From an archaeon (GTDB lineage: Archaea > Iainarchaeota > Iainarchaeia > Iainarchaeales > Iainarchaeaceae): DNA of 64,000 nucleotides. The notes under the pieces were generated by a model that did not search any database, was not told the origin of the DNA, and saw nothing but the letters and a program-made list of their open reading frames with translations. This document shows, piece after piece, positions 1 through 64,000 of the stretch. The stretch lies in NCBI GenBank assembly GCA_035655435.1, contig DASRUN010000066.1, positions 520 through 64,519 of the forward strand. Direction: 5' to 3'. How positions within the stretch are numbered: the first letter of the stretch is position 1; every line of letters starts with the position of its first letter. The position numbers and the translations under genes are program-made.

Positions 1-251
1 AAGCCGCATACTAGCCGATTGGGAAAGAGAGATGATAGAGGAAGATGCAGGGAAAGGAATGAAATCAATAAGAGAACAAAGATGGAAAAACATGAGACGA
101 GAAAAAACCAGAAAAACAAGATTGAAAAAAATAATAAAGGGAAGAATGAAAAAACTGAGAGAATCCCATTAAAATCTTACGTCGCACCGGCAATGAGGTT
201 CAACAACATTTAAATATAACTGTCAGTATAATTTATTATACAGGTGATTTA

Positions 252-449
252 ATGGAATTTGTTACGAGGGCAAGAAAGGTTGGCGGTTCACTGATGGTCA
301 CGATTGAAAAGAAAGTCGCTGAGGAACTGGACATTCATGAGAATGACGAGATTGAAATAGAAGTGAAAAAAAGGAAAAAAAGTTTTTTTGGCGCCTTGAA
401 AGGAATAGGCCCGTTTACGGAGGAAGATAGAATTGATTTCAGAGAATAA
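252..449 (+). CDS. AbrB/SpoVT-fold antitoxin (VapB-like)
   Basis: 65 aa. N-terminal RKVGGSLMVTIEKKVAEEL matches the AbrB/MazE swapped-hairpin pattern. Overlaps the downstream PIN ORF. Confidence 0.6.
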   Translation: MEFVTRARKVGGSLMVTIEKKVAEELDIHENDEIEIEVKKRKKSFFGALKGIGPFTEEDRIDFRE

Positions 450-828
450 TTTCCTCATGGATTCAAGTGCTTGGATAGAGTACCTAGATGCAAGCCCACT
501 TGGAGCCAAAGTGACAAAATATTTAGAAAATAAAAAATACACGATTATAACTCCAAACATAGTAACTGCAGAAGTGATTAGCAAAGCGGCTAGGAAAGGA
601 AAAGATGCAGGAATTGCAATCCAAGCTATAAAAACACTTTCAAGAGAATCAAAAGAAAATGTGCGAGATTATATAAAAGCGGGCCTAAGTCATGCTGAAA
701 TGAGAAAAAGTCATTCAAATATAAGCTTGGCGGATGCAATAATTCTCGTCCTCGCAGAAAAAAACAAAGCAAAAATAATTACAAAAGATTACCACCTAAA
801 AGGAAAAAACACTATTTTCCTGGAGTAA
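433..828 (+). CDS. PIN-domain toxin (VapC-like)
   Basis: 131 aa. FLMDSSAWIEYL with the N-terminal acidic Asp, SLADAIIL, and C-terminal ITKDYH are PIN-like. An alternative ATG lies at 457. Paired with the upstream AbrB ORF. Confidence 0.65.
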   Translation: MISENNFLMDSSAWIEYLDASPLGAKVTKYLENKKYTIITPNIVTAEVISKAARKGKDAGIAIQAIKTLSRESKENVRDYIKAGLSHAEMRKSHSNISLADAIILVLAEKNKAKIITKDYHLKGKNTIFLE

Positions 829-890
829 TTCAATTAAATTTCACATTTCTTCCGACAACCAATAAATACTACTTTTGAGCTTTATTCTGC

Positions 891-1565
891 ATGCACGAAA
901 GTCATATTGAGGATCTTGTAGCAAGATATGTAAAAGATGGGGATGTTGTTTCCATTGGAAGCTCGGATTTGGGGGAAAAGTTTTTGAAAAAACTCGCGCT
1001 TGCTTTGGCACATGAACATATTCCAATTGATCATGTGGAATTCATTCCAACTTCCATGAGAAATGCGGCAATTGCCTCCACACTTGGAATTCCGATAGCG
1101 GACATTAATGAACGCGAGGTTGATGTTGCATTGGAATTTGTTGATCTCATTGATGAGAATTATAATTTCATAAAAAGAAACAGCCTTTCTTTTGTTAGGG
1201 ATAAAATGATTGCACAGAGTGCGGGAATTTTGATTGCGATTGCCGATGAAGGAAATATGGTGAAAAAATTGAGGGGAATGATTCCTTTTGAAATAGCAAC
1301 TTTTGGTTGGAAAAGAACCATGAACCAATTGGATTCACTTGGAACCGCTTCTAGGAGAATGAATGGGGAAACCCCATTCAAAACCGAAACCGGGAATTAT
1401 GTAATTGATGTGGATGTTGATCATGTTTTCAGTTATGAAGATTTGGAGTTTGAATCAAAGCAGATTCCGGGTGTTTTGGAAACCGGGTTGTTCATTGGGT
1501 TTGCGGATAAAATAATTTTACACGGGAAAAAAATACAGCTTTTGAGCAGGACCGAGTTTAAGTAA
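891..1565 (+). CDS. rpiA: ribose-5-phosphate isomerase A
   Basis: 224 aa. DGDVVSIGSS near the N-terminus and C-terminal GVLETGLFIGFADKIIL are typical of RpiA. Confidence 0.8.
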   Translation: MHESHIEDLVARYVKDGDVVSIGSSDLGEKFLKKLALALAHEHIPIDHVEFIPTSMRNAAIASTLGIPIADINEREVDVALEFVDLIDENYNFIKRNSLSFVRDKMIAQSAGILIAIADEGNMVKKLRGMIPFEIATFGWKRTMNQLDSLGTASRRMNGETPFKTETGNYVIDVDVDHVFSYEDLEFESKQIPGVLETGLFIGFADKIILHGKKIQLLSRTEFK

Positions 1566-1619
1566 ATTTATAAGGCTTTCAAGGGCAAAAATTCTAAGAT
1601 ATTAAAGCAAATTTTTTAA

Positions 1620-1693
1620 GTCGGTGTAACTCAGCCTGGTAGAGTGACGGTTTCATACGCCGTATGCCGGCGGTTCAAATCCGCCCACCGACA
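1620..1693 (+). tRNA. tRNA-Met (CAT)
   Basis: 74-nt cloverleaf folded by hand. Acceptor GTCGGTG/CACCGAC, anticodon stem ACGGT/GCCGT, loop TTCATAC, T arm GGCGG-TTCAAAT-CCGCC. Confidence 0.85.
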
Positions 1694-1752
1694 CTTTGCA
1701 TTTTTTAAAAAAATCAATGATTGTGATCGGCGTGCGAATCGTGCGCATGGCT

Positions 1753-1974
1753 TTAGTTTTTGGTTTCTTTGTAAGGACCGTTTTTCCATTTTTGGGGGAG
1801 CCTTAGAACATAAACAACCAGAAACATGTAAAGCAATGCGATGAAAAATCCCGGAATAGTGAAAATTATTTTTCCAAATTCAAATACAGAAAAAATGCTG
1901 AGGATCCAGAAAAAAAATATAAGCGCTAAACCCCAGTAAAGGCTGTCAACAACTGTCTTGAAAACAAGCCCCAT
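1753..1974 (-). CDS. small multi-pass membrane protein
   Basis: 73 aa, hydrophobic. Its start abuts the stop of the upstream ORF (1975). Last gene of a tightly coupled minus-strand string. Confidence 0.45.
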   Translation of the reverse strand: MGLVFKTVVDSLYWGLALIFFFWILSIFSVFEFGKIIFTIPGFFIALLYMFLVVYVLRLPQKWKNGPYKETKN

Positions 1975-2337
1975 TTAGAACAACCCCAAAGCCGCTGCGG
2001 CAAAAGTAATATAGAAGACCAGTACGTAAAACAATGGAATTAAGTGCTGGCTATCTTTTGTGTTTTCGAGGAAGAGCAATACAGCCATTCTCCCCAAGTA
2101 GAGGAAAAACAATCCTATGGCAGTGTAGATACTAAAGCCCACAATGTCGAAGATATCAGTTGTAAGAAGAATAATGAAAGAGAAAACCAATGCATATTCA
2201 ATGAAACTTCTTCTGTCGGAGAAAAAATATCCTGCGGCTATGAATCCGAAAACCCAGAATAAATTATTCATGACAACGTCTACCAAAAACATAATATCCA
2301 GATTCAGGATTGCGTCAATTATTGGATAGAGGCTCAT
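1975..2337 (-). CDS. membrane protein, paralog of 2531..2902
   Basis: 120 aa. Shares the N-terminal pattern I.(S/N)LDI.F.(I/V)D....(D/N)NLF with the 123-aa ORF. 4-nt overlap with the neighbouring ORF. Confidence 0.5.
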   Translation of the reverse strand: MSLYPIIDAILNLDIMFLVDVVMNNLFWVFGFIAAGYFFSDRRSFIEYALVFSFIILLTTDIFDIVGFSIYTAIGLFFLYLGRMAVLLFLENTKDSQHLIPLFYVLVFYITFAAAALGLF

Positions 2338-2534
2338 TTTTTCTCGTCCTCCGAAATCGATCCAAGGTTAAGTATTGTGTCTGCTTGGCTGGCTAAAAAA
2401 ATCGCGAGAAGAGATAATGCCGAAAATGATTCTAATCCTAATGTTCCCGGATAAAAAAATTCTCCGATAATTATGAGTAACAAAAAACCAAGAAAGTAGT
2501 AAAGACCCAGAACAAATAATTTGAAAATGTTCAT
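2334..2534 (-). CDS. small membrane protein
   Basis: 66 aa, two hydrophobic segments. 4-nt overlaps at both ends. Confidence 0.45.
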   Translation of the reverse strand: MNIFKLFVLGLYYFLGFLLLIIIGEFFYPGTLGLESFSALSLLAIFLASQADTILNLGSISEDEKK

Positions 2535-2902
2535 AATTTTCCACCAAGAACAAAGTTGAATATTACGTACGCAACATAAAATTGAATTGTTGTAATGATG
2601 ATAGTGTATTTTCTTAGCGAAGGAACCGATTCAGCAAAAGCTACTACTGCAAGTTTTGTAATGTAATAAACTATCAAAAAAGATGCAGACAAAAATGTAA
2701 GACCGGTGAACGTTTCAATATCCTCAAAGGCCCAGAGCACAATCAACAGAATCAGAACGTAAAAAAACGTGTCTTTTTTTTCCACAAAAATATGTATTAG
2801 TACATAAAACGCAAAAAAGAAGAATAAATTGTCAAAAAAGAGATCAATAAAGAAACCGATGTCTAAGCTGATCACTGAGTGAAGTACTTCTAGAAGACCC
2901 AT
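2531..2902 (-). CDS. membrane protein, paralog of 1975..2337
   Basis: 123 aa, about four hydrophobic segments. First of four coupled membrane ORFs downstream of the SLT gene. Confidence 0.5.
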   Translation of the reverse strand: MGLLEVLHSVISLDIGFFIDLFFDNLFFFFAFYVLIHIFVEKKDTFFYVLILLIVLWAFEDIETFTGLTFLSASFLIVYYITKLAVVAFAESVPSLRKYTIIITTIQFYVAYVIFNFVLGGKL

Positions 2903-2977
2903 TCAAACCCCTCGGAAATGTATATATTGGAGCCAAAAACGTATATAATAGTAACTTTTTCACGAAAAAGAGTTATT

Positions 2978-3778
2978 TTAGTAGTTTTGGAGGGCTTTTT
3001 CGGCGTTTAACCGGTTCCAAATTACAAGAATTTTATTGGCATAATGGTTTCCGGTTGAATCTCCAAGGCTCTTTGCAGAACCCCTGCCCCTATTATAAGC
3101 AGCCCATCTCCTGAAAGGGGTTTGATATTCTTTGTTTGGAGGATGCTGTTTTAACCACAAAAAAGTCCTTACAATGCCCTCAATATTTTGAACCGGGTCA
3201 AACGGATCAATTATTGTTATTGGGTGCTCCGGTAAATTCTTTAGAGTTTCAATTTGAGAGGGCATTAACTGCCCAAACCCCGCATCCCCTGCTTTTCCCC
3301 TGGCATTTGGATTGTAATGGGATTCGTGTTCTATAACAGCCAAAATTTCGTGCGGGTCAACAAATTCAACACCACTTGAATTATATTTTCTGCATTCTTC
3401 CGCCACAAGAATTTTAATGTCGTGAACAAGCTCCGGCGGAACATTTCTGAGGTCAAACGCATTGGTTGTGAAGCGCACTCCATAGGCGCGGGCAAATTCC
3501 TCGCCTTTAAGCCCCGGTCTGAAAATTTTGAATTTTTGCGGAGAACGAATAACGTGAATTTTTTCCCTTTTAATTATTTCTTCCGGCTCAATTGCTTTTA
3601 ACTCGACATTGTTACGAATTGATTTTTGACCCAAATTTCCTGCAGGCATATTTGAGTTCGGCCTTAGGTTTCTTCCAACACCCAAACCCGCCAGAAATGC
3701 AGAGATTCCCGTAGCTGCTGAAGCGCCCAAAAATTGGCGCCTTGTAATTCCTGACCCTTTTGAATTTCTTTTTGGCAT
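2978..3778 (-). CDS. Tat-signal lytic transglycosylase (SLT domain) protein
   Basis: 266 aa. Twin-arginine leader SGITRRQFLGASAATGISAFLAG. Catalytic-type motif EHESHYNPNARGKAGDAGFGQLMP (E-S ... AG.G.GQLMP) as in SLT/goose-lysozyme-like transglycosylases. Confidence 0.75.
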   Translation of the reverse strand: MPKRNSKGSGITRRQFLGASAATGISAFLAGLGVGRNLRPNSNMPAGNLGQKSIRNNVELKAIEPEEIIKREKIHVIRSPQKFKIFRPGLKGEEFARAYGVRFTTNAFDLRNVPPELVHDIKILVAEECRKYNSSGVEFVDPHEILAVIEHESHYNPNARGKAGDAGFGQLMPSQIETLKNLPEHPITIIDPFDPVQNIEGIVRTFLWLKQHPPNKEYQTPFRRWAAYNRGRGSAKSLGDSTGNHYANKILVIWNRLNAEKALQNY

Positions 3779-4000
3779 TTAATCAAAAAAATAACTCTTT
3801 TTTCCTTTAAAATACTCGCGCTTTAGGACGGCGGTTTTTTAAGAGATTCAGGGGAAATTTCTTATCTTAGTTTCTTTCTTTTTTCGTAAAGAAACCCTGT
3901 GCTTTTTCTTTTGGTACAGCTTCCTTCCAGAAGTGAAGATTCTGGGAGGCCTCGCAGAACTTTGTTCTGCAAGGTTCTTTTCACGAAAAAGAAAAGGTGT

Positions 4001-4075
4001 GCCCCGATCGTCTAGCCCGGTCAAGGATGTCACCCTCTCACGGTGAAAACACGGGTTCAAATCCCGTTCGGGGCA
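4001..4075 (+). tRNA. tRNA-Glu (CTC)
   Basis: 75 nt. Acceptor GCCCCGA/TCGGGGC, anticodon stem TCACC/GGTGA, loop CTCTCAC, T arm CGGG-TTCAAAT-CCCG. Confidence 0.85.
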
Positions 4076-4244
4076 CTTTTTTGTTTCCTACGGGAAACAA
4101 AAACCTGCACTAAAAGGAAAATGGCACTTCACACTACAGTTAGAAAACAAGGGTATGCCAACGGCTTAATACCATATATAATATTACACTACTTTTTCAC
4201 TACTTTTGGTAAAGTTTAAATATTTGTCTGGCAATATATTTGTA

Positions 4245-4529
4245 ATGGATGTCTTCTGGTCTGTTCACGCAAAGGAGAGATTTATTGAAAGGTCTTTACT
4301 TTACGGTTTTTCCAGAACAGAATTGGAGCAAGTTATCAGAAAGCAGCAGGTAAGAATTGATTGTGGGTTTGATGATAAATACAGGAAACAAAAGTTTGAA
4401 ACCATTGGAGTAGTCAATAGTAAGTTCTTTACTGTTCAGAAGGCTGAAGATAGGAAAAAAATTATTGTCATAACTTTATGGGAATCAAGTCAAAAGGAGG
4501 TTGATTTATGGTTATCAAAACAAAAATGA
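4245..4529 (+). CDS. DUF4258-like toxin candidate
   Basis: N-terminal FWSVHAKERFIERS resembles the H-A-x-E-R motif of DUF4258 small toxins. Its stop overlaps the next start as ATGA. The ORF track starts at TTG 4206. Confidence 0.45.
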   Translation: MDVFWSVHAKERFIERSLLYGFSRTELEQVIRKQQVRIDCGFDDKYRKQKFETIGVVNSKFFTVQKAEDRKKIIVITLWESSQKEVDLWLSKQK

Positions 4530-4861
4530 ATTGCCCTGTTTGCAACGGGGGCGCTGTTCTGAAGAAAGCAACAACTAAACTTTTCAATGGTTTAATTGTG
4601 TTGAAGGATGAACCGTTGTACGAGTGCATGAAATGCGGTGAACAATTTGCCACCGGCAAGATGGTTGATGAGAGCATAAAGCGCGCAAAAAAGGCGTTTG
4701 TATTCAACAGGCAAATAATCTCTACCGGCGGCAGCCTCGGAATAACATTCCCTTCGGATTTGTCCGAATATTATAAATTAGGCAAGGGAAAAAACGTAAG
4801 CATCATTCCCGAAAATGAGAATACGATAAAAATAATCACGCACAATAAAAAGAATTTGTGA
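4526..4861 (+). CDS. zinc-ribbon (MqsA/YgiT-like) plus AbrB-fold antitoxin candidate
   Basis: CPVCNGG...ECMKCGE four-Cys ribbon, followed by GGSLGITFPSDLSEYYKLGKG (AbrB/SpoVT-like). ATGA overlap with the upstream ORF. Confidence 0.5.
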   Translation: MNCPVCNGGAVLKKATTKLFNGLIVLKDEPLYECMKCGEQFATGKMVDESIKRAKKAFVFNRQIISTGGSLGITFPSDLSEYYKLGKGKNVSIIPENENTIKIITHNKKNL

Positions 4862-4903
4862 ATCTAACCATATGGAAATTCTGGATTCACACTAAAAATA
4901 ATT

Positions 4904-5548
4904 TCACTTCAACCCGGCAATAGAGTCCAGGAATTCGTGCGAATTTATTTCCCCGATCAAATGGTTTTCGAATAAAACCACGCCTTTTTCCGGCCACGCG
5001 GGCCAAACAGAAGTAAAGCCTTTTTCGCGCAACGAATCACAATACTCTTTTATTTGTTCAAAGTGCATCCAACTTGCATCCACATATGATTTTTTTTCAT
5101 CCTTGAAATGCAATCCTTCGCAGAATTTGTATTCATTCGCATAATCGGAAATTGCTTTATCTGAAATGAACGGGAACATTCTGCATTCTAATGGGCGCTC
5201 GGAGTATATTCCGCATCCCGGAAGTTCTTTATTATAAAATTCACAAAAGCCATCTTCTTTTCTTTTGAAAACTATTGCGGGAACGGCAATGAAAAAATTC
5301 GGCAAAAACCCATTCACGGATTCTATTGAATCGCAAATATGCTTTGGCATTAAGGTGCTGCTCACAACAATTTTATCCTGGGAATATTCTCTTGCAAAAA
5401 GATGCAAAAATAATTGGCAGTGAGTTTCAATGAATTCCTTTTTTGTTTCGCCCAAAAACTTCGCCTGGCGATTGACCTCTTCCGGCAAAGAAACAATGTA
5501 ATAGCGTTTGCAGCACTCTCCGCAGCGCTGGCACTCGAAGTTCAGCAT
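4904..5548 (-). CDS. YkgJ-family CxxCxxCC zinc/iron-chelating domain protein
   Basis: 214 aa. N-terminal FECQRCGECCKRY motif. Confidence 0.6.
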   Translation of the reverse strand: MLNFECQRCGECCKRYYIVSLPEEVNRQAKFLGETKKEFIETHCQLFLHLFAREYSQDKIVVSSTLMPKHICDSIESVNGFLPNFFIAVPAIVFKRKEDGFCEFYNKELPGCGIYSERPLECRMFPFISDKAISDYANEYKFCEGLHFKDEKKSYVDASWMHFEQIKEYCDSLREKGFTSVWPAWPEKGVVLFENHLIGEINSHEFLDSIAGLK

Positions 5549-5703
5549 AATAACTACTTATAGATTAATTCCCCAGAACATTCTTTTAATGCCTAATAGT
5601 GGAGAAACACCAGACGAAAATAAGTTAAATTTCTAAAATACGATTTTTAGCTTACTTTTTTAGAAAATGAAGGTTTTAAATTTCACAAAATCCTCTTTGT
5701 TTT

Positions 5704-6453
5704 ATGCCTATTAGAACACCATTTGGTACAAGCAAAAGCGGAAGGCGCAACAATAGAGGATTCACTCCATTCAAATATTTCCGCGGAGATAAGAATGAAA
5801 TATTGGAGTTATCGCCTTCCGAATTGGTAAAAAGATTTCAAGAATTAGGGATTAAATTTAGTGACCAAGAAGGCGGAGAAGATAATGCCAACTATTTTCA
5901 GACACAAATACGCAACAATTTAGATTTACTCAATAGAAGCGTCCCTTTAAAGCCGCTTGAAATTTTTACAAAAGACGGGGTAATTTTTTTTCAAATGAAA
6001 ATAATGCCGGACAGAAAATTGTATATACGACAAGCCCCACTAGCCCATGGAATACACGGAAACCATCAATTACCTTCCTTTGAAGCATTGGAAAAAATAT
6101 TGAAAGAAGGATTTCTAGGAAATTTTGACCCAAATGTCGTGTTGGATTTAAGCAGAAAAACATCCGGATTGCGTGACAAAGATAAAAGAGTCGGGAAAAT
6201 AACATTTGGGGACAAATATACTATTGAGTTGATGGCACCTTCTGAAATAACTGAACACACGCATATGCGGCAAGTTAAAACTATGCTGCCTCAATCATTT
6301 GTAAGTAAGGCCGCCCCCCAACAAATTTTAAAAGTAAAAATAAAAATAGATAAACGTCTCCCAAAAGAACAAATTGCTGCAAAAAAAGCTTTTTATAAAG
6401 AACATTTAAAGGGTTGGCCAATTGCATTTGAAATTGCGGACAGTCTTTTTTAG
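5704..6453 (+). CDS. hypothetical protein
   Basis: 249-aa ORF with coding-like composition. No motif recognised. Confidence 0.4.
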   Translation: MPIRTPFGTSKSGRRNNRGFTPFKYFRGDKNEILELSPSELVKRFQELGIKFSDQEGGEDNANYFQTQIRNNLDLLNRSVPLKPLEIFTKDGVIFFQMKIMPDRKLYIRQAPLAHGIHGNHQLPSFEALEKILKEGFLGNFDPNVVLDLSRKTSGLRDKDKRVGKITFGDKYTIELMAPSEITEHTHMRQVKTMLPQSFVSKAAPQQILKVKIKIDKRLPKEQIAAKKAFYKEHLKGWPIAFEIADSLF

Positions 6454-6499
6454 GGCAAATAAAAGATTTTATAAACGATCTCTAACCCAATAAAACAGC

Positions 6500-6588
6500 G
6501 CCCTCGTGGCTCAGTGGTAGAGCGGCGGTTTTGTAACCCGAAAGGGCAAACTAACCGCAGGTCGTGGGTTCAATCCCCACCGAGGGCT
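6500..6588 (+). tRNA. tRNA-Thr (TGT) with 17-nt intron
   Basis: Acceptor GCCCTCG/CGAGGGC, anticodon stem GCGGT/ACCGC, loop TTTGTA|A. Canonical 37/38 intron at 6536-6552 (ACCCGAAAGGGCAAACT, with a CCC-GAAA-GGG hairpin). Confidence 0.8.
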
Positions 6589-6680
6589 TATCTCCATGCA
6601 ATGGAGATAACTGTCGCGCCCAACAGCCGAAACTGTTGTTTTACACCAAGATATTTAAAGCAAGAAAACCTAATTTTTGC

Positions 6681-7013
6681 ATGATCCCCGGAAAAAGGAA
6701 AATAAATTCAAGAGTATATCCGAGTTCTGCAATTGGAAAAGATAACAAGATTAGAGGCTTAATCCCGGTTGTCAACTTTGGGGGCAAAAGCGGAAGAGAC
6801 AGTCACAGGAAGAGTTTTAGATTTGAGGATTTCAGAAAACTAAAAGAGCGGGTGGAAAAAGAATTTCCAAAAGAAGGTTACGAAATAACAATAGAAAAAG
6901 TTATAACTGAAAAAGGACTAGATGATGGAAAAATCATTAAAATCAGAAGAAACGGAGTAGAAATCGGCAGTTCGGAATATAATACGGTTCTCAGCACAAT
7001 TTATAAGGAATAA
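6681..7013 (+). CDS. hypothetical protein
   Basis: The ORF-track start (6564) lies inside the tRNA-Thr gene. The first ATG clear of the tRNA is 6681. Confidence 0.3.
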   Translation: MIPGKRKINSRVYPSSAIGKDNKIRGLIPVVNFGGKSGRDSHRKSFRFEDFRKLKERVEKEFPKEGYEITIEKVITEKGLDDGKIIKIRRNGVEIGSSEYNTVLSTIYKE

Positions 7014-7057
7014 AAGCTAAAAATATTAATAAAAAATTGAAAAAATGTGATATTTAC

Positions 7058-7711
7058 ATGAAATCGAAAACTTTGATTATAATCGCTTTGGGTTTAATCC
7101 TCCTTGTTTCAGGCTGCACGCAGGAGCAGAATAATGGAACTGCTGATGATACAACGCCAAACCAGGATATTGAAGATGATTCCATGGAGCAGGATGATAC
7201 AACGCAAACTGAACCTGATGATTCACAAAACTCAAATCCTGGAACAGATAATGATTCGGATTCCGGTAAAATGAGTTCGCCGTATGCCTGCACTGATATT
7301 TTGCTCCTTTCCGCAATGCAAAGTGTTTTCGGTTCTGATGCAGAAGTTTTGAGAAAACCTGCCCCATTCGGGAGAACAATCAGCTATGTGAGCTGCAACG
7401 TACAGGCATCAGGAACTGCTGCGGTGCAGATAGAATTCCATGAAACAACAACAATGGAGGCTGCATTAGAATCCTTGGAAGATGAAGCCTTGCAAATCGA
7501 GAGCCAATTGTTTGATTCGGAAAAAACGGAGGGAAGCATAGGAGCTCAGAGCTATGTTGTTTATTCTACACGAAGCAATGAAACCCGAGTGCTTTTCGTG
7601 GATAACGACGGAGCAACGCCGGTATTTGTTATTGTAAAAAGTATTCCGGGAACCGAAGTAACACAAAGCACAGTTACAAGGGTGGCGGAAAAAATAGAGG
7701 AATTGATTTAG
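7058..7711 (+). CDS. secreted lipoprotein-like acidic protein
   Basis: Signal peptide with lipobox-like LLVSGC, then a D/E/T/Q-rich linker. Confidence 0.5.
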   Translation: MKSKTLIIIALGLILLVSGCTQEQNNGTADDTTPNQDIEDDSMEQDDTTQTEPDDSQNSNPGTDNDSDSGKMSSPYACTDILLLSAMQSVFGSDAEVLRKPAPFGRTISYVSCNVQASGTAAVQIEFHETTTMEAALESLEDEALQIESQLFDSEKTEGSIGAQSYVVYSTRSNETRVLFVDNDGATPVFVIVKSIPGTEVTQSTVTRVAEKIEELI

Positions 7712-7774
7712 CAATCAAAAAATTTTCTACAATTAATAATAAAAGTAAGAACGACAATAATTTTGATTTAACCG

Positions 7775-8227
7775 GTGGAATACGATTTGAGCGAAAAGTA
7801 CATTCAGTTTGTTGCAAACTATGATGACTGGGTTTCAATAAGAAAACTCACTATAGAAACCGCAACCGACCCCAAAACAATAATGGAATTTTTGGCGAGC
7901 CTGAACACGAGTACGGACAAAAAAGTTGAGGAAAACCTCAGGAAAATTGTTGCACTCGATAAGGTTGATGAAGCACTTGCATCTCTTGAACTTGGAAAAA
8001 AAGACACTGCAAAAGCATTGGAAGAGGTTAATTCAAGAAAAGTCGGTTCGGTTATAAAAGAAATTACGGAAAATCTGGAAAAATTATCCAAACCAGAAAA
8101 AAAGGAAATCGAACAATTCTGTAGGGTTTATGCAATGAGAAAAGCCCTCAAACAATGTGGGATTGGTGTTGATTATTCCGAAATTGAAATTCCCGGAATG
8201 AAAAGAGTAATGAAGAAAAAAGTGTAA
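7775..8227 (+). CDS. hypothetical protein
   Basis: 150-aa ORF (GTG start). No motif recognised. Confidence 0.4.
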   Translation: MEYDLSEKYIQFVANYDDWVSIRKLTIETATDPKTIMEFLASLNTSTDKKVEENLRKIVALDKVDEALASLELGKKDTAKALEEVNSRKVGSVIKEITENLEKLSKPEKKEIEQFCRVYAMRKALKQCGIGVDYSEIEIPGMKRVMKKKV

Positions 8228-8232
8228 CAAAA

Positions 8233-9090
8233 ATGTTTGAAGCAATAGGCGCGGAAATAGCATTCAGCCATTATGTTCAAAGCTTTGCAAACTCATCGCT
8301 TGACTATTTTTTTCTTGTAATAACACAATTAGGAAACCCTGCTCTCTGGTTATCGCTCAGCGCATTTCTTTATTGGAAAGGCGAGGAAAAAAAATCTGTT
8401 TTTCTTTCAACTTCTCTTTTATTCACGAGCGCATTTGTGGGGCTCCTAAAACCAACTCTTGGGAGATTGAGACCGCCTGAAAGTGAATTCATGGTTCTTG
8501 TTAGTGAAACCCAATCACAATTTGCAATGCCTTCAGGGCATGCAACAACAATCGCAGGGGTTTTCGGTTATTATTGGGAGAAATTTGCGAAAAATGCAAG
8601 AGTGCTGGGATTGTTTATTGTTCTTTTAGTTCTTGCATCAAGGGTTTATTTGGGGGCACATTATATTGGCGATGTAATTGTTGGAGGCCTCTTTGGTTTT
8701 TTGATTGGGAGAATTGTGCATGCAATTGAACAGAATTATTCGAAAATAAAATTCGGAAAAAAAGTTTTGCTCGAGGAAATAGGTTTGGTTGCAACTATTG
8801 CAATTTCAATTATAATATCGCTCGCGCTCAGAGAATTTTCTTTGGGCACAATATTCTTTGGTTACTTTGCAGGAGTTTTTGCATTCAAGCTTTTGAACCT
8901 TGATTCTGAAAAACTTTCCGGGAAAAAACTTTGGTTAAAGGAAATCCCCGGTTTTGCGGTTTTGGGAATTTTGAGTTTTTTTGCACTCAATACAGAATTC
9001 ATGCCGGAACTGCTTTTCCTTGCGGGAAGTTGGATTAGTTTTGTTTATCCGTTCATTTACCTAAAAGTATCCAAAAAACCTGTTAAATAA
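8233..9090 (+). CDS. PAP2-family lipid phosphatase
   Basis: All three PAP2 motifs are present: KPTLGRLRPP, PSGHAT, SRVYLGAHYIGDV. Multi-pass membrane protein. Confidence 0.75.
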   Translation: MFEAIGAEIAFSHYVQSFANSSLDYFFLVITQLGNPALWLSLSAFLYWKGEEKKSVFLSTSLLFTSAFVGLLKPTLGRLRPPESEFMVLVSETQSQFAMPSGHATTIAGVFGYYWEKFAKNARVLGLFIVLLVLASRVYLGAHYIGDVIVGGLFGFLIGRIVHAIEQNYSKIKFGKKVLLEEIGLVATIAISIIISLALREFSLGTIFFGYFAGVFAFKLLNLDSEKLSGKKLWLKEIPGFAVLGILSFFALNTEFMPELLFLAGSWISFVYPFIYLKVSKKPVK

Positions 9091-9145
9091 CGTTTAATAA
9101 TTTAAGTTTGATTAAATCTTATTCTAAGCCCAATTTAGGGAAAAC

Positions 9146-9263
9146 CCCTCCTTAGCTTAGTAGCTAAAGCGTCCGGCTGTAGAACGACATTACTCCTTTG
9201 GGAGAGAAAATAATCGCAAGTGCGGTTACCGGAAGACCCCCGGTGCAAATCCGGGAGGGGGGA
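9146..9263 (+). tRNA. tRNA-Tyr (GTA) with 45-nt intron
   Basis: Acceptor CCCTCCT/AGGGGGG (one G-U), D stem GCTT/AAGC, anticodon stem TCCGG/CCGGA, loop CTGTAG|A. Intron at 9183-9227. T arm CCCGG-TGCAAAT-CCGGG. Confidence 0.8.
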
Positions 9264-9345
9264 TTTTAATGTTTTACACTTTTAGACCCTCGACCCACAA
9301 ATATTAATATATTAGTTTAACTAAGTTTATGTTAGGTGGTGTTAT

Positions 9346-9606
9346 ATGGGTAAAACTGTTACAATGAATGTTAAAGTAAAGGACTATACGAATAGAGTTT
9401 TAGGAGTCGTAAAAGAAAAATACGGCCTAAAGGATAAAGGGGAGGCATTAGATAGATTTGCAGAAATGTATGGGGATGAGTATGTCGATAAAGAAGTTAG
9501 AGAAGAATACGTACAAAAACTATTGAGGATTGAAAAAGAACACTCTAAAAAGCACGGCAATAGGAGAATGAGCGATAAGAAGCTTGACAAGTTGTTCGGG
9601 AAGTGA
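9346..9606 (+). CDS. small antitoxin-like protein (resembles archaeal DUF2683-type proteins, from memory)
   Basis: 86 aa. Paralog of 51076..51318 (shared NRV(L/I).VVK.KYGLKDK..A..R.AE.YGDE). Immediately followed by a RelE-like ORF. Confidence 0.5.
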   Translation: MGKTVTMNVKVKDYTNRVLGVVKEKYGLKDKGEALDRFAEMYGDEYVDKEVREEYVQKLLRIEKEHSKKHGNRRMSDKKLDKLFGK

Positions 9607-9610
9607 ATTC

Positions 9611-9892
9611 GTGGCTCTCGAATACGACATTTCCGAAAATCTTAAGGAAATCATAAAAAAACTTGTCAAACGCGATCCGCAAAGATCAGAGATACTTTGG
9701 AAGAAAATTCGCCAAATAGTGGCTTCCGATGAATTTGTAATTGAACATTACAAAAATTTAAGGCATAATCAAAGCGATCTGAAGCGTGTGCATATTGACA
9801 AAAGTTTTGTGCTTACATTCAAATATTACAAAGACAAGAAAGTCATACTCTTTGAGGATTTTGATCATCACGACAATATTTACAGAAAGTGA
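9611..9892 (+). CDS. RelE/ParE-superfamily toxin candidate
   Basis: 93 aa from GTG 9611. KRVHIDKSFVLTFKY...ILFEDFDHHDNIY resembles the RelE-like beta-sheet core. Sits 4 nt after the antitoxin stop. Confidence 0.5.
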   Translation: MALEYDISENLKEIIKKLVKRDPQRSEILWKKIRQIVASDEFVIEHYKNLRHNQSDLKRVHIDKSFVLTFKYYKDKKVILFEDFDHHDNIYRK

Positions 9893-10006
9893 TGTCTTAA
9901 AATCTGACAAATAGCCTGAAAATAACCAATAATTTGTAATTCTCTACAAAATTTTTCATCAAACTATAAAATATACAAAAATGAAATATGTCTGGAGGTA
10001 TCACTT

Positions 10007-10153
10007 ATGGATACATTATTGGCACTAGTAGTAATATTGGCAATTCTCTGGGCATTGGGATTAATAGGTTCCATTGGCGGATCGTTGATCCACTTGTTGC
10101 TGGTAATTGCATTGATCATCATAGTATACCGTTTAGCAAAAGGCACTCTCTAA
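10007..10153 (+). CDS. lmo0937-family small membrane protein
   Basis: 48 aa, below the ORF-track cutoff: MDTLLALVVILAILWALGLIGSIGGSLIHLLLVIALIIIVYRLAKGTL. Matches the W.LG..G..GG.LIH.LLVIA pattern of that family. Confidence 0.5.
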   Translation: MDTLLALVVILAILWALGLIGSIGGSLIHLLLVIALIIIVYRLAKGTL

Positions 10154-10205
10154 AGTCGAATATTAAGTTTCTTTGGATTAATTTCTAAAGAAAGGGGGAA
10201 TTGAA

Positions 10206-10325
10206 ATGGTAAAAAGTACACGAGGTGGCAGAATGACTCAGGCAAAAAAACGCGCCGCTAAACGCCCTGGCGGAAAAGAGCCAGTCAAGAAACGCAAAGC
10301 AGGTAAAAAAATAATGCGAACCTAA
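10206..10325 (+). CDS. possible 39-aa Lys/Arg-rich peptide
   Basis: MVKSTRGGRMTQAKKRAAKRPGGKEPVKKRKAGKKIMRT, preceded by AAGGGGGAATTGAA. A hairpin plus T-run follows at about 10347-10403. Weak call. Confidence 0.2.
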   Translation: MVKSTRGGRMTQAKKRAAKRPGGKEPVKKRKAGKKIMRT

Positions 10326-10419
10326 TGCTACTGCGCTTTCCAATCAAACAGAGTGAGCATAATACATGCAAATTCCTGCGATTGCTCACTTGGTACTTTT
10401 TTTACCCCAACTTCCATAG

Positions 10420-11496
10420 TTAATCTAATTTAGTTTCCAATCCAAAAAATTCTCCATATTCATTGGCAGCTTCGCGCAAACCGGATTGTTCTTCTTTATT
10501 TAATTTTGAAAAAAGTTTTGTTGTAATTAAAATAGATTTTTTTTCAATCGTACGCTTCCACATTCCGGCAATCAATCCATCAATAACAATTGCATGGGCG
10601 AATGCAATATATCCACTCGGAGTTGAAAGATTCAAACCTGGCGGAAAGTACAACGCCTTTTTGCTTTTATATCCGATTGTGTACTCATCATAATTCGCAA
10701 GCAAATAAACTTTTTTAGAATTCTTTTTTGCAGGAACTTGTTTTGAAGAAAACCAAAATGTTTGATTTTCTACAATTTCGGATTTGAGTGCATTTTTAGC
10801 GAGTTCAATTCCTTTTTTTGTTTCCGCCATTGTCAAACCTGACCACCAAACAAAATCATACACTGTTGCCGGCCCATGCGAAGTGAAATATCTTTTAACT
10901 AATTCTTCAAGTGCTTTTTCTTGGGAAATTTCTTTTACTTTTGGAGCTCGTTCCTCTATAAGCGCGTAAGTGAATTGTTTTCCTTTTCTTGGACCGCTGC
11001 AAATAACAGCATCTAGTTCTGCTTGCGATACAATATGTGCAAGCGCCTGAGTTTGTTTGTGAATTCCGTGTTTTTTCAACACAGCTGACAATTCTGTTCT
11101 TGTTAGAAAATTTTCATTTTTCAATGCTTTTGAAATAATTGAATTTGTTTTGGTAAATAATTTTTCATCCAAGCCAAGCTTGCGATTATAATGGCCAAGG
11201 ATTTTATTCACTCTTGGAGAAGTGAGCATCTGCATCCACTTGATATCTTCCGGTGCAACAAAATGCCAAGTCGGTCGCATTACATGCGTACGTAGAATCG
11301 AACCTCTATTTAGTGCTTCATCAATTTTTTGTTCTGAATAATTTTGCAAACGAAGTGAAATCCCCCATTTTGCAGCGGGATAATCTTGCGCTTGTACCGC
11401 ACCAAGATACTTCACAGCATCGTAAGGATTTTTGAATTTTTTTTCAGAAAGCCCTTGGTTGAAAAGTCGTTGATGGAGAATATCTGCACGATCCAT
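10420..11496 (-). CDS. YcaQ/AlkZ-family winged-helix DNA glycosylase-like protein
   Basis: 358 aa. N-terminal LHQRLFNQGL...YLGAVQAQDYPAAKW contains the Q-x-Q word typical of the family. Confidence 0.7.
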   Translation of the reverse strand: MDRADILHQRLFNQGLSEKKFKNPYDAVKYLGAVQAQDYPAAKWGISLRLQNYSEQKIDEALNRGSILRTHVMRPTWHFVAPEDIKWMQMLTSPRVNKILGHYNRKLGLDEKLFTKTNSIISKALKNENFLTRTELSAVLKKHGIHKQTQALAHIVSQAELDAVICSGPRKGKQFTYALIEERAPKVKEISQEKALEELVKRYFTSHGPATVYDFVWWSGLTMAETKKGIELAKNALKSEIVENQTFWFSSKQVPAKKNSKKVYLLANYDEYTIGYKSKKALYFPPGLNLSTPSGYIAFAHAIVIDGLIAGMWKRTIEKKSILITTKLFSKLNKEEQSGLREAANEYGEFFGLETKLD

Positions 11497-11520
11497 ACAA
11501 ACACAACTAGATCTGATTTT

Positions 11521-12486
11521 TTATTTTTTATTTTTTGGTTTCTTTTGTATTTCTGCCGCCGCTTCTGTTTCTTTTAATTCTTTATGCGATTTCCAAAAGA
11601 AATATCCTATTACTCCAAATGTTATGAGCGGAGAAACATATTGAGGGATGTGGAAACCGAATGCATCCAAGAGCATTATTGTTCCGAGCGCGAAGATTGA
11701 GTACATTGCACCGTTTTTCAAATACCTATATTTTTTCACATTTTCAATATTGTGGATTGTGAGTTCTCTAACCACAAATGCGCCTATTCCGTTTCCGATT
11801 AAAATAAGCGGAACTGAAAGAGTGAATGCGAACGCCCCTATAACACCGTCAATGGAAAAGGTTGCGTCAATGACCTCAAGATACATTATTTTGCTCATGT
11901 CCGACATATTATTTTCTCCGCTTATGAGTTTGCGTTCTTGGGATTCGGCGTTTTCTTTAAAACCGTGAGTTATGAAAAATGCGGTTGATCCAACAATCGC
12001 GCCAAATGCCATTAATGCGTTCTGTTGAAGCGCAAACCAAACTATCAGCGCGAGAAGAATTGATACAATAGCAAAAAACCAGATGCCATAATTTTGCACG
12101 GTTTTTTCGGCAAACAAACCATAATTTTTTGGTTCAATGAAAAGCCAATGGAGGAAAAGGAACAATAGGAATACTCCTCCCCCTGCAAGTAGAACCGGTT
12201 TGGACGCTTCTACCGATTCGATAATCAGCGGATCGGAACTGAATGTTGCTGTAAGGGCTTCAATTGGGCCAAGTGTTGGATTTGCAACCCAAACTATGAG
12301 CCATGGAAGCAAACCGCGCACCAAAAAAACTGCTATGAGCAAGCCCCAAACCAAAAACCAGCGCCTTGCCTTTTGCGACATTTTTGAAAGAACATCCGCA
12401 TTAATTACGGCATTGTCTATCGAGGTTATTGTTTCGAAAAGAACCAAACCTAAAACAGTGAGTATTAGTGGAAAAAAATCAATCAT
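11521..12486 (-). CDS. DUF475/TerC-like integral membrane protein
   Basis: 321 aa. TSIDNAVINA and FSIDGVIGAFAFT repeats. Multi-pass membrane protein. Confidence 0.6.
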   Translation of the reverse strand: MIDFFPLILTVLGLVLFETITSIDNAVINADVLSKMSQKARRWFLVWGLLIAVFLVRGLLPWLIVWVANPTLGPIEALTATFSSDPLIIESVEASKPVLLAGGGVFLLFLFLHWLFIEPKNYGLFAEKTVQNYGIWFFAIVSILLALIVWFALQQNALMAFGAIVGSTAFFITHGFKENAESQERKLISGENNMSDMSKIMYLEVIDATFSIDGVIGAFAFTLSVPLILIGNGIGAFVVRELTIHNIENVKKYRYLKNGAMYSIFALGTIMLLDAFGFHIPQYVSPLITFGVIGYFFWKSHKELKETEAAAEIQKKPKNKK

Positions 12487-12515
12487 GGCAAGAGAAATTC
12501 ACTTAAAAACAATAT

Positions 12516-13208
12516 TTAATTGTTTCCCAAGAATTTTTTTCTTTCTTTTTTCGAAAATTTTTCAATGGCATAACGGAGCATTGTTCGGGGCATTTTTTTG
12601 GAATTTTTTTCCAAAAATTTTATCAAAACTTTTTTGTCGCGCTTGCCGATTTCGCGGAGCATCCATCCAACTGCTTTGTGGATCAGATCGTGAGTATCAT
12701 TGAGAAGAATTTCGGAAATTTTTAATGTGTCCTCAAAGGAATTATTTTTGATGAAATGGAAAGTAGTTATTATTGCCACTCTCCTTTTCCAAAGGTTTTC
12801 CGATATTGCAAATTTGTAAAGAATTTTTTTGTCGCGGTTGATTAAATACGGACCGGCAATCTTGTCGGCTACACAATCAACCAAATCCCAATTGTTAGTG
12901 TATCTTATGTTTGAAATGTAAAAATCGTAAATTTTTTTCCTTTCTTTTACTTCGGCTTTTTGGAATTTGTAAACAAGAACAAAAAGTGCAGCCATTCTTT
13001 CTTCGTGGAACTTTGATTGAAGAGATTTTGTTACTTCAGCAAGCGGAATATCAACGAATTTTTTTGCAACAGCCCTTGTTTCAGGAACTGTTACGCCAAG
13101 AAAAACATCCCCAAAACCATATTCTCCCTTTCCGGTTTTGAAGAATCTCTTGTAGACCTCAACCTTCTCCCAGGTGGCAAACTCTTTCAGCTCGCTTTGA
13201 ATGGACAT
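12516..13208 (-). CDS. DNA alkylation repair protein (AlkD-like HEAT repeat)
   Basis: YKRFFKTGKGEYGFGDVFLGVTVPETRAVAKKF is characteristic of this family. The ORF-track start at 13247 is probably too far upstream. Confidence 0.7.
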   Translation of the reverse strand: MSIQSELKEFATWEKVEVYKRFFKTGKGEYGFGDVFLGVTVPETRAVAKKFVDIPLAEVTKSLQSKFHEERMAALFVLVYKFQKAEVKERKKIYDFYISNIRYTNNWDLVDCVADKIAGPYLINRDKKILYKFAISENLWKRRVAIITTFHFIKNNSFEDTLKISEILLNDTHDLIHKAVGWMLREIGKRDKKVLIKFLEKNSKKMPRTMLRYAIEKFSKKERKKFLGNN

Positions 13209-13297
13209 TAAACAAGATTTGGGGCATTGGGTTAAAAACATTCGCAAACCCGGGTGCCGGTGCGGATAATAAAGGTTTTTCGGAGAAGAGTTTCATA

Positions 13298-14224
13298 ATG
13301 CACAAAACTTTCATTCCGGAAGAGTTCAGGGAAAAGTACTCGAAAATAATGGGTTCCGAATCTGAAAAATTCTTTGAATATTGCACAATAAAAATTCCGA
13401 AGAGCATTTGGGTTAACTCGCTCAAAATACGACCGAGTTTTTTGGTTACAGAACTTCGAAAAAAAGATTGGAAACTTGAAGAACTTTTTCACGAAAATGC
13501 TTATTCTTTGAACGGAGTTGAAAAACCCGGGCAGGCGGAGCAATACAAAAACGGTTTGTTCAATTTGCAGGAAAAAAGTTCCATGCTTCCCGCAATTGTA
13601 CTTGATCCCGAAAAAAAAGATTTGGTTTTGGATGCAACCGCTGCCCCTGGAAATAAAACTCTGCAGCTTAGTTGCTTGATGGAAGGATATGGAAAAGTTG
13701 TTGCGGTGGAAAAGAATATACAGCGCTACAAGAGCCTTTCGTTTAATTTGAAAAAATTTGGAATGAGAAATGTAATTGCAAAAAGAATGGATTTGCTTGA
13801 TGCGAGAAAAAATAATCTTTTTGACAAAGTTCTTTTGGACGCACCGTGCTCAAGCGAGGGATTGGTGAGAAAAGATTTTACCGCTTTGAAGGAATGGAAC
13901 CAGACATTGGTTTGGAAAAAATCCGATCTGCAGAAAAACCTGATCAGAAAATCTTTGCAATTGCTGAAAAAAGGAGGAGAACTTGTTTATAGCACTTGTT
14001 CATTATCTCCAGAAGAAAATGAGGAAGTGATAAACATGCTTGTAGAGGAAGGAAAGACTGAAGTGTTGGAAACTAAAATAAAGAATTTTAAAACAAGAAA
14101 CGGTTTGACAAATTACAATGGAAAAAAGTATGATTCTTCATTGAAAAAATGTGTGAGAATATATCCGCAGGACAATGATTCGCAGGCATTTTTCATTGCA
14201 AAAATAACCAAAACTGCTACATAA
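13298..14224 (+). CDS. NOL1/NOP2/Sun-family RNA cytosine-C5 methyltransferase
   Basis: DATAAPGNKT (SAM site), LLDAPCSSEG and YSTCSLSPEENE motifs with the two catalytic Cys residues. Confidence 0.8.
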   Translation: MHKTFIPEEFREKYSKIMGSESEKFFEYCTIKIPKSIWVNSLKIRPSFLVTELRKKDWKLEELFHENAYSLNGVEKPGQAEQYKNGLFNLQEKSSMLPAIVLDPEKKDLVLDATAAPGNKTLQLSCLMEGYGKVVAVEKNIQRYKSLSFNLKKFGMRNVIAKRMDLLDARKNNLFDKVLLDAPCSSEGLVRKDFTALKEWNQTLVWKKSDLQKNLIRKSLQLLKKGGELVYSTCSLSPEENEEVINMLVEEGKTEVLETKIKNFKTRNGLTNYNGKKYDSSLKKCVRIYPQDNDSQAFFIAKITKTAT

Positions 14225-14292
14225 TAGATTGTTGTTTTCCGAAAACCCATTTAAATCTTTGCAAATTACAATTAATCAGACACTTCTTTAAT

Positions 14293-14364
14293 GCCCGTAT
14301 AGTATATCGGTTAGTATACAGCCCTGTCAAGGCTGTGGGCCGGGTCCGACTCCCGGTGCGGGCG
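14293..14364 (+). tRNA. tRNA-Asp (GTC)
   Basis: 72 nt. Acceptor GCCCGTA/TGCGGGC, anticodon stem CAGCC/GGCTG, loop CTGTCAA, T arm CCGGG-TCCGACT-CCCGG. Confidence 0.8.
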
Positions 14365-14471
14365 AATCTCACTTTCTAAAATCACCGCTTCTACATTGCA
14401 AAAAAAATATTCAGACAATTACTGGGATCCAGTAGATAGCTTAATATAATAGATTAGGTTTTATAAGAAGG

Positions 14472-16154
14472 ATGAATAGGAATTTAATTTTCATTCTGGC
14501 TCTTGTCTTGTTTGCAGGATCGGCTTTTGCGGTGCACACAACAACTGTGCTCTTTCCAAGCGACTCTAATAATTTAACAGGGACTGTCGGAATAAAATTT
14601 AACATTACTGATGGCAATTTTGTTGCTGCAACCTATGATGTGAATGTTACGATTGCGGTGAGCACATCTGCAGGTGCATTTACAACTTATTTGGTGCGAG
14701 ATGTTAATGCGAACGCTTATTGTGGCGCAGCTGCAAATTATGCAGATGTGAACTGTACATACACTTTCGATACAACTACTGTTGCTGATGGAAACTATTT
14801 TGTTGATATTAACGCAATTACTCTTTTAACCACAATTGACAGCAACAGCATGACAAATGACTGGAACAGCACGATAGATTCTTCAAATAGTTCTTTTAGC
14901 ATTGACAACAGTGGGCCTACCATTTCAAGCCCTTCACCAAGCGGCTTTGTTGATCCGAGCGTTACAATGTCAGTAATTACTAATGAGAGTGCCACTTGTA
15001 GATATGATTCTTTAGATGTTGCCTATGCCTCAATGGGTGCAGGAACTACTTCAGGTTTAGGAACAAGCCATTCATGGAACCTTACATTTACGGCAGCGGA
15101 AGGTTTGAAAACCTTCTATATTAGGTGCATAAACACCCCGGGGGTTACAAGCACTGGAACTACTATATCTTTTACAGTAAGGTCTGCAGGTGGGTCCGGA
15201 GGGTCTTTTTGCGGCGATAACATTTGTGATTCTAGCGAGAGCGCAGCAACATGTGCTGCTGACTGCCCTGCTGTGTGCGGAGACGGGACATGCACCGGAA
15301 CTGAGAGCAAGAACACTTGCCCGGCAGATTGTGGCGTTGGGGTTATTTGCGGCGACAATACATGTGGACAGGGAGAAAACTTCAATATTTGTCCAAGCGA
15401 CTGCGAAGCCCCTATTGGACAAAAAGTAAGGGAAACTGTTTTGAGCAGGGAAATGAAAGGAAAGCCGACTCCTGATGACATTGCGAGAATTCTGGAAGCC
15501 GCAGGCGCTTCTGAAAATGCTGTTGAAAAAGCAAGAGCTGCATTAAGCGAAACAAATGTTCAAAGAAATATAGAAGTGGTGAAGGAAACTGAAAACGGAA
15601 AAACAACTTTCACAACAATAATAGAATTGGTTGTCCAAAATAATTCCTGGAAGGATCTCGAAAATGTAACAGTTATTGAGGAAATTCCAAAACAAGTCCT
15701 TGAGAACGCAAATAATGTCAAAAGCGCCGTGGAATTTACAATACTTAACTCAGACCCCATAATAGCATTCGAATTTGGAAGCATGAATGCGGGAGACACA
15801 AGCTCTGTCAAGTACAGCATTGACAAACAGGTTTCCGAAAGCGACATTGAATTGTTCGCGCCAGCCTTTGTAAGCGGCTTTGCAGAAATACAAAATAGTT
15901 TGACATGCAGCGAATTGAATTGTGATGATTATAATCCATGTACTGTTGACAGTTGTGAAAACAGCAGGTGTTTCAATGTTCCAAAACAGAATGGAGAATC
16001 ATGTGGAACCGGAATGGTTTGCAGATCCGGAGAATGTGTTGAAAGTAGTTCCGTTACAGTTGTAGAACCGCCACAAGACAACACTCTTTTGATAATAATA
16101 GGCGGAATAATTATAGTAGCGGTTCTGGCATACTTTTTTTATTCAAAAAAATGA
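14472..16154 (+). CDS. secreted surface protein with CGDGxC...DC repeats and C-terminal TM anchor
   Basis: 560 aa. Signal peptide. Three tandem CGD(N/G).C...E....C..DC modules (15210-15404). C-terminal hydrophobic helix plus YSKK. Confidence 0.6.
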   Translation: MNRNLIFILALVLFAGSAFAVHTTTVLFPSDSNNLTGTVGIKFNITDGNFVAATYDVNVTIAVSTSAGAFTTYLVRDVNANAYCGAAANYADVNCTYTFDTTTVADGNYFVDINAITLLTTIDSNSMTNDWNSTIDSSNSSFSIDNSGPTISSPSPSGFVDPSVTMSVITNESATCRYDSLDVAYASMGAGTTSGLGTSHSWNLTFTAAEGLKTFYIRCINTPGVTSTGTTISFTVRSAGGSGGSFCGDNICDSSESAATCAADCPAVCGDGTCTGTESKNTCPADCGVGVICGDNTCGQGENFNICPSDCEAPIGQKVRETVLSREMKGKPTPDDIARILEAAGASENAVEKARAALSETNVQRNIEVVKETENGKTTFTTIIELVVQNNSWKDLENVTVIEEIPKQVLENANNVKSAVEFTILNSDPIIAFEFGSMNAGDTSSVKYSIDKQVSESDIELFAPAFVSGFAEIQNSLTCSELNCDDYNPCTVDSCENSRCFNVPKQNGESCGTGMVCRSGECVESSSVTVVEPPQDNTLLIIIGGIIIVAVLAYFFYSKK

Positions 16155-16174
16155 TTATCAAGTTTTTTAGTTAA

Positions 16175-17941
16175 ATGTTTATGAAAAATAGGTTGGCATT
16201 TATCATATTATTTTTCCTGTTTTTGGCATCTTTGCCCCAAATTGTTTTCGCAGTCTGTGGAAATTCGCAATGTGAGGATGGCGAAAACGCGTGCAGTTGC
16301 CCTTCCGATTGCGGCTCCTGCTCCGGAGAAGTTTCCAACAGAAGCTGTGCAACATATTATTGTACCGAAGAAAAAATTTGTGCCATTGAAATTATTCCCA
16401 ATTGTTGCGGAAACGACTGGTGCGAGGAAAGCGGATCTTATGCCGAGAGCTTTGGGAATTGCCCGACGGACTGCCAACCAACGGAAGTAAACCTCAGTAT
16501 TTTAAGCCCTGAAAGCGGTTCAAAAATCAGATACGGGGAGGAAACACTTTACAAGGTTAGAGCGGATGCAAATGGGAGAAGCATTGCAGGAATAACGGTC
16601 AAGGTAAACGGGCCTTTTGAAACGTTTGAATTGTCCAATGATGGCTTGCATGATGATAACGCATTCAATGACAATATACTGGCGGCTTACAACAAAATTG
16701 CCGCGGGAATAGAATCGGGTTTTTATGACATAAATTTTTTCACTTCATTCAGGGGCATTGACGGAAATTCTAGTGTAATAATAGAATTGTATCCCTTTAT
16801 TGATGTAGATCTTGTTCTTCCGGCCGAAACCGAACTTGGAAACATGATCACGGCAAACGCAAAATTTTCAATAAACGAAAAGCCGGTGAACGCAAACATA
16901 CATATTTCTTTGGAAAACGAAACCGGAGAGACAGTGGCGGAAAAGTCCATGGAATCGGATGATACAGGAGAAATCATTTTTGAATACAGGACGACGTTTA
17001 TTGACAAACCTGGAAAATGGATTTTTAGAATAACCGGAAATGACGAGTATGGAAATAGTTTTGATTTAAACAGAATAATCGCAGTTGTGGAGCTCGGTAA
17101 TATCCCGGAAAGAAAACTATTGCTCTCGAAAACACTAAATGACTCATACGAAGCAGGGGAAAACATTTTACTGGTGGTTAACCTGACTGAAAACGGAGCT
17201 CCTTTGGAGAACGTAATTGTCCGGGCTGAATTGAACAAAACCAAGGTAGAATTAAAACACATTGGCGGCAATGAGTACGCGGGATCAATAAAAGTTGAGA
17301 GAGTTAGAGAACAAGATGAAAATATTGTTGTCAAGGTATTTAATGCCGGTGGCGGCTTGATTGCGCAAAAAAGTTTTTCGGTAAAATTGAGACTTGGCGA
17401 ACTCTTGATTGAAGTACTGGAACCAAAAGAAAAATTGTATGAACAGGGCCAAAGAATAGAATTCAAAATAGTGGTTGTGAACAGCGCGAACGAACTTGAA
17501 ACAGGATTAGAGCCTTACGTGATTTTCAATAGCAAAAAAATTTTTTTGAAGGAACAGAACTCCGGGGTTTATTCGGGAACTTATGTGCTGGGAGAAGGTG
17601 ACTTTGGAGAAGTTCTGGCAAACTTTTTTTCAGAATCGGATGGAGTAAAAGGGGAAAAATCTGTTTCTTTTTTTGTAACGGAGAAAACACTCTTTTCCGA
17701 AACCGAACAAAAGATTCCGGAAATATTCTTTGCAATCGCAATTATTTTTGGAATAGGAATGGCGGCATATGTGTACCAGGGCAAAATAAATATGAAAACC
17801 GGGAGACACGAACGCCTCGGCGAGCTTGAAGAGCTTGAAAAGACCGCACAAACAAAATACTTTAGAGAAAAGACGATCAACAAAAAAGAATATAATGAGT
17901 TAATGGAGAAATATTCAAAGGAACGAAGGGAGCTAAAGTAA
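16175..17941 (+). CDS. secreted surface protein with Cys-rich N-terminal modules, TM and cytoplasmic coiled tail
   Basis: 588 aa. Signal peptide. CGNSQCEDGENACSCPSDC and CCGNDWCEE...CPTDC modules. A TM helix near residue 520, then a K/E-rich tail. Confidence 0.6.
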   Translation: MFMKNRLAFIILFFLFLASLPQIVFAVCGNSQCEDGENACSCPSDCGSCSGEVSNRSCATYYCTEEKICAIEIIPNCCGNDWCEESGSYAESFGNCPTDCQPTEVNLSILSPESGSKIRYGEETLYKVRADANGRSIAGITVKVNGPFETFELSNDGLHDDNAFNDNILAAYNKIAAGIESGFYDINFFTSFRGIDGNSSVIIELYPFIDVDLVLPAETELGNMITANAKFSINEKPVNANIHISLENETGETVAEKSMESDDTGEIIFEYRTTFIDKPGKWIFRITGNDEYGNSFDLNRIIAVVELGNIPERKLLLSKTLNDSYEAGENILLVVNLTENGAPLENVIVRAELNKTKVELKHIGGNEYAGSIKVERVREQDENIVVKVFNAGGGLIAQKSFSVKLRLGELLIEVLEPKEKLYEQGQRIEFKIVVVNSANELETGLEPYVIFNSKKIFLKEQNSGVYSGTYVLGEGDFGEVLANFFSESDGVKGEKSVSFFVTEKTLFSETEQKIPEIFFAIAIIFGIGMAAYVYQGKINMKTGRHERLGELEELEKTAQTKYFREKTINKKEYNELMEKYSKERRELK

Positions 17942-17950
17942 GGTGTTGTT

Positions 17951-18874
17951 TTGGGCAAATTGGATGATTCTGTAAAAGGCACAAAAAAAGCGCTTACGGA
18001 TTTTTTTGGCGCACTCATGGGAAAAAAATCGGAAAATTCCGGCCTTGAAACCATTATTCCGGAATACAGGAAAATGAGAAAAACGGAAAGGAAGCACAAC
18101 ATTATCCCAAGCAACGGGTTGTTCTATATCAAATCCAGAGGAGAAACTGAGGAAAAGCCTGATTACAGCATCTCCTCCACAGGAATAGGAGAATTTGACA
18201 ATCTTATAAGTGATAGGGGGCTTGAAAAAAATTCAACAATACTCCTTTCAGGCGGGGCAGGAACGGGAAAAACCACCTTTACAATCCAATCAATGTACAA
18301 TTCCGCAATGAAAAACGGGGAAAAAGGAATTTATGTTTCATTTGAGGAGGAACCTGAAAAAATCAAGGCGCACATGAAAAAAAATTTTGGATGGGATTTG
18401 AATGCACTTGAAAAAAGAGGGCTTTTCTCAATAATCAAAATTGACCCGGTTGATGTTTCGAGAACCGTGGAACAGGTTTTGATGGACCGTGGAGGGGAGC
18501 TAAAAATTGATCTGAAAAAAATAGAGCTACCTTTCAAACCGGATAAAATAACGATAGATAGTTTGTCAGCATTGGCAATTGCATTCAGCGATGAGGAGAA
18601 TTATAGGAAATATGTTAGGGAGCTTTTTGAATCCTTGGAAAACATGAACTGTGTTGCATATGTTATAAGCGAAACAGAACAAGATCCAAAAATATACAGC
18701 AGAACAGGGGTTGAGGAGTTTCTTGCGGATGGAGTTGTGGTTTTATACAATATAAAGAAGGATGAGAAAAGGGAGAATGCATTGGAAATTTTGAAGCTCA
18801 GAAGCAGCTCCCATAAAAAAGGGATTGTGCGCTACAAAATTACAGACAAAGGAATTACAATTGTAGACAATTAA
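17951..18874 (+). CDS. KaiC/RecA-superfamily ATPase
   Basis: 307 aa. Walker A LLSGGAGTGKTTF followed by GIYVSFEE, typical of single-domain archaeal KaiC-like proteins. TTG start after AGGTG. Confidence 0.65.
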   Translation: MGKLDDSVKGTKKALTDFFGALMGKKSENSGLETIIPEYRKMRKTERKHNIIPSNGLFYIKSRGETEEKPDYSISSTGIGEFDNLISDRGLEKNSTILLSGGAGTGKTTFTIQSMYNSAMKNGEKGIYVSFEEEPEKIKAHMKKNFGWDLNALEKRGLFSIIKIDPVDVSRTVEQVLMDRGGELKIDLKKIELPFKPDKITIDSLSALAIAFSDEENYRKYVRELFESLENMNCVAYVISETEQDPKIYSRTGVEEFLADGVVVLYNIKKDEKRENALEILKLRSSSHKKGIVRYKITDKGITIVDN

Positions 18875-19302
18875 ACCGCCGGAATTTTTTTCCCATGCGG
18901 GCACTTTTTCGGGTTTTTCAAAAGTCTTTTCATTGCTTCCGCGATTTCGTCTGTTATGACATGCTCAAAGCGGCAAACAGATTCGTCATTGAAATCTATT
19001 TTCAAAATATCCCTGAAAAATAATTCGGTTAAGCGGAGATTTCTGATAATGGTTTCGGCAATTGCCCTCCCTTTTTTCTCCAATTTAACCCCGTCTCTTC
19101 CTGAATACTGGAGATAGCCCTTTTCATCGAGCTTTTTCAGCATTTCGGTCATTGAGGGAAGGGAAACGTTCAATTGTTTTGCAACTTCCGAAGCGTGAAT
19201 TGGATTGACCTTTTCCTCTTCCAAAAGCCAGATGGCCTTGAGATACATTTCCTCGTTCTCGTGGCTTTTTTCGAGCACTATTTTTTCCGCAAGTTCCACC
19301 AT
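18871..19302 (-). CDS. DtxR/MntR-family metal-dependent repressor
   Basis: 143 aa. EMYLKAIWLLEEE, wHTH ASEVAKQLNVSLPSMTEMLKKLDEKGYL, and a C-terminal CPHG. Confidence 0.75.
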   Translation of the reverse strand: MVELAEKIVLEKSHENEEMYLKAIWLLEEEKVNPIHASEVAKQLNVSLPSMTEMLKKLDEKGYLQYSGRDGVKLEKKGRAIAETIIRNLRLTELFFRDILKIDFNDESVCRFEHVITDEIAEAMKRLLKNPKKCPHGKKIPAV

Positions 19303-19338
19303 ACAAAATGATTAACGTGAGCAAACATATTTAAATTA

Positions 19339-19372
19339 TTAGGAGCACCTAATTTTAGTTAGGTGAACCTAA
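19339..19372. promoter_or_regulatory. two TTAGG-N4-CCTAA palindromes (candidate DtxR-type operators)
   Basis: TTAGGAGCACCTAA (19339-19352) and TTAGGTGAACCTAA (19359-19372), with centres 20 bp apart. They lie between an AT-rich TATA-like tract (about 19327-19336) and the FTR1 GTG start at 19373. Confidence 0.5.
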
Positions 19373-20170
19373 GTGACAGAATTTCTTGAATCGTTTGTAA
19401 TTATTTTAAGGGAAGGCCTTGAGGCAATTCTGATTGTTGCCGCGCTTATAGCTTATCTTGTGAAGACAAATCATTTGGATAAAGTTAAAACGGTTTATTG
19501 GGGCGCGGGAATTGCAATCGTTGCGAGTTTAATTACGGCATTTTTGCTGGAATTGTTTTTTGCCTCCGCAGATGCGCCAAAAGAAATTTTAGAGGGAGCT
19601 ACAATGCTTCTTGCCGCGGTTGTAATGCTGTATGTGACAAACTGGTTTGTCGGAAAACTTGATTCGGCAAAATGGACGGGTTACATCAAGGGAAAAATGA
19701 ATGACGCACTTACAAACGAAAATGCTTTTGCTCTGGGAATTGTTTCTTTCCTAGCGGTTTATAGAGAAGGGTTCGAAACCGTTCTTTTCTACAAAGCACT
19801 TACTGTTGGAACTGCAGATCTTACAGGGGCTTTTTTGGGCCTCGTAATAGGATTGGTTGTTCTCGCGGTTTTATTCATAGTGATACTGCGCATTGAGAAA
19901 AGATTGCCATTGGGAATCGTTTTCGGATTTACAAGTGCAATACTATTTTTGCTCTCGTTAAAATTTGCGGGAAAGGGAATCCACGAATTACAGGAAGCGC
20001 ATTTAATTCCTGAAACTGCATTGAACATTGTTCCGAGGATTGCCGATCTTGGAATATACCCTTATGTGGAAACTCTGGCAGTACAAGGAATAGTGCTTCT
20101 CTTTGGATTGGCAATGGTTTATTTCCACTTTTACGCAAAGAAAGAGAATAAAGTGAGCAAAAGCAGGTGA
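19373..20170 (+). CDS. FTR1/EfeU-family iron permease
   Basis: 265 aa. Two REGxE motifs (REGLEAILIV, REGFETVLFY). Multi-pass membrane protein. Confidence 0.75.
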   Translation: MTEFLESFVIILREGLEAILIVAALIAYLVKTNHLDKVKTVYWGAGIAIVASLITAFLLELFFASADAPKEILEGATMLLAAVVMLYVTNWFVGKLDSAKWTGYIKGKMNDALTNENAFALGIVSFLAVYREGFETVLFYKALTVGTADLTGAFLGLVIGLVVLAVLFIVILRIEKRLPLGIVFGFTSAILFLLSLKFAGKGIHELQEAHLIPETALNIVPRIADLGIYPYVETLAVQGIVLLFGLAMVYFHFYAKKENKVSKSR

Positions 20171-20232
20171 AAACGCGCCGCCAAGTTAATCAATTTAAAC
20201 TCTTCTAAACAATCATTCTTGGGGTATTCAAA

Positions 20233-21234
20233 TTGCTTATAATAGGGATAACTGGAAAATATTGCGCAGGAAAAACAACTGTTTGCGAGTATCTCAAAGA
20301 CAAGAGTTTTTACTATAATTCGTTGAGCGATGAGCTCAGGGAAATACTTAAAGAGCAGAAAATTCAGATTACAAGGGAAAATCTAATTGCAAAAGGGAAT
20401 GAGCTCCGGCAAAAAGAGGGAAATTCTTTTTTGTCAAAAAGGCTCCTCAAAAAAATGGACCGCGACAAGAATTATGTGATTGACTCTTTGAGAAATCCTG
20501 ATGAAATACGCGAATTCGTGAAGCATGGGAATTTCCACTTATGGAGCATTGAAGCACAGGAAAAAACTCGGTTTGATAGGATTGTGAAAAGAAGCAGAGA
20601 GGGGGATCCAAAAACAGTTGAGGAATTTAAGAGGCTTGAAGCACAGGAATCAAAATCCGAAAATGCGAGCGGCCAACAGCTCGAGGAATGCGGAAGAATG
20701 GCGGAATACAAAATAGAGAACAGTGGTTCGCTTGTAGAGCTTTTCAAGGAAATAGATTCTTTGCTGCTCCAGATTCCTGTTGATTTTAAGCGACCGCCAT
20801 GGGACGAGTATTTTATAAATATTGCAAAGGAGGTTGCAACAAGAAGCAATTGTGTGAAAAGAAAAGTTGCAGCGGTTATTGTAAAAGACAAGAGAATAAT
20901 ATCAACCGGGTATAATGGAACGCCGCGCGGAGTGAAAAACTGCAATGAGGGAGGCTGTCCAAGGTGCAATTCTTTTTCCAATGCCGGAACAAAACTGGAT
21001 GAGTGCCTTTGTTCGCACGGAGAAGAAAATGCAATTGTCCAGGCGTCCTATCATGGAGTAAGCATTAAGGATTCGACGCTTTACACGACATTTTCGCCGT
21101 GCCTTAATTGTTCAAAAATGATTGTTAATGCAGGCATCAAAAAAGTTGTTTACAATACGGATTATCCGCTTGGAGATTCGGCAAAAAAAATGCTGGAAGA
21201 GGCGGAAGTCGAACTTGTAAAGCTCAAAATTTAG
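20233..21234 (+). CDS. nucleotide-kinase-like P-loop domain fused to dCMP deaminase
   Basis: N-terminal IGITGKYCAGKTT P-loop. C-terminal zinc deaminase motifs HGEENAI and PCLNCSKMI. Confidence 0.7.
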   Translation: MLIIGITGKYCAGKTTVCEYLKDKSFYYNSLSDELREILKEQKIQITRENLIAKGNELRQKEGNSFLSKRLLKKMDRDKNYVIDSLRNPDEIREFVKHGNFHLWSIEAQEKTRFDRIVKRSREGDPKTVEEFKRLEAQESKSENASGQQLEECGRMAEYKIENSGSLVELFKEIDSLLLQIPVDFKRPPWDEYFINIAKEVATRSNCVKRKVAAVIVKDKRIISTGYNGTPRGVKNCNEGGCPRCNSFSNAGTKLDECLCSHGEENAIVQASYHGVSIKDSTLYTTFSPCLNCSKMIVNAGIKKVVYNTDYPLGDSAKKMLEEAEVELVKLKI

Positions 21235-21259
21235 GGAAAAAATATTTTCAAATTTTATA

Positions 21260-22159
21260 TCATTTTTTTGGCCCCAATACGATTGATTCTAGATTTTTCT
21301 GAAGGTCTGAATCATCACGAAGCATGTAATCCGCAAGCCTAAGGCTTTGGGAAACCTTCTGCGCGGTTGTCGGAGTTTTGGGCTTTAGCAAAATCGTCAC
21401 AAGCATTTTTGCTAGATCTATGTCCCCATAGCTATCCGTAATTAGGAGGGTTTTTTTGAGTTCTAATTCTTTTCCATTTGCGGAAAAAAATTCCCTTATC
21501 CCGGTAAGCTTGGTTTTCACGGGAATTCCGTTCAGATCATAGTCCTTTGTTCCGATAATTGAATTTACCCCTGTTATAAAACCATTTTCGTCGAATGCGA
21601 GTGAGGTTCCGATAAGATGGTCAAAGGCGAAATTGTGCATTTTCTGAAGGTGCTTGTTTGCAACCTCGGCAAAATCTTTAGAGGATAAAGTGGCAAGGAT
21701 AATTGTTTTCCCCTCTTTTTTCATTTTTTTAAGCGCCTTGACAAGCTGAGTCCTTAGCGTGGGCTTGAGTTTTTCAAACACCGCTTCAAAATCCATTCGG
21801 TTCATTTTTTTGCCTATGAGAAATTTGTTTCCGTCCAGAATGGCCTGCTCGATGGAGCAGTTTCCTTTTGCAATGTTTGAAAGGATTGAATCATAAATTT
21901 CCTCGCCGTGGGAAATTTTACCGGTCTTTTCCGGATAGAGAAATTTCAGGGCTTCAAGATTGGCGTCGCTCCTGAACAGCGTGCCATCCATGTCCACTAT
22001 TATGACATCAAAATCTTTGTTTCTGAATCTTGGAAGTGCGCCCCTCCTGAGCTTGAATTGAAGGGAGTTTTTCACAACAATTCCAAGGAGTTTTGCGGAA
22101 GAGAGCTTTGATTTCAGGTCCTTTACGCGCGGAATTTTCATGATAAAAGAATTGGTCAA
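21260..22159 (-). CDS. HAD-superfamily hydrolase (subfamily IB-like)
   Basis: DVIIVDMDGTLF (motif I) and ITDSYGDIDL (motif IV). Confidence 0.6.
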   Translation of the reverse strand: MTNSFIMKIPRVKDLKSKLSSAKLLGIVVKNSLQFKLRRGALPRFRNKDFDVIIVDMDGTLFRSDANLEALKFLYPEKTGKISHGEEIYDSILSNIAKGNCSIEQAILDGNKFLIGKKMNRMDFEAVFEKLKPTLRTQLVKALKKMKKEGKTIILATLSSKDFAEVANKHLQKMHNFAFDHLIGTSLAFDENGFITGVNSIIGTKDYDLNGIPVKTKLTGIREFFSANGKELELKKTLLITDSYGDIDLAKMLVTILLKPKTPTTAQKVSQSLRLADYMLRDDSDLQKNLESIVLGPKK

Positions 22160-22170
22160 AGGACATTAAT

Positions 22171-22258
22171 ATAGCAAACGGGAAAGGTAATTTTATAGAT
22201 TCATTTCCGTTTGCTATCTAGCAGACCGCATTTATGCCGTAACTTTCGTGGTCTGCTA
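22171..22258 (+). ncRNA. two-hairpin element, copy 1 (candidate small RNA)
   Basis: ATAGCAAAC-N29-GTTTGCTAT, then (TA)GCAGACC-N22-GGTCTGC(TA), followed by TGATTTTTT. Homologous to 52254-52341. Strand inferred from the downstream T-run only. Confidence 0.35.
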
Positions 22259-22346
22259 TAACCTGATTTTTTCGGAACGAGCGGGAAAAAAATGATTATA
22301 GAATACTTTTATAAGTACTAATTTCCCATTCATTAGAGGAATTTGC

Positions 22347-23519
22347 ATGGAAAAACTTTACGATGTTATAATTGTCGGAGCCGGTCCTGCCGGGGGTTCT
22401 GCCGGAATACATTGTGCAAAAAATAGTCTCAAAACTCTCATAATCGAGGACCATGATGTTATTGGAGAGCCTGTTCATTGCGGAGAATGCCTGAGCACTT
22501 ATGCCACAAAAAACACGGGAATTAACCCCCCTGAATCCGTGATTTCGGAGCATGTGAAAGGAGTTAGAGTTATTTTTCCTGACGGAACAAATTCCGTTTT
22601 AAACGAGGACGGTTTTGTTCTTGAAAAAGAAAAATTCGAACAATGGCTTTCCGAAGAGGCGGAAAAAAACGGCGCGGAAGTAAAACTCGGCACAAGACTT
22701 TTGAGTCTTGAAAGAAAAAACGGCATTTGGGAATTGCAAACAAGCAAGGGCGCGCTGAAAACTAAAATAGTTATTGACGCTTCCGGGGTTTCAGCCGTTG
22801 TTTCAAGGCTGCTGAAGCTCAATGAAAGGTTTGAAGCGGTAATAGGAATACAATATGAGCTTCGTGATATTCCAAGGGACGGTTATCTTGATTTTTACAT
22901 TTGGCCCGAGCTCGCTCCGGAAGGTTATTTGTGGATGATCCCAAAAGGAAACGGACGCGCAAATGTTGGCTTGGTTACAACAGAACGAAACAAGGCACGC
23001 GTTTATAACGAAGAATTTGTGAAAAGAATGAAGTGGGACAAGAAAGTGAATGTCAAAACTTTTGGAGGATTGATTCCTGCTTCGGGGCCATTGAAAAATA
23101 CTTATTCAGAGGGATTGATGCTGATAGGGGATGCGGCGGGATTCACATCTCCATTATTTGAGGGTGGATCGCATTTGGGATTAAAATCCGGGCAAATGGC
23201 GGCTGATGTTGCAAAGGAAGCGGTTTCCAAAAACGATTTTTCAACGGAAATGTTTTCAAATTACGAAAAATTGTGGAAAGCCGAATTTCCACAGTATGAA
23301 AAACTGATTGTGGGAAAAAAAGCGATTTACTCTTTTACGGATGAGGAACTGAATTTTATTGCAAAAAATTTTCCAAGGAACTTTGATGAATTCAATGGGT
23401 TGCAGAAAATAATTTTCGGTTTGAAGGTTTTGGTCAAAAAACCGGGTTTGCTCAAAAAAGGATTTTTGCCCGCAATGAAGGCTTTTGAATACAGCCAGGC
23501 GAAGTTCTATGGATGGTAG
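22347..23519 (+). CDS. geranylgeranyl reductase family flavoprotein
   Basis: 390 aa. YDVIIVGAGPAGGSAG FAD fold, GDAAGF motif. Length and order match archaeal lipid reductases. Confidence 0.8.
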   Translation: MEKLYDVIIVGAGPAGGSAGIHCAKNSLKTLIIEDHDVIGEPVHCGECLSTYATKNTGINPPESVISEHVKGVRVIFPDGTNSVLNEDGFVLEKEKFEQWLSEEAEKNGAEVKLGTRLLSLERKNGIWELQTSKGALKTKIVIDASGVSAVVSRLLKLNERFEAVIGIQYELRDIPRDGYLDFYIWPELAPEGYLWMIPKGNGRANVGLVTTERNKARVYNEEFVKRMKWDKKVNVKTFGGLIPASGPLKNTYSEGLMLIGDAAGFTSPLFEGGSHLGLKSGQMAADVAKEAVSKNDFSTEMFSNYEKLWKAEFPQYEKLIVGKKAIYSFTDEELNFIAKNFPRNFDEFNGLQKIIFGLKVLVKKPGLLKKGFLPAMKAFEYSQAKFYGW

Positions 23520-23548
23520 CGCTTCTTTAAAAGGTTTTTATCGGTTGT

Positions 23549-24262
23549 GTGGATATGCAGGAAAAACGTTATCACGTCGGAATTATTCCCGATGGGAATA
23601 GAAGATGGGCAATGGAAAATAATGAGTTGCCCAGCGAAGGCCACAAAATAGGCGCAAGAAAAATGGAGCTTTTTGTTGATTGGGCAATGAAAAAGCCGAA
23701 CATCAATGAGATCAGCATTTATGGTTTGAGCGAGGAGAATTTCAAAAGGAATCCCGCGGAACTTTCAAGGCTTTATGATATTTATTATGACGGTCTCATG
23801 AGGCTTCTTGAATCAAAACAGATCCACGACCAAAAAGTGAATGTGAATTTTGTTTCCACTAACCATCAAAAGGTTCCGAAGAATATTGTTGATGTGTGCA
23901 AGGAACTCAAAAGCGAAACAAAGTTTTATGGAAATAAAGTTTTGAATATCCTGCTTGGTTATACCGGACAGAGTGAAATCCTTAGAAGCGTTTCAAGCCC
24001 CATGAACAGAGTTAAGAATCTTTTTTTCGGTTTGAATGAAACAGATGTTTCAAGGCATCTTGGCGTGAAAAGAGAATGCGATCTTGTAATAAGGACAGGG
24101 GAAGAGGAAGCAAAAAGGGAAGCAAAGTCCGGCTTTTTGTTATGGCAAAGCGCTTATTCTGAATATTATCACATTCCAAAGTACTGGCCGCAGGTTGAGG
24201 AACAGGATTTTGATTTGGCGTGGAGTTATTTCGAGCACGCGAGAAAGCTTAAGGGGAAATAA
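23549..24262 (+). CDS. uppS: cis-prenyltransferase (undecaprenyl-diphosphate synthase family)
   Basis: HVGIIPDGNRRWA signature. 237 aa. Confidence 0.8.
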   Translation: MDMQEKRYHVGIIPDGNRRWAMENNELPSEGHKIGARKMELFVDWAMKKPNINEISIYGLSEENFKRNPAELSRLYDIYYDGLMRLLESKQIHDQKVNVNFVSTNHQKVPKNIVDVCKELKSETKFYGNKVLNILLGYTGQSEILRSVSSPMNRVKNLFFGLNETDVSRHLGVKRECDLVIRTGEEEAKREAKSGFLLWQSAYSEYYHIPKYWPQVEEQDFDLAWSYFEHARKLKGK

Positions 24263-24267
24263 AATTT

Positions 24268-24903
24268 TTATTTCAAAACTTTTCCGGTTTGCATATACCA
24301 CAAATACAGATCCAATTGCGAGTGGTTAAGTGAAACTTTTTCAGCGAATTTGTCAAGACGAGATTCTATCTTCAAATAATTTTTTGAGTTGACTGTTTTT
24401 GGTCTTTCGGGAATTATTGAATATTCCGCAAGAAGGTTCACAACATGTTTGTCCAGGATTGCAACATTGTTGCTTCCCGTATTTCTGAGAAAATGCGAAG
24501 CCTCTTTGAAGGCGAATCCTTTCACGTTTTTTGCGAGATATTCGCGCGCAATTCTATCATTTTCAAATTCAGAAATTTTTTCCTTCAAACCAAAGTGTTT
24601 TCTTGCATCAACAATGAATTCCGCGCGCCGATTGTAAAATCTTGAACCTGCTTTTTTGAGTGTCTGCACAAGTTTTTTTGGGGAAAGATTATAGAAGCCG
24701 TCAAAGCCAACCGCTTTCTGCACGCGCAACCCCATTTCGGAGCTTGTATTTGCCGTGAGAATGCAGAAGCAGAGTTCGGAGAACCATTCTTCTTCGCTTT
24801 TGTTTTTGAATTCCTGAAACTCATTATATCGCGAAATGACCTGTTTCCCGATAGCACCGTTCTGTAATCCTTTTACTTTTGATGCAAGAATCCGCGGGTT
24901 CAT
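24268..24903 (-). CDS. ogg: N-glycosylase/DNA lyase (archaeal Ogg2-type, HhH-GPD)
   Basis: 211 aa. WFSELCFCILTANTSSE and HFLRNTG...AILDKHV match the Ogg2 pattern. Confidence 0.7.
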   Translation of the reverse strand: MNPRILASKVKGLQNGAIGKQVISRYNEFQEFKNKSEEEWFSELCFCILTANTSSEMGLRVQKAVGFDGFYNLSPKKLVQTLKKAGSRFYNRRAEFIVDARKHFGLKEKISEFENDRIAREYLAKNVKGFAFKEASHFLRNTGSNNVAILDKHVVNLLAEYSIIPERPKTVNSKNYLKIESRLDKFAEKVSLNHSQLDLYLWYMQTGKVLK

Positions 24904-24928
24904 GTATGGAATTTATTGGAAAATGTAA

Positions 24929-25321
24929 TTAAAGCATTCTAACAACGGATTCTACAGCTCTTGCGGCAAATTCCTTTGCACGGCCATTTGCCTGCGCTTG
25001 TGTCATTCGCGGACCTGAAATTCCATAACCGACAGGCTTGTCGAATTTGAGCGAGAGCTCTGCAATTTTTTCTGCTGCAGTATAGGAAATGATTTCGTCG
25101 TGGCTTGTTTCGCCCTGGACAACTGCTCCGAGGACAATTGCACAATCAATGTCCTGGCGCGCAAGAAGCCTTTGCAATGGAAGCGGGACATCAAAGGCAC
25201 CGGTAACGTAAACAATTTCTTTCACATTCAACCCGTTTTTTTCCGCGGCCTTTTTTGCAGTTGCGAGCATCAAATCCGTAATTTCTTTATGAAAATCTGC
25301 TACAACAATGCCAAGATTCAT
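24929..25321 (-). CDS. ribH: 6,7-dimethyl-8-ribityllumazine synthase (archaeal short form)
   Basis: 130 aa. MNLGIVVADFHKEIT...GAVVQGETSHDEII...GISGPRMT aligns with archaeal RibH. Confidence 0.8.
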   Translation of the reverse strand: MNLGIVVADFHKEITDLMLATAKKAAEKNGLNVKEIVYVTGAFDVPLPLQRLLARQDIDCAIVLGAVVQGETSHDEIISYTAAEKIAELSLKFDKPVGYGISGPRMTQAQANGRAKEFAARAVESVVRML

Positions 25322-25335
25322 TCAAATTCCCCCGT

Positions 25336-25387
25336 TCTCTTTCTTTTTGGTGCAGATTTTTCTTTCTCTAGGAAAGAGAAAGAAAAA
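25336..25387. repeat. three-arm homopyrimidine/homopurine mirror plus inverted repeat
   Basis: TCTCTTTCTTTTT (25336-48), GGTGCAGA, TTTTTCTTTCTCT (25357-69), AGGAA, AGAGAAAGAAAAA (25375-87). All three arms are perfect 13-mers. Confidence 0.7.
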
Positions 25388-25427
25388 GGTGCGTGAAAAT
25401 CCGCTACAACAATTCCTAAATTCATTT

Positions 25428-25922
25428 TCAAAGCCTCACTTTAGGTGCATTTTCTTTTCCCTGTCTTTCTCCGGAGCCGGCTCTTTTATCCAACTCTTCC
25501 TGTGCAAAGAGCATCCAAAGCAAATTCAATGCATGCTTTGAAACTCTATTGCGCATTATTGATGCAAGTTCTCCCGCGGTTTTCCCCTCATCCTCGTGGA
25601 CGAATGCCTCGAGCACAATTTTTTTTGTCATCAATTGTATTTGGCCGATTCCGAGAGAAGCTTCATGCGAACATTGCTTATCAATGGGCATTGAACCAGG
25701 CATCCCCAAAGCCAATCCGGCTCTACACCCTTCATCAAGGAGATTGAGCATTGCGAGAGGGATGTCTTTTACTCCTGGAACTGTTCTTTTTTTTATTTCA
25801 ATTTCCCAATTTTTTTCTTTGGCATTTTTTTCCATTGTTTCAATTGCTATTTTCCCCATATCTCCCCGCGAGAACATTGTGTCGATAACGGCAATTTTCG
25901 TTTTGAGTTTTTTTTCACTCAT
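25428..25922 (-). CDS. ribC: archaeal-type riboflavin synthase
   Basis: KIAVIDTMFSRGDMGKIAIE matches the archaeal RibC N-terminus. Start taken at the second Met (the ORF track starts at 25937). Confidence 0.75.
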   Translation of the reverse strand: MSEKKLKTKIAVIDTMFSRGDMGKIAIETMEKNAKEKNWEIEIKKRTVPGVKDIPLAMLNLLDEGCRAGLALGMPGSMPIDKQCSHEASLGIGQIQLMTKKIVLEAFVHEDEGKTAGELASIMRNRVSKHALNLLWMLFAQEELDKRAGSGERQGKENAPKVRL

Positions 25923-26565
25923 CACGCTGCACCTCAACTATTGATCCTGTTTTTAGCAAAAGTTTTTTTCTCAGCGAAACCGGCGCAATAATTTCAAGCA
26001 CATTATCCGGATGATTTGTTCGATGCGGAATTATTGCAACACATTTTTCCTTTTTGTTGAGGATGCATTTCCAGCAGTTTATTCCGCCGAACGTTCTTTC
26101 CTTACTTTTGAACCCTTCGACTTTTAGTGGTTCCGTGGAAGTGAAAACATTTCTTTCCGCCGGGTCTACAATAAGATTCAGTGTGCCGGGAAAAATTTCA
26201 AATCCAAATAAATCCGAAAATTGTTTTTTGTACTGCGGGATCTGCGTGTAATAAGATCCCTCTCCAAGACCGTCGACAACCTTTCCTTTAAGGGAAAATT
26301 TTTTCTTTGAAAAAAGTTCGCGCAATTCCAAATAGAATGATTCCAGTTCTTTTCTCCCCTGCTCGGAAAAGGAAACCTCTATTCCTGAATTGGAAACATT
26401 TCTAATAATTATTTTTTCTTCCTCGAGTTCGCGCAATTTTCGGGAAATTGATTGCTGCGAAAATCCGGTTAATTGTGCGAGTTCGGAAGTGGACATAAAT
26501 GTTTTTCCGTGCAAACCCGCTTTTTTTGCAAGCAATAGTGCGAGGCCGAAGTTCTCCTCTTTCAT
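25915..26565 (-). CDS. ribK: HTH regulator fused to CTP-dependent riboflavin kinase (RbkR/RibK type)
   Basis: N-terminal wHTH (STSELAQLTGFSQQSISRKLRELEEE). C-terminal GKVVDGLGEGSYYTQIPQYKKQF...FPGTLNL is the archaeal riboflavin kinase motif. Confidence 0.75.
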   Translation of the reverse strand: MKEENFGLALLLAKKAGLHGKTFMSTSELAQLTGFSQQSISRKLRELEEEKIIIRNVSNSGIEVSFSEQGRKELESFYLELRELFSKKKFSLKGKVVDGLGEGSYYTQIPQYKKQFSDLFGFEIFPGTLNLIVDPAERNVFTSTEPLKVEGFKSKERTFGGINCWKCILNKKEKCVAIIPHRTNHPDNVLEIIAPVSLRKKLLLKTGSIVEVQRDE

Positions 26566-26624
26566 AGTGTAATTTCCCGGAAGAATTACTTAAAAATGGG
26601 TTGGTTACCGAAAATGAGTAATGG

Positions 26625-27710
26625 TTATTTCTTTTTCGCGGTTTCCGGATAAGAGCCCTGCGGCGGGAATGCAAAATCTATTTTGGCTTTTTCGAATTGC
26701 TTTTTGATTTCAAGGTTTATTTCGCTCATAACCTCGAATTTTCGATCTTGATTTTTTATGTGGTAAGCAAACCAGATGTTGAGTGCTGAGCCCCCATATT
26801 CCTTGAATACTGCGCGAATTTCATCGTGGTCTGTATCCGGATGCTTTTTCACGATCTCTTTGAGGAGACGGATTGCCTCCTGAATTTTTTCGAAAGAAGT
26901 GCTGTACGACATTCCAAGGGTTACTGAAATCCTTCTCGCCGGCTCGGAAGTGATGTTCAAAATTTCAGCCTGTGCAACTTTTGCGTTTGGAATAATATTC
27001 AGGCGATTGTCCCAATCGCGGATGCGCGTATATCTTATTCCGACTGATTCAACGGTTCCTTCAACGCCCGCGACTTTAATTGAATCACCCACAATAAATG
27101 GCTTTGAAACGAAAATGCTGAGGCCGCCAAAAACATCTTCCACGGTTTTTTGTGCCGCAAATGCAATGGCCAAACCCCCGATTCCGAGACCTGCGATTAA
27201 CGGAAGAACATCAACCCCGAAGTTTGAAAGAATTAATAGGAATGCTATGACAACAACCGCGACTTTTGCCACTTTTCTTAGTATTGGAACCAATTGGTCA
27301 TCAAGTTTTGATTCTGTTTTTGCGGAAAGCGGGATGATTATGTGCTCAATGAAACCGTCTATCAGGCGGAGGGCAAGCCACATTAAATCAAGGAGTATTA
27401 ACGCTTCAATTGCCGCTCCAAAATTGTTTGTTATAAAATCCGCATTTGGAGTGAGGAACTGGTATCCAATATTCAGGCCGATTATGAAGCCGAAAAAAGT
27501 GAGGGGCTTTTCGATTGCCTCTATTATAAGGTCATCAAATTGGTTTTGGGTTTTTGAGGCTATTATTGTGCCGTATTTTTTGATGAAAAAATAGAGTATT
27601 TTTGCGGCGAGCGCGGAGCCTATTATAATGCCGGAAAAAACAAGGTATTGGCTTATTGTAGAACCGAAATAAACATTGTTTACAAATTCAGGGAAGGTTT
27701 CAAACACCAT
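26625..27710 (-). CDS. MscS-family mechanosensitive channel
   Basis: 361 aa. FIVGDSIKVAGVEGTVESVGIRYTRIRDWDNRLNIIPN beta-domain signature after the TM helices. Confidence 0.8.
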   Translation of the reverse strand: MVFETFPEFVNNVYFGSTISQYLVFSGIIIGSALAAKILYFFIKKYGTIIASKTQNQFDDLIIEAIEKPLTFFGFIIGLNIGYQFLTPNADFITNNFGAAIEALILLDLMWLALRLIDGFIEHIIIPLSAKTESKLDDQLVPILRKVAKVAVVVIAFLLILSNFGVDVLPLIAGLGIGGLAIAFAAQKTVEDVFGGLSIFVSKPFIVGDSIKVAGVEGTVESVGIRYTRIRDWDNRLNIIPNAKVAQAEILNITSEPARRISVTLGMSYSTSFEKIQEAIRLLKEIVKKHPDTDHDEIRAVFKEYGGSALNIWFAYHIKNQDRKFEVMSEINLEIKKQFEKAKIDFAFPPQGSYPETAKKK

Positions 27711-27920
27711 GAATCAAAACGCATGCAAAATTTATTAAAGCTTTACCCGGCTAAATTAGCCCTAATGTTACCTTTAAATTCCTTTCCCTAATAGAATTCT
27801 TAGAATTAGTAATTATCGAATTTATTTGGTGAGTCGGCAACAGAGCTTTTTGTTTAAAACAACAGTTATCTAGGTTTAAACGTGCTTTTGCCGCTCTTTA
27901 ATGGGTTGGTTCGCTTGGGT

Positions 27921-28148
27921 ATGGAAAAGGTTGCAGATCATTTTTTGGTTTCCAAGCACGAAATTGTGCCTTTGGAAAGATTGGAAGAAGTTTTCAAAAA
28001 ATTCGGTTCTAAAGCCGAGAAATTCCCGCAAATTCTTGTTGATGATCCGGCGGTTGAGGAAATAGGCGCAAAAAGAGGGGACATGATTAAAATAACAAGA
28101 AAGAGCCAGACAGCAGGAACAAGCATTTACTTTAGGATTGTGGTTTAA
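27921..28148 (+). CDS. rpoH: RNA polymerase subunit H (Rpb5-like)
   Basis: HFLVSKHEIVPLE...DPAVEEIGAKRGDMIKITRKSQTAGTSIYFRIVV. Start moved to ATG 27921 (the track starts at 27882). Confidence 0.85.
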   Translation: MEKVADHFLVSKHEIVPLERLEEVFKKFGSKAEKFPQILVDDPAVEEIGAKRGDMIKITRKSQTAGTSIYFRIVV

Positions 28149-29613
28149 TTTGGTTGACGGTTGGGCGGTAATAGATTCTTATTTTAGGGACAAAAACATT
28201 GCCCAAATGGAAATAGATTCGTTCAACCAGTTTGTGGAAAAAAAACTCGATGAAATAATTGCGGAAAACAAGGAAGTTGTTCCGAAAATCGAGGAAGTAA
28301 AAGTTCAATTTGACAAAATTTCCGTTATAAAACCGCGCATAGTGGAAGCTGACGGCTCTCCTAGAAACGAATTTTTCCCAATGGAAGCAAGATTGAGAAA
28401 TAGAACTTATTCAAGCCCGATTTTTTTGACAATGAAACTTTTGAGAAGAGATGTTGAACAGGATAAAAAACAAACTTACATCGGAGAGCTTCCTGTAATG
28501 TTGAAAAGCAATTTGTGCTGGTTGAACGGTAAAACAAACGAAGAACTTATTGAAATGGGCGAAGATCATCTTGATTTCGGCGGATATTTCATTGTAAACG
28601 GTTCTGAAAAAGCGTTGATGACACAGGAAGTTCTTGCATCCGACAGGGTTATTGTTTCTGAACAATCCGATAGAATTGTCGCGGAAGTTATTTCAACAAG
28701 GGGAGCTTTCAAAGGAAGGGTTAGAATTCTTAGAACTCCTGACGGAATTTTGAATGTTACATTTCCTGCTTCCCCTAGAAAATTAAAATTATTTGTTTTG
28801 CTCAAAGCACTTGGATTGAGAAGCCCGCAAACAATTAAGGAAGCTTTCATTGAACAACAGGAAATTCAAAATGATGTTTTGATTAACATTGAAAATCTTT
28901 TGGTTAAGAGCGAGAAGGAAGCACTTGATAAAATCGGAAAGTTTGTTGCACCCGGACAAGTGGAAGAATACAGGTTGAGAAGAGCCCAGGAAGTTATTGA
29001 TGCATTCTTATTGCCGCACATTGGACAGGATCAAAAAGACAGATTGGCAAAAGCATATTATTTGGTTATGATGGCAACCAAGGCAATTGAAAAAGCCTAC
29101 AAATTGAGAGAAGAAGATGACAAAGATCATTACGCAAACAAGAGATTGGAATTGTCGGGAAAATTAATGGAACACTTGTTCAGATATTCTTTCAAATATT
29201 TCATCAAGGATTTGAAATTCCAAATTGACAGAACAGTTACAAGGAGAAGAAAACTTAACATTTCAACAATTGTAAGACCGGGCGCGGTTTCGGAAAGAAT
29301 CAGATTTGCAATGAGCACAGGAAATTGGATTGGACGCGCTACAGGAGTTTCAAAATTCATGGATCGAGTAAATTATTTATCTCCATTAACGGATTTGAGA
29401 AAAGTAAAAAGCCCATTGGATAAAAACAGGGAACTTTATGAAGCAAGAGATGTTCACGGAACGCATTGGGGAAGATTGTGCGCAATAGAAACTCCTGACG
29501 GACCGCAATGTGGGTTGGTAAAAAATCTTGCATTGATGGCAGAGGTTACGGTTGAAACGGATGAAGAGCCGATTGAAAAATTGTTGAAGGATATGGGCGT
29601 GAAATTAAGATGA
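28138..29613 (+). CDS. rpoB2: RNA polymerase subunit B'' (N-terminal half of split RpoB)
   Basis: 491 aa. IDSFNQFV..., ANKRLELSGKLM, and ends after GLVKNLALMAEV. TTG start overlaps the rpoH stop. Confidence 0.9.
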   Translation: MWFNLVDGWAVIDSYFRDKNIAQMEIDSFNQFVEKKLDEIIAENKEVVPKIEEVKVQFDKISVIKPRIVEADGSPRNEFFPMEARLRNRTYSSPIFLTMKLLRRDVEQDKKQTYIGELPVMLKSNLCWLNGKTNEELIEMGEDHLDFGGYFIVNGSEKALMTQEVLASDRVIVSEQSDRIVAEVISTRGAFKGRVRILRTPDGILNVTFPASPRKLKLFVLLKALGLRSPQTIKEAFIEQQEIQNDVLINIENLLVKSEKEALDKIGKFVAPGQVEEYRLRRAQEVIDAFLLPHIGQDQKDRLAKAYYLVMMATKAIEKAYKLREEDDKDHYANKRLELSGKLMEHLFRYSFKYFIKDLKFQIDRTVTRRRKLNISTIVRPGAVSERIRFAMSTGNWIGRATGVSKFMDRVNYLSPLTDLRKVKSPLDKNRELYEARDVHGTHWGRLCAIETPDGPQCGLVKNLALMAEVTVETDEEPIEKLLKDMGVKLR

Positions 29614-29624
29614 TTGCAAACCAA

Positions 29625-29727
29625 ATGAGTGGGACCGTAGGTCGCACAGGTCTGACGGCGAACCAAGTGCTGCCGAAGGCGCACGCTCCCTTCCGAGGAG
29701 CACGCTCGGACGCGGAGGTGTTCCCGA
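29625..29727 (+). promoter_or_regulatory. GC-rich structured leader cassette, copy A (before rpoB')
   Basis: GTGGGACC-GTA-GGTCGCAC hairpin, CACAGGTCTGACGGCG, GCTCC/GGAGC hairpin, GAGCAC word. Ends GGAGGTG + 7 nt + ATG. See findings. Confidence 0.55.
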
Positions 29728-31551
29728 ATGGTTAAGGAAGCAAAGCAGGCAAAGGTTTACATTAACGGAAGACTTATCGGATTCCATCCCGATCCCATGA
29801 AATTGACAAGGGAAATTATTGCGCGCAGAAGAGAGTCAAAAATCTCCGAGCAGGCAAATGTTGCTTTCCACGAAGATACAAATGAAGTTTACATTAACAC
29901 AGACGCAGGAAGGGTTCAGAGACCGTTGCTTGTTGTTGAGAACGGAAAATTAAAAATTACCGATGAAATTGTAAAGCAGGTTAAGGAAGTTAAAAAAACT
30001 TGGCAGGATCTTATCCGCGAGGGATATGTTGAATACCTCGATGCGGAAGAAGAGGAAAATGCTTTCATTGCTTCAAACGAAAAAGAACTCGGAAAAGAGC
30101 ACACGCATTTGGAAATTGATTCCGCAACAATTTTGAGTGTAATAAGTTCCATGATTCCTTATCTCGAACACAACATGGCGGGAAAAGCGCTTCACGGAGC
30201 AAAAATGTTCAAGCAGGCACAGGGTTTCGGAGCAAGCAATTTTAATCTTAGAAGCGATACTGAAGGATATCTTTTGCATTACCCACAAAAATCTTTGGTG
30301 AAAACAAAAACAATGCACATGGTTGGATTGAATCAGAGACCGCAAATTCAGAATCTTGTTGTTGCAATAATGCCGTATTACGGCTTCAATATTTTGGATG
30401 CAGTAATTCTCAATAGAGGCGCTGTGGAAAGAGGAATGGGAAGAAGCTCTTATTTTAGAACTTATGAAAGCGCGGAAAACAGGTATCCTGGCGGACAGAT
30501 AGATAAATTTGAAATTCCGACAGAAGAAACCGTCGGATTTTTGGGAGAAGGATTTTACAAAAAGCTTGGTCATGACGGAATAATCCAGCTTGAATCCATT
30601 GTTGAAGAAAATGATGTTTTGATTGGAAGAACCTCCCCTCCAAGATTTTTGGAAGAAATCAATGAGTTCGGTGTTGTTCAGGAAAAAAGAAGGGAAACAA
30701 GCGTTACAATAAGAAAAGGCAAGGACGGTTTTGTTGACAAAATTTTTGTAACAGAATCGGAAGCCGGAAACAAGCTTGTGAAAGTTAAAGTTAGAAGCCA
30801 GAGAATTCCCGCGCTTGGAGATAAATTCAGTTCAAGGCACGGGCAGAAAGGTGTTGTTGGATTAATTGTTCCTGAGGAAGACATGCCTTTTACACCCGAT
30901 GGAATAAAACCTGATTTGATTTTGAACCCGCACTCTGTTCCTTCAAGAATGACCATTGGACACTTGCTTGAAATGCTTGCGGGAAAAGCTTCCGCAATGA
31001 AAGCAATGCAGATAGACGGAACTCCTTTTGGCGGAGTCAAACAAGCTGAACTTGAAAAAATGCTTGATGCAGCCGGATTAAGAAAAAATGCAAAAGAAGT
31101 TTTTTACGACGGTACAACAGGAAAAAGAATCCAAGGAGAAATTTTTACGGGACCGGTTGCTTATAGAAGATTGTTCCACATGACCGCGCACAAAATACAA
31201 AGCAGAGCTCGCGGACCGGTTCAGATTTTGACAAGACAGCCTACAGAAGGAAAGGAAAAAGAGGGCGGATTAAGATTTGGAGAAATGGAAGGAGAAACAT
31301 TGGTTGGACACGGAGCGGCAATGCTTTTGCAGGAAAAATTCATTGATGATTCCGATAAAGTTACAATGTGGGTTTCCGAAACCGCGGGAGTAATAGGATT
31401 TGAGGATCAAATCAGAAAAGTGAAGAGGGTTCTTGAGGCAAATGATTCGAAAATTTATCCTGTTGAAATGAGCTATGGTTTCAAATTATTGCTTGATGAA
31501 TTGAAAGCTCTTGGAGTATATCCTAAATTGATTTTGACGGACAAGGTGTAA
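29728..31551 (+). CDS. rpoB1: RNA polymerase subunit B' (C-terminal half of split RpoB)
   Basis: 607 aa. GDKFSSRHGQKGV, NPHSVPSRMTIG, and GGLRFGEMEGETLVGHGA motifs. Confidence 0.95.
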   Translation: MVKEAKQAKVYINGRLIGFHPDPMKLTREIIARRRESKISEQANVAFHEDTNEVYINTDAGRVQRPLLVVENGKLKITDEIVKQVKEVKKTWQDLIREGYVEYLDAEEEENAFIASNEKELGKEHTHLEIDSATILSVISSMIPYLEHNMAGKALHGAKMFKQAQGFGASNFNLRSDTEGYLLHYPQKSLVKTKTMHMVGLNQRPQIQNLVVAIMPYYGFNILDAVILNRGAVERGMGRSSYFRTYESAENRYPGGQIDKFEIPTEETVGFLGEGFYKKLGHDGIIQLESIVEENDVLIGRTSPPRFLEEINEFGVVQEKRRETSVTIRKGKDGFVDKIFVTESEAGNKLVKVKVRSQRIPALGDKFSSRHGQKGVVGLIVPEEDMPFTPDGIKPDLILNPHSVPSRMTIGHLLEMLAGKASAMKAMQIDGTPFGGVKQAELEKMLDAAGLRKNAKEVFYDGTTGKRIQGEIFTGPVAYRRLFHMTAHKIQSRARGPVQILTRQPTEGKEKEGGLRFGEMEGETLVGHGAAMLLQEKFIDDSDKVTMWVSETAGVIGFEDQIRKVKRVLEANDSKIYPVEMSYGFKLLLDELKALGVYPKLILTDKV

Positions 31552-31556
31552 TTGAT

Positions 31557-31653
31557 ATGATGACAAAAATGTTGAACGAAGCTAGTGTGACCGCAGGTCG
31601 TGGCATCGAGCACCGCGAAGATGGCACACCTCTCTCAGCGAGGTGTCGCTGAA
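31557..31653 (+). promoter_or_regulatory. GC-rich structured leader cassette, copy B (before rpoA')
   Basis: Begins with a duplicate of the rpoA' start (ATGATGACAAAAA). GTGTGACC-GCA-GGTCG hairpin. ACACCTC/GAGGTGT hairpin holds the SD 8 nt before ATG 31654. Confidence 0.55.
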
Positions 31654-34266
31654 ATGATGACAAAAAGAATTGAGGGAATTGAATTCAGGATTATGGGTCC
31701 GGAGTTTATTAGAAAAATGAGCGGGATAGAAATCAAGAGCCCTGAAACTTATGATAAAGACGGCTTCCCAATGGAAGGCGGATTGATGGATAATCATCTT
31801 GGGGTTATCAATCCCGGATTGAGATGCAAGACCTGCGGAAATACAATGAAAAAATGCCCCGGCCACTTTGGACACATAGAATTGGTTAGGCCGATTGCAC
31901 ACTCTGAATTCGGAAAAAAACTTGAAATTTTGATGCAGGCAACATGCCAGAGCTGCGGAAGAATAGCAATCCAAGCTGATAAGCTTGAGCAGTTAAGGGC
32001 TTTTATCGGCGATGAAACAATTAATATTGCAAAAAAGATTTTGGCAAAAACAAAAAAAGTGAAAAAATGTCCGCATTGTACTGCTGACAGACGCGAAATT
32101 TCACTTGACAAGCCCACAAACTTTTACATTGACAAGGACAGAATTTATCCCACGCAAATAAGGGAATGGGTTGAAAAAATCCCCGACAAGGATTTGGAAT
32201 TCTTTGGTTATGAACAAGGAAAACTCAGGCCGGAGTGGTTTATCATGACCGTGCTCCAGGTTCCGCCGATCAATCTTAGGCCGAGCATTACACTTGAATC
32301 AGGAATAAAAAGCGAAGACGATCTAACACACAAACTTGTTGATATAATTAGAATAAACATGAGATTGAAGGACAACATTGATGCAGGCGCACCGCAACTT
32401 ATCATTGAAGATCTTTGGGATTTGCTCCAATATCATGTGACAACGTATTTCAACAATAATACCGCGGGAGTTCCTCCGGCAAAACACAGGAGCGGAAGAG
32501 CACTTAGAACTCTTGTGCAAAGATTGCAGGGAAAGAAAGGAAGATTCAGGTACAACTTAACAGGAAAAAGAGTTAATTTTGCGGCTCGTTCAATCATAAC
32601 TCCCGATCCAATGCTTTCAATCAACGAACTCGGTGTTCCCCAAGAAATTGCGGACAACATGACTGTTCCGGAAATAATTACAAAAGGAACCTTGACAGAA
32701 GCAAAGAACATGATCAAGGAAGGAAAAGTAATTTATGTTATCAGGCCTGATGGAATGAGAAAAAAAGTTGTTGAGGCAAACATGGAAGCTATTTTGGAAG
32801 AGCTTGATGTCGGATTTAAACTTGACAGAAAATTGAAAGACGGAGATATTGTTCTCTTTAACAGACAGCCTTCGTTGCACAGGCTTTCAATGCTCGCACA
32901 CAGAGCAAAAATTATGAAAGACAAGACATTCAGATTGAATTCAATTGTGTGCAAACCATACAATGCGGACTTTGATGGAGACGAAATGAACATGCATGTT
33001 CCGCAAACTCCTGAAGGAATTGCGGAAGCAACAGAACTAATGCTTGTTGAAAAACAAATTATTTCCCCAAGATACGGAGCCCCGGTAATAATTCTTGATG
33101 AAGACGGAGTTTCAGGATGCTTTATACTAACAATGAAGCAAACCGTGTTTGATAAGGATAAGGCGTTCCAGTTTTTCCAGTTAATGAATTTGCAGGAAAT
33201 TCCAAAGCCGGATGTCGGAAAGGACAAATATTCAGGAAAACTAATTTTCTCGCAATTGTTGCCAAAAGATTTGAACATGGAGTACAAAACCAAATTGCAT
33301 GACATAATCAAAAGAGAAGATCCAAACAACGCACTATTGAAAGACCCGTACAAGAATGATTTGATAGTTAAGATTGAGAAAGGCCAATTGAAAGCCGGAA
33401 TAATTGATGCGGTCAGTCTTGGAGAAGGAAAAGGAAAACTTGTTGATGCACTTGCAAGGGATTATCCTCCTGCAGTAATAAGGGGTTTTTATGACAGTAT
33501 TTCAAAAATAATCGGCGGTCTTATAACGGAAGTTGGAATGACAGTAAGCCTTGAGGAATACACTCCGAGCAGCAAGATACTCAGTTTGAGAGAAAAAGCC
33601 GTTGAGGAAATGAGAAAAGAAACCGATTCGTGGGTTAAAAAATTCGAGAAAGGACATCTCGATTTAATTCCGGGAAGAAATCAGGAAGAGAGCTTTGAAA
33701 TTTACATGATGAGAACAGGGGCAGCTGCAAAAGAAAAATTGCAGAAGCAAATCATGAAAGAACTTGTTGATTCTGTAATGGTTGATGAACCTGAATTCAA
33801 CAGCAATGTAATGATACTTTCAGGTTCAAGAGGAAACATCATCAATCTTGTAAACTTATCCGGAATGTGGGGACAGGCATCTGTAAGAGAGGGAAGGCCG
33901 AAGAGAGGATTCTCGAATAGATTGATCGCACTCAACAAAAGAAAGGATGTTGGAATAGATGCGGGGGGATTCATTTACCACAATTTCATGGAAGGAATGA
34001 GCTCTTATGAATACTTCTATCACACAATGGGTGGAAGACAGGGAGAAGTTGACACGGGAGTTTCAACAAAGGTTTCCGGTTATTTGTACAGAAGGCTGGC
34101 AAATTCTTTGAAGGATCTTGTTGTAAACAATGATGCAACTGTGAGAACGGCAAACAAGAATATTGTACAGTACAAGTACGGAGAAGACGGAGTCTTCCCG
34201 GAAAAAACATTTAAAGGAAAAAGCGTTTCTGTGAAAAGAGAGCTTGAAAAAATGAGAAGCAAGTGA
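31654..34266 (+). CDS. rpoA1: RNA polymerase subunit A'
   Basis: Zinc motifs [17 protein letters not shown], and the [10 protein letters not shown] catalytic loop. Start set at [11 protein letters not shown]. The ORF-track start 31600 reads through the GC-rich cassette. Confidence 0.95.
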
Positions 34267-34273
34267 TGAAAAA

Positions 34274-35527
34274 ATGTCCGCAAAAAAAACCGTGAAAAAG
34301 CACGTTGAAAAAAAACCGGCGAAAAAAACCGAGCCGAAAATACCTAAAGAAAAAAAGGCTAAAAAAATCGTTGAGGAGAAAAAGGAAGTTGAAAGGGTTT
34401 ACATGAAAGGCGATCTTTTCTTCAAAGAGGGTTTGCCTGCAAAAATTTTTGAGGATTTTGAAAAAACAGTTTTAGAAATGAAGCTCAAGGACAAGGAAAA
34501 AGATAAGCTCATGGAGCAGATACTCAAACAATTTGAATTTGTAAAAGTTGAATCGGGAGAAGCCGTTGGAATTATCACCGCACAGAGCCTTGGAGAGCCG
34601 GGAACACAATTGACTTTGAGAACAAAGCACTATGCGGGTTCTGCGGAAGTTTCTGTCGGATCAGGAATACAAAGAGTGGAAGAAATAGTTGACGGCAGGT
34701 CAAAGGCAAAATATCCAACCATGACAATTTACATTGCGGATGAAAAACTAAGAAAAGATGAGAAAAAATTGGATTTGTATGCAAAAACGCTTATTGATGT
34801 GAGAATTGATGATGTGATTAAAGTTCACGAGGATCTTATCAAGGGAAAAGTTTCGATAATGATTGATAAGGAAGCCGTTGAATTGAGAAATGTGAATGTT
34901 GAGGAACTCATTGATAAAATAAATAAGCACATGAAAAAAGATGCAAAGCAGAAGGACAAATATTCAATGGATTTTACTTTCAAAAACGAATCATTCCTCA
35001 AAATCAGAAAAACATTAAACAAACTCAGAAACACACGTATTCAGGGGGTTAGGGGAATTGAAAAGGTTATTGTTACAAAAGAAAATAATGAGTCTGTCAT
35101 CAAAACAAGGGGAACAAACCTCAAAACAATTGTGAAAATGGAGGAAATTGACGGAGCAAGAACAACAACAAATGACATAAAAGAAATTTCAAAAGTCCTT
35201 GGAATAGAAGCCGGAAGGGTTTCAATTGTGAACGAGCTCCAGGGTGTTCTGAGAGAAAATGGAATTTCAGTTGATATTAGACACATAATGCTTTTGGCGG
35301 ATTCAATGACTTGGGATGGAGACATAAAGGGAATTGTGAGAACAGGAATCACAAGAGGAAAATCAAGTCCGTTTGCAAGAGCGGCATTTGAAGAAACCGT
35401 GAAACATTTATTGGAAGCAAGCTTCAAGGGGGAAGTAGAGCACTTAGAAGGCGTTGTAGAAAACATTATTGTGGGACAGCCGATTAAAGTGGGAACCGGA
35501 AGAGTAAGCCTTGTGGTAAAAAAATAG
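34274..35527 (+). CDS. rpoA2: RNA polymerase subunit A'' (with Lys-rich N-terminal extension)
   Basis: [23 protein letters not shown] trigger-loop region. The first ~40 aa are K/E-rich. Confidence 0.9.
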
Positions 35528-35545
35528 GAATTTGGGTGAAAGGTT

Positions 35546-35845
35546 ATGGTTGATGTTGCAAAGGAAATCAGGCGTGTTGTGGACACGGGAAAGGTAGTTT
35601 TTGGCACAAAAAACTCGGAGAAAAGCCTTAAAAACGGTACAGGGAAGCTTATTATTATAGCAAATAATGCCCCAAAACTCTCCAAAGAGAAATTGGTTTC
35701 TTTGGCGGAAACAGGGGAAACTCCTTACTCTATCTTTGAAGGATCGGGCATAGAACTCGGAAGCGTTTGCGGAAAACCTTTCACTATCAGTTCAATGGTT
35801 GTTCTTGACAAGGGAAAAAGCAAGGTATTGGAAATAGTAAAGTGA
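35546..35845 (+). CDS. rpl30e: ribosomal protein eL30
   Basis: 99 aa. GKVVFGTKNSEKSLKNGTGKLIIIANNAP pattern, in the conserved position after rpoA''. Confidence 0.9.
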   Translation: MVDVAKEIRRVVDTGKVVFGTKNSEKSLKNGTGKLIIIANNAPKLSKEKLVSLAETGETPYSIFEGSGIELGSVCGKPFTISSMVVLDKGKSKVLEIVK

Positions 35846-35852
35846 TCTGAAC

Positions 35853-36266
35853 GTGAAACTTGATTTCGAACAAATACGCTTCATAAATGCATTGGATGAA
35901 ATGACAAGGGCAACTGCAAAAGATTGCTTTATCCACGAAGGATCCATTGTTTTCTTGGTTCCTTCAAAGCACATGAGAAAAGCAATAGGAAAGAATGGAG
36001 TAACGATACAGAAAGTAAAAGAAAAACTCGGAAAACCAATAGAGCTTTTTGAGTATTATGAAAATCCGGAAGGTTTTTTCGAAAAAGCCTTTTACAAAGC
36101 GAGTGTTGAAAAAGTTGAAATAAGAAAAACAAACGACAGGACAATTGCATTTGTGAAAACAAAAAGTGATGATAAAAAAATTATTTTGAACAATTTGAGG
36201 AGACTTGATAAGATAAAAGAGCTTGCAAAAAGGAATTACAATATTGAAGAAGTTAGGATAAGGTGA
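35853..36266 (+). CDS. nusA: archaeal NusA-like KH-domain transcription factor
   Basis: 137 aa. KAIGKNGVTIQKVKEKLGK KH motif, in the conserved position before rps12. GTG start. Confidence 0.85.
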   Translation: MKLDFEQIRFINALDEMTRATAKDCFIHEGSIVFLVPSKHMRKAIGKNGVTIQKVKEKLGKPIELFEYYENPEGFFEKAFYKASVEKVEIRKTNDRTIAFVKTKSDDKKIILNNLRRLDKIKELAKRNYNIEEVRIR

Positions 36267-36292
36267 AAGATTTGTTTACAAAAGTTTTGATT

Positions 36293-36426
36293 ATGAATGA
36301 AGCTCGTGTGACCGAAGGTCGCACACCTCTGAACTCCCGGAACGCCGGGAGCACGTTGCACCGCACTTTGTGCGGGGCTAGTCCAACCGAAGGTTGGACA
36401 CCTCTGAACGCGGAGGTGTCCGCATA
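36293..36426 (+). promoter_or_regulatory. GC-rich structured leader cassette, copy C (before rps12)
   Basis: Five hairpins folded by hand: 36306-24, 36335-50, 36361-75, 36383-97, and 36396-421. The last pairs GGACACCTC with GAGGTGTCC, i.e. the SD. Confidence 0.55.
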
Positions 36427-36864
36427 ATGGCAGAAGGAGAATTTGCGGGAAGCAGTTTGCAGAAAAAAAGGAAAAAGTGGCGCAGAAAAGACAGGAAGCA
36501 CCAGAAAAAAATTAAAGCAAAAATGGGGAAAGCCAAAAGAGAAGATCTTTTGGAAGGGTCTCCGCAAGCGAAAGGAATTGTAATTGAAAAAAGAGGGGTA
36601 ACGGCAAAGCAACCTAACTCCGGAATAAGAAAATGTGTAAGAGTACAGTTGATAAAAAACGGCAAGCAGGTTACGGCTTTGGCGCCAAAAGACGGTGCAA
36701 TAAAATTTATCGATGAACATGATGAGGTTACAATAGAGGGAATCGGCGGAGCACAAGGCGGTCCAAAGGGAGATCTTTGGGGCGTTAAGTACAGGGTTAC
36801 GCATGTAAACGGAATTGCACTTGAAATGCTTAGAAAAGGAAAGAAAGAGAAAGTTAAGAGATGA
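36427..36864 (+). CDS. rps12: ribosomal protein uS12
   Basis: [36 protein letters not shown] signature. Start set at MAEGEF (the track start 36394 reads through the cassette). Confidence 0.95.
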
Positions 36865-36870
36865 TTTTTT

Positions 36871-37494
36871 ATGGATAGAAAAAGCGATACAACAATGCTG
36901 GTTTTCGGAAAGTGGGATACAAGCGGGGTTCAAATCAAGGATCCGAGCCTTGCAAAATATGTTTCACTTGAATCAAAAAAAATTCCCCACACATTCGGAA
37001 AACAGACGAGAAAAAGATTTGCAAAAGGAAAACTTAGTATTGTGGAAAGATTGATCAACAAAATAATGAGATCCGGGCAAGGGAAAAGAAAACTTTCCGG
37101 AAAATACATTAGAGGCAGGGGAAGCTGCGGAAAAAAATTGCAGGCAATGCACATAGTTGAAAATGCGTTTGAGATCATTGAAAAGAAAACAAACAAGAAT
37201 CCTATTCAGGTTCTTATTGACGGAATACAATTCGCAGGCCCAAGAGAAGATATTACAAGAATTAAGAGGGGCGGAGTTTCTTATTCTGTTTCCGTTGATG
37301 TTGCACCTTTAAAAAAAGTTGATGAATCTTTGAAAAATTTGGCTCTTGCTGCTTTTTCCGGTTCGTTCAACAAAAAAACAAGCGCATCAGAAGCCCTTGC
37401 GGCTGAATTGATTGCCGCATCAAACGAGGACAACGCAAGCTTCAGCGTCAAGAGAAGAGACGAAGTTGAAAGGATTGCAAAAGCATCCAGATAA
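36871..37494 (+). CDS. rps7: ribosomal protein uS7
   Basis: 207 aa. LVERLINKIMRSG... and C-terminal KRRDEVERIAKA pattern. Conserved order. Confidence 0.95.
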   Translation: MDRKSDTTMLVFGKWDTSGVQIKDPSLAKYVSLESKKIPHTFGKQTRKRFAKGKLSIVERLINKIMRSGQGKRKLSGKYIRGRGSCGKKLQAMHIVENAFEIIEKKTNKNPIQVLIDGIQFAGPREDITRIKRGGVSYSVSVDVAPLKKVDESLKNLALAAFSGSFNKKTSASEALAAELIAASNEDNASFSVKRRDEVERIAKASR

Positions 37495-37530
37495 TGAGCT
37501 GATTGAATGAAAAATTATTTTACAACTACA

Positions 37531-37626
37531 ATGAGCGAAGCTAGTGTGACCGAAGGTCGTGGCATCGAGCACCGCGAAGATGACACAGGTCTAACGGCGG
37601 ACCTCTCCGCCGCGAGGTGTCGCTGA
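37531..37626 (+). promoter_or_regulatory. GC-rich structured leader cassette, copy D (before EF-2)
   Basis: About 50 nt nearly identical to copy B. Segments AGGTC, GACCTC and GAGGTGT form mutually exclusive pairings. TGA is followed directly by ATG 37627. Confidence 0.55.
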
Positions 37627-39819
37627 ATGGCCAAAAAGGAAGATATTGTAAAGCTAGCGGAAAAGCTGATGAATACTAGAGAAAACATCAGAAACATGGG
37701 GATAGTTGCGCACATTGATCATGGAAAATCAACTCTTGCCGATTCACTTGTTGCTGCCTCAGGATTGATGAGCGAAGAGCTTGCCGGCCAACAAAGAGTA
37801 ATGGATTATGAGGATCAGGAACAAGCTCGAGGAATAACAATTAACGCAGCAAACATTTCCCTTTCGCACACACTCGACGGAAAAGATTATTTGATCAATC
37901 TGATTGACACGCCCGGGCATGTTGATTTTGGGGGAGAGGTAATTCGAGCAATGAGAGCCGTTGATGGAGTTATTCTTGTTGTTGATGCGGTTGAAGGAGT
38001 AATGCCGCAAACCGAAACAGTTATCAGGCAGGCATTAAGGGAATACGTGAAACCGGTTCTTTTCATAAACAAAGTTGACAGGCTTATCAACGAATTACAA
38101 TTATCAGAACAGCAGATGCAGGAAAGATTTGTGAAAACAATTACTCATGTTAATACTCTCATAAAAAAGAATGTTCCAAAAGAATTTGCGGAAGAATGGA
38201 CGGTAAAAGTACAGGATGGTTCTGTTACATTTGGAAGCGCATACAACAAGTGGGCGGTTTCAGTTCCAAGGATGTCAAAAACAGGGGTTTCGTTCAAACA
38301 GGTTTACGAGTATTTGAAAAGCGGCAACCAAAAAGAGTTAGCGCAAAAAAGCAGGTTAACCGAAGCAATATTGGATATGGTTACAAGACACCTTCCAAAT
38401 CCTGTGAAAGCGCAATCATACAGGATGGCGGTTATTTGGAAAGGGGAATCTGAATCAAACATTGGAATTGCAATGAAAACGTGCGACGAGAACGGTCCTT
38501 TCGCAATGATGGTTACGGATGTTAGTGTTGACAAACACTCCGGAGATATTGCAACCGGAAGAGTTTACTCGGGAAAAGTACAGAAAGGATTGAAAGTGAA
38601 ACTTATCGGAAGTCATAAAGAAGTCCAGATACAAAAAATCGGTTTGTTCATGGGCGCGGATTTTGTCGAAGCCGTCATGGTTCCTGCAGGAAACATTGTT
38701 GCGCTTGTGGGATTGAAAGAAGTTTATGCGGGAGAGACAATCAGCACGGAAGCTGTGAAGGCATTTGAAAGTTTCATGAGCGAAGTCGAACCTGTTATTA
38801 CAATTTCGATTGAGGCAAAAAACACGAAAGATCTTCCAAAACTTATTGAGGTTATAAGACAGCTGAGCAAAGAGGATCCGAATTTGAAGACCACAATAAA
38901 TCAGGATACCGGAGAGCATCTTTTGAGTGGAATGGGAGAACTTCACTTGGAAATAAACCAATACAGAATTGAACAGCATCACAAAGTTCCTATTACAGTT
39001 TCACAACCGATTGTTGTTTACCACGAAACAATAAACAAAGAATCCCCGGTTCTTGAATCAAAGAGCCCGAACAAGCACAACAAGCTCAAATTGCACGCTG
39101 AAAAAATTCCCCAAGAACTCTTGGATAATCTTATCAAAAGCCACATTGACGGAAAAATAAAACCCAAAGATAAAGAAATGATCGCAAAATTCCAGGAAAT
39201 GGGTTTTGAAAATGATTTCTCCAAAAAAATTTGGGCAGTGCACAATAATTGCATGCTAGCGGACATGACAAGGGGGATAGAGGCATTGCATGAAATTAGG
39301 GAACTTGTAATACAGGGTTTCAATGATACAATGGATGCCGGACCGCTTGCAAAGGAAAAATGCTTTGGAGTACTTATTGTAATAGAAGATGCAACATTGC
39401 ATGAAGATGCAATCCATAGGGGGCCAGCACAAATGCTTCCAACAATGACAAGAGGTTGTTATGCGTGCATGCTTTCCGCGGATGCTGTTCTTTACGAACC
39501 AAAGCAAAGGTTAACAATTACAGTTCCGGAAGATTATTTAGGAGCGGTTTCTAAAGAACTTGGTTCTAGGAGAACACAAATATCCGAAATGCGCCAGGAA
39601 GGGGATTCATCTATTATAATTGGAAACGCCCCGGTAAAGGAACTAATCGGATTTTCCAGCACTATCAGGGGGGCAACACAAGGAAGGGCCTTGTGGACTG
39701 CTGAATATGCGGGCTATGAATTGCTTCCAAGGGAATTGCAAAAGAAAACCATTGAGGAAATAAGGAAGAGAAAGGGAATGGATCCCGAAGTCAAGCCTGC
39801 TGCATTCTTTTTGGATTAA
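37627..39819 (+). CDS. fusA: translation elongation factor aEF-2
   Basis: 730 aa. NMGIVAHIDHGKSTL, DTPGHVDF, NKVDR GTPase motifs. A His-containing loop (HEDAIHRGPAQ) marks the diphthamide site. Confidence 0.95.
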   Translation: MAKKEDIVKLAEKLMNTRENIRNMGIVAHIDHGKSTLADSLVAASGLMSEELAGQQRVMDYEDQEQARGITINAANISLSHTLDGKDYLINLIDTPGHVDFGGEVIRAMRAVDGVILVVDAVEGVMPQTETVIRQALREYVKPVLFINKVDRLINELQLSEQQMQERFVKTITHVNTLIKKNVPKEFAEEWTVKVQDGSVTFGSAYNKWAVSVPRMSKTGVSFKQVYEYLKSGNQKELAQKSRLTEAILDMVTRHLPNPVKAQSYRMAVIWKGESESNIGIAMKTCDENGPFAMMVTDVSVDKHSGDIATGRVYSGKVQKGLKVKLIGSHKEVQIQKIGLFMGADFVEAVMVPAGNIVALVGLKEVYAGETISTEAVKAFESFMSEVEPVITISIEAKNTKDLPKLIEVIRQLSKEDPNLKTTINQDTGEHLLSGMGELHLEINQYRIEQHHKVPITVSQPIVVYHETINKESPVLESKSPNKHNKLKLHAEKIPQELLDNLIKSHIDGKIKPKDKEMIAKFQEMGFENDFSKKIWAVHNNCMLADMTRGIEALHEIRELVIQGFNDTMDAGPLAKEKCFGVLIVIEDATLHEDAIHRGPAQMLPTMTRGCYACMLSADAVLYEPKQRLTITVPEDYLGAVSKELGSRRTQISEMRQEGDSSIIIGNAPVKELIGFSSTIRGATQGRALWTAEYAGYELLPRELQKKTIEEIRKRKGMDPEVKPAAFFLD

Positions 39820-39866
39820 AGTCTCTACAAATAAATTTTTATAATAATAAAAACACAAACTACTTG

Positions 39867-40745
39867 ATGCTAGAAAGATTCCGCGGGATTCTGTGGAAAG
39901 TTGCTCCAATAAAAACTAAGCCAAAAGAAACAGGAATTCTTGTGCCTGTTCAATCAATTCGAGGATTAGGTCTTAAAAGCAAATCAAAGATATTTGTAAC
40001 TAGAGATCAGGCTGCTTCAATTGAAGAGCTCATAGAAAGATTTGACGAGGACTTTCACAAGTCAGGATTATCCGGCTTTTCAAAGGATAAGTTGGGAAAG
40101 CTTGGAATGGCCGCTTCTGCGACCGCAAGCACTTCTCCATTTGTGCTAACAAAAATGACGAAAGAAGCCCTAAAACAAACACATGAAATAAATGCGCTGC
40201 TACGTAAGAAAGGTTTGCCGGTCATAAATATAATGGAAGATTATGAGCACGGAGAGAAAGAGCGCCTGGTACTTGTTGAAAAACAAGGTGATAGCTCTTT
40301 ATTATCGCTGGCCGGAACAACTAAGGTCGGATTAGGTATAAAAGATGTGGAAGAATATTTGCGAGTTCTTGGAACGCTGAATTCTTTAGGAATTTCACAC
40401 AATCACCCTCATTATGGAAATTTCTTTAAGCGCGGAACAAGAATAGGCGTATTTGATTTTTCAATGATAAAAAGAAGCCATAACCTCAAGTGGAATGACG
40501 TTAAAGAGGTTCATCTTTTCTTTTCTAATGATTACGAAGTTGCAATGCAAATGATAGCTAATTCTGCTTTAATTAACCAAAAAATTTCTAAAATCATAAA
40601 AAGAGGAAATGTTGGAATTCTGCTTAAAACCCTAGTCGAACCATTGCAATCCAGCCCAGAAACAAAGAGGAGACTCGTGGACAATTTATCATACCAATTC
40701 TATTCAATTATTCTGCCGGAAATAAATGAACTAAGTCGGCATTGA
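39867..40745 (+). CDS. hypothetical protein, possibly a degenerate kinase-like fold
   Basis: LGISHNHPHYGNFF...IGVFDFS loosely recalls the HxDxxxxN / DFG loops of small atypical kinases. Weak call. Confidence 0.3.
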   Translation: MLERFRGILWKVAPIKTKPKETGILVPVQSIRGLGLKSKSKIFVTRDQAASIEELIERFDEDFHKSGLSGFSKDKLGKLGMAASATASTSPFVLTKMTKEALKQTHEINALLRKKGLPVINIMEDYEHGEKERLVLVEKQGDSSLLSLAGTTKVGLGIKDVEEYLRVLGTLNSLGISHNHPHYGNFFKRGTRIGVFDFSMIKRSHNLKWNDVKEVHLFFSNDYEVAMQMIANSALINQKISKIIKRGNVGILLKTLVEPLQSSPETKRRLVDNLSYQFYSIILPEINELSRH

Positions 40746-40976
40746 ATCGATTTTCTTTAATTTTCACCAAGTCCGAATTTTTGCAAAAAGTAAATACTAA
40801 TTCACTAGGTATTTTTCCCGTTTTCTTACTCGATTACTTCAACAACCATTTGTTTACCTTTCAAATAAAATTACTTTTTTTCCGGCAAATTTTACCCTAA
40901 TTTTCAATTGCTCTATTGCGAAATAGTTATATATTAAAAGTAATTAATATATTCACAAAAAATTAGAGGAATATTT

Positions 40977-43900
40977 GTGGACAAACAACAGCAAACAATA
41001 GTGGGAATTTGCATTGCGGGAATACTCCTTGGATTGATTTTAATTGTTGTTTTTTTACAGCCAACACCGCAACAAATAGAAAATATTCCGCAAACAAATG
41101 AACAGGAAACAAACAATACACTTTGTTTGGAAAGCTGTTCTGCATGTGAATTTGATGAGGTTTGTGAAACTAACGGAATAAAAACATGCATTAATTCTAA
41201 TTGTGAAACCACAATCAATGCATGCTCGCGAGAACTTCCATTGGAATGTTACATACAAGGGCAGTCTGATTCTGAAAGCATAACAGCAAAGGCAATCCGA
41301 GAAAATAATGTGGATGAATGCGATTCGCTTGGTGGAGCGGAAGCACAATTGTGTGCAAGCGAATTTTATTACAATAAATTTTTGGAAACAAAAGACGTTT
41401 CTTTTTGCGGAAAAATAATTGATTTTAATATCAAAATGAAATGTTTGAATTATGATGATGAACCGCAAGAGCAGGAACCACTTATTCCCACAGATCTTGG
41501 AAATCGAACCGTGCAAACATCGGGAAAAAAATTGGTTGAAAGTGGGAAGAATTTTGCAACCTATGAAATTTCAGGAGACCCTGATAATGATCCTTCAACA
41601 ACCGCAATGGTTACGGAAGTTTATTTTGAACCGGAAGAAATTCGCTTTGCAACCCTGTCAGTTCCCGTTTCTACAGTAACTGGCATGTCACCAAACTATG
41701 GCAGCAATTCTTATGAATGGATTGACAATGTTCTGACAGGCAGGGCATACTGCCGAACCCTCCTTGGCTTTTGCGCGCCTGGCTGCGATTGCTCAATCGA
41801 GGGGGATGCACAAAGGACTTTTTCAAGCGATGAAACAACTGAAACAATTAATCTTCCAAACTGGCAATCGCAAAACTCAGTTGAGGTTGAGTTGGGCAGC
41901 GGCATGTGGGGAAATTTTGTGATATCCAGATTGATTTTCGGGCTGCTTAACTTTGAAACAGCGCCGTGGCATTCAAATACTTCAATTAACATAAAAAAAT
42001 CCGGAACAGGATCTTTCTTTTCAACGGGTTTTCTAGGAACAGGAACCTGTTTTGAACCTGATGTAGAAAGCAGGTGCAATGCAATTGGAGGAACTGAAAT
42101 CAGGCATCTAATGAGCGGTGTAACTCCGGGAACCGGATTGGTTTTGGATCCGGATCCAACAGGAAATGTGGATGTTACAATAAAACTAGACCACGAGGTT
42201 AGCGGAGATTCTTGGGGAGTTTTTGTGAATAGATCAGGCTATGTCTCGCCTAATCCAAGAGTGGTTGTGTACATTAATTGGAACAGGAACGATGATCCAC
42301 CGACAATAACCGCGCAAGTTTGCTCTGTTACGGAAGGGGATGAAACAATAATTTCCTGTGCACCAACATTGCCAAATGACACTCAACTATTAAAGTGCAT
42401 TACAACTTACTCCGACCCTGAAGGGGATAGAGCTGCGGAAGCATATTCTTGGGAGGCGAATGGAAGCGCGGTTCCGTTTGAAGAAAATCAAACCATAAGT
42501 TTAGGCGGTTTTACCAGAACTAATCCAAACACATTCAGATGCACTTTTACAGTAAACCCTTTAAGCCCTTCAACACAACCTGATGTGAGCGTTACTTCCT
42601 TACTCGCAACAGTGGACGCGGTTTCCAACAGCGGAGGCCTTGTTCTCCACATGCCGTTTGACACGGATTTCAGTGATTCTTCAACATTTAATAATAATGG
42701 AACACCGATGAACGGAGCAACAATAACAGAAACCGGAAAACTCTGCGGAGCGCTAGAGCTTGATGGAACAGATGACTTTGTTGAGGTTTTGGATTCGGGT
42801 TCGCTTGATATTGAGAATGAAATAACAATCGCCGCCTGGGTTAACACAGAGAATCTCAATGGAACAAGAATGATTGTATCAAAATATTTCCGACAAGGTT
42901 TCAGAGATAATTATGCAATGATGCTTGTATCAAGTAGTTTATTCGGAAGCTTGGAGAAAAATTGTTTTAGATGCCTGAGCGCTTGGTTCGGAACGGATAG
43001 AGATGTTCCTGCAAACACGTGGAAACATGTTGCATTAACGTATGATGGAGCTCAGGCAAAATTGTATGTGGATGGGCAACTAAAAGAAACATTGGATGAA
43101 ACAGGTGCGATTGGAACAAATAACGAGCCATTGCATATTGGAGCGGAAAAAGAAACTAGCTTCAGAAACCCAAATCCGCCATTTCAAGATTTTTTCTCCG
43201 GAAAAATTGATGATTTGAGAATTTACAGCAGGGTGCTTTCACAATCAGAAATACAAGCGCTCACGCTTGAAACATGCAATGAACCGGAACCTGAAACACC
43301 AACATGTACAATAGAAAATGCGAATCCCGTAAACATTCCACTTGGCGGAACAACTGATGTTACGATTTCGCTTGAAAATTTTACAACACCTCCAAGTAAT
43401 TTCGGAAGTCTTGCATGTGGAGATGGAGCAACTGCATCACGCATAAGCTGCACGCAAACCCAATGTACATTTAGATGCTCGAATTATAATTCCGCGGGAA
43501 CATTTACAATCAACAATCTTTCCGGATTGACAAACGGATCTGAAACCGCGAACTGCAATGGTTCGGCAATTGTTAATGTTCAGGCGCCGATAAATACGGA
43601 TTGTTCAGATAATGGCGGAACATGCAGGAACACTTGCCCTATTTCGGAAGAACGAGTACCGGCATTCACGTGCTCCAATCCTTCGCAAATTTGTTGCATT
43701 GATGTTTGCCCGGATTCTGTGGAAGTGAATGGTTCGTGCGGATGCGGAGGAGTAATAATAAACGATGGTTATTGTTGTGAAGGAATTCCTTCAAGCACGC
43801 AGTGCTCCGAGCCCACACAGAATAATTTGGTTGGAATTAATCTTGAAACGGATAAAAAAGAGTACGGAAACGAAAATGCCGCAATCACTGTTACGGTTGC

Positions 43901-44264
43901 AAAGAAAGCAATTGGATTTGGCGGAAATGCAGGGGTTGCATTGAAGGCAATAAGGGAAAAGGATTCAATGCAAATAACTCTTCCTGTTTCCTCAATGAAT
44001 TTTAATTTTGCGCTAACCGATCCGGTTGGGGAAACAGAACAACAATTGTTCACATTGAACACCGGATCATTGCAATCCGGAGTTTACACTTTGACGGCTG
44101 AAATTACACAAACAATGCCGGAAAACGATACAATAAGGGCGGATAACATTGATTCGGAAACAATAATAATCAAACCAAGGGCAACGGTTGCCGCGCCCGA
44201 AATACACCCAATATTTGTAGTTTTGATTGTATTCGCTGTTTTGATGATCCTTAAAAGGAACTAA
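40977..44264 (+). CDS. giant surface protein with LamG/concanavalin-like domain, Cys-rich modules, CARDB-like region and conserved C-terminal anchor
   Basis: 1095 aa. N-terminal TM helix. LamG_3-type segment LVLHMPFD...ITIAAWVN...WKHVALTYDG..AKLYVDG...GKIDDLRIYSRVLS. C-terminal VAAPEIHPIFVVLIVFAVLMILKRN. Confidence 0.65.
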   Translation: MDKQQQTIVGICIAGILLGLILIVVFLQPTPQQIENIPQTNEQETNNTLCLESCSACEFDEVCETNGIKTCINSNCETTINACSRELPLECYIQGQSDSESITAKAIRENNVDECDSLGGAEAQLCASEFYYNKFLETKDVSFCGKIIDFNIKMKCLNYDDEPQEQEPLIPTDLGNRTVQTSGKKLVESGKNFATYEISGDPDNDPSTTAMVTEVYFEPEEIRFATLSVPVSTVTGMSPNYGSNSYEWIDNVLTGRAYCRTLLGFCAPGCDCSIEGDAQRTFSSDETTETINLPNWQSQNSVEVELGSGMWGNFVISRLIFGLLNFETAPWHSNTSINIKKSGTGSFFSTGFLGTGTCFEPDVESRCNAIGGTEIRHLMSGVTPGTGLVLDPDPTGNVDVTIKLDHEVSGDSWGVFVNRSGYVSPNPRVVVYINWNRNDDPPTITAQVCSVTEGDETIISCAPTLPNDTQLLKCITTYSDPEGDRAAEAYSWEANGSAVPFEENQTISLGGFTRTNPNTFRCTFTVNPLSPSTQPDVSVTSLLATVDAVSNSGGLVLHMPFDTDFSDSSTFNNNGTPMNGATITETGKLCGALELDGTDDFVEVLDSGSLDIENEITIAAWVNTENLNGTRMIVSKYFRQGFRDNYAMMLVSSSLFGSLEKNCFRCLSAWFGTDRDVPANTWKHVALTYDGAQAKLYVDGQLKETLDETGAIGTNNEPLHIGAEKETSFRNPNPPFQDFFSGKIDDLRIYSRVLSQSEIQALTLETCNEPEPETPTCTIENANPVNIPLGGTTDVTISLENFTTPPSNFGSLACGDGATASRISCTQTQCTFRCSNYNSAGTFTINNLSGLTNGSETANCNGSAIVNVQAPINTDCSDNGGTCRNTCPISEERVPAFTCSNPSQICCIDVCPDSVEVNGSCGCGGVIINDGYCCEGIPSSTQCSEPTQNNLVGINLETDKKEYGNENAAITVTVAKKAIGFGGNAGVALKAIREKDSMQITLPVSSMNFNFALTDPVGETEQQLFTLNTGSLQSGVYTLTAEITQTMPENDTIRADNIDSETIIIKPRATVAAPEIHPIFVVLIVFAVLMILKRN

Positions 44265-44278
44265 TAGACGCTGGCGGA

Positions 44279-45607
44279 TTAGGAAATCTTCTTACCTTTG
44301 CGGGTTTGAAAATCAATTGTTTCGCCAAGCAGCCATTTCCAAAGTGGCGTATATTGTATTTTGTATTTGCCCTCTTTCTGCGTTACCTCAAAATCTGAAG
44401 TTATTACTAGAAGATTTTTGCACCTCAGTTCCTCTGCAGCTTTTATGAGCGGTTTGAGCTCGCGCTCTTTAGTGGGCCCATTATTCAGATTATAGCACAC
44501 TTGTATGAGTTGTTCTACTTTGGTTCCCTTCTTTACCACAAAATCCACTTCGTTGTGCTGGTGGTCTTTCCAGTAGTACACTTCAGTTCCGGGGTTTCTG
44601 GATTTTTTTCGCAGAAGCTCCACACAAACAATATTTTCATACAGCCTGCCGTCATTTTTTGAAATGTTGAAACTGACAAAGTTACAGAACCCGTGGTCAA
44701 TGCAATAAACTTTTTTTGGCGCAATTATCTGCTGCTTCAACTTGTGGGAATACCTTTCAAGAACAGTAAGCAGATAAGCTTCCTGCAAATATTGGACATA
44801 GTTCTTTGTGGTGTGCTGGTCTTTAAGACCGACAATCTTTGTGAGTTTGGAATACGTGAATTCATTTGAAAAATTTGAAACAAGATAACCAGCAAGCTCC
44901 CGAAAGCTTTTCTCTTCTTTTATGTTATGCCTTTTAATGCAATCCTTAGTAACAATGTCGCCATAAATTTCTCTCACAATGTCAGAACCAAACACTCTGA
45001 ATTCTGGCAATCCACTGCCTTCAACGTATTTTTCCAACTCACGCCTTGCAAATGCGATTTCCTCGGTAGAATAAACATTTTGTTTCAGGCCAGACGATTC
45101 CGTAAAAGAAAAAGGGAATATTGTAAAATCAAGGTGCCTGCCAGTCAAATGTGTTGCAAGTTCCCCGCTTAAGAGTTTTGAATCGCTCCCAGTCACAATA
45201 ACTTTTTTCGTCCTGCGAAGTCTATTAGCAAAAAGCTCCCATCCATGTACCTGCTGTATCTCATCAAGAATTATGAACTCCACATCACCATAAAGCTCGT
45301 AAAACGCCTGGAGCACTTTGTCAAGGTCCTCGGTTTTCACGTTTATTAGGCGCTCATCAACAAAATTAATGTAAGCAGCCTTTTCTTTCAGGCTGTGCGC
45401 AAGCAAAAGCGAAAAAATGGACTTACCACTCCTGCGTACTCCAAGGATTACGAGAACATTAGGGGCTGAAAGATATTTTTTCGCAACGTCTATTCCTTCC
45501 CTGCCAACTATTTCTTCTTTTGCAAATTTATTCTCAATTTCCTTCCGCTGGCCCTCGATAATGCGCTTTAAAATATCTATTTCCATGTGAATAGTAACCA
45601 CAGACAT
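44279..45607 (-). CDS. AAA-type ATPase with DUF4143-like C-terminal domain
   Basis: 442 aa. Walker A GVRRSGKS, Walker B FIILDEIQ. The architecture is common in archaeal AAA_14/DUF4143 proteins. Confidence 0.7.
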   Translation of the reverse strand: MSVVTIHMEIDILKRIIEGQRKEIENKFAKEEIVGREGIDVAKKYLSAPNVLVILGVRRSGKSIFSLLLAHSLKEKAAYINFVDERLINVKTEDLDKVLQAFYELYGDVEFIILDEIQQVHGWELFANRLRRTKKVIVTGSDSKLLSGELATHLTGRHLDFTIFPFSFTESSGLKQNVYSTEEIAFARRELEKYVEGSGLPEFRVFGSDIVREIYGDIVTKDCIKRHNIKEEKSFRELAGYLVSNFSNEFTYSKLTKIVGLKDQHTTKNYVQYLQEAYLLTVLERYSHKLKQQIIAPKKVYCIDHGFCNFVSFNISKNDGRLYENIVCVELLRKKSRNPGTEVYYWKDHQHNEVDFVVKKGTKVEQLIQVCYNLNNGPTKERELKPLIKAAEELRCKNLLVITSDFEVTQKEGKYKIQYTPLWKWLLGETIDFQTRKGKKIS

Positions 45608-45759
45608 TATTAAAAAGCTTGTGGTTTAGAACTACACACATTTTATGCGTCGCAGTCAGGTGCTGACACTGAAAGAATTGAAAAAAATGGCTTCAAATAA
45701 AGGGGCTCCACAGGCAACCATAGAAAAAGATTACGCGCAAAGGATTCTATCGAAGACAA

Positions 45760-45948
45760 ATGAAACGCAAATACAACGACCACCTCTACCACAGACGTAG
45801 CCTTATCGAAAGCGCATTCTCTGCAAACAAACGACGTAGCGGTAGCCACATCCTATCACGCACTGCCCGCACACAGCGGGCAGAAATATTCACCCGCTAC
45901 ATCACACACAACCTAAACTTAATCAAAAAAACAAAGACTTTCAACTAA
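45760..45948 (+). pseudogene. C-terminal fragment of an IS4/IS5-like DDE transposase
   Basis: YHRRSLIESAFSANKRRSGSHILSR...AEIFTRYITHNLN matches the conserved Y..R..(I/V)E..F...K tail of DDE transposases. No N-terminal catalytic part is present. Locally higher GC by eye. Confidence 0.5.
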
Positions 45949-46003
45949 ACCAAAAGGAACTAAAGGTTTAAATAGCTGAAAAGATTTATTAGAAGGGAAA
46001 CAA

Positions 46004-47416
46004 ATGAGTTTGATAGAAAAAAATGCAGCAAGATTAATTATTGTCGGATTAATTCTTTTAACTTTAATCGGGCTAGCTAGCTCGCAATTTGGACCTAATT
46101 TTTTAAAACCAAATCCCGGACATACTTTTGATGAAATTGATGGAACAAGAATTTTCACTTCACAAGATGGAGATGCATACTTTTGGATACTTTCACCCCC
46201 AGGAAGATCTAATCTTGGCGGAGAATTAATCAGAACACCTACTGAATCAAATTATGCGGCCATTGGAATTTTCGACGCATTCAGCCAGAAATTTGTACAA
46301 ATAGGACACCCAAATCAGGCCACAAGCGCATTTGACTTAAAAGTTTACGGAGATGTCTGTCTTTATGGTCCCAACGGTGCCGGTCCAGCAGACTGCAGAA
46401 ATACTTGGTCGACAGGCGGAGCAAGCCAGTGGACGACAGATCCAAATGGTATCAATTACACAGACGGAAAAGTAGGAATAGGCACTCCAGCTATAACAAA
46501 TGCAGTTTTATCTGTTAGGACAAACGAAGATGATGAAATAGCGATATATGGGCATAATCTCGCAACTACTGGTACTATGCCTGGAGGACAGTTTTTGTCA
46601 CAGAATGGACCTGGAATACGTGTTGGTGCAAGTAACGTTGATCGACCTGCAATAGAACTACTACAAGGTGGAATAAAATTCAATGTGGTTACGGATGGGA
46701 TAGAATTCGGTGATGGCACAATTCAAACCACTGCTGCGGTGGCAACAATAACAGATGATGACGAACCGCCTACTGTTACCAATACGTTTTATGATATAAC
46801 GGTTCTGAACACATTGAGGATACCGATAATACGGGGTAGATTGGATACTGGATGCGTACCTGTTGCGGGTTGGGACACATCCACAGGCTGCGAAACTCTT
46901 GTTTCTGGCATAAGTACGAATCAGGCACGTATCATGACATGCCCTGACAATTATATGGCGATTAACGGCGGAGGAGAATGTATTGGAGATTCACATGTAA
47001 AACAGAGTTCTCCAAACAGTAGTAATAGGAAATGGAATTTTAGTTGTGCCGAAGATAGAGTAAATGGAGACACAGTTGCGTATAGAGATATAGTTCAATC
47101 AACAATTACATGTGTTAGAATACAAGATAGTACTCCTACAGTAGGCACAGTAACCGTCAGCTCAAATACGCAGATAGCAGACTACAGCCTGCCTAATGGA
47201 GGCTCAAAAACTGTTTCCACCACTTGTTCGGCTGGTGTAAGTGAGAGATGTGACTGTTTCAGCAATTACCTAAGAGCATTTGGGAATTTGACCGAGACAT
47301 CAAATACAAGCACATGTACTTGCACCTACCAGATAGGCGCCTTGGTGAGCTGCGGTACTGGCGCGTTCCAAGTCTCCTGTCCATGGATAACAGCCGCTCA
47401 AACATGCGTCACTTAA
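46004..47416 (+). CDS. secreted/anchored protein with tail-fibre-like G.VGIGT motif
   Basis: 470 aa. N-terminal hydrophobic helix. INYTDGKVGIGTPAITNAVLSV recalls fibre/needle repeat proteins. Cys-rich C-terminal part. Confidence 0.45.
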   Translation: MSLIEKNAARLIIVGLILLTLIGLASSQFGPNFLKPNPGHTFDEIDGTRIFTSQDGDAYFWILSPPGRSNLGGELIRTPTESNYAAIGIFDAFSQKFVQIGHPNQATSAFDLKVYGDVCLYGPNGAGPADCRNTWSTGGASQWTTDPNGINYTDGKVGIGTPAITNAVLSVRTNEDDEIAIYGHNLATTGTMPGGQFLSQNGPGIRVGASNVDRPAIELLQGGIKFNVVTDGIEFGDGTIQTTAAVATITDDDEPPTVTNTFYDITVLNTLRIPIIRGRLDTGCVPVAGWDTSTGCETLVSGISTNQARIMTCPDNYMAINGGGECIGDSHVKQSSPNSSNRKWNFSCAEDRVNGDTVAYRDIVQSTITCVRIQDSTPTVGTVTVSSNTQIADYSLPNGGSKTVSTTCSAGVSERCDCFSNYLRAFGNLTETSNTSTCTCTYQIGALVSCGTGAFQVSCPWITAAQTCVT

Positions 47417-47443
47417 ACTTATTAATAATAAAAGTTTGCGGGT

Positions 47444-49066
47444 TTGAATGTCATGCACAAAAAAAATATTTTAATGCTTTTTCTGATTTTAACAATATTT
47501 TTAATTGGTTTTGCAACCGCGGAAACTTCAATTCGATGCCAAATAGGTGCTAGTGGAACGTTATTTGGGGTGAGCGCACCAAGCAATGCGCATGTAGCAA
47601 TAAGCACGAGTGAATACGCTAACAAGGTAGGATGCACCGCAGATACCTCAGCACCTGCGTGTAGTGATCCTAGCTCTGCAATAGCACTAAAACTTTCAAG
47701 TGCAACAAACGCGCACGCTGAATCACCAAATCTAAGCAATTACACTCAAAACATTTGCATAAAAGCATCGGCAACAAACCAACAAACTTATTGTTATGCA
47801 CTCAATGATTGTCCAAGCGACTTTATAGGATTGGTAAATCTTTATGGGGAAACAGGGCTAGTGAATGGGCAACTCACTGTAACCAATGCGCTTGTTGGAG
47901 CATACGCTGCCGGCGCACCACACATTTGTTGTGGATTGAGAGACTTAGACGATTCACCTGCTACAAGCTGTACAATAACGGCAAGCCCAACAACAATAGA
48001 AATAGGAGAAACATCAAGCATTGCAGTCACTTGTTCTAATGCATTAGGCACAACACAATGCCCAAGCGATTTGCAAATAGTTTCAACCGCCCCTGCAATA
48101 GCAACTTATGATTCAACCACTACCCAATTAACAGGAGTAAGCGCAGGAGACACAACAGCAAGAGCGACAAGCGTTTCAATTCCTGCAGTAACTTGTGTTT
48201 CGGGAACAGTAACGGTTACTGATACAATAAACAATTGTGTGATTGATGCACAAGCAACAGAAGCATGCATTTGCGGAACAGAAACTGCAAACCCGGGACA
48301 GTTCTGCTGTGCAACCGGAGTTTCTGATACTGCATGCACCACACCAACACCGAATTGTGTTGAAGGAGAAAATACAACCGGAGAAATTTGTTCATGCAAT
48401 GGTACTCCGGTTCCGGATGGAGAATATTGTTGTAGCGGAGTTGCAAGCACAGTATCATGTGATCAGCTTTGTCCGCAAGGACAAATAACAACAACTTGTA
48501 GTTGTGAAAATCAAATCAGAAATTCTGGAGACGGTTACTGCTGCAGCGGAGTTTTCCAAACAACACAATGTACAAACTCCAGTCTGAACCATGTGAAAAT
48601 CAGTGCTTTGAGACTTGAACAAACAGAGTTTTTCAAAGATTCGGAAGATCCGATTACATTTGCAATTGATGTGGAAAGAATTGACGACAGTGTAACAACA
48701 GGATATTTGGAGGCTTATTTGATACACAACATAAATCAAACCCAAACTCAGATTTTTGCGGATCCAACTAATGAATTGGAAGTTAGTTTTGTTGACGCAG
48801 AACCAATGACAATTCCCGTAAGTTTTCCAACAACATCGCTTGCAACTGGCAGTTATAGGCTTGTTGTTCACATAACATCAGAATTTGACAGAGATGGAGC
48901 TGGAAATATTGCAAATGATGAAGGGAAAGTTGATGATAATACAAAATCGGCAAGTATTCTAGTGAGAAGCGGTCCTGCCGGAGGCCCGGTAGCAGCTCCT
49001 GAAATACACCCGATATTTATAGTGTTCATACTCTTCGCGGTTTTAATGATCATTAAAAGGAACTGA
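47444..49066 (+). CDS. surface protein with three CxC...GYCC modules, CARDB-like region and conserved C-terminal anchor
   Basis: 540 aa. Signal peptide. Modules at 48266-48571. The C-terminal VAAPEIHPIFIVFILFAVLMIIKRN is nearly identical to that of 40977..44264. Confidence 0.6.
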   Translation: MNVMHKKNILMLFLILTIFLIGFATAETSIRCQIGASGTLFGVSAPSNAHVAISTSEYANKVGCTADTSAPACSDPSSAIALKLSSATNAHAESPNLSNYTQNICIKASATNQQTYCYALNDCPSDFIGLVNLYGETGLVNGQLTVTNALVGAYAAGAPHICCGLRDLDDSPATSCTITASPTTIEIGETSSIAVTCSNALGTTQCPSDLQIVSTAPAIATYDSTTTQLTGVSAGDTTARATSVSIPAVTCVSGTVTVTDTINNCVIDAQATEACICGTETANPGQFCCATGVSDTACTTPTPNCVEGENTTGEICSCNGTPVPDGEYCCSGVASTVSCDQLCPQGQITTTCSCENQIRNSGDGYCCSGVFQTTQCTNSSLNHVKISALRLEQTEFFKDSEDPITFAIDVERIDDSVTTGYLEAYLIHNINQTQTQIFADPTNELEVSFVDAEPMTIPVSFPTTSLATGSYRLVVHITSEFDRDGAGNIANDEGKVDDNTKSASILVRSGPAGGPVAAPEIHPIFIVFILFAVLMIIKRN

Positions 49067-49133
49067 TATACGCTGAAGGGCGGCCGCTTGTTGAATAACT
49101 GAAAACATCGTAGTCGTTATATTTAAATATTAG

Positions 49134-49859
49134 TTGTTTAAAGACATAATAATGCTTGAATTGACCAATAAGCGTTTGGTTTCCATTTTGTGGATGCTCA
49201 AGAACAAAGATAAAACATGGAGCATTTCCGAATTGAGAAGGGCGGCTGCTGCAATGATCAACCAAGATGATATTGTTTACGCACAAAAAAAGCCATTTCC
49301 GATTATGGACTTGGGACTTACTTACAAGCCTACGCACACGTTTATCAAAGAGCTTGAGAAAAACGGGTTTGTGGCAAAAGATACCAAAACATCCGAGTAT
49401 AGGGTTGCAAAAGCAGGTGATTTGGTGAAATTCATATCGCTTTCAAGGCCGTTTGCGGGATTCAAATCTATTAATTATCATAGTCCTGCGGAGTTTCAGG
49501 AAACTTTGAAAATTGTTAATGGCTCAAAATTGGATTATGCGTTTACGGTTTTTGCGGGAAGTGAATTGTACAGGCCGTACGTTAAGACAAGTCAGGTGCA
49601 TGTATACATTTCGGAAAGTGATAAGCAAAAGTGGAGCGATTATTTGCTTTCGAAAAAATGCATGAAAGCGGAGAAAAGCGAAGCAAACCTTTTCCTCATA
49701 CCGGTAAAAGAAAATTTTATTTTCAGGTTTGCAAAAAAAATAAAGGGTTTTTTGATTGCCGCTTCCCCTATATTGCTGGCAGACCTCCTGAGCTTTGGCG
49801 GTTTGGCGGAAGAGCAGGCGCAGTTTTTAATGGAAGAATGGCTGGACAATAGGCTGTGA
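49134..49859 (+). CDS. hypothetical wHTH-like protein, possible AbiEi-type partner
   Basis: 241 aa. Its stop lies 1 nt before the next start. Assignment rests on adjacency to an AbiEii-like ORF only. Confidence 0.3.
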   Translation: MFKDIIMLELTNKRLVSILWMLKNKDKTWSISELRRAAAAMINQDDIVYAQKKPFPIMDLGLTYKPTHTFIKELEKNGFVAKDTKTSEYRVAKAGDLVKFISLSRPFAGFKSINYHSPAEFQETLKIVNGSKLDYAFTVFAGSELYRPYVKTSQVHVYISESDKQKWSDYLLSKKCMKAEKSEANLFLIPVKENFIFRFAKKIKGFLIAASPILLADLLSFGGLAEEQAQFLMEEWLDNRL

Positions 49860-49860
49860 T

Positions 49861-50607
49861 GTGATGGAAAAACTGATGATAGAAAAATCCGATGAACTTC
49901 TTCATGAATTCTTCAGTACGTTGGATAAAAAGTATCATAGTAGCGTGGGTCTCATGGGCGGTTGGGCAGTTCATTATACTTTGAAGAATAAAGATACAAT
50001 CCACATGGGTTCTAGAGATATTGATATTTTCTTTGACACCGCAAAAGTGAAGGCGAACATTATTGAGCAAAAGCTGGAAGAAATGGGTTTTCACAGACAT
50101 TCGACTTTTAGATGGGTAAAAATATTCCATAGCGAAACTGAAAAACAACTCGGCATTGAAGAGAGCAAAAAGCACGCATTGCACAATCTTTCTTACATCT
50201 ACTTTGACATTGCAACCCCGACAAAAATAAAACATTCAATGCCGGAACCATTGCTGAAAAAAGTTTTTGCAAAAGAAAAAGAATTCATAAAAATAAAGGA
50301 CATTGAAGTAATGGTTCCTCCCCCAAAAATATTGGTTGAAATGAAGCTCAAATCAACTCCAAACAGGAATGACGCATTCAAGCGCACAAAAGACATTGCA
50401 GACCTTTATGCGCTCCTCAATACAAATAAAGAACTCTGGCTTATCAAAAACGGGGAAAGAATTAAAACAAAAGGTTTGAACAGCAAACTTGTTCAAAAAT
50501 TCAGGGAAAAACTTGAAAGGTTCAAAACAGATGGCACGATTGCCGCATCGGCAACAATGCTCAACACAAGTGCCGGAAGGATTACAAGTGTTTTGGAAAA
50601 AATCTGA
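49861..50607 (+). CDS. nucleotidyltransferase, AbiEii/AbiGii-like toxin candidate
   Basis: LMGGWAVHYTL...GSRDIDIFFD (GG...S.DID) and late KDIADLYAL resemble the AbiEii NTase pattern. Confidence 0.45.
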   Translation: MMEKLMIEKSDELLHEFFSTLDKKYHSSVGLMGGWAVHYTLKNKDTIHMGSRDIDIFFDTAKVKANIIEQKLEEMGFHRHSTFRWVKIFHSETEKQLGIEESKKHALHNLSYIYFDIATPTKIKHSMPEPLLKKVFAKEKEFIKIKDIEVMVPPPKILVEMKLKSTPNRNDAFKRTKDIADLYALLNTNKELWLIKNGERIKTKGLNSKLVQKFREKLERFKTDGTIAASATMLNTSAGRITSVLEKI

Positions 50608-50754
50608 TCCATGTGAATAAGGAGAACAAAGTTAGTATAATACAAAATAAGCATTCATCACATGGAAAAGCAGCAGAAGCCTATAAAATAACTAATGAAA
50701 AATTTGAACTGAGAACCCCAAATTTCCTTAATTTGGATAAATTCAAAAAACTCC

Positions 50755-50904
50755 TCAAGTAGTCTCTTTGATAAAAGCCCGAATAAACTTTCTAAACTCA
50801 GGGTCTTTCTTATACATCATATGTCCCTTCGCCAAAACCCGCTTAATATCAGCTATTTCCTTCTTGGAATAAACATCTTCTTTCTCAACGGTCTTCGAGT
50901 ACAT
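50755..50904 (-). CDS. possible 49-aa ORF
   Basis: MYSKTVEKEDVYSKKEIADIKRVLAKGHMMYKKDPEFRKFIRAFIKETT. Below the track cutoff, no motif recognised. Confidence 0.15.
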   Translation of the reverse strand: MYSKTVEKEDVYSKKEIADIKRVLAKGHMMYKKDPEFRKFIRAFIKETT

Positions 50905-51075
50905 TCATAACCACTAATACTAATACGCGCGTTAAAACTATTTAAAAGTAACTTTAATCAAACCCATAGGGTTGTCCTGAATAATAAACTGAAATTGTAT
51001 CAAGCTTAAAACTTCTTGACCGCTAAAAAAATATAAATTTATATGATATTAATGCCATATTAATATGGTGATAAT

Positions 51076-51318
51076 ATGCCTGTTGCAATAGTAAAACTCA
51101 ACGACAAAACTAATAGAGTAATAAATGTGGTAAAGGCAAAGTATGGTTTGAAGGATAAGAGCGATGCCATAAACCGAATAGCCGAAGATTATGGGGATGA
51201 AATACTAGAACCTGAAATCAGGCCTGAGTACATTGAAAAACTTGCAAAGATAGGCAAAGAAAAATCCGTGAAAGTCAAGGATTTGGATTCTTATTTCGAA
51301 AAAATGCGGAAGGGCTGA
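51076..51318 (+). CDS. small antitoxin-like protein, paralog of 9346..9606
   Basis: 80 aa. Shares NRVINVVKAKYGLKDKSDAINRIAEDYGDE with the 9346 ORF. Confidence 0.5.
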   Translation: MPVAIVKLNDKTNRVINVVKAKYGLKDKSDAINRIAEDYGDEILEPEIRPEYIEKLAKIGKEKSVKVKDLDSYFEKMRKG

Positions 51319-51323
51319 TTGCC

Positions 51324-51458
51324 TTGGCATATGCCCTTAAAGTTAAGCCGTATCTTGACAAACTTTTTAGGAAAATCGGCAAACGCGATCCGGAACAATT
51401 GAATGCAATTCAAAAGAAAATAAAGCAAATCATACACCCTTACCCCTTATATATCTAA
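51324..51458 (+). pseudogene. truncated RelE-like toxin remnant
   Basis: The 44 codons (L)AYALKVKPYLDKLFRKIGKRDPEQLNAIQKKIKQII... align with the first ~37 aa of the 9611..9892 toxin (..L....KK(L/I).KRDP.....I.KKI(R/K)QI(V/I)), then stop. The C-terminal half is missing. Confidence 0.5.
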
Positions 51459-51485
51459 GAGGTGATATATTTATTAGGTGATAAA

Positions 51486-51764
51486 ATGGCTAAAGAAAAG
51501 CAAACACAGATTCAGGTTCTCCATTACCCTACTTTGAAGACAGTGATGGCTATTGAAGAGGCGGTAAAGAACTCCAATTTTGCAGTAAGTAGGAACAAGA
51601 TTCTTGGCAAGCTTGAAACAAAAGTAATGCGCTCAACACTTAATGTTGCACTCAATTACCTTGAAAAAAGAGGCATGATCCTTGAGACACGAAAGGGCTT
51701 TATCTGGACATTTAACCCAAACAGGAAACTGGCAAAAGCAGAGGCTGATGGACTGGAAGTGTAA
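51486..51764 (+). CDS. small wHTH-like protein, antitoxin candidate
   Basis: 92 aa from ATG 51486 (GGTGA 5 nt upstream). 2-nt gap to the next ORF. Confidence 0.35.
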   Translation: MAKEKQTQIQVLHYPTLKTVMAIEEAVKNSNFAVSRNKILGKLETKVMRSTLNVALNYLEKRGMILETRKGFIWTFNPNRKLAKAEADGLEV

Positions 51765-51766
51765 AA

Positions 51767-52165
51767 ATGGTTCAAAAGAAGGTAAGCATAACGCTTCTTG
51801 ACGAGGCAAAAGAAGAATATCTTATGCTTCAGGAAACTGCAAGAGCTGAAAAAGGAAAAGGAATCGAATCCTCGTTCAACCAGACACTGCTTAAATCTAT
51901 AGACTCGAAGATAGAACTTCTTAAGGCGAACTATGACTATGGAGTGCAGATTCCAAGAAAACTAATACCGACAGAATATATCCGCAAATATGGAATAACA
52001 AACCTTTGGAAAGTAAATTTGTCTGGCTATTGGCGCATGATTTATACGCTTAGGCAGCTACAGAGGGATTTTGAAGAAGTGGAAATAATTTCAATATTGC
52101 TTGATGTTTTGGACATTGTTGACCATAAAAAATACGACAAAATTTTTGGCTACAAAAAGAAGTAG
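51767..52165 (+). CDS. RelE/ParE-like toxin candidate
   Basis: LWKVNLSGYWRMIYTL resembles the (k)..l..g.yR.iY core strand of RelE/ParE-fold toxins. Confidence 0.4.
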   Translation: MVQKKVSITLLDEAKEEYLMLQETARAEKGKGIESSFNQTLLKSIDSKIELLKANYDYGVQIPRKLIPTEYIRKYGITNLWKVNLSGYWRMIYTLRQLQRDFEEVEIISILLDVLDIVDHKKYDKIFGYKKK

Positions 52166-52253
52166 TGCGCTAGCTTCTGAATTTGGTTTCCGGAGAATCC
52201 TAGCAGCACGCCATATTCTCTTTATTGTGGTTTTGGCGTTTGTTTTCCTGCTT

Positions 52254-52341
52254 ATAGCAAACTGGATAAGTAATTCTGTTTATTTGTTGCAGTTTGCTAT
52301 CCGGCAGACCTCAATTAATACTGAAAGCTTGCGCGGTCTGC
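52254..52341 (+). ncRNA. two-hairpin element, copy 2 (candidate small RNA)
   Basis: ATAGCAAAC-N29-GTTTGCTAT, then (G)GCAGACC-N24-GGTCTGC(C), followed by TGATTTTTAAATCTTTTT. TTTATT lies about 30 nt upstream. Confidence 0.35.
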
Positions 52342-52472
52342 CATAGAAGAGGAGATTGATTTTTAAATCTTTTTAATGAGTACTATTTAGCCTTAAATTG
52401 AAGGGAGAAATATGGATTGGAGCCCGTTTTTTGGCTTTTATTGATGTTTGATTTTTTTTGGAGGAATTTTGA

Positions 52473-53738
52473 ATGGCAGCTAAACCGCATATAAATTTGG
52501 TCTTTATAGGACACGTTGACCATGGTAAGTCAACAACAGTCGGAAGACTTCTTTATGATACAGGAGCACTCCCTGAACAAGAATATAGAAAACTTCAGCA
52601 GGAAGCTGAATCTAAAGGAAAAGGAACTTTTGCATTTGCTTACGCAATGGACAACCTCAAAGAAGAAAGAGAAAGAGGTGTTACAATTGATGTTGCATAC
52701 AAAAAGTTTACCGCACAAAAAAATTCTTTCACTATCATAGATGCCCCGGGACACAGGGACTTTGTTAAGAACATGATTACGGGAACAAGCCAGGCTGATG
52801 CCGGTGTTCTTGTAGTTGCATGCAAAGAAGGCCCACAACCGCAAACCAAGGAACACGCTTTCCTTGCACAGGTTATGGGATTAAAACAATTGATTGTTGC
52901 AATCAACAAAATGGATGAAGTCGGTTACCAAGAAGCAAAGTACAATGAAGTAAGAGACACAATGAAAAAAATGGTTCTTGGAATCGGTTACAAAGAAGAC
53001 CAGATTAAGTTTGTTCCAATCTCCGCTTGGGAAGGAGAAAACATTGCAAAGGCAACGGGAAAAATGCCTTGGTACAAGGGAGCAACTCTTGTAGGAACTT
53101 TGGATGAATTGAAGGCACCTAATTTGCCGACTGATAAACCATTGAGATTGCCTATACAAGATGTTTACAACATTAAAGGTGTTGGAACCGTTCCTGTTGG
53201 AAGAGTTGAAACCGGAATTATAAAACCCGGCGACAAAATTGTTGTAATGCCATCAGGAAAACAGGGAGAAGTTAAGACTGTTGAAGCACATCACGAACAA
53301 CTCTCACAAGCGGGTCCCGGAGACAATGTTGGTTTCAATGTCAGAGGCCTTGAGAAAAAGGATATTGCAAGAGGAGATGTTGTGGGGCATGTTACAAACC
53401 CGCCTACAGTTGCAAAAGAATTCATTGCACAAATTGTTGTTCTGTCACATCCAACGGCAATTCCGGTTGGTTATACTCCGGTTTTCCACATGCACACCGC
53501 CCAATTGAGCTGTACTATTACGGAAATCCAAAAAAAACTTGATCCTAAAACAGGTGCAACCAAGGAAGAGAATCCTAAATTCTTGAAAACAGGAGACGCG
53601 GCAATTGTAAAAATTACGCCGTTGAAACCTGTTTGCGTGGAAGAATACAAGAAATTCCCGCAGCTTGGCAGATTTGCAATTAGAGACATGGGACAGACAG
53701 TTGCGGCAGGAGTAATCCTGAGCGTAACACCAAAGTAA
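52473..53738 (+). CDS. tuf: translation elongation factor aEF-1 alpha
   Basis: 421 aa. [21 protein letters not shown] motifs. GGAGG lies 8 nt upstream. Confidence 0.95.
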
Positions 53739-53780
53739 GCGTTAAAAACGCTTACCCCTAATTATTTTTTTCTGATTATT

Positions 53781-54095
53781 ATGCAAACGGCAAGGTTAAA
53801 ACTTAGTTCACCGGATTTCTCGGTTTTGAAGGAAATAACCGAACGAATACAGGATGTTGCCAAAAGAACAGGAGCAAAACATTCCGGAACAATTCCTTTG
53901 CCCACAAAAAAACTTGTTGTTCCAACACGAAAAGGCCCTTGCGGCGGCGGAACAGAAACTTATGAAAAGTGGCAAATGAGAATCCACAAAAGAATAATTG
54001 ACATTCAATCTGATGAAACAACTCTTCGAAGAATAATGAGAGTTGAGATTCCTGAAAATGTCAGAATGGAAATACAATTCAAAGAAAACAGATAA
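53781..54095 (+). CDS. rps10: ribosomal protein uS10
   Basis: 104 aa. ARLKLSS...GTIPLPTKKLVVPTRKGPCGGGTETYEKWQMRIHKRIIDI. Confidence 0.9.
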   Translation: MQTARLKLSSPDFSVLKEITERIQDVAKRTGAKHSGTIPLPTKKLVVPTRKGPCGGGTETYEKWQMRIHKRIIDIQSDETTLRRIMRVEIPENVRMEIQFKENR

Positions 54096-54199
54096 TACTA
54101 CATAACTAATTTTTTTTAAATCAAAAAAACTATTACTAATTAGCTAATAAAATTTTAGAAAAACAAACATTTAAATATTTCAAAATGTAAATGTATTAC

Positions 54200-54436
54200 A
54201 TGGGCACTATCACAATCAATGTGGGCGATGAATCGGAGGCAAAATTCAGGAAGGCCGCAAAGGCGGTTTTTGGAACAAAAAAGGGCAGCCTCGGAAAGGC
54301 CGCAAGTGAGGCATTTGAAGAGTGGTCGAATAGGGAAATACAAGGAAATGCGGCAAAAATGCTCGATCTTTTGGAAAAGGGATTTAAAATGGGCAAAGTC
54401 AAATATCGTTCCAGGGATGAACTGCATGAAAGATGA
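54200..54436 (+). CDS. small antitoxin (VapB-like)
   Basis: 78 aa from MGTITINVGDE. Overlaps the downstream PIN ORF by 11 nt. Confidence 0.45.
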   Translation: MGTITINVGDESEAKFRKAAKAVFGTKKGSLGKAASEAFEEWSNREIQGNAAKMLDLLEKGFKMGKVKYRSRDELHER

Positions 54437-54866
54437 ATTTTTCGTGGATACGAATATCCTTGTTTATGCCTTTGACGAATCCGAACCTGCAAAAAGAAAA
54501 ACGGCAAAGCGGATTGTTGAGGAAGCCACAAGCGGAAAGGTAAAAGGGGTTGTTTCGAATCAGGTTTTGGGAGAACTTTATAATGCGCTAACAAGAAAGA
54601 TCGAAAAACCGATTGATACGCGTTATGCACAGATAATTGTAAACGGCATCCTGGATTCGAAAAACTGGGGGAAAGTTGATTATAAATCAATAACCGTGAG
54701 CAAAGCAATAGAAACATCAATAAATGAGAAAAAGCCTTTTTGGGATTCTGTCCTAATTGAAACAATGCTCGAAAATAAAATTTACACTTTAATAACCGAA
54801 AATACGGCGGATTTCAGTAACCCAAAAATAAAAATCGTGAACCCTTTCAAAGAGCAAAAAACCTGA
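54426..54866 (+). CDS. PIN-domain toxin (VapC-like)
   Basis: MKDEFFVDTNILVYAFDE, then SNQVLGELYN and FWDSVLIET (conserved acidic residues). The track start 54219 is an upstream extension. Confidence 0.65.
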   Translation: MKDEFFVDTNILVYAFDESEPAKRKTAKRIVEEATSGKVKGVVSNQVLGELYNALTRKIEKPIDTRYAQIIVNGILDSKNWGKVDYKSITVSKAIETSINEKKPFWDSVLIETMLENKIYTLITENTADFSNPKIKIVNPFKEQKT

Positions 54867-54918
54867 CTTGTACCCGAGTATTTTTGTTTAAATCACTTTC
54901 TTACAATAATTCTTTCTT

Positions 54919-56067
54919 ATGAAAAAGTTCATCAAAAATTACGCCTTGAACCCCGATAAAAATACGCTTGAACAATTCAAACATTGTTATGAACAAACTT
55001 TTGTGGAAAAAGCCGCTTTGATGCCGGACGCACATTCCGGGTATGTTGCTCCGATTGGTTCTGTTCTTGTTACAAAGGATTTTGTTGTTCCTTCTTGGGT
55101 TGGGTTTGATATTGGATGCGGGATGACCGCCGCGAAAATTAAGGGAAAAGAAATTCTTGAAAAAATTCGCGCGAACGAAGAACAAATTTATAGTGCGGTT
55201 AGAAAAAAAATTCCAATGGGAAAAGGAAAAACAAATAATGCAAATGATATAACTCCTGAAACAAAAAAAGAATTCAAAGAACTTATTGAAAAATTCAAAA
55301 AGGGATCTCACAATAAAGGCGTCCTCCAGTTTTTGGAGACAACCGCAATAAAGCATCTTGGATCACTGGGGCATGGGAATCATTTTGTTGAAATTGGTTA
55401 TTCGGATAAAAATGATGCATGGATTGTTGTCCACTCGGGTTCAAGGGGGGTTGGATTTAAGGTTGCAACAAATTATATGAAAAAGAGTGCGGGAAGGGAA
55501 AAAGAATTTGAACAAACATTTCCGATTCATAAAGACAGTGATGTTGGAAAAGAGTATTTGAACGTGCTTGATTTTGGATTGAGTTTTGCTTTGTTGAATA
55601 GAATGGAAATGATCCGCAAAACAATTATTGCGTTAGAGGATGTTCTCAAAGAAAAAATTGAGTGGGAATTGTGGGTTAATAAAAACCACAATCACGCGGT
55701 TGAGGAAAACGGTTTGTTTATTCACAGAAAAGGTGCAACTCCGGCAAAGAAAAACGAGAGAGGAGTTATTCCCGCAAATATGCGCGATGGCTCTTTTTTG
55801 GTTGAAGGAAAAGGAAACAAGGATTTTTTGGAGAGTTCTTCTCACGGAGCAGGGAGAACAATGAGCAGGACAGACGCAAAGGAAAAGTACTCTATGAAGG
55901 AATTTGAGGAAAGCATGAAAGGAATTCGCGGAACAATAGAAAAAGGAACTTTGGATGAGGTTCCTATGGCGTACAAGAATATTTTTGATGTGATGGAAGC
56001 GCAGAAAGAATCAGTGAAAGTTGTGGAACATATAAAACCTATAATTAATTGGAAAGGTAGCAACTAA
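54919..56067 (+). CDS. rtcB: RtcB-family RNA 3'-phosphate ligase (short form)
   Basis: 382 aa. MPDAHSGY, GHGNHFVEIG, HSGSRG, NHNHA, SSSHGAGR motifs. Confidence 0.85.
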   Translation: MKKFIKNYALNPDKNTLEQFKHCYEQTFVEKAALMPDAHSGYVAPIGSVLVTKDFVVPSWVGFDIGCGMTAAKIKGKEILEKIRANEEQIYSAVRKKIPMGKGKTNNANDITPETKKEFKELIEKFKKGSHNKGVLQFLETTAIKHLGSLGHGNHFVEIGYSDKNDAWIVVHSGSRGVGFKVATNYMKKSAGREKEFEQTFPIHKDSDVGKEYLNVLDFGLSFALLNRMEMIRKTIIALEDVLKEKIEWELWVNKNHNHAVEENGLFIHRKGATPAKKNERGVIPANMRDGSFLVEGKGNKDFLESSSHGAGRTMSRTDAKEKYSMKEFEESMKGIRGTIEKGTLDEVPMAYKNIFDVMEAQKESVKVVEHIKPIINWKGSN

Positions 56068-56163
56068 AACACAAATAACTCATTCCCGTTAATAAAGTAA
56101 CATTTATATATGTGTTGAGCAGCATCTATTACAGAGGCTCTGAGGCCTTGGGGGCTTAAACTC

Positions 56164-56538
56164 ATGAAAAACCTTATAGCAATTTTACTAGGATTAGTCT
56201 TTTTCAGCACAAGCGCATTGGCTGCAAGCTATTATTTTTCATATCAAAACGATAATTTTGGAATTTCTTATCACAAATACGAACCTTATGAACACAGCAG
56301 ATATACATCATATTACGTTGATTCCTATACTCAGGGACAATACTTTTACGCTCCGGTAACAACCGTCCATTATGATTCAATAAGAAGTGACGGTTATTGG
56401 ACTTTCGCGCCGGATTATGGATATTCAAATTACAATTATTATTATCCTTCATACGGAAACGCGTACTACGATAATTACAACTATAATTCAGGATATAATT
56501 CAAGATATGCGTACAATGAACCTTCATGGTTGAGGTGA
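56164..56538 (+). CDS. secreted tyrosine-rich low-complexity protein
   Basis: 124 aa. Signal peptide ending ALAAS. 28 Tyr by hand count, mostly in Y/N/S runs (NYNYYYPSYGNAYYDNYNYNSGYNSRYAY). Confidence 0.5.
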   Translation: MKNLIAILLGLVFFSTSALAASYYFSYQNDNFGISYHKYEPYEHSRYTSYYVDSYTQGQYFYAPVTTVHYDSIRSDGYWTFAPDYGYSNYNYYYPSYGNAYYDNYNYNSGYNSRYAYNEPSWLR

Positions 56539-58418
56539 TTCAAGTGAAGCACACAATTTTTTCTTTCATAATTGTACCGATTCTTTTCCTGCTTTTTGTG
56601 CAGAGCGCCAGCGCGATGTATTATTTCGGCGGATCAAACGAAAATTATTACTTTGAAGTTTATTCAAAAGGAACTTACAATTACGCTGCTCAACCTTACA
56701 CTTACTATTATTCAGATCACTATTATTTTGATTATCCTTTCAGATATTACGCGAAGGGAACGTATTACTATCAGGACAAGGGATGGTATGACTTTTCCCC
56801 GAACTATTATTTGTATCCGGGAAATTCTGCTTACTACAATTACCACAGCCCGGACTATTATTATTACAACTATAATTGGAATTACTATCCGAATTGGATG
56901 ACGGTTTACGCGCCGAATGTTTACGGATCATATTATTATCCGCCTTCATATTTTTACGGAACACCAACTCTTACAGGACAACATTATCAACCTGAACAGG
57001 TTTCGCTTTGCTCAGATGCTTCAATTGCAACATCAAGCATTAGCTTGAATGCAGGTGAAACAAGAAGGGTTACTTTCTTTGTTGATAATTCGTTTGCAAA
57101 AGATTTGAGAGTAAATAATGTGAACATTTATGTAAATTCTTTCGATGCACAAGCTTTGAATGTACAATTTGATAAAACAGTAAATGCTTTTTCAAGCGGA
57201 AAAATTACATTTGATGTTAGCGCAAAAGAAAATGCAAACACTCAAAGTGTTTCTGCTTCTGTAAAAGTTAACGGAACATTTAGCGACGGAGTTTTCTGCT
57301 CAGGAAATGGAATTGAAAACAGTTTCAGTATTAATGTACAGGGAAAACCAGTGCAAATGCAAAGAACACCTGATTCGCTTTACGCAGGAGTTTATTACAA
57401 TCCAAGCGGAAGTACTTCCCAAATTGTTCCTAGGAACACTGTTCCACAGCAGGAATGGAATGATGTAACAATTACAAGAAGCGCGGAAATCGAACAAGTA
57501 AATCTTGCACAACAGAATTTGCAGCAAACTCAGAACTACCAAACCCAAAATTACAATACTGTTCAAACTTATTACGGAGAAGCACAGCTCGCCGAAACAA
57601 GCTGCAATGGACTTAGCTTGAACGAAGAAAATGTTGCGGTTGATGCGGAAAGTTCTAAAGTTGTTTATTTTGCTTTCAAAAATTTCGGAAAAGGGGATTT
57701 CCAAATTGATTCAATAGAATCAGTTGAATCAAACGGTTTCTTTGGAATAGAAGCTTTAAGAGAAAATCCGTACATTTTTTCAGGTCAAACAAGCGCAATC
57801 AAAGTAAAAGTTCTTGGAGGAACAACTGAAACAGATGCTTCAGGATCTGCATATGTAAGAGTTAATGGACATTTCAATTCAGGATTGAATTGTACAATTT
57901 TGAGTGATAATTTTTTCGTGCGCGTTAATGGCTCGAGCCCAAATTTTGTTGAAAAAGTTTCAATCTCAAATCCGGGCAAAGTTGAATTAAATAACGGTTC
58001 GGGTTTTGTAGAATTCCAAGTTGATAATGCAACGAATAGAGATATTGTTGTTAGTGTTAGATCTGACAATGCAATGGTGTCTCCTAAAAAGTTCAGCATT
58101 AATGCAATGAGCATCAGCGAGAAAGTTGTTGCAATTAACGGCCTTGAAGGAGAAGGAATTGTTTACTTTGATATTGATGAAGAACCCGGATTCTTGGAAA
58201 AATTCACAAGAATCGAGGAAAAGGAAATGAATGTTCCTTTTCAACCGAATAATTCTGTTCAGGTTCCAATTCAACCAAGCCCCCCGCAAGTTGCACCTCC
58301 CCAAGGACTTGGCGGGTTTTTGAACACAGGATTCGGGGTTTTGGGAGACGGAGCACTGCTTTTAGGAGTTATTGTGCTCATAATAATTGTTGTTCTGATG
58401 GCTATCCCAAGGAATTAA
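56526..58418 (+). CDS. surface protein with Tyr-rich N-terminal region and C-terminal TM anchor
   Basis: 630 aa. Signal peptide. About 120 aa of Y-rich sequence. Two similar beta-rich segments. A P/Q-rich linker, then a TM helix ending PRN. Confidence 0.55.
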   Translation: MVEVIQVKHTIFSFIIVPILFLLFVQSASAMYYFGGSNENYYFEVYSKGTYNYAAQPYTYYYSDHYYFDYPFRYYAKGTYYYQDKGWYDFSPNYYLYPGNSAYYNYHSPDYYYYNYNWNYYPNWMTVYAPNVYGSYYYPPSYFYGTPTLTGQHYQPEQVSLCSDASIATSSISLNAGETRRVTFFVDNSFAKDLRVNNVNIYVNSFDAQALNVQFDKTVNAFSSGKITFDVSAKENANTQSVSASVKVNGTFSDGVFCSGNGIENSFSINVQGKPVQMQRTPDSLYAGVYYNPSGSTSQIVPRNTVPQQEWNDVTITRSAEIEQVNLAQQNLQQTQNYQTQNYNTVQTYYGEAQLAETSCNGLSLNEENVAVDAESSKVVYFAFKNFGKGDFQIDSIESVESNGFFGIEALRENPYIFSGQTSAIKVKVLGGTTETDASGSAYVRVNGHFNSGLNCTILSDNFFVRVNGSSPNFVEKVSISNPGKVELNNGSGFVEFQVDNATNRDIVVSVRSDNAMVSPKKFSINAMSISEKVVAINGLEGEGIVYFDIDEEPGFLEKFTRIEEKEMNVPFQPNNSVQVPIQPSPPQVAPPQGLGGFLNTGFGVLGDGALLLGVIVLIIIVVLMAIPRN

Positions 58419-58424
58419 ACTTAA

Positions 58425-58919
58425 TTAAAATTTGAAAATTGTATTGCCATTTTTGAAAGATAATTCACGCACACTGTCAAGAACACCGATTCTTCCCAAA
58501 AGTGGCGGAATGTTTTTAGGAGTCCATAACACAATTATTTCTTTTTTTAACTTACCTAATTCAATAGTTACAGGATAATAAAAGGCTCCGGTAGTTTGAC
58601 CGCAAGCGCATTCATAGGTAGTTGGAACTGCAACTTTTTTCTCTATTATTTCGGTTATCAGCACATTAACCTGTTCCGCATTACTACCATCCAAATCTCT
58701 CCATCTTTTTGATATTTCTGCAGGCGCAATCTTAGAAAAATTAATTCCTAATGCATGACCAATACTTTGCGGAATTGTGCAAAAATCTGCCCCTGAATCT
58801 ACAATACAATTAATTTGAATTTTTTGGACAGCAATAGAAAAAACAGGCGCAGCCACAGGGACAGGAAAACCACCAGCACTAAAACTTTTGAAAGGCAGTT
58901 CTATTTCCAAAAAACTCAC
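58425..58919 (-). CDS. retropepsin-like (clan AA) aspartic protease
   Basis: 164 aa. IVDSGADFCTIP contains the D-S-G-A active-site word. Confidence 0.55.
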   Translation of the reverse strand: MSFLEIELPFKSFSAGGFPVPVAAPVFSIAVQKIQINCIVDSGADFCTIPQSIGHALGINFSKIAPAEISKRWRDLDGSNAEQVNVLITEIIEKKVAVPTTYECACGQTTGAFYYPVTIELGKLKKEIIVLWTPKNIPPLLGRIGVLDSVRELSFKNGNTIFKF

Positions 58920-58924
58920 CTGCC

Positions 58925-59125
58925 TTATAAAATTAGAACTTGATTTTTTTGAGGTATTTTGGCAATAAAAAATTGTTCTTCGCCTGATTTTCTTTTGGCT
59001 TGAGCCAATGCTTTGTTTATGTTGGAGTTACTGGCAATAATTTTCTTATTTCTAATGGCAACCCATTTCCCGGAATAACGGCTGAAATCTTTTTTTATAA
59101 AGAATTTTGAATCCTGTGCAACCAT
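58925..59125 (-). CDS. DUF5678-like small protein
   Basis: 66 aa. YSGKWVAIRNKKIIASNSNINKALAQAKRK...FIAKIP pattern. 5 nt upstream of the protease ORF. Confidence 0.45.
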   Translation of the reverse strand: MVAQDSKFFIKKDFSRYSGKWVAIRNKKIIASNSNINKALAQAKRKSGEEQFFIAKIPQKNQVLIL

Positions 59126-59259
59126 GCTTTACCCCGTTCCAATAGAAGTTTGCGCCATTGTTCTTAAGAAAGGTTTTGTAGTATTTAAGATTAACCTGAT
59201 TTTTAAATGTGAAAAATATGTGACGAATTAGAAAATAGTCCAAACCCAGTCAAATAGCT

Positions 59260-59267
59260 TTATAAAG
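59260..59267 (+). promoter_or_regulatory. TATA-box candidate for the rpl3 operon
   Basis: TTTATAAA lies 161 nt upstream of the rpl3 ATG, in a 302-nt non-coding gap. No transcription start data available. Confidence 0.3.
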
Positions 59268-59427
59268 GTTTTTAGAGCAGAATACTAAGTTGATGCACAC
59301 TGTATCGCAAGTAAAATTCTTGGGATATTAATGCACGAAAGCTCTTATTTTAGCTTTTAAAGCATTCACAGTTCTTCCCCCGAAGGACTATGGTGTGTGT
59401 TGCTTGATTTCAAATTGGTTATCTTAA

Positions 59428-60567
59428 ATGGCTGGTGGACACAAACCTCGATCAGGAAGCTTAGCTTTCTATCCGAGAGTCAGAGCTAAAAGGCATTTCG
59501 CCGCTTTCACTACTTATCCAACTATAAAGGCGGAAACAGCAAAACCAATGAATTTTTTCGGTTACAAAGCAGGAATGGTTCAGGTTTTCGGAAAAAACGC
59601 ACACCAAAAAAGCATTACATTCGGCCAGGAAACAGCAATTCCGGCAACTATTATTGAGTGTCCTCCAATAAAAATAATCGGAGCAAGGGTTTACGGAAAA
59701 GCGGCTTACGGAATACGCGCGCTTGGAGAAGCAACCGTTGAAAAACCAAGCAAGAATTTGAGGAGAAAAATAAGCGCTTTCAAAAAAATGGGAAATAAGA
59801 AAAAAGAAAAAAAATATTCTACTTTTGAAGAACTTCAAAAATTAAGGGCAAAAGCATTGAAAGTTGTTTTGCTCGCGGAAGGCCAACCTGAGGAAACAGG
59901 AATGGGAAAGAAAAAACCCGATCTCACTGAAATTAATCTTACCGGAAATGTTGACCAACAGTTTGCTTTTGCAAAAGAAAAATTCGGAAAAGACCTTAAA
60001 GCTGAAGAGGTTTTCAAAGCAACTGATTTTGTTGATGTTAAAGCGGTTGATAAAGGAAAAGGATATCAAGGACCGGTGAAAAGATTCGGAATCAAAATCC
60101 AAAGGCCAAAAGCTAAACATCACAGAGTTGTTGGAGCAATAAGCCCTTGGCACCCGCCGCTTGTAATGTGGACTGTTCCACGAGCGGGACAAATGGGCTA
60201 TCAAACCAGAACAGAATTAAACAAAAGAATTCTTGGAGTTGAAAGCAATTCAAAACCAATTGCACCTGCAGGCGGATTTTCAAATTACGGTGTTGTGAAA
60301 AATGATTATATTGTATTGGCAGGATCGGTTCCCGGCGCTGTAAAAAGACCTGTTTCAATGAGATTCCCGGTTAGAAAAATAAAAGATACTCATGCAAAGT
60401 ACACTGATCTTGTATTCCCTTTTGCAACTGAAACAAATGAAAAAGAAACAAAGAAAGAAGAAACAAAGCACGCAAAAGCTGAAAAGAAAGAGGAAGCAAA
60501 GCATTCGGAAAAGAAAGCTGAAAAAAACGTGAAAGAAGAATCTCATTCTAAAGGTGAAAGCAAATGA
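59428..60567 (+). CDS. rpl3: ribosomal protein uL3 (with K/E-rich C-terminal extension)
   Basis: MAGGHKPRSGSLAFYPRVRAKR...KGKGYQGPVKRFG. The last ~45 aa are Lys/Glu-rich. Confidence 0.95.
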   Translation: MAGGHKPRSGSLAFYPRVRAKRHFAAFTTYPTIKAETAKPMNFFGYKAGMVQVFGKNAHQKSITFGQETAIPATIIECPPIKIIGARVYGKAAYGIRALGEATVEKPSKNLRRKISAFKKMGNKKKEKKYSTFEELQKLRAKALKVVLLAEGQPEETGMGKKKPDLTEINLTGNVDQQFAFAKEKFGKDLKAEEVFKATDFVDVKAVDKGKGYQGPVKRFGIKIQRPKAKHHRVVGAISPWHPPLVMWTVPRAGQMGYQTRTELNKRILGVESNSKPIAPAGGFSNYGVVKNDYIVLAGSVPGAVKRPVSMRFPVRKIKDTHAKYTDLVFPFATETNEKETKKEETKHAKAEKKEEAKHSEKKAEKNVKEESHSKGESK

Positions 60568-61394
60568 AAGCAACGATTATTGGTTTGGATGGAAAAAAAG
60601 GAAATTCAATTGAATTGCCTAAACAATTTTCCGAAAAAGTTGATAAAGGACTCATCAAAAGAGCTGTGCAGGCAATTCAAAGTGCCAGCGTACAAAATAG
60701 TTTTCCTACTCCGCACGCGGGAAGATTCAATACTGCTGTTTATGTTGGTATGAGACACAAGCCACAGCAACACAGAACAATTAACATTGGACACGCAAGG
60801 AAACCAAGATTGAAAAACAGACGCTCGCTTATCTCGGGACAGGTTGCAAGTATTCCGGCAACAGTCGGCGGACCAAAAGCACATCCTCCTAAAGCCGATA
60901 AAGAGTGGGAAGAAAAAATTAACAAAAAAGAAAAACAAAAAGCAACAAATTCCGCAATCGCGGCAACCGCATTTATAGAATTGGCAAAAGCAAGGGGCCA
61001 TGTTTTTGATCACAAACTTGGTTTTCCGCTTGTTGTTGAAGGAAAATTAGAGAACCTTGTAAAAACAAAGGATGTCAAAAAAGCTTTCGAAGCAATCGGC
61101 GTTTGGAGCGATGTGGAAAAGGCAGCCGAAAAAAAAATGAATAGAGCGGGAAAAGGCAAAAAAAGGGGAAGGATTTACAAGAAAAGGAAAAGTGTTTTGA
61201 TTGTCGCAAGCAGCACGGAAAAAGTTTACAAAGCTGCAAGAAATCTCGAGGGAGTTGACATTATCAGCGTGAAAGATTTGAACGCGGATGTTCTTGCTCC
61301 CGGAGCGGAAGCAGGAAGATTAACACTTTGGTCCGAGAAAGCCCTTGTGGAAATGGGTTCTGAAAAAAAGGGGAAAGTAATAGTAAAAGCTTAG
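60564..61394 (+). CDS. rpl4: ribosomal protein uL4
   Basis: 276 aa, 4-nt overlap with rpl3. PHAGRFNTAVYVGMRH... Conserved order. Confidence 0.9.
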   Translation: MKATIIGLDGKKGNSIELPKQFSEKVDKGLIKRAVQAIQSASVQNSFPTPHAGRFNTAVYVGMRHKPQQHRTINIGHARKPRLKNRRSLISGQVASIPATVGGPKAHPPKADKEWEEKINKKEKQKATNSAIAATAFIELAKARGHVFDHKLGFPLVVEGKLENLVKTKDVKKAFEAIGVWSDVEKAAEKKMNRAGKGKKRGRIYKKRKSVLIVASSTEKVYKAARNLEGVDIISVKDLNADVLAPGAEAGRLTLWSEKALVEMGSEKKGKVIVKA

Positions 61395-61405
61395 GGTGAA
61401 AAATT

Positions 61406-61828
61406 ATGGTTGACAAAAAAGATGCAAAAGCTTCGGTAAAAAAAACCGAACCTGTTAAAGCTGATAAAAAAGTTGAGGTAAAAAAAGAACCATTGAAACA
61501 GGAGAAAAAAGAAGAGAAGCAGGAGCAGAAGAAAACAAAAAAAACTTTGGCGGAAATAGAATCGGAAATGCACGCGCTTCACATGATAAAATTCCCGCTT
61601 ATAACTGAAAAAGCAGTTGGAATGATTGATTCGCAAAACAAGCTTACATTTATTGTGGACAGGAACGCAACAAAGCATTCCGTTAAAAAATCTGTGGAAG
61701 ATGCTTACAAAGTGAAGGTAAAAAAAGTGAACATTATCAAGGACATGAAAGCCAGAAAAAAAGCAATTGTAACAATTGACAAAAAATTCAAAGCAGATGA
61801 CATTGCAACAAAACTGGGAGTGATATGA
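61406..61828 (+). CDS. rpl23: ribosomal protein uL23 (with Lys-rich N-terminal extension)
   Basis: The C-terminal 85 aa (IKFPLITEKAV...KKAIVTI) are the uL23 core. The first ~55 aa are K/E-rich. Confidence 0.9.
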   Translation: MVDKKDAKASVKKTEPVKADKKVEVKKEPLKQEKKEEKQEQKKTKKTLAEIESEMHALHMIKFPLITEKAVGMIDSQNKLTFIVDRNATKHSVKKSVEDAYKVKVKKVNIIKDMKARKKAIVTIDKKFKADDIATKLGVI

Positions 61829-61868
61829 TGATTATGAAAATTGTGAAAAGTAATGGGATGTGTTTGTA

Positions 61869-62591
61869 ATGCCAAAGCGACTAAAGACACAAAGAAGGGG
61901 TGCTGGAAGCCCGGTTTACAGTGCATCAAAAAACGGAACAGGTGTTTCACAGTATGTTAATTACGACGACATGAGAACACAAATAATGAGAGGAGAGGTT
62001 ATTGAATTGTTGAATGATTCAGCCAGAACTGGAGTCCTCGCAAAAATAGTTTTTGACAACGGCAGCGAGCAGATAGCAATTGCTCCTGAAGGAATGTTTG
62101 TGGGGCAAAGAGTTGAATACGGAACAGGTGCGGAACTTTCAATCGGAAATGTTAAACCTATTAAGGATTGTGTTGAAGGTTGCCCGGTTTTTAACATTGA
62201 AAAAACTCCTGGAGACGGAGGAAGCTTGGTTAGAACCTCAGGATCTTATGCTTTGATTGTTACAAAAGATGCAAAAAAAGTTTTTGTCAAAATGCCTTCA
62301 GGAAAAACAATGGAATTGAACCCTGATGCAAGAGCCACAATCGGAAATGCCGGTTCTGGCGGAAGAGGAGACAAACCTTTTGTTAAGGCAGGAAAAAGAT
62401 ATTGGGCGAAAAAGGCAAGGCACCAAAAGTATCCAATAGTTAGGGGAATTGCAATGAACGCTTTATCACATCCTTTCGGTGGAGCAAACCATCACCCGGG
62501 AAAATCAAAGTCAACTGGAAGAAGAGCCGCTCCCGGAAGAAAGGTTGGAGATATTGCATCATCGAGAACCGGAAGGAGAAAGAAGAATTAA
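61869..62591 (+). CDS. rpl2: ribosomal protein uL2
   Basis: MPKRLKTQRRGAGSP...RGIAMNALSHPFGGANHHPGKS. Start moved to ATG 61869. Confidence 0.95.
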   Translation: MPKRLKTQRRGAGSPVYSASKNGTGVSQYVNYDDMRTQIMRGEVIELLNDSARTGVLAKIVFDNGSEQIAIAPEGMFVGQRVEYGTGAELSIGNVKPIKDCVEGCPVFNIEKTPGDGGSLVRTSGSYALIVTKDAKKVFVKMPSGKTMELNPDARATIGNAGSGGRGDKPFVKAGKRYWAKKARHQKYPIVRGIAMNALSHPFGGANHHPGKSKSTGRRAAPGRKVGDIASSRTGRRKKN

Positions 62592-62617
62592 GGGAGAAAA
62601 TGTTGGAGTGTTTTTGA

Positions 62618-63022
62618 ATGATAAAAAAAGAATTTAGTTTCAGGGGAAAAGAGATCGAGGAACTCGAAGCAATGAGCATTGAACAGTTTGCAAAGCTCTG
62701 CACTTCAAGAGCTAGAAAAACTCTTCTGAAAGGTTTTGATAAAAAATTCTTGGGAAAAGTAATGAAAGCCAAGGAACAGGCCAAGGCGGGAAAATATCCT
62801 AAGCCCGTGAAAACACATCATAGAGATTGTATTATTATTCCGGCAATGGTTGGGGTTCCTGTGGGGATTTATAATGGACAAGAGTTTGCAACGGTTGAGA
62901 TAAAAGAAAAAATGTTGGGCCATTATTTGGGAGAATTTGCATTGACAAGGAAGAGATTACAACACGGAAAAGCTGGAATCGGAGCTACAAGAAGCTCTAC
63001 AGCCATAACTGCAAGAGGATGA
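62618..63022 (+). CDS. rps19: ribosomal protein uS19
   Basis: 134 aa. HHRDCIIIPAMVGVPVGIYNGQEF...GHYLGEFALTRK. Confidence 0.9.
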   Translation: MIKKEFSFRGKEIEELEAMSIEQFAKLCTSRARKTLLKGFDKKFLGKVMKAKEQAKAGKYPKPVKTHHRDCIIIPAMVGVPVGIYNGQEFATVEIKEKMLGHYLGEFALTRKRLQHGKAGIGATRSSTAITARG

Positions 63023-63026
63023 TGAA

Positions 63027-63497
63027 ATGGTTAAGAAAGAATATCAGGTTCAGAGGACAAGGGCTTCGAAGACAGCTAGCGCTATGATGAGAAACAAACC
63101 TGTCTCTCTTAAATACAGCCTTGAAATCATCAGCAACATAAAGGGAAAGAGAGTTGACAAATCGCTTGCGTTCCTGCAGAGAATACTCAATCATGAAGAA
63201 TTTTTGCCTTTGAGAAGGTACAACAAGAAAATCGGGCACAAGAAAGGAGATTCAAAAATGTTTTCAAAAATCGGAAGATATCCGGAAAGATGTGTAAAAG
63301 CAGTTATGGATTTGCTTGAATCGGTAAAAGCAAATGCAGATTACAAGGGATTGGATTCTGATAATCTTTTGATTATACACATGTTCGCTTCACAGGGTTT
63401 CCACAAAATTTCCAATCAATCACAAGGAAGAATTGCGGGAAAGAGAAGAAAGAGAAAAGCAACCCACTTGGAAATAATAGTTCAGGAGGCGAGATAA
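63027..63497 (+). CDS. rpl22: ribosomal protein uL22
   Basis: 156 aa. Conserved order. KPVSLKYSLEIISNIKGKRVDKSLAFL. Confidence 0.9.
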   Translation: MVKKEYQVQRTRASKTASAMMRNKPVSLKYSLEIISNIKGKRVDKSLAFLQRILNHEEFLPLRRYNKKIGHKKGDSKMFSKIGRYPERCVKAVMDLLESVKANADYKGLDSDNLLIIHMFASQGFHKISNQSQGRIAGKRRKRKATHLEIIVQEAR

Positions 63498-64000
63498 TGC
63501 TTGAAAAACATTTTGTAAAACAGGCTCTTAACAAACTCAAACTTGACACTTATTTAACAAAAGAACTTGATAGGGCGGGTTTCACAAAATCAGAAATAGT
63601 GAAAACGCCGCTTGTAACAAGAATTGTTGTTAATGTAACAAGACCCGGATTGGCAATTGGAAAAAGCGGAGCAAACATCCAACAGTTAACCGAAACAATC
63701 GAAAAAAGATTCGGCATTGACAACCCGCAAATTGAAATAAAAGAAATCGAAAAGCCTGAACTTGATGCAAAGGCTGTTGCAAATAAAATCAAGGCACTTG
63801 TTGAAAGAGGTTTCTCATGGAGAAGCGTTGTTTTCAAAGCGGTTCAGGAAATACAGGCTTCCGGAGCACAGGGACTTGAAATAATTCTCAGCGGAAAAAT
63901 AACAGGAAAAGCCGGAAGAAAAAGAAGCCAGAGAATAGCTCACGGTTATATGAAAAAAGTCGGAGAACAGGCAAAACTTGTTGATTACGGACAAGCCGCC
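63497..64000 (+). CDS. rps3: ribosomal protein uS3 (partial, runs off the window)
   Basis: ATG in a TAATG overlap with the rpl22 stop, AGGAGG upstream. KH motif RPGLAIGKSGANIQ. Open to the window end, so absent from the ORF track. Confidence 0.9.
   Translation, partial: MLEKHFVKQALNKLKLDTYLTKELDRAGFTKSEIVKTPLVTRIVVNVTRPGLAIGKSGANIQQLTETIEKRFGIDNPQIEIKEIEKPELDAKAVANKIKALVERGFSWRSVVFKAVQEIQASGAQGLEIILSGKITGKAGRKRSQRIAHGYMKKVGEQAKLVDYGQAA

Follow-up and report, generated by a model that had tools for sequence, protein, structure and literature searches.

We found that a two-hairpin sequence present twice in a 64-kb stretch of archaeal DNA (hereafter the window) belongs to a family of non-coding dispersed repeats of about 93 bp, which are probably non-autonomous mobile elements, MITE-like in organization and carrying REP/BIME-like hairpins. 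Family membership, sharp ends, covariation within hairpins, a patchy distribution, absence and turnover at orthologous sites, and the lack of orientation bias are established for this repeat. At least 22 distinct copies, each 91-94 nt long, were identified in at least six genomes or bins. The sequence-only reading of the window had proposed a plus-strand family of small RNA genes; its repeated family, its two hairpins and its pairing-preserving double substitutions were all reproduced, but the RNA gene was not. The window is archaeal, as judged from its genes for EF-1alpha, ribosomal protein S10 and RNA polymerase subunits and from its intron-containing tRNAs. Close protein homologues of the window genes are labelled Candidatus Diapherotrites, the older name of Iainarchaeota. 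The repeat family is confined to part of the Iainarchaeota (DPANN archaea), and it has no earlier description in Rfam, in plasmid and phage records or in the full-text literature searched.

Two copies in the window and structure of the repeat

The full element, from TATAGC to GCTATA, was located at 22170-22260 on the plus strand (copy 1; cmsearch 85.5 bits, E 4e-16) and at 52253-52345 on the same strand (copy 2; 87.9 bits, E 1e-16). The occurrence of the element at these two places, noticed earlier from the letters alone, was thus confirmed, the full unit being slightly larger than first delimited. The family covariance model gave only these two matches in the window (E ~1e-16), and the exact 9-mer ATAGCAAAC occurs in the window only at four arm positions. 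Both copies share the pattern TATAGCAAAC-N29-GTTTGCTAT, a short linker, and (T/G)(A/G)GCAGACC-N22/24-GGTCTGC(T/C)ATA, with a total length of 91-93 nt. The plus strand of copy 1 represents the L1-to-L2 orientation, from the loop of hairpin 1 to the loop of hairpin 2. Copy 1 was aligned with 19 other family copies, and copy 2 was also found in the ENA contig L001.

The left part of copy 1 consists of T (22170), ATAGCAAAC (22171-22179), 29 nt, GTTTGCTAT (22209-22217) and a C linker, and the right part of TAGCAGACC (22219-22227), 22 nt, GGTCTGCTA (22250-22258) and TA up to 22260. Hairpin 1 (22171-22217, plus strand) is formed by the arms ATAGCAAAC(GG) and (CC)GTTTGCTAT, its loop carrying the family motif A-R-G-T-A-A-T, and hairpin 2 (22219-22258, plus strand) by the arms TAGCAGACC(GC) and (GT)GGTCTGCTA. 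In copy 2, T (52253) is followed by ATAGCAAAC (52254-52262), 29 nt, GTTTGCTAT (52292-52300), a CC linker, GGCAGACC (52303-52310), 24 nt, GGTCTGCC (52335-52342) and ATA up to 52345. Hairpin 1 of copy 2 (52254-52300, plus strand) has the arms ATAGCAAAC(TG) and (CA)GTTTGCTAT, and hairpin 2 (52303-52342, plus strand) the arms GGCAGACC and GGTCTGCC. The compensatory stem differences noted before were also confirmed: the inner pairs of hairpin 1 are GG:CC in copy 1 versus TG:CA in copy 2, and hairpin 2 has A:T versus G:C. Both copies are far more stable than shuffled sequence (z = -5.5 and -3.7), and in both the plus strand folds 7-8 kcal/mol better than the minus strand.

The family consensus is TATAGCAAACC AATAAAGTAATTCGGTGAATTTTCAT GGTTTGCTA TC TAGCAGACC ACCATAAATGCCGAAAAACTTTCGT GGTCTGCTATA, in which two imperfect palindromes, each about 45 nt long, stand in tandem. 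The four arms are all variants of one 9-11-mer, TAGC(A/G)(A/G)ACC, and the central 20 bp make a near-perfect palindrome. Arms are nearly invariant and loops variable across copies, with short motifs kept in both loops (A-A-R-T-A-A-T in loop 1 and AACTTTCG in loop 2). Conservation stops abruptly at TATAGC...GCTATA, the first outward base showing just a weak purine preference. The two ends carry the 11-nt terminus TATAGCA(A/G)ACC in opposite orientation, within imperfect inverted repeats of about 26 nt (~80% identity); on alignment, the left end TATAGCAAACCAATAAAGTAATTCGG matches the reverse complement of the right end, TATAGCAGACCACGAAAGTTTTTCGG. Position 8 of the termini is variable and usually mismatched between the two ends. 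TA was observed at both junctions in every copy, and may be a target duplication or part of the element.

Covariation was then evaluated for two alternative pairing schemes. Under the two-hairpin model, 96.4% of cells were paired and double changes were observed in 8 of 22 pairs (24 cells), a level reached by none of 500 shuffles; with slid partners as controls, the paired fraction collapsed to 25-47%. When outer termini and the central palindrome were paired instead, 91.3% of cells were paired with no double change, worse than shuffled sequence (500 of 500 shuffles reached this level). At the main variable position, each hairpin has either A-T or G-C irrespective of the other hairpin, giving four stem combinations (hairpin 1, then hairpin 2): AAACC followed by AGACC in 'A' copies, AGACC followed by AAACC in 'Swap' copies (L002b, L003b, L041 and L042), AAACC/AAACC in L046, and AGACC/GAACC in L010b. 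This independent toggling within hairpins indicates that the constraint acts on local intrastrand hairpins rather than on matching of the termini. The number of G-U wobble pairs was four on the L1-to-L2 strand and seven on the opposite strand, neither being favoured, and the covariation therefore cannot identify an RNA strand. Since covariation in DNA palindromes can also arise mechanically through templated quasi-palindrome correction, it is no proof of selection.

Two copies of Candidatus Iainarchaeum andersonii are interrupted in one arm (GGTT|TGCTA) by a 45-nt insertion, CCTTCTACCCGTAGGGTACGAGGCCTAATGCCCTTGGGCA(C/T)CAGG, at 452-496 and 2655-2699 of locus L006 (contig AQRS01000024.1). It consists of two small GC-rich hairpins with related stems, its junction lacks a duplication, and it may represent a second, nested family of hairpin repeats.

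Distribution of the family and turnover at orthologous sites

The known carriers are I. andersonii, several related MAGs and metagenome contigs. A pattern scan of GTDB species genomes yielded 10 loci in four genomes with zero false positives: five in I. andersonii SCGC AAA011-E11, three in the MAG CAYJWI01, and one each in JBBSVV01 and DATDXA01. By arm search inside these loci, additional copies and variants were detected, and the family covariance model, built from 15 copies, confirmed 17 copies in them. A scan of JGI metagenomes gave seven loci, five of which were new distinct copies; L048, a weak match, was rejected as a family member. In the I. andersonii loci, four non-seed copies were found in ~37 kb, or about one per 9 kb, which suggests by extrapolation from these 37 kb a number of the order of 100 copies per genome; the 64-kb window holds just two. 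Blastn against plasmid and phage records gave no match to the repeat, and the family covariance model detected zero true copies in viral contigs, where 23 loci picked up with single-hairpin patterns proved by the same model to be chance palindromes. Full-text literature searches on repeats in Iainarchaeota and on the arm sequences retrieved unrelated primers only.

We compared the site of copy 1 with orthologous sites in relatives. Copy 1 lies between a gene for a HAD-family hydrolase (21260-22141, minus strand; an ORF whose orthologues match Pfam HAD) and a geranylgeranyl-reductase-like (GGR) gene (22347-23519, plus strand), which starts 86 nt to the right of the element. This gene pair is syntenic in four relatives (GGR identity 77-83%), and its spacer is 109-134 nt there versus 205 nt in the window, about 95 nt shorter. 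With the element removed, the distance from the HAD ATG to the GGR promoter word would be about 75 nt, compared with 71 nt in the relative L012. The promoter-like word of GGR, TTTATAAGTAYTAATTT, is kept in relatives lacking the element. No copy was detected by cmsearch in 69 kb of DNA from the HAD/GGR relatives, nor in 37 kb of contigs of three relatives around the gene for aspartyl-tRNA synthetase (AspRS), 106 kb in total. An exact empty site was sought in the relatives and none was recovered, the spacers being too diverged for base-by-base alignment; at this divergence (77-83% amino acid identity of GGR), absence from the HAD/GGR site is read from spacer length alone.

Turnover was observed at an orthologous site upstream of the AspRS gene in I. 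andersonii and the MAG JBBSVV, which have different subfamily interiors there, in opposite orientations. The flanks are 95% identical and the arms identical, but the interiors differ, the loops being swapped and inverted and the linker being TC in one and GA in the other. A simple inversion in situ was rejected, since recombination of this kind between the outer arms would leave mismatched stems and the stems observed are perfectly matched. Moreover, loop 1 of the JBBSVV copy is identical to loop 1 of the long variants of L006 in I. andersonii. Matched stems together with a loop 1 from another subfamily fit better with replacement or conversion by another copy, indicating that the AspRS site was re-occupied or converted by a member of another subfamily, and not merely inverted.

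In the HAD/GGR spacer, the word TTTATAAGTAYTAATTTC at 22306-22323 is conserved some 40 nt before the GGR start in L012, L013 and L014, the spacers holding it being otherwise unalignable among these relatives. This word is presumably the TATA/initiator region of the GGR gene.

Neighbouring genes and alternative explanations

The genes next to the repeat are unrelated housekeeping genes, including those for EF-1alpha, GGR, HAD, AspRS, AdoHcy hydrolase, epimerases and glycosyltransferases. Among co-directional genes the element is antisense in eight cases and sense in five, and it is also found between divergent genes (2-3 cases) and convergent genes (two cases). About eight element ends have a start codon 13-46 nt outward, and some junctions resemble TATA boxes when read on the gene strand. 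For copy 1, the HAD ATG lies 28 nt outside the left end, and on the HAD strand the terminus and its flank together form GCTATATTAA, some 25-35 nt before this ATG; similar junctions elsewhere are GCTATAAATA and GCTATAATAA. These TATA-like junctions would reflect either insertion into TA-rich promoter cores that are rebuilt by the termini, or outward promoter activity. In two genomes, no more than 14 nt separate the element from the ATG of AspRS, and the AspRS promoter therefore lies inside the element or upstream of it. Copy 2 is followed after 127 nt by the EF-1alpha gene (52473-53738, plus strand).

Independent small RNA genes, each with its own TATA box, transcribed on the L1-to-L2 strand, ending at a T-run and acting in trans, for instance as an H/ACA-like guide, would explain the stable hairpins with compensatory changes and the better folding of the plus strand of the window copies. 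The promoter and terminator of such genes are, however, not family features: 22 copies showed no conserved sequence upstream or downstream of the 93-nt core. The upstream TATA-like words and the downstream TGATTTTT are present only at the window copies, flanks of the other copies being unrelated, and GATAAAAG at 22142 directly adjoins the HAD start codon, which is on the opposite strand. Likewise, TTTTA-TAAGTACTA downstream of both window copies lies outside the element; beside copy 1 this word is the promoter region of GGR and is kept in relatives without the element, and beside copy 2 it stands just upstream of the EF-1alpha leader and may be promoter-like as well. In 9 of 21 copies, hairpin 2 is followed at a distance of no more than 30 nt by a run of five or more T (T5-6). 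This candidate terminator was rejected because it is not family-wide, A-runs being found in almost as many copies (6 of 21), and because the flanks show no other relationship. The ATA following hairpin 2, which had kept an H/ACA-like guide under consideration, is indeed found in every copy but belongs to the invariant terminal TATA. Archaeal H/ACA sRNAs consist of a lower stem, a pseudouridylation pocket, an upper stem and a K-turn or K-loop, with the ACA box about 14-16 nt from the target position; they resemble the repeat in their hairpins (one or more), all of which are followed by an ANA trinucleotide. The repeat differs in showing no evident pocket plus K-turn by eye, in its multiple copies and random orientation, and in the lack of an Rfam H/ACA match at E < 10. 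H/ACA, C/D and K-turn readings were rejected: no box or tandem G-A (K-turn-like) motif was seen by eye, the hairpins are just 40-47 nt, and the loops, the putative guides, are largely unpaired, differ strongly among copies, and are even swapped and inverted at the AspRS site. Permissive Rfam scans of copy 1 and a consensus-like copy gave nothing but miRNA-type noise of 12-19 bits. A plus-strand RNA gene is further contradicted by the mixed orientation, by the wobble pairs lacking strand preference, and by absence from the orthologous HAD/GGR spacer and from the 106 kb of closer relatives. The missing promoters and the flips of orientation argue strongly against small RNA genes, which we consider very unlikely.

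Alternatively, the copies could, whatever their origin, be retained as a cis element used by the host in the manner of REP or Correia sequences, its transcribed hairpins stabilizing, processing or terminating mRNAs, its termini serving as outward promoters, or both. The proximity of ends to start codons, the junctions that read as good TATA boxes, the position of the AspRS promoter, the higher conservation of arms than loops across genomes, and hairpins equally good on either strand, as would suit orientation-free action, are all compatible with this role. Short distances to gene starts are, however, expected for any insertion into the short spacers of a compact genome, and the relatives run the same genes without the element. 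Archaeal termination normally needs no hairpins. We regard a host-used cis element as quite unlikely. In another reading, the central palindrome GGTTTGCTA-TC-TAGCAGACC and the two outer half-sites would be bound as double-stranded DNA by a dimeric protein of the host, for example a recombinase, a nucleoid protein or a global regulator. The near-perfect 20 bp of this palindrome, the nearly invariant arms beside variable loops, and a similar palindrome, GTTTGCTATATAGCAAAC, present twice in front of an XRE-type HTH gene on unrelated contigs of bacteria, would fit such sites. That bacterial operator match was nevertheless forced by the search pattern, and the neighbouring genes have no common function. 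Covariation of the variable arm positions is seen inside each hairpin, and neither across the central palindrome nor between the termini, a pattern that one protein reading all half-sites would not generate. Because the entire 93-nt unit is copied, loops included, the copies point to duplication of an element and not to convergent operator sites. We consider protein-binding sites highly improbable.

A non-autonomous mobile element remains the preferred explanation. The repeat is a short, multi-copy, non-coding sequence with terminal inverted repeats, present at some orthologous sites and absent from others, and no transposase-encoding IS sharing its ends was seen in 183 kb of element-bearing DNA. 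Many degraded copies with MITE-type terminal inverted repeats had been named as an outcome that would speak against RNA genes; numerous copies with such repeats are essentially what was found, well preserved rather than degraded. We infer that the repeat spreads, or recently spread, to AT-rich intergenic sites, possibly with TA as target, through a transposase supplied in trans or through recombination between copies. Given the covariation within hairpins, intrastrand hairpins would matter for propagation or maintenance, forming in read-through RNA or, while the element transposes or is replicated, in single-stranded DNA. With its TATA ends, often 13-46 nt from start codons, the element probably lands in the TATA regions of promoters and rebuilds them, and it would put hairpins into neighbouring transcripts. 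On the other hand, conservation of arms above loops across genomes could reflect host-level function rather than recent spread.

A partner transposase was sought in 183 kb of element-bearing DNA. No solo arms were found beside a transposase-like ORF, and all-against-all blastp of 256 ORFs revealed no repeated protein. Tblastn for Y1 transposase, with IS200/IS608 TnpA queries, gave no match in the same 183 kb, and Pfam analysis of 10 neighbour genes detected no transposase.

In front of the EF-1alpha gene, the sequence 52377-52445 contains the promoter-like word TTTTTAATGAGTACTATTT followed by a Shine-Dalgarno-like GGGAG and then by a 10-codon mini-ORF, MDWSPFFGFY, with its ATG at 52413, the true EF-1alpha start being at 52473. 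This mini-ORF could encode a leader peptide or could be due to chance.

Comparison with known repeats and other sequences of note

The closest likeness in overall design is to the Correia elements of Neisseria (NEMIS/CREE) and the bacterial MITEs of TIR type, which are also non-coding intergenic units of about 100 bp with imperfect TIRs of about 26 bp, TA at both junctions, both orientations, promoter-like ends, hairpin transcripts and no evident cognate transposase in the same genome. The repeat differs from these in being archaeal (DPANN), in consisting of two tandem palindromes, and in covarying within hairpins and not between termini; no sequence similarity to them was detected. REP, BIME and REPIN sequences (RAYT, Y1 HUH) are likewise short imperfect palindromes of high copy number, strictly extragenic and paired, with stem complementarity maintained by compensatory change, and are thought to act as single-stranded hairpins. 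The palindromes of the repeat are, however, about 45 nt long, compared with 20-40 nt for REP, and its hairpins are tandem and not inverted. To our knowledge, RAYT/REP systems have been described mainly in bacteria, and RAYT/TnpA was not found in the DNA sampled here. The arms of the repeat begin with (T)ATAGC and lack the conserved GTAG or CGTC head that REP palindromes carry according to PMC3733652. The IS200/IS605-derived PATEs of archaea and cyanobacteria share with the repeat two subterminal hairpins on the same strand with similar stems, as if a left and a right end had been fused, the lack of any obvious long target duplication, and occurrence in archaea. Ends of IS200/IS605 elements reach past the hairpins to conserved cleavage sites and insert 3' of a fixed tetra- or pentanucleotide; in contrast, conservation of the repeat ends 1-2 nt outside the stems, its 5' flank is variable, and no TnpA/TnpB partner was seen. 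Taken together, the repeat lacks the defining features tested for a small RNA gene, an H/ACA RNA, a classical REP and an IS200/IS605-derived element.

A more far-reaching interpretation is that the family is an archaeal (DPANN) counterpart of REP/RAYT or Correia systems, spreading through single-stranded hairpins and offering outward TATA boxes, with an exchangeable or invertible interior, so that it would serve, in either orientation, as a portable cassette of promoter and RNA hairpins that rewires the expression of housekeeping genes such as those for AspRS, HAD and an epimerase in tiny genomes. We hold this interpretation to be unlikely.

MITE- and REP-like repeats are already a well-known category, and our finding is descriptive. 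DPANN archaea have very small genomes; about 100 copies per genome, if the estimate is right, would mean that even such reduced genomes retain selfish or recombining DNA. The repeat family marks turnover at the strain level, and it is a caution to annotators that such loci should not be called small RNA genes. If the TATA-ended termini have promoter activity, they would provide a simple route to the rewiring of expression in archaea.

Four metagenome matches (L040, L043, L044 and L045) were rejected as unrelated, as they are bacterial-looking contigs matched by force of the search pattern. The palindrome GTTTGCTATATAGCAAAC occurs twice in each, at L040 1267-1322, L043 1098-1153, L044 4263-4404 and L045 8100-8196. 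The two copies of this perfect palindrome are located directly upstream of an XRE-type HTH gene that is next to a HipA-like gene, and SNF2 and integrase-like ORFs are also present, all as judged by eye from ORF translations. The palindrome pair is probably an autoregulatory operator, and its likeness to the central palindrome of the archaeal repeat is due solely to the search pattern.

At the gathering score, Rfam identified only tRNAs in the whole window, five in number. ARAGORN identified four, missing that at 9146-9263 (118 nt). This tRNA and the tRNA-Thr at 6500-6588 (89 nt) are both long enough to contain introns; intron-containing tRNAs are typical of DPANN archaea.

GC-rich repeated intergenic elements were noted on the plus strand of this low-GC genome at 29618-29730, 31570-31655, 36296-36420 and 37528-37628, between genes of the RNA polymerase, ribosomal protein and EF-2 region. 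Their units resemble GCTAGTGTGACCGAAGGTCGCACACCTCTGAAC, one 68-nt pair being 88% identical, and Rfam gave no match to them. Each ends in a stem in which CACCUCU pairs with a Shine-Dalgarno-like GGAGGUG right before the next start codon, and only 36296-36420 folds clearly better than shuffled sequences (z = -4.3). They may constitute a separate family of cis-regulatory or processing motifs.

An 89-nt direct repeat with 82% identity was also detected at 44185-44273 and 48987-49075. It corresponds to the 3' ends of two paralogous large ORFs, 40977-44264 and 47444-49066, which share 29% amino acid identity, the former with Laminin_G_3 domain matches. The region of these ORFs, just upstream of copy 2, contains small genes, genes without Pfam match and one AAA_14/DUF4143 ATPase gene, and looks like a variable island.

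Follow-up and report, generated by a model that had tools for sequence, protein, structure and literature searches.

The PIT/BoxC/TMECO repeats of enterobacteria are built of a pyrimidine stem, a short loop, a purine stem, a second short loop, and a second purine stem, and a link between them and local genome instability has been noted (Holder et al., 2015, PMC4666352). Other small dispersed repeats that form hairpins and can land in or near coding sequences include MITE, REP, and Correia elements (PMC3184786). In archaea, BHB introns of tRNA genes have been proposed to be mobile (reviewed in PMC4090602). In termination-reinitiation, overlapping gene pairs are tightly coupled (Huber et al., 2019, PMC6728339), and in both Haloferax and E. 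coli gaps of approximately 20 nt almost abolish this coupling (Huber et al., 2023, PMC10666635).

The locus considered here belongs to an uncultivated archaeon of the Iainarchaeia/Diapherotrites, a DPANN lineage. The window, i.e., the whole 64-kb stretch of DNA that was analyzed, contains the adjacent riboflavin genes ribC and ribH (Table 1). The protein encoded before ribC resembles a winged-helix/CTP-dependent riboflavin kinase, and the 41 homologues of RibH are mostly from Diapherotrites/Iainarchaeia. On the minus strand, ribH begins with the 33 nt ATGAATCTTGGCATTGTTGTAGCAGATTTTCAT, which occur a second time 104 nt upstream as ATGAATTTAGGAATTGTTGTAGCGGATTTTCAC. The two copies differ at five nucleotides (TTA/CTT, GGA/GGC, GCG/GCA, and CAC/CAT, upstream codon first), and both encode the peptide MNLGIVVADFH. 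This is the sole short-range pair in the window (at most 400 nt apart) with at least 28 identical positions of 33, and no pair with such identity appeared in 20 dinucleotide-preserving shuffles. An identical arrangement is present in three other assemblies, L001 (ERZ4903055), L002 (SRR2090153), and L136 (ERZ4903072), so the duplication is not an assembly artefact.

The upstream copy heads a 35-codon ORF, MNLGIVVADFHAPFSFSFLEKEKSAPKRKRTGEFE, which has also been called as an ORF in L001 and L002. Its stop TGA (25320-25318) overlaps the ribH start ATG (25321-25319) as ATGA. At its other end, the ATG at 25425 lies 2 nt past the ribC stop TGA (25430-25428), and a TTG at 25431, in frame with the ORF, overlaps that stop. 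The GGGGG before ribH lies 7 nt 5' of the ribH ATG. Another TGA (25324-25322) stands in the ribH frame directly before this ATG and excludes a -1 frameshift fusion of the short ORF to ribH. A search with the 35-codon peptide among 1.8 billion representatives matched only the window's own cluster and the cluster of the relative L139. The initial annotation had described the repeated codons 1-11 with their five synonymous differences and the leader ORF ending in an ATGA overlap; both are borne out by reading of the minus strand, and the pair is also listed by a repeat search of the window. The feature is real and non-random, and its layout had been read correctly; it is not a regulatory leader specific to ribH.

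Table 1. Positions in the window of the ribC-ribH features and of ORFs that span the GC-rich spacers of the rpo/rps operon.
Feature	Position	Strand	Basis or remark
ribC, archaeal riboflavin synthase, 164 aa	25428..25922	-	TIGR01506, 145.5 bits (cut-off 100.6); gene called in L001
Upstream copy of ribH codons 1-11	25393..25425	-	At the ancestral ribH start position, judged from relatives L084, L085, L086
Candidate relay uORF, 35 codons + TGA	25318..25425	-	Stop overlaps ribH ATG; homologous 35-codon ORF in L139 and L140
YRR element: clamp GCA (25392-25390), CC, Y arm, loop, R1, linker, R2	25335..25392	-	Architecture as in approximately 49 distinct copies
Y arm TTTTTCTTTCTCT, pyrimidine, with T5 tract (25387-25383)	25375..25387	-
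R1 arm AGAGAAAGAAAAA, reverse complement of Y	25357..25369	-	13-bp stem, 5-nt loop (25374-25370); inverted-repeat search
Linker TCTGCACC, 8 nt	25349..25356	-	TGC pairs with 5' GCA, forming the clamp
R2 arm AAAAAGAAAGAGAA, mirror image of R1	25335..25348	-	Mirror arm in 21 hairpins outside the A subfamily
Spacer CGGGGGAATTTGA with SD-like GGGGG (25333-25329)	25322..25334	-	Unpaired in the predicted fold
Downstream, functional copy of ribH codons 1-11	25289..25321	-	Minus-strand reading and repeat search
ribH, 6,7-dimethyl-8-ribityllumazine synthase, 130 aa	24929..25321	-	TIGR00114, 118.7 bits (cut-off 84.6)
Spanning ORF before rpoB'	29610-29735	+	ATGA overlap with rpoB''; ends 8 nt into rpoB'
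Spanning ORF before rpoA'	31557-31652	+	Spans a copy of the GC-rich hairpin element
Spanning ORF before rpsL	36263-36427	+	GTGA and TAATG overlaps
Spanning ORF before fusA	37507/37531-37626	+	TGA abuts fusA ATG

The approximately 56 nt between the two copies of the ribH start are a member of a dispersed repeat family, which we name YRR. Its plan is a pyrimidine arm (Y), a reverse-complementary purine arm (R1), an 8-nt linker, and a purine arm that is the mirror image of R1 (R2); in the window the core reads CC-TTTTTCTTTCTCTTT-CCT-AGAGAAAGAAAAA-TCTGCACC-AAAAAGAAAGAGAA. The core Y:R1 hairpin has a predicted free energy of -17.2 kcal/mol and is far more stable than shuffled sequences (z = -6.2); the whole leader folds no more stably than its shuffles (z = 0.14). 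Because R2 mirrors R1, the element appears capable of forming an intrastrand triplex, and all three arms of such a motif are present (Y stem TTTTTCTTTCTCT, R stem AGAGAAAGAAAAA, and mirror R stem AAAAAGAAAGAGA). In the sense strand this would be a purine-motif triplex, with R2 lying on the R1:Y duplex, and in the complementary strand a pyrimidine-motif one. A scan of the 64-kb window found one YRR copy, the ribH insert. In the trailer of tRNA-Glu (4077-4125), a hairpin similar to that of YRR, TTTTTTGTTTCC/GGGAAACAAAAA, precedes the family linker CCTGCACT and then an A-rich tract; the third arm there is not a clean mirror. Elsewhere, at 12533-12621, T-rich short hairpins (TTTTTTCGAAAA, GGAATTTTTTTCCAAAAA) form a cluster where long ORFs overlap on both strands.

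Two other views of the insert were rejected. Its origin as a tandem duplication of the first 104 nt of ribH does not agree with an identity of approximately 39% to ribH codons 12-35 (an ungapped hand count) or with the occurrence of YRR members elsewhere. Possible pairing of the linker AAAATCTGC with ribH codons 8-10 is not conserved in L139 or L015 and was treated as a chance match.

A metagenome scan for the R1-N8-R2 pattern yielded 47 stretches, most of which carry the full element, and approximately 49 distinct copies are known to us from relatives and metagenomes of related Iainarchaeia. Among these 49, 12-13 start at most 15 nt past the 3' end of a tRNA on the same strand, and seven lie inside tRNA introns at the canonical position; other copies lie in a 16S-23S rRNA spacer or between or after protein-coding genes. 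Up to three copies are found on contigs of 1.4-7 kb (L096, L089, L099, L116), and one copy holds another sequence nested in its loop. Thus, YRR shares with triplex-motif repeats a high copy number, a mostly intergenic location, and a presence that varies among relatives. Of two scans of viral contigs, one gave a single low-complexity match without a hairpin and the other, in which the hairpin was required, gave none. No description of the element or of relays made from duplicated starts was found in the literature searched.

Several tRNA genes have canonical-position introns that consist largely of YRR (L089 3560-3714, L091 10290-10442, L115 8059-8218, L116 149-357, L118 986-1159, L130 207-392). 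The L116 intron contains two copies, one of them antisense, and in L089 and L115 a second copy directly follows the same tRNA. Some copies are followed by two to four tandem units of R2 plus linker (e.g., CCTGCGCTAAAAAGAAAGAGAA), as at L089 3742-3850, at L091 9434-9540, and in L108/L106; copies of different subfamilies also stand head to tail. In the window, Rfam identifies five tRNAs, of which two are long, consistent with introns: 9146-9263 (118 nt), missed by ARAGORN in bacterial mode, and 6500-6588 (89 nt).

At least six YRR subfamilies differ in the positions of C and G, and all three arms change together. The covariation scan required only Y:R1 hairpins, not R2; a subfamily-specific mirror arm was nevertheless observed on one side of 21 hairpins outside the A subfamily, with at most one mismatch and in at least six subfamilies, and the other 17 entries of the scan are mostly reverse-strand readings of the same palindromes. 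The mirror pattern fits R2 better than a direct-repeat pattern does. The clamp covaries as well (CAAC/GTTG, CAGC/GCTG, TAAC/GTTA, TACA/TGTA). Such joint change of the three arms is what an intrastrand triple helix requires.

The history of the ribC-ribH junction can be followed in relatives. In the closest ones, L084, L085, and L086 (RibH 75-79% identical), there is no insert, and ribC and ribH overlap by 4 nt (ATGA or TTGA); therefore, the upstream copy marks the ancestral start of ribH. Its codons TTA and GGA are also nearer to those of the relatives than CTT and GGC of the downstream copy. Other lineages have the same insert at the same junction, CAC-NNA-CYTTTTT. L139/L140 retain the spacing of 104 nt, the 35-codon ORF, and the ATGA overlap, with the upstream peptide MNIAIVVADFH, the downstream peptide MNLAIVLADFH, and nine of 33 nucleotides different. 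In L015 the spacing is also 104 nt, and the upstream copy has acquired a premature TGA, with five nonsynonymous and three synonymous differences; in L083 it has lost its ATG and suffered a 7-nt deletion. L006 carries the same element in the ribC-ribH spacer with neither a duplication nor a relay ORF, and only a vestige of the insert is left in L017. Filled and empty sites are interspersed on the RibH tree. In L020 (1280-1450), a scaffold gap of 100 N lies between exact 37-nt copies of the ribH start; this relative of L015 may hide an insertion of the same kind, and it was set aside as uninformative.

The duplication may be longer than 33 nt. The spacer CGGGGGAATTTGA matches the end of ribC, GTGAGGCTTTGA (25439-25428), at eight of 12 positions, and the same relation holds in L139; the spacer is probably a diverged copy of the ribC end, and in that case the duplication may measure approximately 48 nt. 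In both the window and L139, the 12-13 nt before the real ATG are closer to the ribC end of their own genome (8/12) than to each other. Since each of these regions most resembles its own ribC end, the comparison points to a separate origin, or separate homogenization, of the approximately 48-nt duplication in the two lineages.

Selection on the upstream copy was assessed against a null model in which that copy is neutral and the downstream one accepts synonymous changes only, so that approximately 63% of the differences are expected to be nonsynonymous. None of the five differences in the window is nonsynonymous (p = 0.007). For L139, pS is 0.88 and pN is 0.09 (p ~ 0.07), and the Fisher combination of the two gives p ~ 0.004. 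In L015, pN is 0.19 and pS is 0.43, with an early stop. When the window differences are polarized with relatives, at least three of the five changes fall on the downstream copy, where only synonymous change is possible, and this weakens the argument for selection, although neutrality would predict faster rather than slower change in the upstream copy. Overall, the data are suggestive of a constraint on the upstream copy that is specific to some lineages and relaxed in L015 and L083. The initial annotation had proposed translation of this copy under selection and had named nonsynonymous or frameshift decay in relatives as evidence to the contrary. The p-value for the window and the retention of the ORF in L139 favor the proposal, and the decay is seen in two lineages, L015 and L083; the claim stands in part.

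The ribH junction is not a solitary case. Another ribH gene, in L003, has an exact 24-nt duplication of its start around a different structured insert, again with an ATGA overlap. A ribC gene in L008 has a 39-nt duplication, and the resulting 65-codon ORF ends 4 nt into ribC. In the window itself, the rpoA' start is duplicated over 13 nt around a GC-rich hairpin element. The initial annotation had likened the layout at ribH to that at rpoA' while noting that the inserts differ in sequence; the resemblance is real, and so is the difference. L101 has a YRR copy with an intact tRNA on one side and, on the other, a 22-nt repeat of the 3' end of that tRNA. Most YRR copies lack a flanking duplication (where present, its length is 13, 22, 24, 33-48, or 39 nt), so that insertion does not regularly generate one. 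Its origin would be compatible with staggered breaks followed by fill-in, with target-primed copying, or with template switching where a structure stalls replication, and surviving duplications are biased toward events that regenerated an intact essential gene.

In five of six start duplications, the ORF that begins in the upstream copy meets no stop inside the insert and ends at most 6 nt from the real ATG. Shuffled inserts in random phase produce the same bridging in 6.4-14% of cases, a null that is crude for inserts of such low complexity. Moreover, each of the five structured spacers inside the operons of the window (that of ribH and four GC-rich ones) has an ORF that leads from the stop of the preceding gene to the start of the next; multiplied together, the shuffle frequencies for these five give approximately 2e-5.

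The four copies of the GC-rich hairpin element are in the rpo/rps operon and have the core GTGTGACCGNAGGTCG ... CACACCTCT..GAGGTGTC. The peptides of the ORFs spanning them share M[NS]EA[RS]VT[EA]GR, and the last hairpin includes the downstream SD (GAGGTG) in its 3' arm. A second structured-repeat family consists of a CAACNG hairpin, GGGYGCGA, a covarying variable hairpin, and AAG. Its sites are in the window at 6589-6640, right after tRNA-Thr (6500-6588), in L003 at 2927-3000, in L008 at 1915-2066, and in L118, L097, L013, and L017. This family supplies the inserts of the L003 ribH and, as a larger member, of the L008 ribC, and it also adjoins tRNA genes.

The most economical reading is that the target duplication was kept as a relay ORF that preserves the translational coupling of ribC and ribH, since gaps of approximately 20 nt nearly abolish reinitiation and overlapping pairs are tightly coupled; we assign it a probability of roughly 0.55. 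The data show the duplication itself, that the insert belongs to a repeat family, that the ancestral site was empty, and that bridging ORFs recur; the relay function, the selection on the upstream copy, and the mode of insertion and duplication we infer. The scenario would be as follows. Ancestrally, the translation of ribH was coupled to that of ribC through a stop/start overlap. A YRR copy of approximately 56 nt would then have inserted after codon 11 of ribH, bringing with it a direct duplication of the ribH start, certain over 33 nt and probably extending over approximately 48 nt to include the SD region. The downstream copy would have restored a complete ribH that carries an SD of its own, and the upstream one would have stayed at the old initiation site beside the ribC stop, where it would now open the 35-codon ORF that runs through the hairpin and ends on the ribH ATG. 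Ribosomes finishing ribC would reinitiate on the short ORF and unwind the element as they translate it; after termination at ATGA they would reinitiate once more, on ribH. The coupling would thereby survive a 104-nt insertion that would otherwise break it. Among the observations that count against such a relay are its dispensability in L015 and L083, where the upstream copy has decayed, and the presence before ribH of an SD, GGGGG, that the predicted fold leaves unpaired, so that initiation may not need a relay.

These same observations are the natural support for a neutral scar, in which the duplication is a by-product of insertion, the ORF is open and meets the ribH start by chance, ribH uses its own accessible SD, and the upstream copy is slowly decaying. 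The L006 element, which has neither duplication nor relay ORF, agrees with it, and in any one case a bridging ORF would arise by chance with a frequency of 8-14%. However, bridging recurs, both among the start duplications and in every structured operon spacer of the window; nonsynonymous changes in the upstream copy number zero in the window and two, both conservative, in L139, despite pS of 0.6-0.9; and no indel or stop has entered the 35 codons in two lineages. We consider a neutral scar possible but on balance doubt it. Acquisition of the downstream part (the element plus ribH), or else of the upstream part, from a diverged relative by recombination, which the initial annotation had suggested as another ribH allele, would explain why all differences leave the peptide unchanged and why the same junction occurs in distant lineages. 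It is very improbable: identity to relatives is uniform across the kinase, RibC, RibH, and Ogg (70-79% for the first three), the upstream codons look ancestral, and the downstream SD region resembles the ribC end of its own genome rather than those of other filled genomes.

Recoding would require that RibH be made from the upstream ATG, with 104 nt removed as an archaeal BHB intron or bypassed by ribosomes, and both copies of the start would then be under protein-level selection. The frequent location of YRR copies inside tRNA introns, the conservation of the upstream copy at the peptide level, and the His codons that end both copies (CAC/CAT) speak for it. Yet neither a strict nor a relaxed in-register scan found a BHB motif: for in-register introns, the window, L139, L003, and L008 gave at most 10-11 scattered pairs, compared with 14 of 14 for the control tRNA-Gln intron, which was recovered. 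Programmed bypass of the T4 gene 60 type fails as well, because despite the matching His codons no stop follows the putative take-off codon and the ORF continues to ATGA; the stop in the ribH frame directly before the ATG also opposes recoding, which we regard as very improbable. Even less credible is a riboflavin- or FMN-responsive leader, i.e., an attenuator or an RbkR-controlled switch formed by the short ORF and the hairpin and specific to ribH. The initial annotation had suggested a test of whether ribH translation depends on FMN, riboflavin, or RbkR, and the position in a rib operon next to an RbkR-like gene speaks for such a leader; in addition, the Y arm could pair with R1 or, imperfectly, with R2 (82% complementarity). 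But the element is generic, occurring at tRNA genes, in introns, and in rRNA spacers; it is absent from the nearest relatives; and its whole-leader fold, as noted above, does not stand out from shuffles. In an Rfam search of the leader at gathering and permissive thresholds, no family, including FMN riboswitch and leader models, reached its gathering score, the best match being Phe_leader with 16.7 bits against a gathering score of 55.

The relay reading can be extended to a general selected device of these small archaeal genomes, in which structured inserts are kept in operons only if ribosomes can read through them, the duplicated start being the way in which YRR and the second repeat family satisfy this rule. 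YRR itself would then be a mobile element of the intrastrand-triplex type, with tRNA introns and trailers as the sites from which it spread. Its mechanism would create target duplications that are long and differ in length (22-48 nt), which would be a mode of transposition so far undescribed for archaea. We regard this extension as tentative and rather unlikely.

If the relay is true, it shows how translation can stay coupled when insertions enter compact archaeal operons that rely on stop/start overlaps, and junctions of this kind would be natural test constructs for the distance rule of termination-reinitiation. Apart from the relay, YRR is an abundant repeat family of DPANN archaea not described in the sources searched, and its presence in tRNA introns and trailers bears on the spread of archaeal tRNA introns. 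There is also a warning for annotation: small ORFs upstream of a gene that resemble its N-terminus can be insertion scars.

Among the known systems, YRR is most similar to the PIT/BoxC/TMECO repeats. Both have the stem-loop plan of a purine-motif intrastrand triplex, occur in many, mostly intergenic copies, differ in copy number from one close relative to the next, and have a connection with local rearrangement. The TMECO repeats, however, are bacterial and G/C-rich, with 9-nt stems (CCCTCNCCC...) and a 3-nt second loop, whereas YRR is archaeal and A/T-rich, with arms of 13-14 nt, an 8-nt linker, and a covarying clamp, and its sites also include tRNA trailers, tRNA introns, and, at ribH, the interior of a coding start. 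YRR does not match the TMECO consensus CCCTCNCCC-N3-6-GGGNGAGGG-N3-GGGNGAGGG, and the sequences are unrelated; thus, YRR is an analogue and not a member of that family, its likeness to triplex repeats resting on symmetry and covariation. Its assignment to MITEs was rejected: they end in terminal inverted repeats and are flanked by a short target duplication whose length is fixed, whereas in YRR the inverted repeat is internal and followed by an unpaired arm, and the duplications are absent at most copies and variable where present. Rickettsia palindromic elements reportedly insert in frame and become part of the protein (Ogata et al., 2000). Like them, YRR is a small hairpin-forming dispersed repeat that can land in or near coding sequence and be co-transcribed or translated; unlike them, the ribH insert is read as a separate ORF, and the gene was rescued by a duplication of variable length (22-48 nt). 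Similarly to archaeal BHB introns, YRR fills introns at the canonical position in at least seven tRNA genes, but the ribH copy has no BHB motif and most copies are not introns.

With respect to translation, the junctions of the locus resemble known termination-reinitiation pairs (Huber et al., 2019, PMC6728339; 2023, PMC10666635). The ribC TGA is followed by the ATG of the short ORF at +2, or overlaps its alternative start as TTGA, and the short ORF joins ribH through ATGA; ribC, the short ORF, and ribH lie on the same strand with a stop/start overlap or a gap of a few nucleotides, as coupled cistrons do. Relays of this kind are not described in these two studies: in contrast to the pairs reported there, a short non-gene ORF derived from a duplicated start would link two genes across an insertion. 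In our best reading, the ribH feature is the footprint of a triplex-capable dispersed repeat in a translationally coupled gene pair, with the duplicated start reused as a short relay ORF.

Follow-up and report, generated by a model that had tools for sequence, protein, structure and literature searches.

Comparison of the cassettes with described couplers, attenuators and repeats

In SD-sequestering leaders and leader-peptide attenuators (ermC-type; RNA thermometers), an anti-SD pairs with the SD in competition with an alternative hairpin, and the segments that compete are traversed by a leader ORF. REP/BIME, ERIC, BOX and Correia repeats and MITEs are short, GC-rich, structured, multicopy elements, modular in the case of BOX; they form part of operon transcripts, and their presence differs between relatives. 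RPEs are palindromic repeats of ~100-150 nt that invade genes of reduced genomes, with the frame kept open and the host gene surviving (PMC10969869); they are inserted within ORFs and translated in the host protein as a conserved peptide. Termination-reinitiation coupling at ATGA/TGATG overlaps has been documented in archaea (PMC6728339, PMC10666635), and the architecture of the bicistronic design (BCD) has been described (PMC6302717). In BCDs and overlapping gene pairs, a first SD (SD1) and a start codon lead into a short leader ORF, a second SD (SD2) lies inside this ORF a few nucleotides upstream of the target AUG, the stop codon of the leader overlaps the target start or adjoins it (UAAUG, UGAUG), and the helicase activity of the ribosome opens a structured SD2 (PMC6302717; PMC6728339, PMC10666635).

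The locus considered here lies in a stretch of 64,000 nucleotides from an archaeon (GCA_035655435.1 DASRUN010000066.1:520-64519; hereafter the window), in which GC-rich cassettes stand directly before rpoB', rpoA', rps12 and EF-2. These blocks are copies of an apparently insertional element, not described before, that belongs to Iainarchaeota (DPANN archaea). We estimate a probability of roughly 0.55 that each cassette is an inserted leader cistron relaying translation by termination-reinitiation, and that the cassettes form a lineage-specific Iainarchaeota/Diapherotrites family of sense insertions at the start codons of SD-led operon genes. On this best reading, the cassettes would be a natural analogue of the synthetic designs: a short upstream ORF, an SD2 inside the leader ORF at functional spacing and a stop overlapping or abutting the start are all present. 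In contrast to BCDs, they are natural, repeated, archaeal and apparently insertional, carry conserved hairpins and an anti-SD, and precede many different genes, and their coupling is one that we infer.

The other systems share some of these features. Like SD-sequestering leaders and attenuators, the cassettes set anti-SD:SD pairing against an alternative hairpin, with a leader ORF through both; however, they hold no conserved stalling peptide or regulatory codons, and they are repeated at unrelated genes rather than orthologously kept upstream of one family. They resemble RPEs in length, palindromic character and open frame, but stand at the start codon and form a mini-cistron of their own, complete with stop and SD. 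The RPE class was rejected, as the leader ORF ends in a stop codon of its own and is thereby separate from the host gene, all three phases of leader frame relative to host frame occur, and the peptides are unconserved. Unlike REP/BIME, ERIC, BOX, Correia repeats and MITEs, with which they share shortness, GC richness, structure, modularity and variable presence, the cassettes occur in a single orientation, always adjoin a start codon and have an SD that looks functional, with no terminal inverted repeats, no fixed target duplication and no transposase among the window ORFs.

Five homologous units at four junctions

Pfam identified rpoH, rpoB'', rpoB', rpoA', rpoA'', L30e, NusA-KH, S12, S7 and EF-2 in the window. 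Most other genes of the window are leaderless, with TTTAAATA near -30. The cassettes occupy the junctions between the stops of rpoB'' (29613), rpoB' (31551), nusA (36266) and rps7 (37494) and the ATGs of rpoB' (29728), rpoA' (31654), rps12 (36427) and EF-2 (37627), respectively, and all the features given below are on the plus strand. Their cores reach 60-68% G+C in a window of 39% and are its four highest 60-nt GC islands. On recount we obtained the same junction coordinates, conspicuous GC richness and lengths of the other junctions of the gene string (6-18 nt) as a preliminary description of this locus, together with its 59 G+C in 96 nt for cassette D, its two differences between B and D in 50 positions, the CACAGGTCT[G/A]ACGGCG common to A and D and the GAGCAC in all four copies. 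The four homologous, modular cassettes that it proposed hold as regards homology and modularity but not as regards number, since C consists of two tandem units, which brings the count to five; the distance from (G)GAGGTGT to ATG, given as 7-9 nt, was measured as 6-7 nt.

A search with GTGTGACCGNAGGTCG, allowing up to 3 mismatches, returned four matches, all on the plus strand, against 0.29 expected, and at least four were obtained in 0/100 shuffles. Covariance model R1 recovered only A, B, C1, C2 and D from the 64-kb window (plus strand, 52-70 bits; next-best match, E = 0.19), and it detected no cassette copy in the other intergenic spacers of the window or on the minus strand. Such a scan had been proposed in the preliminary description, and the five units that it located are all sense and at starts, not scattered. 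No cassette stands in the L3-L4-L23-L2-S19-L22 operon or at EF-1a, both of which the window also contains. As the description had suspected, the cassettes fall outside known RNA families: Rfam gave no match to them at the gathering threshold or, over 29400-37800, at E up to 10, nor to eight related loci. A C/D box sRNA was rejected as well; the ATGATGA/CTGA of B consists of the duplicated rpoA' start and hairpin II and is absent in the other copies, and no snoRNA model matched the cassettes.

Cassette A fills the rpoB''/rpoB' gap (29614..29727; 51.7 bits, E 2e-16 with R1) and is built from a hairpin, H1, followed by two modules, CACAGGUCUGACGGCG and GCUCC.../CCGAG... (the latter at 29685-29711), and by SD2. 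The 5' GAAGCUNGU motif is missing, and its 3' module is also found in L014 (rpoB'/rpoA') and L018 (L7Ae/S28e). The 41-codon leader ORF (29610..29735) starts with an ATG overlapping the rpoB'' stop (ATGA) and ends with a TAA 5 nt inside rpoB' (ATGGTTAA). H1, GUGGGACC-GUA-GGUCGCAC, has a single G.G mismatch (29629..29647), and SD2, GGAGGUGU, lies 6 nt upstream of the rpoB' AUG (29714..29721).

Cassette B, in the rpoB'/rpoA' gap (31552..31653; 65 bits), is composed of the 5' motif, an H1 whose 3' strand is interrupted by a GA hairpin, an anti-SD and the beta variant of SD hairpin II. Its leader ORF of 31 codons (31557..31652; MMTKMLNEASVTAGRGIEHREDGTPLSARCR, then stop) begins 5 nt past the rpoB' stop, after a native SD, AAGGUGU, and its TGA ends 1 nt upstream of the rpoA' AUG. 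The GA hairpin (31602..31625) has an outer stem CAUC/GAUG, an internal loop 5'-GA / 5'-GAA and an inner GC..GC; the anti-SD CACCUC (31627-31632) is followed by hairpin II, UCAGCGA-GGUG-UCGCUGA (31635..31652), which contains SD2, GAGGUGU (31640-31646).

Cassette C (nusA/rps12 gap, 36267..36426; z = -5.2) holds the tandem units C1 (36294-36345) and C2 (36369-36429), scoring 52.9 and 70.2 bits with R1, with two extra hairpins between them (36335-36350 and 36361-36375). From its ATG at 36293, a leader ORF of 44 codons (36293..36427) runs to a TAA overlapping the rps12 AUG (UAAUG), and the same frame is open upstream to a GTG at 36263 that overlaps the nusA stop. The H1 of C1, GUGUGACC-GAA-GGUCGCAC (36306..36324), leads into an anti-SD CACCUC (36324-36329); that of C2, GUCCAACC-GAA-GGUUGGAC (36381..36399), is diverged with two compensatory pair changes and is followed by an anti-SD at 36399-36404. 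Hairpin II is of the alpha variant, GCGGA-GGUG-UCCGC (36410..36423), and SD2 is GGAGGUGU (36412-36419).

Cassette D, in the rps7/EF-2 gap (37495..37626; 55.3 bits), combines the 5' motif, H1 and a GA hairpin (98% identity with B), CACAGGUCUAACGGCG and, ahead of SD2, a hairpin of sequence CGGCGG-ACCUCU-CCGCCG. The ATG of its 39-codon leader ORF (37507..37626), 12 nt past the rps7 stop, is at the native EF-2 start position behind GAGCUGAU, as seen by comparison with the native junctions of relatives, and the TGA is directly 5' of the EF-2 AUG (UGAAUG). The GA hairpin spans 37561..37584; in the hairpin segment at 37595..37623 the anti-SD ACCUCU forms the loop of CGGCGG/CCGCCG, and GCGA-GGUG-UCGC follows, with SD2, GAGGUGU, at 37614-37620.

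The leader frame, SD2 and the paired segments

A short ORF spans every window cassette, with its ATG at the native start position or at, or close to, the upstream stop, and its open frame of 22-45 codons runs through the hairpins. In all four window copies and most others, this ORF opens with an ATG close to the upstream stop, and its own stop falls within -4..+5 nt of the real start (+5 in A, -4 in B, -2 in C and -3 in D); the junctions take the forms UAAUG, UGAAUG and UGAAAUG in the window, and UAAUG or UGAUG is also found in L008, L017 and L018. The stop-start overlap of this leader ORF, the key anatomical feature, was overlooked in the preliminary description. SD2, (G)GAGGUGU, is 6-7 nt upstream of the AUG in A-D and has the same spacing in L006, L007, L008, L017 and L018.

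We propose that ribosomes arriving from the upstream cistron or from SD1 would translate the leader cistron and melt the hairpins masking SD2, and that, after terminating on the real start codon, they would reinitiate at this codon aided by SD2. Expression of the downstream essential gene would thereby be kept, strictly coupled to upstream translation, despite a structured insert of 80-160 nt. In supplying its own ribosome-binding site, the cassette could occupy essential transcription/translation operons without silencing them and may have spread by insertion between SD-ATG junctions. The bias towards such operons would follow from the occurrence of SD-led internal cistrons there, other genes being mostly leaderless.

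Under a strict first-ATG rule, the ORF reached the start region in 9/15 cassettes versus 3.07 expected (P = 4e-4), a figure to be read with a null open-frame probability that is fairly high at 60-68% G+C (0.1-0.43 per cassette) and with copies that are homologous and hence non-independent. The frame after the leader frame has 1-6 stops in every case. By the same rule, the leader ORF of L021 stops before the start (13 nt), which counts against a leader cistron, as does the ATG of C, 26 nt from the nusA stop without an obvious SD1; five more copies miss the start (D, L006, L017, L013 and L020), of which D, L006 and L017 do so only through a short spurious ATG overlapping or just after the upstream stop.

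The leader peptide is not conserved across cassettes. The H1 loop nucleotide is the middle base of a codon (E/A/V), and hairpin II has compensated indels by which the frame is shifted, giving NAEVSA or SARCR before the stop, which points to constraint on RNA structure and an open frame, not on the peptide. It is highly improbable that the cassettes encode conserved small proteins of 22-45 aa. Every window copy does have an ORF with an ATG and a nearby SD1, and gene callers annotated homologues (orf69 in L014, orf52 and orf29 in L015, orf32 in L020); however, all three frames are used for homologous modules in different copies (the GA hairpin as GIEHRED, LSSHRGED and FYRAAAK), the indels alter the C-terminus, and nucleotide identity is far above that of neighbouring conserved genes.

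Conserved pairing, on which the structural part of the preliminary description depended, is present in the larger alignment: 89.9% of cells pair, six pairs are changed on both sides, and the observed percentage paired or covariation score was matched in 0/500 shuffles. H1 is an 8-bp stem with a GNA triloop; the GA hairpin is an optional component, and other GC hairpins occur as well. Four versions of SD hairpin II covary (ACGCGGA/UCCGCGU, UCAGCGA/UCGCUGA, ACGGA/UCCGU and CAGCUGA/UCGGCUG), and the outer stem of the GA hairpin also covaries (CUAUC/GAUAG, CUGUC/GACAG, CAUC/GAUG), with its purine-rich internal loop 5'-GA/5'-GAA kept in 7/9 GA hairpins. Although the K-turn core letters fit this hairpin (GA opposite GAA-GA), covariation instead supports a plain helix in which the second GA is Watson-Crick paired. 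SD2 can either pair with CACCUC or form a small hairpin leaving GGUG as the loop, at similar predicted energy; it is predicted to be mostly paired in 7/11 copies (unpaired probability 0.02-0.23) and confined to a tetraloop in the others.

These hairpins could also be exonuclease barriers or endonuclease sites segmenting the RNAP-S12-S7-EF-2 transcript, in the manner of bacterial REP/BIME or Correia elements. The great stability of GC hairpins between cistrons of one operon, as in C, and their intercistronic, sense-only placement fit such a processing or stability element, which we nevertheless hold to be quite improbable: it leaves the conserved SD2, the anti-SD, the fixed AUG distance and the stop-start leader ORF unexplained, and A and B separate subunits that are needed in equal amounts.

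Occurrence in relatives, possible host regulation and junction duplications

Related copies were found in other Iainarchaeota contigs, always adjoining a start codon (S28e, L24e, L18e, NMD3, EF-2), and all copies found precede rpoB', rpoA', S12, EF-2, S28e, L24e, L18e or NMD3. R1 recovered copies on which it had not been trained in L017 (77 bits) and L018 (35 and 28 bits), and gave a weak match in L021 (12 bits, E 0.02); all 11 matches at E < 0.001 are in sense orientation and adjoin a start codon. The positions depend on the species. In relatives ~80% identical in S7, the junctions are short and empty or the cassettes are elsewhere. L012 and L019 have junctions of 3-21 nt and no cassettes, L011 lacks cassette C, and L013, L014, L015, L020 and L021 carry cassettes at other subsets of junctions. 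The preliminary suggestion that the cassettes mark module boundaries of the core operon is contradicted by this variation, by the two relatives without any and by their absence from the L3-L4-L23-L2-S19-L22 operon and EF-1a.

The copies in L017 (S28e/L24e) and L008 (L7Ae/S28e) are identical at 54/55 positions at non-orthologous junctions, whereas the neighbouring L7Ae and S28e genes have 72% and 77% nucleotide identity. Such a 98% identical core between species, the GA/GAA loop, the covarying pairs, the SD region with its two mutually exclusive folds and the confinement to informational genes could, against a simple leader cistron, mean host regulation with a trans-acting factor. The cassettes would then be cis-regulatory leaders in which H1, the GA/GAA hairpin and a bistable anti-SD/SD region are bound by that factor (candidates are an initiation factor, a small RNA, a metabolite or an r-protein, for instance L7Ae or L30e), co-regulating ribosome, RNAP and elongation-factor genes. 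We consider this rather doubtful, as the positions are non-orthologous between species, close relatives (L012, L019) and, in the window, the big r-protein operon and EF-1a are without copies, junction duplications indicate insertion, Rfam has no match, and the GA hairpin appears to misfit the K-turn register once covariation is considered. Of the shared cis-acting RNA device envisaged in the preliminary description, a role in translation in cis is plausible, each copy having a strong SD at a fixed start distance, while a riboswitch-like conserved leader is unsupported.

Its alternative, a domesticated mobile repeat, fits the varying presence among close relatives, the near-identical copies at non-orthologous junctions and the duplicated junctions. 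A selfish or neutral repeat of REP/MITE/RPE type with no role in expression, for which insertions elsewhere would be lethal in a compact genome and the open frame a by-product of GC content, would account for the sporadic, lineage-specific distribution, the near-identity of B and D, the breaking of assemblies at the repeat and the ease with which frames stay open. It is unlikely, in our judgement, given the uniform orientation and placement of the 11 significant matches, the absence of copies from the many other spacers and the minus strand of the window, stop-start overlaps and in-frame ATGs above chance, and a correctly spaced SD that is conserved in the element. REP/BIME, for which both orientations are expected, was rejected on the same orientation count.

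Returning to the inserted leader cistron, we tentatively suggest, as a possibility that its sequence features raise, that the cassettes are mobile elements of a new, self-neutralising class, each a 'portable leader cistron' spreading between SD-ATG junctions of essential DPANN operons, possibly between species. If so, the element would survive by rebuilding the initiation signals that it displaces (its own ATG, a hairpin-masked SD2 and a stop-start overlap), and translational coupling would serve the cassette as splicing serves introns, inteins and IStrons. Counting against insertion, no transposase or other mobilising gene was found among the window ORFs, no terminal inverted repeats join both ends in L008, L017, B or D, which have internal hairpins only, and target duplications have no fixed length.

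Duplicated junctions are present nonetheless. The rpoA' junction is directly repeated on either side of cassette B, a feature overlooked in the preliminary description, and the repeat is exact over 13 nt and 85% identical over 26 nt: the upstream copy, AGGTGTAATTGATATGATGACAAAAA (31544..31569), is exact in its final 13 nt, and the downstream copy, AGGTGTCGCTGAAATGATGACAAAAA (31641..31666), includes SD2 and the real rpoA' start. Duplications of 21-35 nt are found in L015 and L020 (S12/S7) and in L013 and L015 (rpoB''). Because the lengths differ between copies, from the ATG only (L008, L017, L018) through 13/26 nt (B) and ~21-27 nt (L015, L020) to ~35 nt (L013), a MITE with a fixed-length target-site duplication was rejected. 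A transposase with a fixed stagger would account less well for variable duplications of 3-35 nt than would microhomology-mediated template switching at AGGUG...AUG.

Structured GC-rich elements at operon junctions

The gene string of the window comprises ten genes (rpoH, rpoB'', rpoB', rpoA', rpoA'', rpl30e, a gene for a NusA-type KH protein, rps12, rps7 and EF-2), with cassettes A, B, C and D lying before rpoB', rpoA', rps12 and EF-2, respectively. Re-reading of the junction sequences confirmed all stop and start coordinates of the preliminary description and its hand count for cassette D (59 G+C in 96 nt, exact); the spacing between the SD-like (G)GAGGTGT and the ATG, put there at 7–9 nt, is actually 6–7 nt, and cassette C has to be corrected to two tandem units, C1 and C2. 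The G+C content of the window is 39%; among its 60-nt GC islands, the four junction blocks, described as conspicuously GC-rich, are the strongest (maxima 0.65–0.72), and the cassette cores have 60–68% G+C. Their homology is borne out by GTGTGACCGNAGGTCG, which, with at most three mismatches, gave four matches where 0.29 were expected, every one on the + strand, and the near identity claimed for B and D amounts to two differences in 50 positions. Further GC islands inside window genes (15226, 16265, 41724, 46366, 47310 and 58257) were considered as cassettes and proved to be Cys-rich coding sequence instead. The L3-L4-L23-L2-S19-L22 genes and EF-1a of the window carry no cassette.

The cassettes contain an 8-bp helix with a GNA triloop (H1), and unit C2 holds a diverged H1 (GUCCAACC/GGUUGGAC) in which two pairs have changed in a compensatory manner. 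A second hairpin (SD hairpin II), with the loop GGUG, contains the SD, and conserved pairing, on which the structural reading had been made to depend, was observed in the stem of this hairpin, which occurs in four covarying versions (ACGCGGA/UCCGCGU, UCAGCGA/UCGCUGA, ACGGA/UCCGU and CAGCUGA/UCGGCUG). In the model-based alignment A5 (the MAFFT alignment A3 was too poor and was set aside), paired cells make up 89.9% and 6 of the 15 pairs show changes in both partners, figures biased towards the structure to which the alignment was fitted. None of 500 shuffled controls reached the observed percentage paired or the covariation score, and slid controls dropped to 18–41% paired. In addition, an invariant CACCUC, complementary to the SD, is positioned 7–8 nt upstream of it; the resulting anti-SD:SD fold and SD hairpin II exclude each other and have similar energies, and which of the two is the predicted minimum-energy fold differs between copies. 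Mimicry of 16S helix 45 and its anti-SD tail was rejected, as the likeness is the trivial CACCUC common to any anti-SD. An optional module, the GA hairpin, is inserted in the H1 3' strand in B and D and is also present in six related loci (L010, L013, L015, L018, L020 and L021). Covariation is seen in its outer stem (CAUC/GAUG, CUGUC/GACAG, CUAUC/GAUAG and CCCCAUC/GAUGGGG); the internal loop, 5'-GA/5'-GAA, is conserved, and the inner stem varies freely. This covariation argues against the register of a K-turn. A C/D box reading of the cassettes was also discarded, the boxes not being conserved.

As anticipated in the preliminary description, which recognized no known RNA family, Rfam 15 at the gathering threshold detected only tRNAs in the window and no match to the cassettes at E values up to 10, and Rfam searches of eight related loci gave no match. 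A covariance model consisting of H1 and SD hairpin II (R1), built from the cassette copies and run unfiltered on both strands of the 64-kb window, scored A, B, C1, C2 and D at 52–70 bits, the next best match having E = 0.19; thus, five units and no further ones were recovered. Pattern scans of one genome per species and of viral contigs gave 0 matches each, no transposase was found among the window genes and no terminal inverted repeats at the element ends. No description of such start-codon cassette elements was found in the searchable literature. The cassettes differ from MITEs, as terminal inverted repeats and a fixed target duplication are absent, and from REP/BIME elements, which occur in both orientations. 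They are best placed among small structured repeat elements, with a substantial chance that they deserve a class of their own.

Leader cistrons and a proposed translational relay

Every cassette of the window contains an open frame whose ATG lies at the upstream stop or close to it and whose stop codon falls on the real start or next to it. The ATGA of leader A overlaps the rpoB'' stop, and its frame ends at AUGGUUAA; leader B starts 5 nt past the rpoB' stop, behind a native AAGGUGU, and ends UGA-A-AUG; leader C ends UAAUG; and leader D starts 12 nt past the rps7 stop, which is the native EF-2 start position, and ends UGAAUG. Comparable open frames were observed in L007, L008, L017, both L018 copies (UAAUG and UGAUG) and the L014 copies, and L006 also has an open frame, albeit in another frame relative to H1 or with a GTG start. 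The element seems to carry its own ATG, since ATGAARAU is common to the 5' ends of three copies (L008, L016c and L017). In a strict frame test, which took the first ATG past the upstream stop and shuffled the interior, the start region was reached in 9 of 15 cassettes against 3.07 expected (P = 4e-4), a result that is supportive, not conclusive, as homologous copies are not independent. The peptide itself is not conserved: the variable base of the H1 loop falls on the second position of a codon (E/A/V), the leader C-terminus is altered by compensated deletions of one base in hairpin II (NAEVSA* versus SARCR*), and the copies differ in the frame in which the GA hairpin is read, all three being used. 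This frame inconsistency makes a small conserved protein very unlikely. Gene callers left the leader peptides uncalled in 5/5 H1-type loci.

SD2, the GGAGGUG-type SD before the real AUG, is predicted to be mostly paired, with an unpaired probability of 0.02–0.23 in 7 of 11 copies, and the remaining copies expose only GGUG, in a tetraloop. In the synthetic bicistronic design (BCD), the helicase activity of the translating ribosome frees a structured RBS2 (PMC6302717), and the cassette has the sequence-level features of such a leader-cistron coupler: SD1/ATG1, a short ORF, an embedded SD2 and a stop overlapping the target start. The same architecture is found in natural termination–reinitiation coupling, which has been shown in archaea (PMC6728339, PMC10666635). 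Because leader start signals (SD1/ATG1) and a short ORF are combined with a predicted paired SD2 6–7 nt before the AUG and an overlapping leader stop, we propose that a translation relay explains why the cassettes are tolerated in essential operons: upstream ribosomes would translate the leader ORF and in doing so open the cassette hairpins; termination would then occur on the real AUG, with SD2 assisting reinitiation. Like Rickettsia palindromic elements (RPEs; PMC10969869), the cassettes keep a frame open in a reduced genome; they differ from an RPE in forming a cistron of their own at the start codon. The AT-rich 5' parts of C and D were also considered as internal archaeal promoters, a reading that was rejected because their TTTACAA-like boxes lie 15–18 nt from the nearest ATG, versus about –30 in leaderless window genes.

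That the cassettes are confined to transcription and translation operons may be no more than a consequence of where SD-led internal cistrons are found, since most other genes have a TTTAAATA box near –30 and appear leaderless. At many gene starts of the window (e.g., 4245, 5704, 23555 and 49152), most monocistronic or first genes lack an SD and have a TTTAAATA-like box some 30 nt ahead of the ATG, pointing to leaderless mRNAs; the SDs of internal operon genes are weak (A)GGUGA.

If this reading is right, a translational relay would join RNA splicing and protein splicing, the two known ways in which selfish or semi-domesticated DNA resides inside essential genes, as a third, and the cassettes would be a natural archaeal counterpart to the engineered bicistronic design. 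They would also offer compact parts that join a hairpin-masked SD with enforced coupling.

Minimal copies and a probable insertional origin

The window scaffold is metagenomic, the same sequence having been assembled from several samples, and it is related to Candidatus Iainarchaeum/Diapherotrites MAGs. Scanning JGI metagenomes for the pattern revealed four contigs with the element in a minimal form of ~55 nt, namely AAGCNAGU - GUGUGACC-GNA-GGUCGCAC (H1) - ACCUCU - spacer - ACGCGGA-GGUG-UCCGCGU - A - AUG; the window copies are this minimal element enlarged by extra modules. The minimal copies directly precede rps28e (after L7Ae), rpl18e (after a tRNA) and an NMD3-family gene. By synteny, a copy was found at the S28e/L24e junction of L017, which R1 scored at 77 bits untrained. 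Two diverged composite copies in L018, at the L7Ae/S28e and S28e/L24e junctions, scored 35 and 28 bits, and one at the S7/EF-2 junction of L021 only 12 bits (E 0.02). A third, H1-type copy in L016 (3445–3477) follows the L24e stop immediately and is cut by the contig end. The gene after L24e in L017 is ndk, and the element may thus also stand before a non-translation gene in this operon (cf. the third L016 copy). The H1 loop region CCGAAGG recurs in L017 right after the L24e start (ATGCCGAAGG; 1796–1802 and 1839–1845), which may be chance or insertion microhomology.

Among relatives with S7 ~80% identical, cassette positions are sporadic: L012 and L019 have no cassette (junctions of 3–21 nt), L013 has one at rpoB'/rpoA', L014 has cassettes at rpoB''/rpoB', rpoB'/rpoA' and rpoA''/L30e, L015 and L020 at rpoB''/rpoB' and S12/S7, and L021 has the single one at S7/EF-2. 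In L011 (RpoA'' 82% identical), the nusA-rps12 gap holds only AAGGUGU. The copies of L017 and L008 are identical at 54/55 positions, the former lying one junction further along, and the nucleotide identity of the flanking genes is only 72% for L7Ae and 77% for S28e. In addition, junction sequences are duplicated. Around B, ATGATGACAAAAA occurs twice, the repeat including AGGTGT and extending to 26 nt at 85% identity; in L015 and L020, the duplication of ~21–27 nt covers the last S12 codons, the stop, the SD and the S7 ATG; that in L013 is ~35 nt; and the rpoB'' 3' end is repeated three times in L015. Of the alternatives initially offered, a cis-acting device or a mobile repeat, the sporadic positions and junction duplications uphold insertion and speak against a conserved leader; a genuine regulatory role of the cassettes with a trans-acting factor is a less likely alternative. 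As the duplications vary in length and the element end and target have AGGUG...AUG microhomology in common, we favour spread by template switching or a gene-conversion-like process over a classical transposase. If the overall reading is right, the cassettes could also serve as a marker of recent DNA exchange among uncultivated DPANN lineages.

Gene calls, assembly breaks and other features of related loci

In MAGs of Iainarchaeota, the cassettes would account for conspicuous GC islands, wrong gene starts and broken assemblies. The public rpoA' gene call is 22 codons too long (892 versus 870 aa), with a GTG start inside cassette B (window 31600–31653; L001 4718). Assemblies also break inside cassette B, with an N run in L001 (~4730–4745) and the contigs L002 and L003 beginning at CCGCGAAGATGG (window 31613); these breaks were probably caused by the 50-nt near-identical stretch common to B and D. 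An apparent strain difference of B in L001 was dismissed as this assembly gap. A GC-rich block between rps12 and rps7 in L011 (1815–1985) is not a cassette; it encodes an in-frame N-terminal extension of S7 (P0016). Low-complexity, P/A/K/E-rich N-terminal extensions of 20–75 aa occur in many Iainarchaeota S7 proteins (P0005, P0009, P0016, P0020-P0024, P0058 and P0100).

Two tRNA loci of the window (6500–6588 and 9146–9263) contain introns; one is a tRNA-Thr with an insert of 19 nt, the other a tRNA match of 118 nt that ARAGORN did not report. A conserved motif of ~45 nt, CCUUGAGARGCG...GCGGAGUAAGGUCUUCUUUU, with a CCUU/AAGG helix and GA-rich internal loops, lies upstream of rpl30e in three relatives (L015 ~8655–8700, L020 ~8640–8690 and L021 ~2345–2395) and is possibly an autoregulatory, K-turn-like leader for L30e; it had no match in Rfam and is absent from the window, where the rpoA''/rpl30e gap is 18 nt. 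Inteins (Intein_splicing + LAGLIDADG) occur in EF-2 and rpoB'' of relatives, the window genes being intein-free; intein-related regions are L010 12994–16842, L014 1–1162, 7991–9696 and 10679–14407, and L020 10650–14378. The rps12 gene of L014 appears to be interrupted by ~1.7 kb beginning with an intein-like CVAPDTK..., and a Fic-domain gene lies between rpoA'' and rpl30e in L015 (8033–8425).

Follow-up and report, generated by a model that had tools for sequence, protein, structure and literature searches.

A small GC-rich element flanked by a duplicated rpoA′ start at the rpoB′/rpoA′ junction of a Candidatus Iainarchaeum genome

Rickettsia palindromic elements are lineage-specific, palindrome-rich sequences of about 100–150 nt that have no known transposase and occur in translated regions of a reduced genome. 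They are positioned in frame inside open reading frames (ORFs) and become part of the protein; we know of no description of long flanking duplications as one of their features. The ERIC/IRU, Neisseria Correia/NEMIS, and pneumococcal BOX elements are small multi-copy operon inserts that are co-transcribed and form stable hairpins. BOX elements are modular, and ERIC/Correia-type elements have terminal inverted repeats and a short target-site duplication of fixed length (TA for ERIC and Correia). REP, BIME, and REPIN sequences are mobilised by RAYT (Y1/HUH) transposases, and the insertion of REP and IS200/IS605-type sequences leaves no duplication. Mitochondrial byp elements, which lie inside ORFs and are hopped over, and gene 60 of phage T4 are characterised by GC-rich hairpin inserts flanked by matching codons. 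Target duplications have variable lengths of 7–20 nt in target-primed reverse transcription (TPRT, LINE/SINE-type) and measure 14–15 nt in casposons.

Here we describe an apparently undescribed family of small (about 55–160 nt), non-autonomous, GC-rich, hairpin-modular elements of Candidatus Iainarchaeum (DPANN). Rickettsia palindromic elements are mentioned in two articles (PMC1458961 and PMC1166351). The Iainarchaeum elements resemble them in being short, lineage-specific, compatible with translation, and located in expressed regions, but differ in their position at stop/start junctions, in an SD-like (Shine-Dalgarno) hairpin, and in being spanned by a separate bridging ORF. Like ERIC, Correia, and BOX, they are small, non-coding, present in multiple copies between the genes of operons, and fold into hairpins. 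In contrast to these bacterial repeats, they are archaeal, have duplications of 13 to about 33 nt, are biased towards one operon and the sense orientation, and are spanned by ORFs. The small size, non-coding character, and multiple copies agree with the definition of a MITE, whereas terminal inverted repeats and a short duplication of fixed length were not found; the duplications measure 13(17), 16(24), 19, 23, 28, and about 33 nt. The GC-rich imperfect palindromes, the composite intergenic arrays after stop codons, and a possibly strand-specific single-stranded DNA hairpin are reminiscent of REP/BIME/REPIN sequences; however, the Iainarchaeum elements have flanking duplications and no conserved GTAG-like head.

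The element denoted B is positioned between the genes rpoB′ and rpoA′ in the analyzed 64-kb stretch of DNA, referred to as the window. The gene rpoB′ (positions 29,728–31,551) encodes RNA polymerase subunit B′ of 607 aa, as indicated by its translation and by the Pfam domains Rpb2_4-7 of an identical product, and rpoA′ (31,654–34,266) is an ORF with a translation of 870 aa. Both genes are on the forward strand, as are the elements and their parts given below. The 13-nt sequence ATGATGACAAAAA occurs at 31,557–31,569 and again at 31,654–31,666, where it forms the functional start of the 870-codon rpoA′ ORF. There are no other exact copies in the window, and the single copy with one mismatch is on the other strand at 25,622. 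With one mismatch allowed, the repeat is 17 nt long, TGA[T/A]ATGATGACAAAAA. A direct repeat of this quality did not arise in 200 composition-preserving shuffles of the junction, nor in the 2000 shuffles of a gapped test. The 84 nt between the two copies (31,570–31,653) have a GC content of 58%, compared to 39% for the window, and constitute element B, which would span 31,570–31,649 if the 17-nt repeat with one mismatch is the duplication. In silico removal of positions 31,570–31,666 results in TAAttgatATGATGACAAAAAGAATT with a spacer of 5 nt. This is comparable to the spacers of 6–7 nt at the rpoA′/rpoA″, L30e/nusA, and S12/S7 junctions of the window, and the emptied junction aligns with the actual short junction of the related genome L003 (...gaattgatATGATGATGAAAAGG). 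The repeat, the GC-rich insert, and the short spacer left by its deletion had been noticed previously from the DNA letters (hereafter the sequence-only reading), and all three were reproduced.

The 13-mer encodes the conserved N-terminal codons of RpoA′, and rpoA′ of the sister genome L167 also opens with ATGATGACAAAAAG. The sequence-only reading had named two results that would speak against a target duplication, relatives that retain both repeat copies without the cassette and a repeat that is part of the element consensus; both tests favoured the duplication. Element D, which shares 93% identity with B across 81 aligned positions, does not contain the 13-mer and is bounded by ...CAACTACA and ATGGCCAAAAAGG. 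Therefore, the 13-mer belongs to the target, the local rpoA′ start, and not to the element. A duplication of 26 nt, in which the AGGTGT preceding both repeat copies is counted, can be dismissed, as GAGGTGTCGCTGA likewise forms the end of element D. Comparison of related junctions, proposed as a check, showed that the relatives with rpoB′/rpoA′ spacers of 4–25 nt (L169, L004, L003, and L165) each have only one rpoA′ start. The same holds for L163 and L168, but there the spacers of 41–43 nt may be what is left of a decayed element. In L083, the element at this junction is flanked by its own lineage's variant of the rpoA′ start, TGTTAATGCAAAAAA and TGCTAATGAAAAAAA. We conclude that B is a copy of a lineage-specific mobile family that was put into the rpoB′/rpoA′ junction with duplication of 13, possibly 17, nucleotides. 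The repeat copy upstream of B duplicates the rpoA′ start and has been left orphaned.

Contigs of this species in public assemblies end within B, at window positions 31,614 and 31,636, indicating that the repeat confuses assemblers. The structure could hence be suspected to be a chimera or a collapsed or misjoined repeat of a metagenome-assembled genome, but such an artefact is virtually inconceivable. The left junction of B is identical base for base in the two independent assemblies L001 and L002 (99.8–99.9% identical), the contigs of which both stop within the element, and a further contig of 45 kb (P0001) encodes an RpoA′ with an N-terminal extension read from within the element. Element D is spanned completely and confirmed in a third assembly (L171), and analogous structures are present in 11 other genomes from different studies. 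The NCBI record HZX20613.1 (P0121) is located on a 66-kb contig.

The window contains four related copies, all on the sense strand of one operon and each directly upstream of a start codon, and two partial modules. No copies were found in the L3-L4-L23-L2 operon at 59–63 kb of the window. Element A (29,625–29,727, 66% GC) is at the rpoB″/rpoB′ junction; element C (36,293–36,426, 60% GC) is between nusA and rpsL (S12) and forms a string of five hairpins with a fold z-score of −5.1; and element D (37,531–37,626, 61% GC) is between rpsG (S7) and the EF-2 gene. D is B-like apart from one additional hairpin module of about 14 nt, and the identity of the two indicates at least one recent copy event. 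The sequence-only reading had seen no clear flanking repeats at A, C, and D, in agreement with the p-values of 0.68, 0.49, and 0.07 obtained here, and a search for decayed duplications around these three elements gave nothing significant. The short ATG-proximal similarity that it gave as an example, AATGAGC at 37,493 and 37,530, is not significant either (p = 0.76).

Judged by sequence and predicted folding, the elements are modular and consist of a purine-rich 5′ motif, hairpins with GNA triloops and tandem G·A pairs, and a 3′ hairpin with GAGGTG just before the next ATG. In B, the 5′ motif GAACGAAGCTA (31,574–31,584; family consensus GYGCGAACGAAGYGAGCAAG) precedes hairpin 1 (31,585–31,603), which has the stem GUGUGACC/GGUCGUG and a G-N-A triloop (four matches compared to 0.29 expected). 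The loop reads GCA in B, GTA in A, and GAA in both C and D. As DNA, C-GNA-G triloops have very high stability. The following hairpin (31,600–31,627) contains a tandem-G·A internal loop, GUGGCAUC-GA-[GCACCGC]-GAA-GAUGGCAC, and its outer stem covaries among the copies, with at least seven different complementary versions. The 3′ alpha/beta module (31,625–31,652) is formed of the anti-SD-like CACACCUC and the beta hairpin UCAGCGA-GGUG-UCGCUGA, and includes the SD-like GAGGTG at 31,640–31,645. The beta helix is 97% paired, a percentage inflated by copies in the covariation alignment that came from a stem-requiring search; it has compensatory changes in six of its seven pairs and was matched by none of 500 shuffles. 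In the alpha helix, a swap from CC/GG to GG/CC is perfectly correlated in 11 of 11 copies. The covariation argues that the element structure is under selection. An element starts with the purine-rich motif at its 5′ end and finishes at its 3′ end with the last of its hairpins, which differs among copies; comparison by eye of the ends of duplication-bounded copies, namely B of the window genome, L003 S12/S7, L003 B2/B1, and L004 A1/A2 revealed no terminal inverted repeats. The sense fold is more stable than the antisense fold in 22 of 25 elements, but the z-scores relative to shuffles of the own strand are equal (−1.6 and −1.7), so that fold analysis does not separate an RNA-level role of the hairpins from one in single-stranded DNA.

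Compensatory base changes in the modules could also be explained by a resident cis-regulatory RNA leader that evolved in place, such as a binding site for an r-protein or a protein of the L7Ae/L30e family, or an SD-sequestering switch, with the repeat resulting from local slippage. Two mutually exclusive helices include the SD; in alpha, GAGGUG is paired to CACCUC, whereas in beta a tetraloop exposes GGUG. The operon copies are all sense-oriented and abut start codons, a gene of the L30e/L7Ae family belongs to the same operon, and an element of the same architecture is positioned at the same junction in L167. Nevertheless, such a leader is unlikely. The covariance models of Rfam 15, which include hammerhead, twister, riboswitches, and r-protein leaders, did not match any element of the window or the relatives, either at the gathering score or at E ≤ 10. 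The K-turn was rejected as well: the GA/GAA tandem is present, but the 3-nt bulge is missing, and the register imposed by the covariation is that of a 2×3 loop containing one additional A. None of the Rfam families that contain a K-turn matched. The covarying outer stems (CUAUC/GAUAG, CUGUC/GACAG, CAAUC/GAUUG, CUAUU/AAUAG, and others) are incompatible with the K-turn register. A C/D-box reading of ATGATGA...CTGA was rejected on register and covariation, and a hammerhead-like reading (GA-stem-GAA) was rejected for want of a CUGANGA core and of an Rfam match. The distribution of the modules also speaks against a leader. They occur at nine different junctions, including positions that follow a tRNA gene or the final gene of a convergent pair, and are on both strands in a cluster of L170. 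Furthermore, unrelated local sequences are duplicated at about seven sites, and B and D are nearly identical. An inserted element could still have been exapted for regulation.

Homologous elements are present in 11 of 13 related Iainarchaeum genomes, at differing junctions of the rpoH–EF2 operon, and about 30 copies were counted over the 13 related loci. The distribution is patchy among genomes with RpoA′ identity of about 80%, and L006 and L169 are free of elements, indicating that the elements are dispensable, which is a further argument against a resident leader. The sequence-only reading had suggested a search for additional copies with flanking repeats; in the relatives, elements at about seven independent sites are flanked by a duplicated piece of the neighbouring gene's end or start, 13 to about 33 nt in length, one of these being the duplicate of the rpoA′ start in L083. 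The significant cases are 28 nt with one mismatch at L004 rpoA′/A″; 23 nt with one mismatch, 19 of them exact, at L003 S12/S7; 16 exact nucleotides, or 24 at the codon level, at the nusA end of L167; 16 and 14 nt at the rpoH ends of L165 and L167; the S12 ends of L163 and L168; 19 nt with two mismatches at the rpoB″ end of L003; and 33 nt, corresponding to ten codons and a stop, at the Ogg end of L168/L163.

The insertion of B may not be recent, because the rpoB′/rpoA′ junction of L167 carries the element of matching architecture, to which B may be orthologous unless it was inserted anew. If a deletion of 5 nt is assumed, the left flank of the L167 element, TTGTATGAAAAATG, would correspond to the same duplication. 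The window genome and L167 are close to synonymous saturation, with a third-position identity of 60%. Therefore, the perfect 13/13 repeat would not be a fresh scar but would point to constraint, conversion, or re-insertion. No allele of the same species without an element was found, as four of four assemblies carry B or D, and a scan of metagenome contigs identified only four further Iainarchaeia loci. A BLAST search with element D against plasmids and phages gave no matches, and the B/C/D core was absent from the scanned viral contigs. The 18-nt 5′ motif occurs in five viral contigs, mostly within coding sequence or an unrelated context, which by a rough estimate is near chance.

The upstream repeat copy is the start of a bridging ORF of 31 codons (MMTKMLNEASVTAGRGIEHREDGTPLSARCR*; 31,557–31,652, forward strand), the TGA stop of which ends 1 nt before the rpoA′ ATG. 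ATG-initiated ORFs that end at the downstream start span 17 of 20 non-orthologous elements, compared to 6.1 expected (P < 1e-5, simulation). This excess, together with the small ORFs called at several such junctions in public assemblies, is what would be expected of a small gene for a 31-aa micropeptide with paralogues before rpoB′, rpsL, and EF-2. However, the same module is read in different frames among the copies (ATC GAG, T ATC GA, and CTA TCG AG), indicating that the openness of the frame is conserved and not the peptide sequence. The copies display no amino-acid conservation in one frame and no shared peptide sequence beyond their nucleotide identity, non-triplet indels separate the modules, and conservation resides in the base-paired stems. 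No relatives of the B and D peptides were found among 5.8 billion proteins. A micropeptide gene is thus extremely unlikely.

The last codons of rpoB′, AAG GTG TAA, constitute the ancestral SD-like signal for rpoA′, and gacaaggtgTAA/TGA is conserved in relatives. The insertion displaced this ancestral SD (AAGGTGTAA) by 97 nt, and the GAGGTG of the element is positioned 8 nt upstream of the rpoA′ ATG. In this genome, SD-like 4-mers show a 3.4-fold enrichment ahead of genes, and G(C)GAGGTGT is present at four of the four genes preceded by an element. A spacer of about 20 nt abolishes termination-reinitiation coupling in H. volcanii and E. coli (PMC10666635; PMC6728339). The insert can be read as a putative relay that preserves translational coupling, with predicted translation of the bridging ORF. 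Element B was copied in a few bases inside rpoA′, and the downstream duplicate would restore the start of the gene. The insertion may have been tolerated because the GAGGTG of the 3′ hairpin replaces the ancestral SD and the upstream duplicate initiates an ORF through the element. Because the bridging ORF stops 1 nt before the ATG, ribosomes would be delivered to the rpoA′ start by termination-reinitiation coupling, as at an intact overlapping junction. The earlier proposal that the duplicated start rescued rpoA′ needs an addition: the ATG alone would be insufficient, and the element adds the GAGGTG and the bridging ORF.

Mobile GC clusters and byp elements of yeast mitochondria, and T4 gene 60, are similar to the Iainarchaeum elements in the combination of GC-rich hairpins, an AT-rich genome, invasion of expressed regions, short matching flanks, and a translational trick. 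This likeness raises the possibility that the insert is removed or skipped during expression, by intron-like excision or by translational bypass with duplicated take-off and landing codons, and that the duplication belongs to the mechanism and is not a scar. Downstream, apparently untranslated copies of duplicated gene ends indeed remain coding-like. At the Ogg end of L168, which has no gene downstream, the two copies differ at 9 of 33 nt, without exception synonymously (WYMKTGKVLK* in both); mismatches in the other duplications are mostly synonymous too. Excision or bypass is nonetheless very unlikely. In B, sense codons and not a stop follow the potential take-off codon of the upstream copy; the downstream copy is equipped with an SD and an ATG of its own, which makes a bypass unnecessary. 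In contrast to byp and gene 60, to which the hosts and sequences are unrelated, the start, SD, and stop of the Iainarchaeum elements make a conventional relay sufficient. Where gene ends are duplicated, the first copy has a stop and the protein is complete without the second. The direct repeats cannot form bulge-helix-bulge pairing, there is no match to a ribozyme or intron family, and the distances between the copies are mostly not multiples of three, which is consistent with a separate bridging ORF.

Insertion with duplication of the target, as the sequence-only reading proposed, is supported and recurs in relatives. The term target-site duplication in the sense of a transposase needs qualification, since a microhomology-mediated template switch would leave the same scar. 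A search for a candidate mobilising enzyme in the window, also suggested by that reading, found only a degenerate DDE_Tnp_1 fragment at about 45.7–45.95 kb (E = 8e-4, below the Pfam cutoff), and no Y1/HUH protein, RAYT gene, reverse transcriptase, or Cas1 was present among the window ORFs. The long target duplications are similar to those of TPRT and of casposon/Cas1 integration, and their variability is similar to TPRT. However, unlike TPRT products, the elements have no A-rich or reverse-transcriptase-recognition 3′ tail and no 5′ truncation, as the 5′ motif is the conserved end, and unlike in casposon integration the duplications differ in length. Either a staggered break or template switching during replication appears to fit better than a classical DDE transposase, because the duplications are variable, inverted termini are missing, and the joints have microhomology. 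The best overall explanation, which we consider probable, is the insertion of a member of the mobile family with target duplication, tolerated through the restored start and SD and the bridging ORF. It is possible, but rather doubtful, that the family is a new class of selfish archaeal DNA, a self-contained coupling cassette spread among essential-operon junctions by transposase-independent copying that duplicates 13–33 nt of the target, with coding-like constraint on the downstream duplicates. Such a cassette would comprise an A/T-rich leader with an ATG (often ATGA), an open frame, an SD-presenting hairpin, and a stop abutting the start, and would be copied by template switching or staggered-break repair. 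The coding-like constraint would hint at an additional recoding or RNA-level step.

Bacteria and organelles are known to harbor small structured repeats in expressed regions, but such repeats are hardly known from archaea and not known from DPANN, the genomes of which are usually viewed as streamlined. The operon invaded in Iainarchaeum, encoding RNA polymerase, S12, S7, and EF-2, is the most conserved one of the cell; insertions have occurred repeatedly where stop, SD, and start overlap, and the invader appears equipped to keep ribosomes flowing. If confirmed, the elements would have a consequence for annotation, as gene callers place the RpoA′ start inside the element and assemblers break contigs there. 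They would also exemplify insertion in which long duplications of variable length arise with no obvious transposase, and provide natural material for testing the distance rule of archaeal termination-reinitiation coupling.

The repeat-flanked insert at the rpoB′/rpoA′ junction is real. Two exact copies of the 13-mer ATGATGACAAAAA, the only ones in the whole window, are positioned at 31557-31569, 5 nt past the rpoB′ stop, and at 31654-31666, where the repeat forms the beginning of the 870-codon rpoA′ ORF. The repeat lengthens to 17 nt if one mismatch is allowed, and shuffling of the junction did not produce a comparable repeat in either of two tests (0/200 and 0/2000). The 84 nt between the copies (element B, 31570-31653) have a GC content of 58%, compared to 39% for the window. 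For this species, two independent assemblies show an identical left junction of B; the contigs of both terminate inside the element, since the repeat and insert cause assemblers to break there. The sister copy, element D, is spanned in full by a third assembly. Public RpoA′ calls begin within element B, at GTG 31600 (888 aa) or ATG 31621 (881 aa; P0001, P0124, and P0121 compared), and NCBI record HZX20613.1 is the only call that uses 31654 as the RpoA′ start (870 aa).

The sequence-only reading, according to which a cassette inserted just inside the 5′ end of rpoA′ and duplicated the gene start, is supported by the origin of the repeat. The 13-mer is formed of the N-terminal codons of RpoA′, and RpoA′ of the sister genome L167 likewise opens with ATGATGACAAAAAG. 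Elements B and D are 93% identical over 81 aligned positions and differ by one hairpin module of ~14 nt, and the flanks of D are unrelated to the repeat of B. Therefore, the repeat is not part of the element consensus. Relatives that lack the cassette at this junction (L169, L004, L003, and L165) have a single rpoA′ start and a spacer of 4-25 nt, and the L003 junction, gaattgatATGATGATGAAAAGG, resembles the window sequence after in-silico excision of the insert. The rpoA′ start is likewise unduplicated in L163 and L168, the spacers of which (41-43 nt) may be leftovers of a decayed element. Neither of the two refuting outcomes named with the sequence-only reading was thus observed. The term target-site duplication holds in the sense of an insertion-associated duplication, and should be read with the enzymology left unspecified.

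Element B is one of four GC-rich inserts in the rpoH–rpoB″–rpoB′–rpoA′–rpoA″–L30e–nusA–S12–S7–EF-2 operon. Elements A (29625-29727), B, C (36293-36426), and D (37531-37626) are all on the sense strand, end at the next start codon, and have the core GTGKGACCGNAGGTCG in common (4 matches versus 0.29 expected). Insert-free junctions are 6-18 nt long, and no insert was found in the L3-L4-L23-L2 operon of the same window. The window derives from a DPANN archaeon of the Candidatus Iainarchaeum group, and the RpoA′ sequences nearest to that of the window are 78-83% identical to it. Additional element copies or modules are positioned at ~3870-3990 on the minus strand and at 6595-6645, where two hairpins directly follow tRNA-Thr. 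The second of these hairpins (CCCAACAG CCGAAA CTGTTG, then a T-run) is a module also present in the operon elements and may be a terminator. A 118-nt Rfam tRNA match at 9146-9263, missed by ARAGORN, is probably an intron-containing archaeal tRNA.

The operon was mapped in 13 related loci, 11 of which contain homologous GC-rich elements, distributed patchily over nine different junctions; no element was found in the mapped operon of L006 and L169. The rpoB′/rpoA′ junction of L083 contains an element that is bracketed by that locus's own start variant, TGTTAATGCAAAAAA / TGCTAATGAAAAAAA. Significant flanking duplications occur at the ends of rpoA′ in L004 (28 nt, 1 mismatch), nusA in L167 (16 nt exact, 24 nt at the codon level), rpoH in L165 (16 nt) and L167 (14 nt), and rpoB″ in L003 (19 nt, 2 mismatches). 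The L003 S12/S7 duplication (23 nt with 1 mismatch, 19 exact within) spans the S12 stop and S7 start, and diverged versions of it occur in L163 and L168. Outside the operon, an element inserted at the end of the Ogg gene in L168 (3046-3687 and ~100 nt downstream, minus strand) and L163 (3473-4105) is flanked by a significant 33-nt duplication of 10 codons and the stop. The recurrence of local duplications at these sites indicates that a long, variable-length duplication on insertion is a trait of the family. No terminal inverted repeats were found in the family. Element copies or modules are also present at the EF-1α/S10 junction of L164 and, with modules on both strands, in a GC-rich 400-nt cluster of L170 (1575-1975) that is flanked by the genes for riboflavin kinase and DMRL synthase and which the gene caller reports as a 148-aa ORF without a Pfam match.

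The operon of the relatives is a hotspot for further selfish DNA: LAGLIDADG-domain inteins in rpoB″ and EF-2 (L163, L165-L168, L170), a split S12 gene (L166 14736-16691), and 1-5-kb insertions between rpoA″ and L30e that include toxin-antitoxin-like genes (L003, L004, L019, L168). A different kind of junction occupant is a small hydrophobic ORF opening with TGAATGATGAAT between rpoB′ and rpoA′ (L170 9779-9994, 71 aa), which is truncated in I. andersonii (L005 7737-7820).

The elements can be divided into an A/T-rich leader with an ATG, a purine-rich motif (consensus GYGCGAACGAAGYGAGCAAG) that opens the GC-rich core, and variable hairpin modules. In one of these modules, a stem is closed by a G-N-A triloop (GTA in A, GCA in B, GAA in C and D). 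A second hairpin has a GA/GAA internal loop and an outer stem in at least seven complementary forms, and a third is CCCAAC...GUUG(U)GGG. The GA/GAA internal loop was considered as a K-turn and rejected, as it has one extra A instead of a 3-nt bulge in a register fixed by covariation. The last module is the 3′ alpha/beta module, the two helices of which overlap and are mutually exclusive. In 11 copies, the 7-bp beta helix with a GGUG or CCUG loop has compensatory changes in 6/7 pairs and is 97% paired, a value inflated by the stem-requiring search that gathered some of the copies, which does not affect the compensatory changes; the CC/GG to GG/CC swap in the alpha helix is perfectly correlated. 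No Rfam family matches the elements, and the folding comparison does not separate hairpin action at the RNA level from that at the single-stranded-DNA level. The 5′ motif (ATGAGCGAAGC... / GCGAAGCAAG) resembles the first rpoB′ codons (M V S E A K), for example ATGGTTAGCGAAGCAAAA at L167 8087, which may point to an origin of the family in a duplicated rpoB′ start that was later incorporated into the mobile unit. Sequences similar in style to the 5′ motif occur in an unrelated IMG/VR viral contig (L174 4340-4520, 63% GC), where GTGAGCGAAGCGAAC and GCGAACGAAGTGAGCAAG motifs form a non-coding array accompanied by GNA-triloop hairpins, and in a Methanimicrococcus locus (L076 12890, 13286, 13682), where three copies of TTTTTGAGCGAAGCGAAAAAAG lie 396 nt apart.

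The near-identity of B and D, together with the absence of D from L167, indicates copying since the split from that genome. In L167, the rpoB′/rpoA′ junction is occupied by an element built in the same way, whose left flank could be explained as the duplication seen at B after a 5-nt deletion. The window and L167 are near synonymous saturation and share an element at this junction, so the two repeat copies may match at 13/13 positions because the start of the bridging ORF is constrained, or through conversion or re-insertion, and the repeat need not be a fresh scar. In duplicated gene ends, the downstream copies show coding-like evolution. The Ogg-end duplicate encodes WYMKTGKVLK* twice, and the L168 copies differ at 9/33 positions, all synonymous. 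At junctions, such constraint could reflect a reinitiation signal; this explanation fails for the Ogg-end copy, which has no gene 3′ of it. The coding-like constraint on that apparently untranslated copy leaves a small probability of an RNA-level or recoding step at the elements.

The 64-kb window lacks an intact gene for a transposase, reverse transcriptase, integrase, Cas1, or HUH enzyme. Its sole transposase-like sequence is a degenerate C-terminal piece of an IS4/IS5-type DDE transposase in a 396-nt gap (45640-45950, plus strand; DDE_Tnp_1 E = 8e-4, below the cutoff). The variable duplications (13 to ~33 nt) and the absence of terminal inverted repeats argue against a classical DDE MITE. 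The 3′ ends of the elements (..GGTTGTGG, ..GAGGTG) often have 3-5 nt in common with the beginning of the downstream duplicate. A template switch during replication or repair would yield both these shared bases and the duplication pattern; a staggered break with fill-in is equally possible.

The downstream repeat copy opens rpoA′, as rescue by a duplicated start requires, and the rescue appears to rely also on a Shine-Dalgarno (SD)-like signal and a bridging ORF carried by the element. In short-junction relatives, the SD-like signal for rpoA′ is within the last rpoB′ codons (AAGGTGTAA). Element B displaces this ancestral signal by 97 nt and brings GAGGTG 8 nt upstream of the rpoA′ ATG; G(C)GAGGTGT is present at that position in all four element-preceded genes, and SD-like 4-mers upstream of genes are 3.4-fold enriched in this genome. 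At the upstream repeat copy, the orphaned start initiates an ORF of 31 codons with a TGA 1 nt ahead of the real rpoA′ ATG. ATG-initiated bridging ORFs, which run from near the upstream stop to a position between -6 and +9 nt relative to the downstream start, occur in 17/20 non-orthologous elements versus 6.1 expected from dinucleotide shuffles of the element interior (17 reached in 0/200,000 simulations). Because the reading frame through homologous modules differs among elements, the bridging peptides are not conserved across the family; it is the openness of the frame that is selected. Overlapping gene pairs are over-represented among genes for subunits of complexes, and a spacer of ~20 nt abolishes termination-reinitiation coupling in Haloferax volcanii and E. 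coli (PMC10666635; PMC6728339). It is therefore plausible, judging from sequence, that the bridging ORF serves as a relay that would keep this coupling across the insert.

Functionally, these elements come nearest to Rickettsia palindromic elements, bacterial co-transcribed MITE-like repeats (ERIC, Correia, BOX), REP/BIME arrays, and mitochondrial GC clusters or byp elements. To our knowledge, none of these joins all the features of the present family: residence in an archaeon, insertion at gene junctions, long duplications of variable length, absence of terminal inverted repeats, a 3′ hairpin that carries an SD, and a bridging ORF. The Iainarchaeum elements are probably best classed as small non-autonomous structured mobile repeats.
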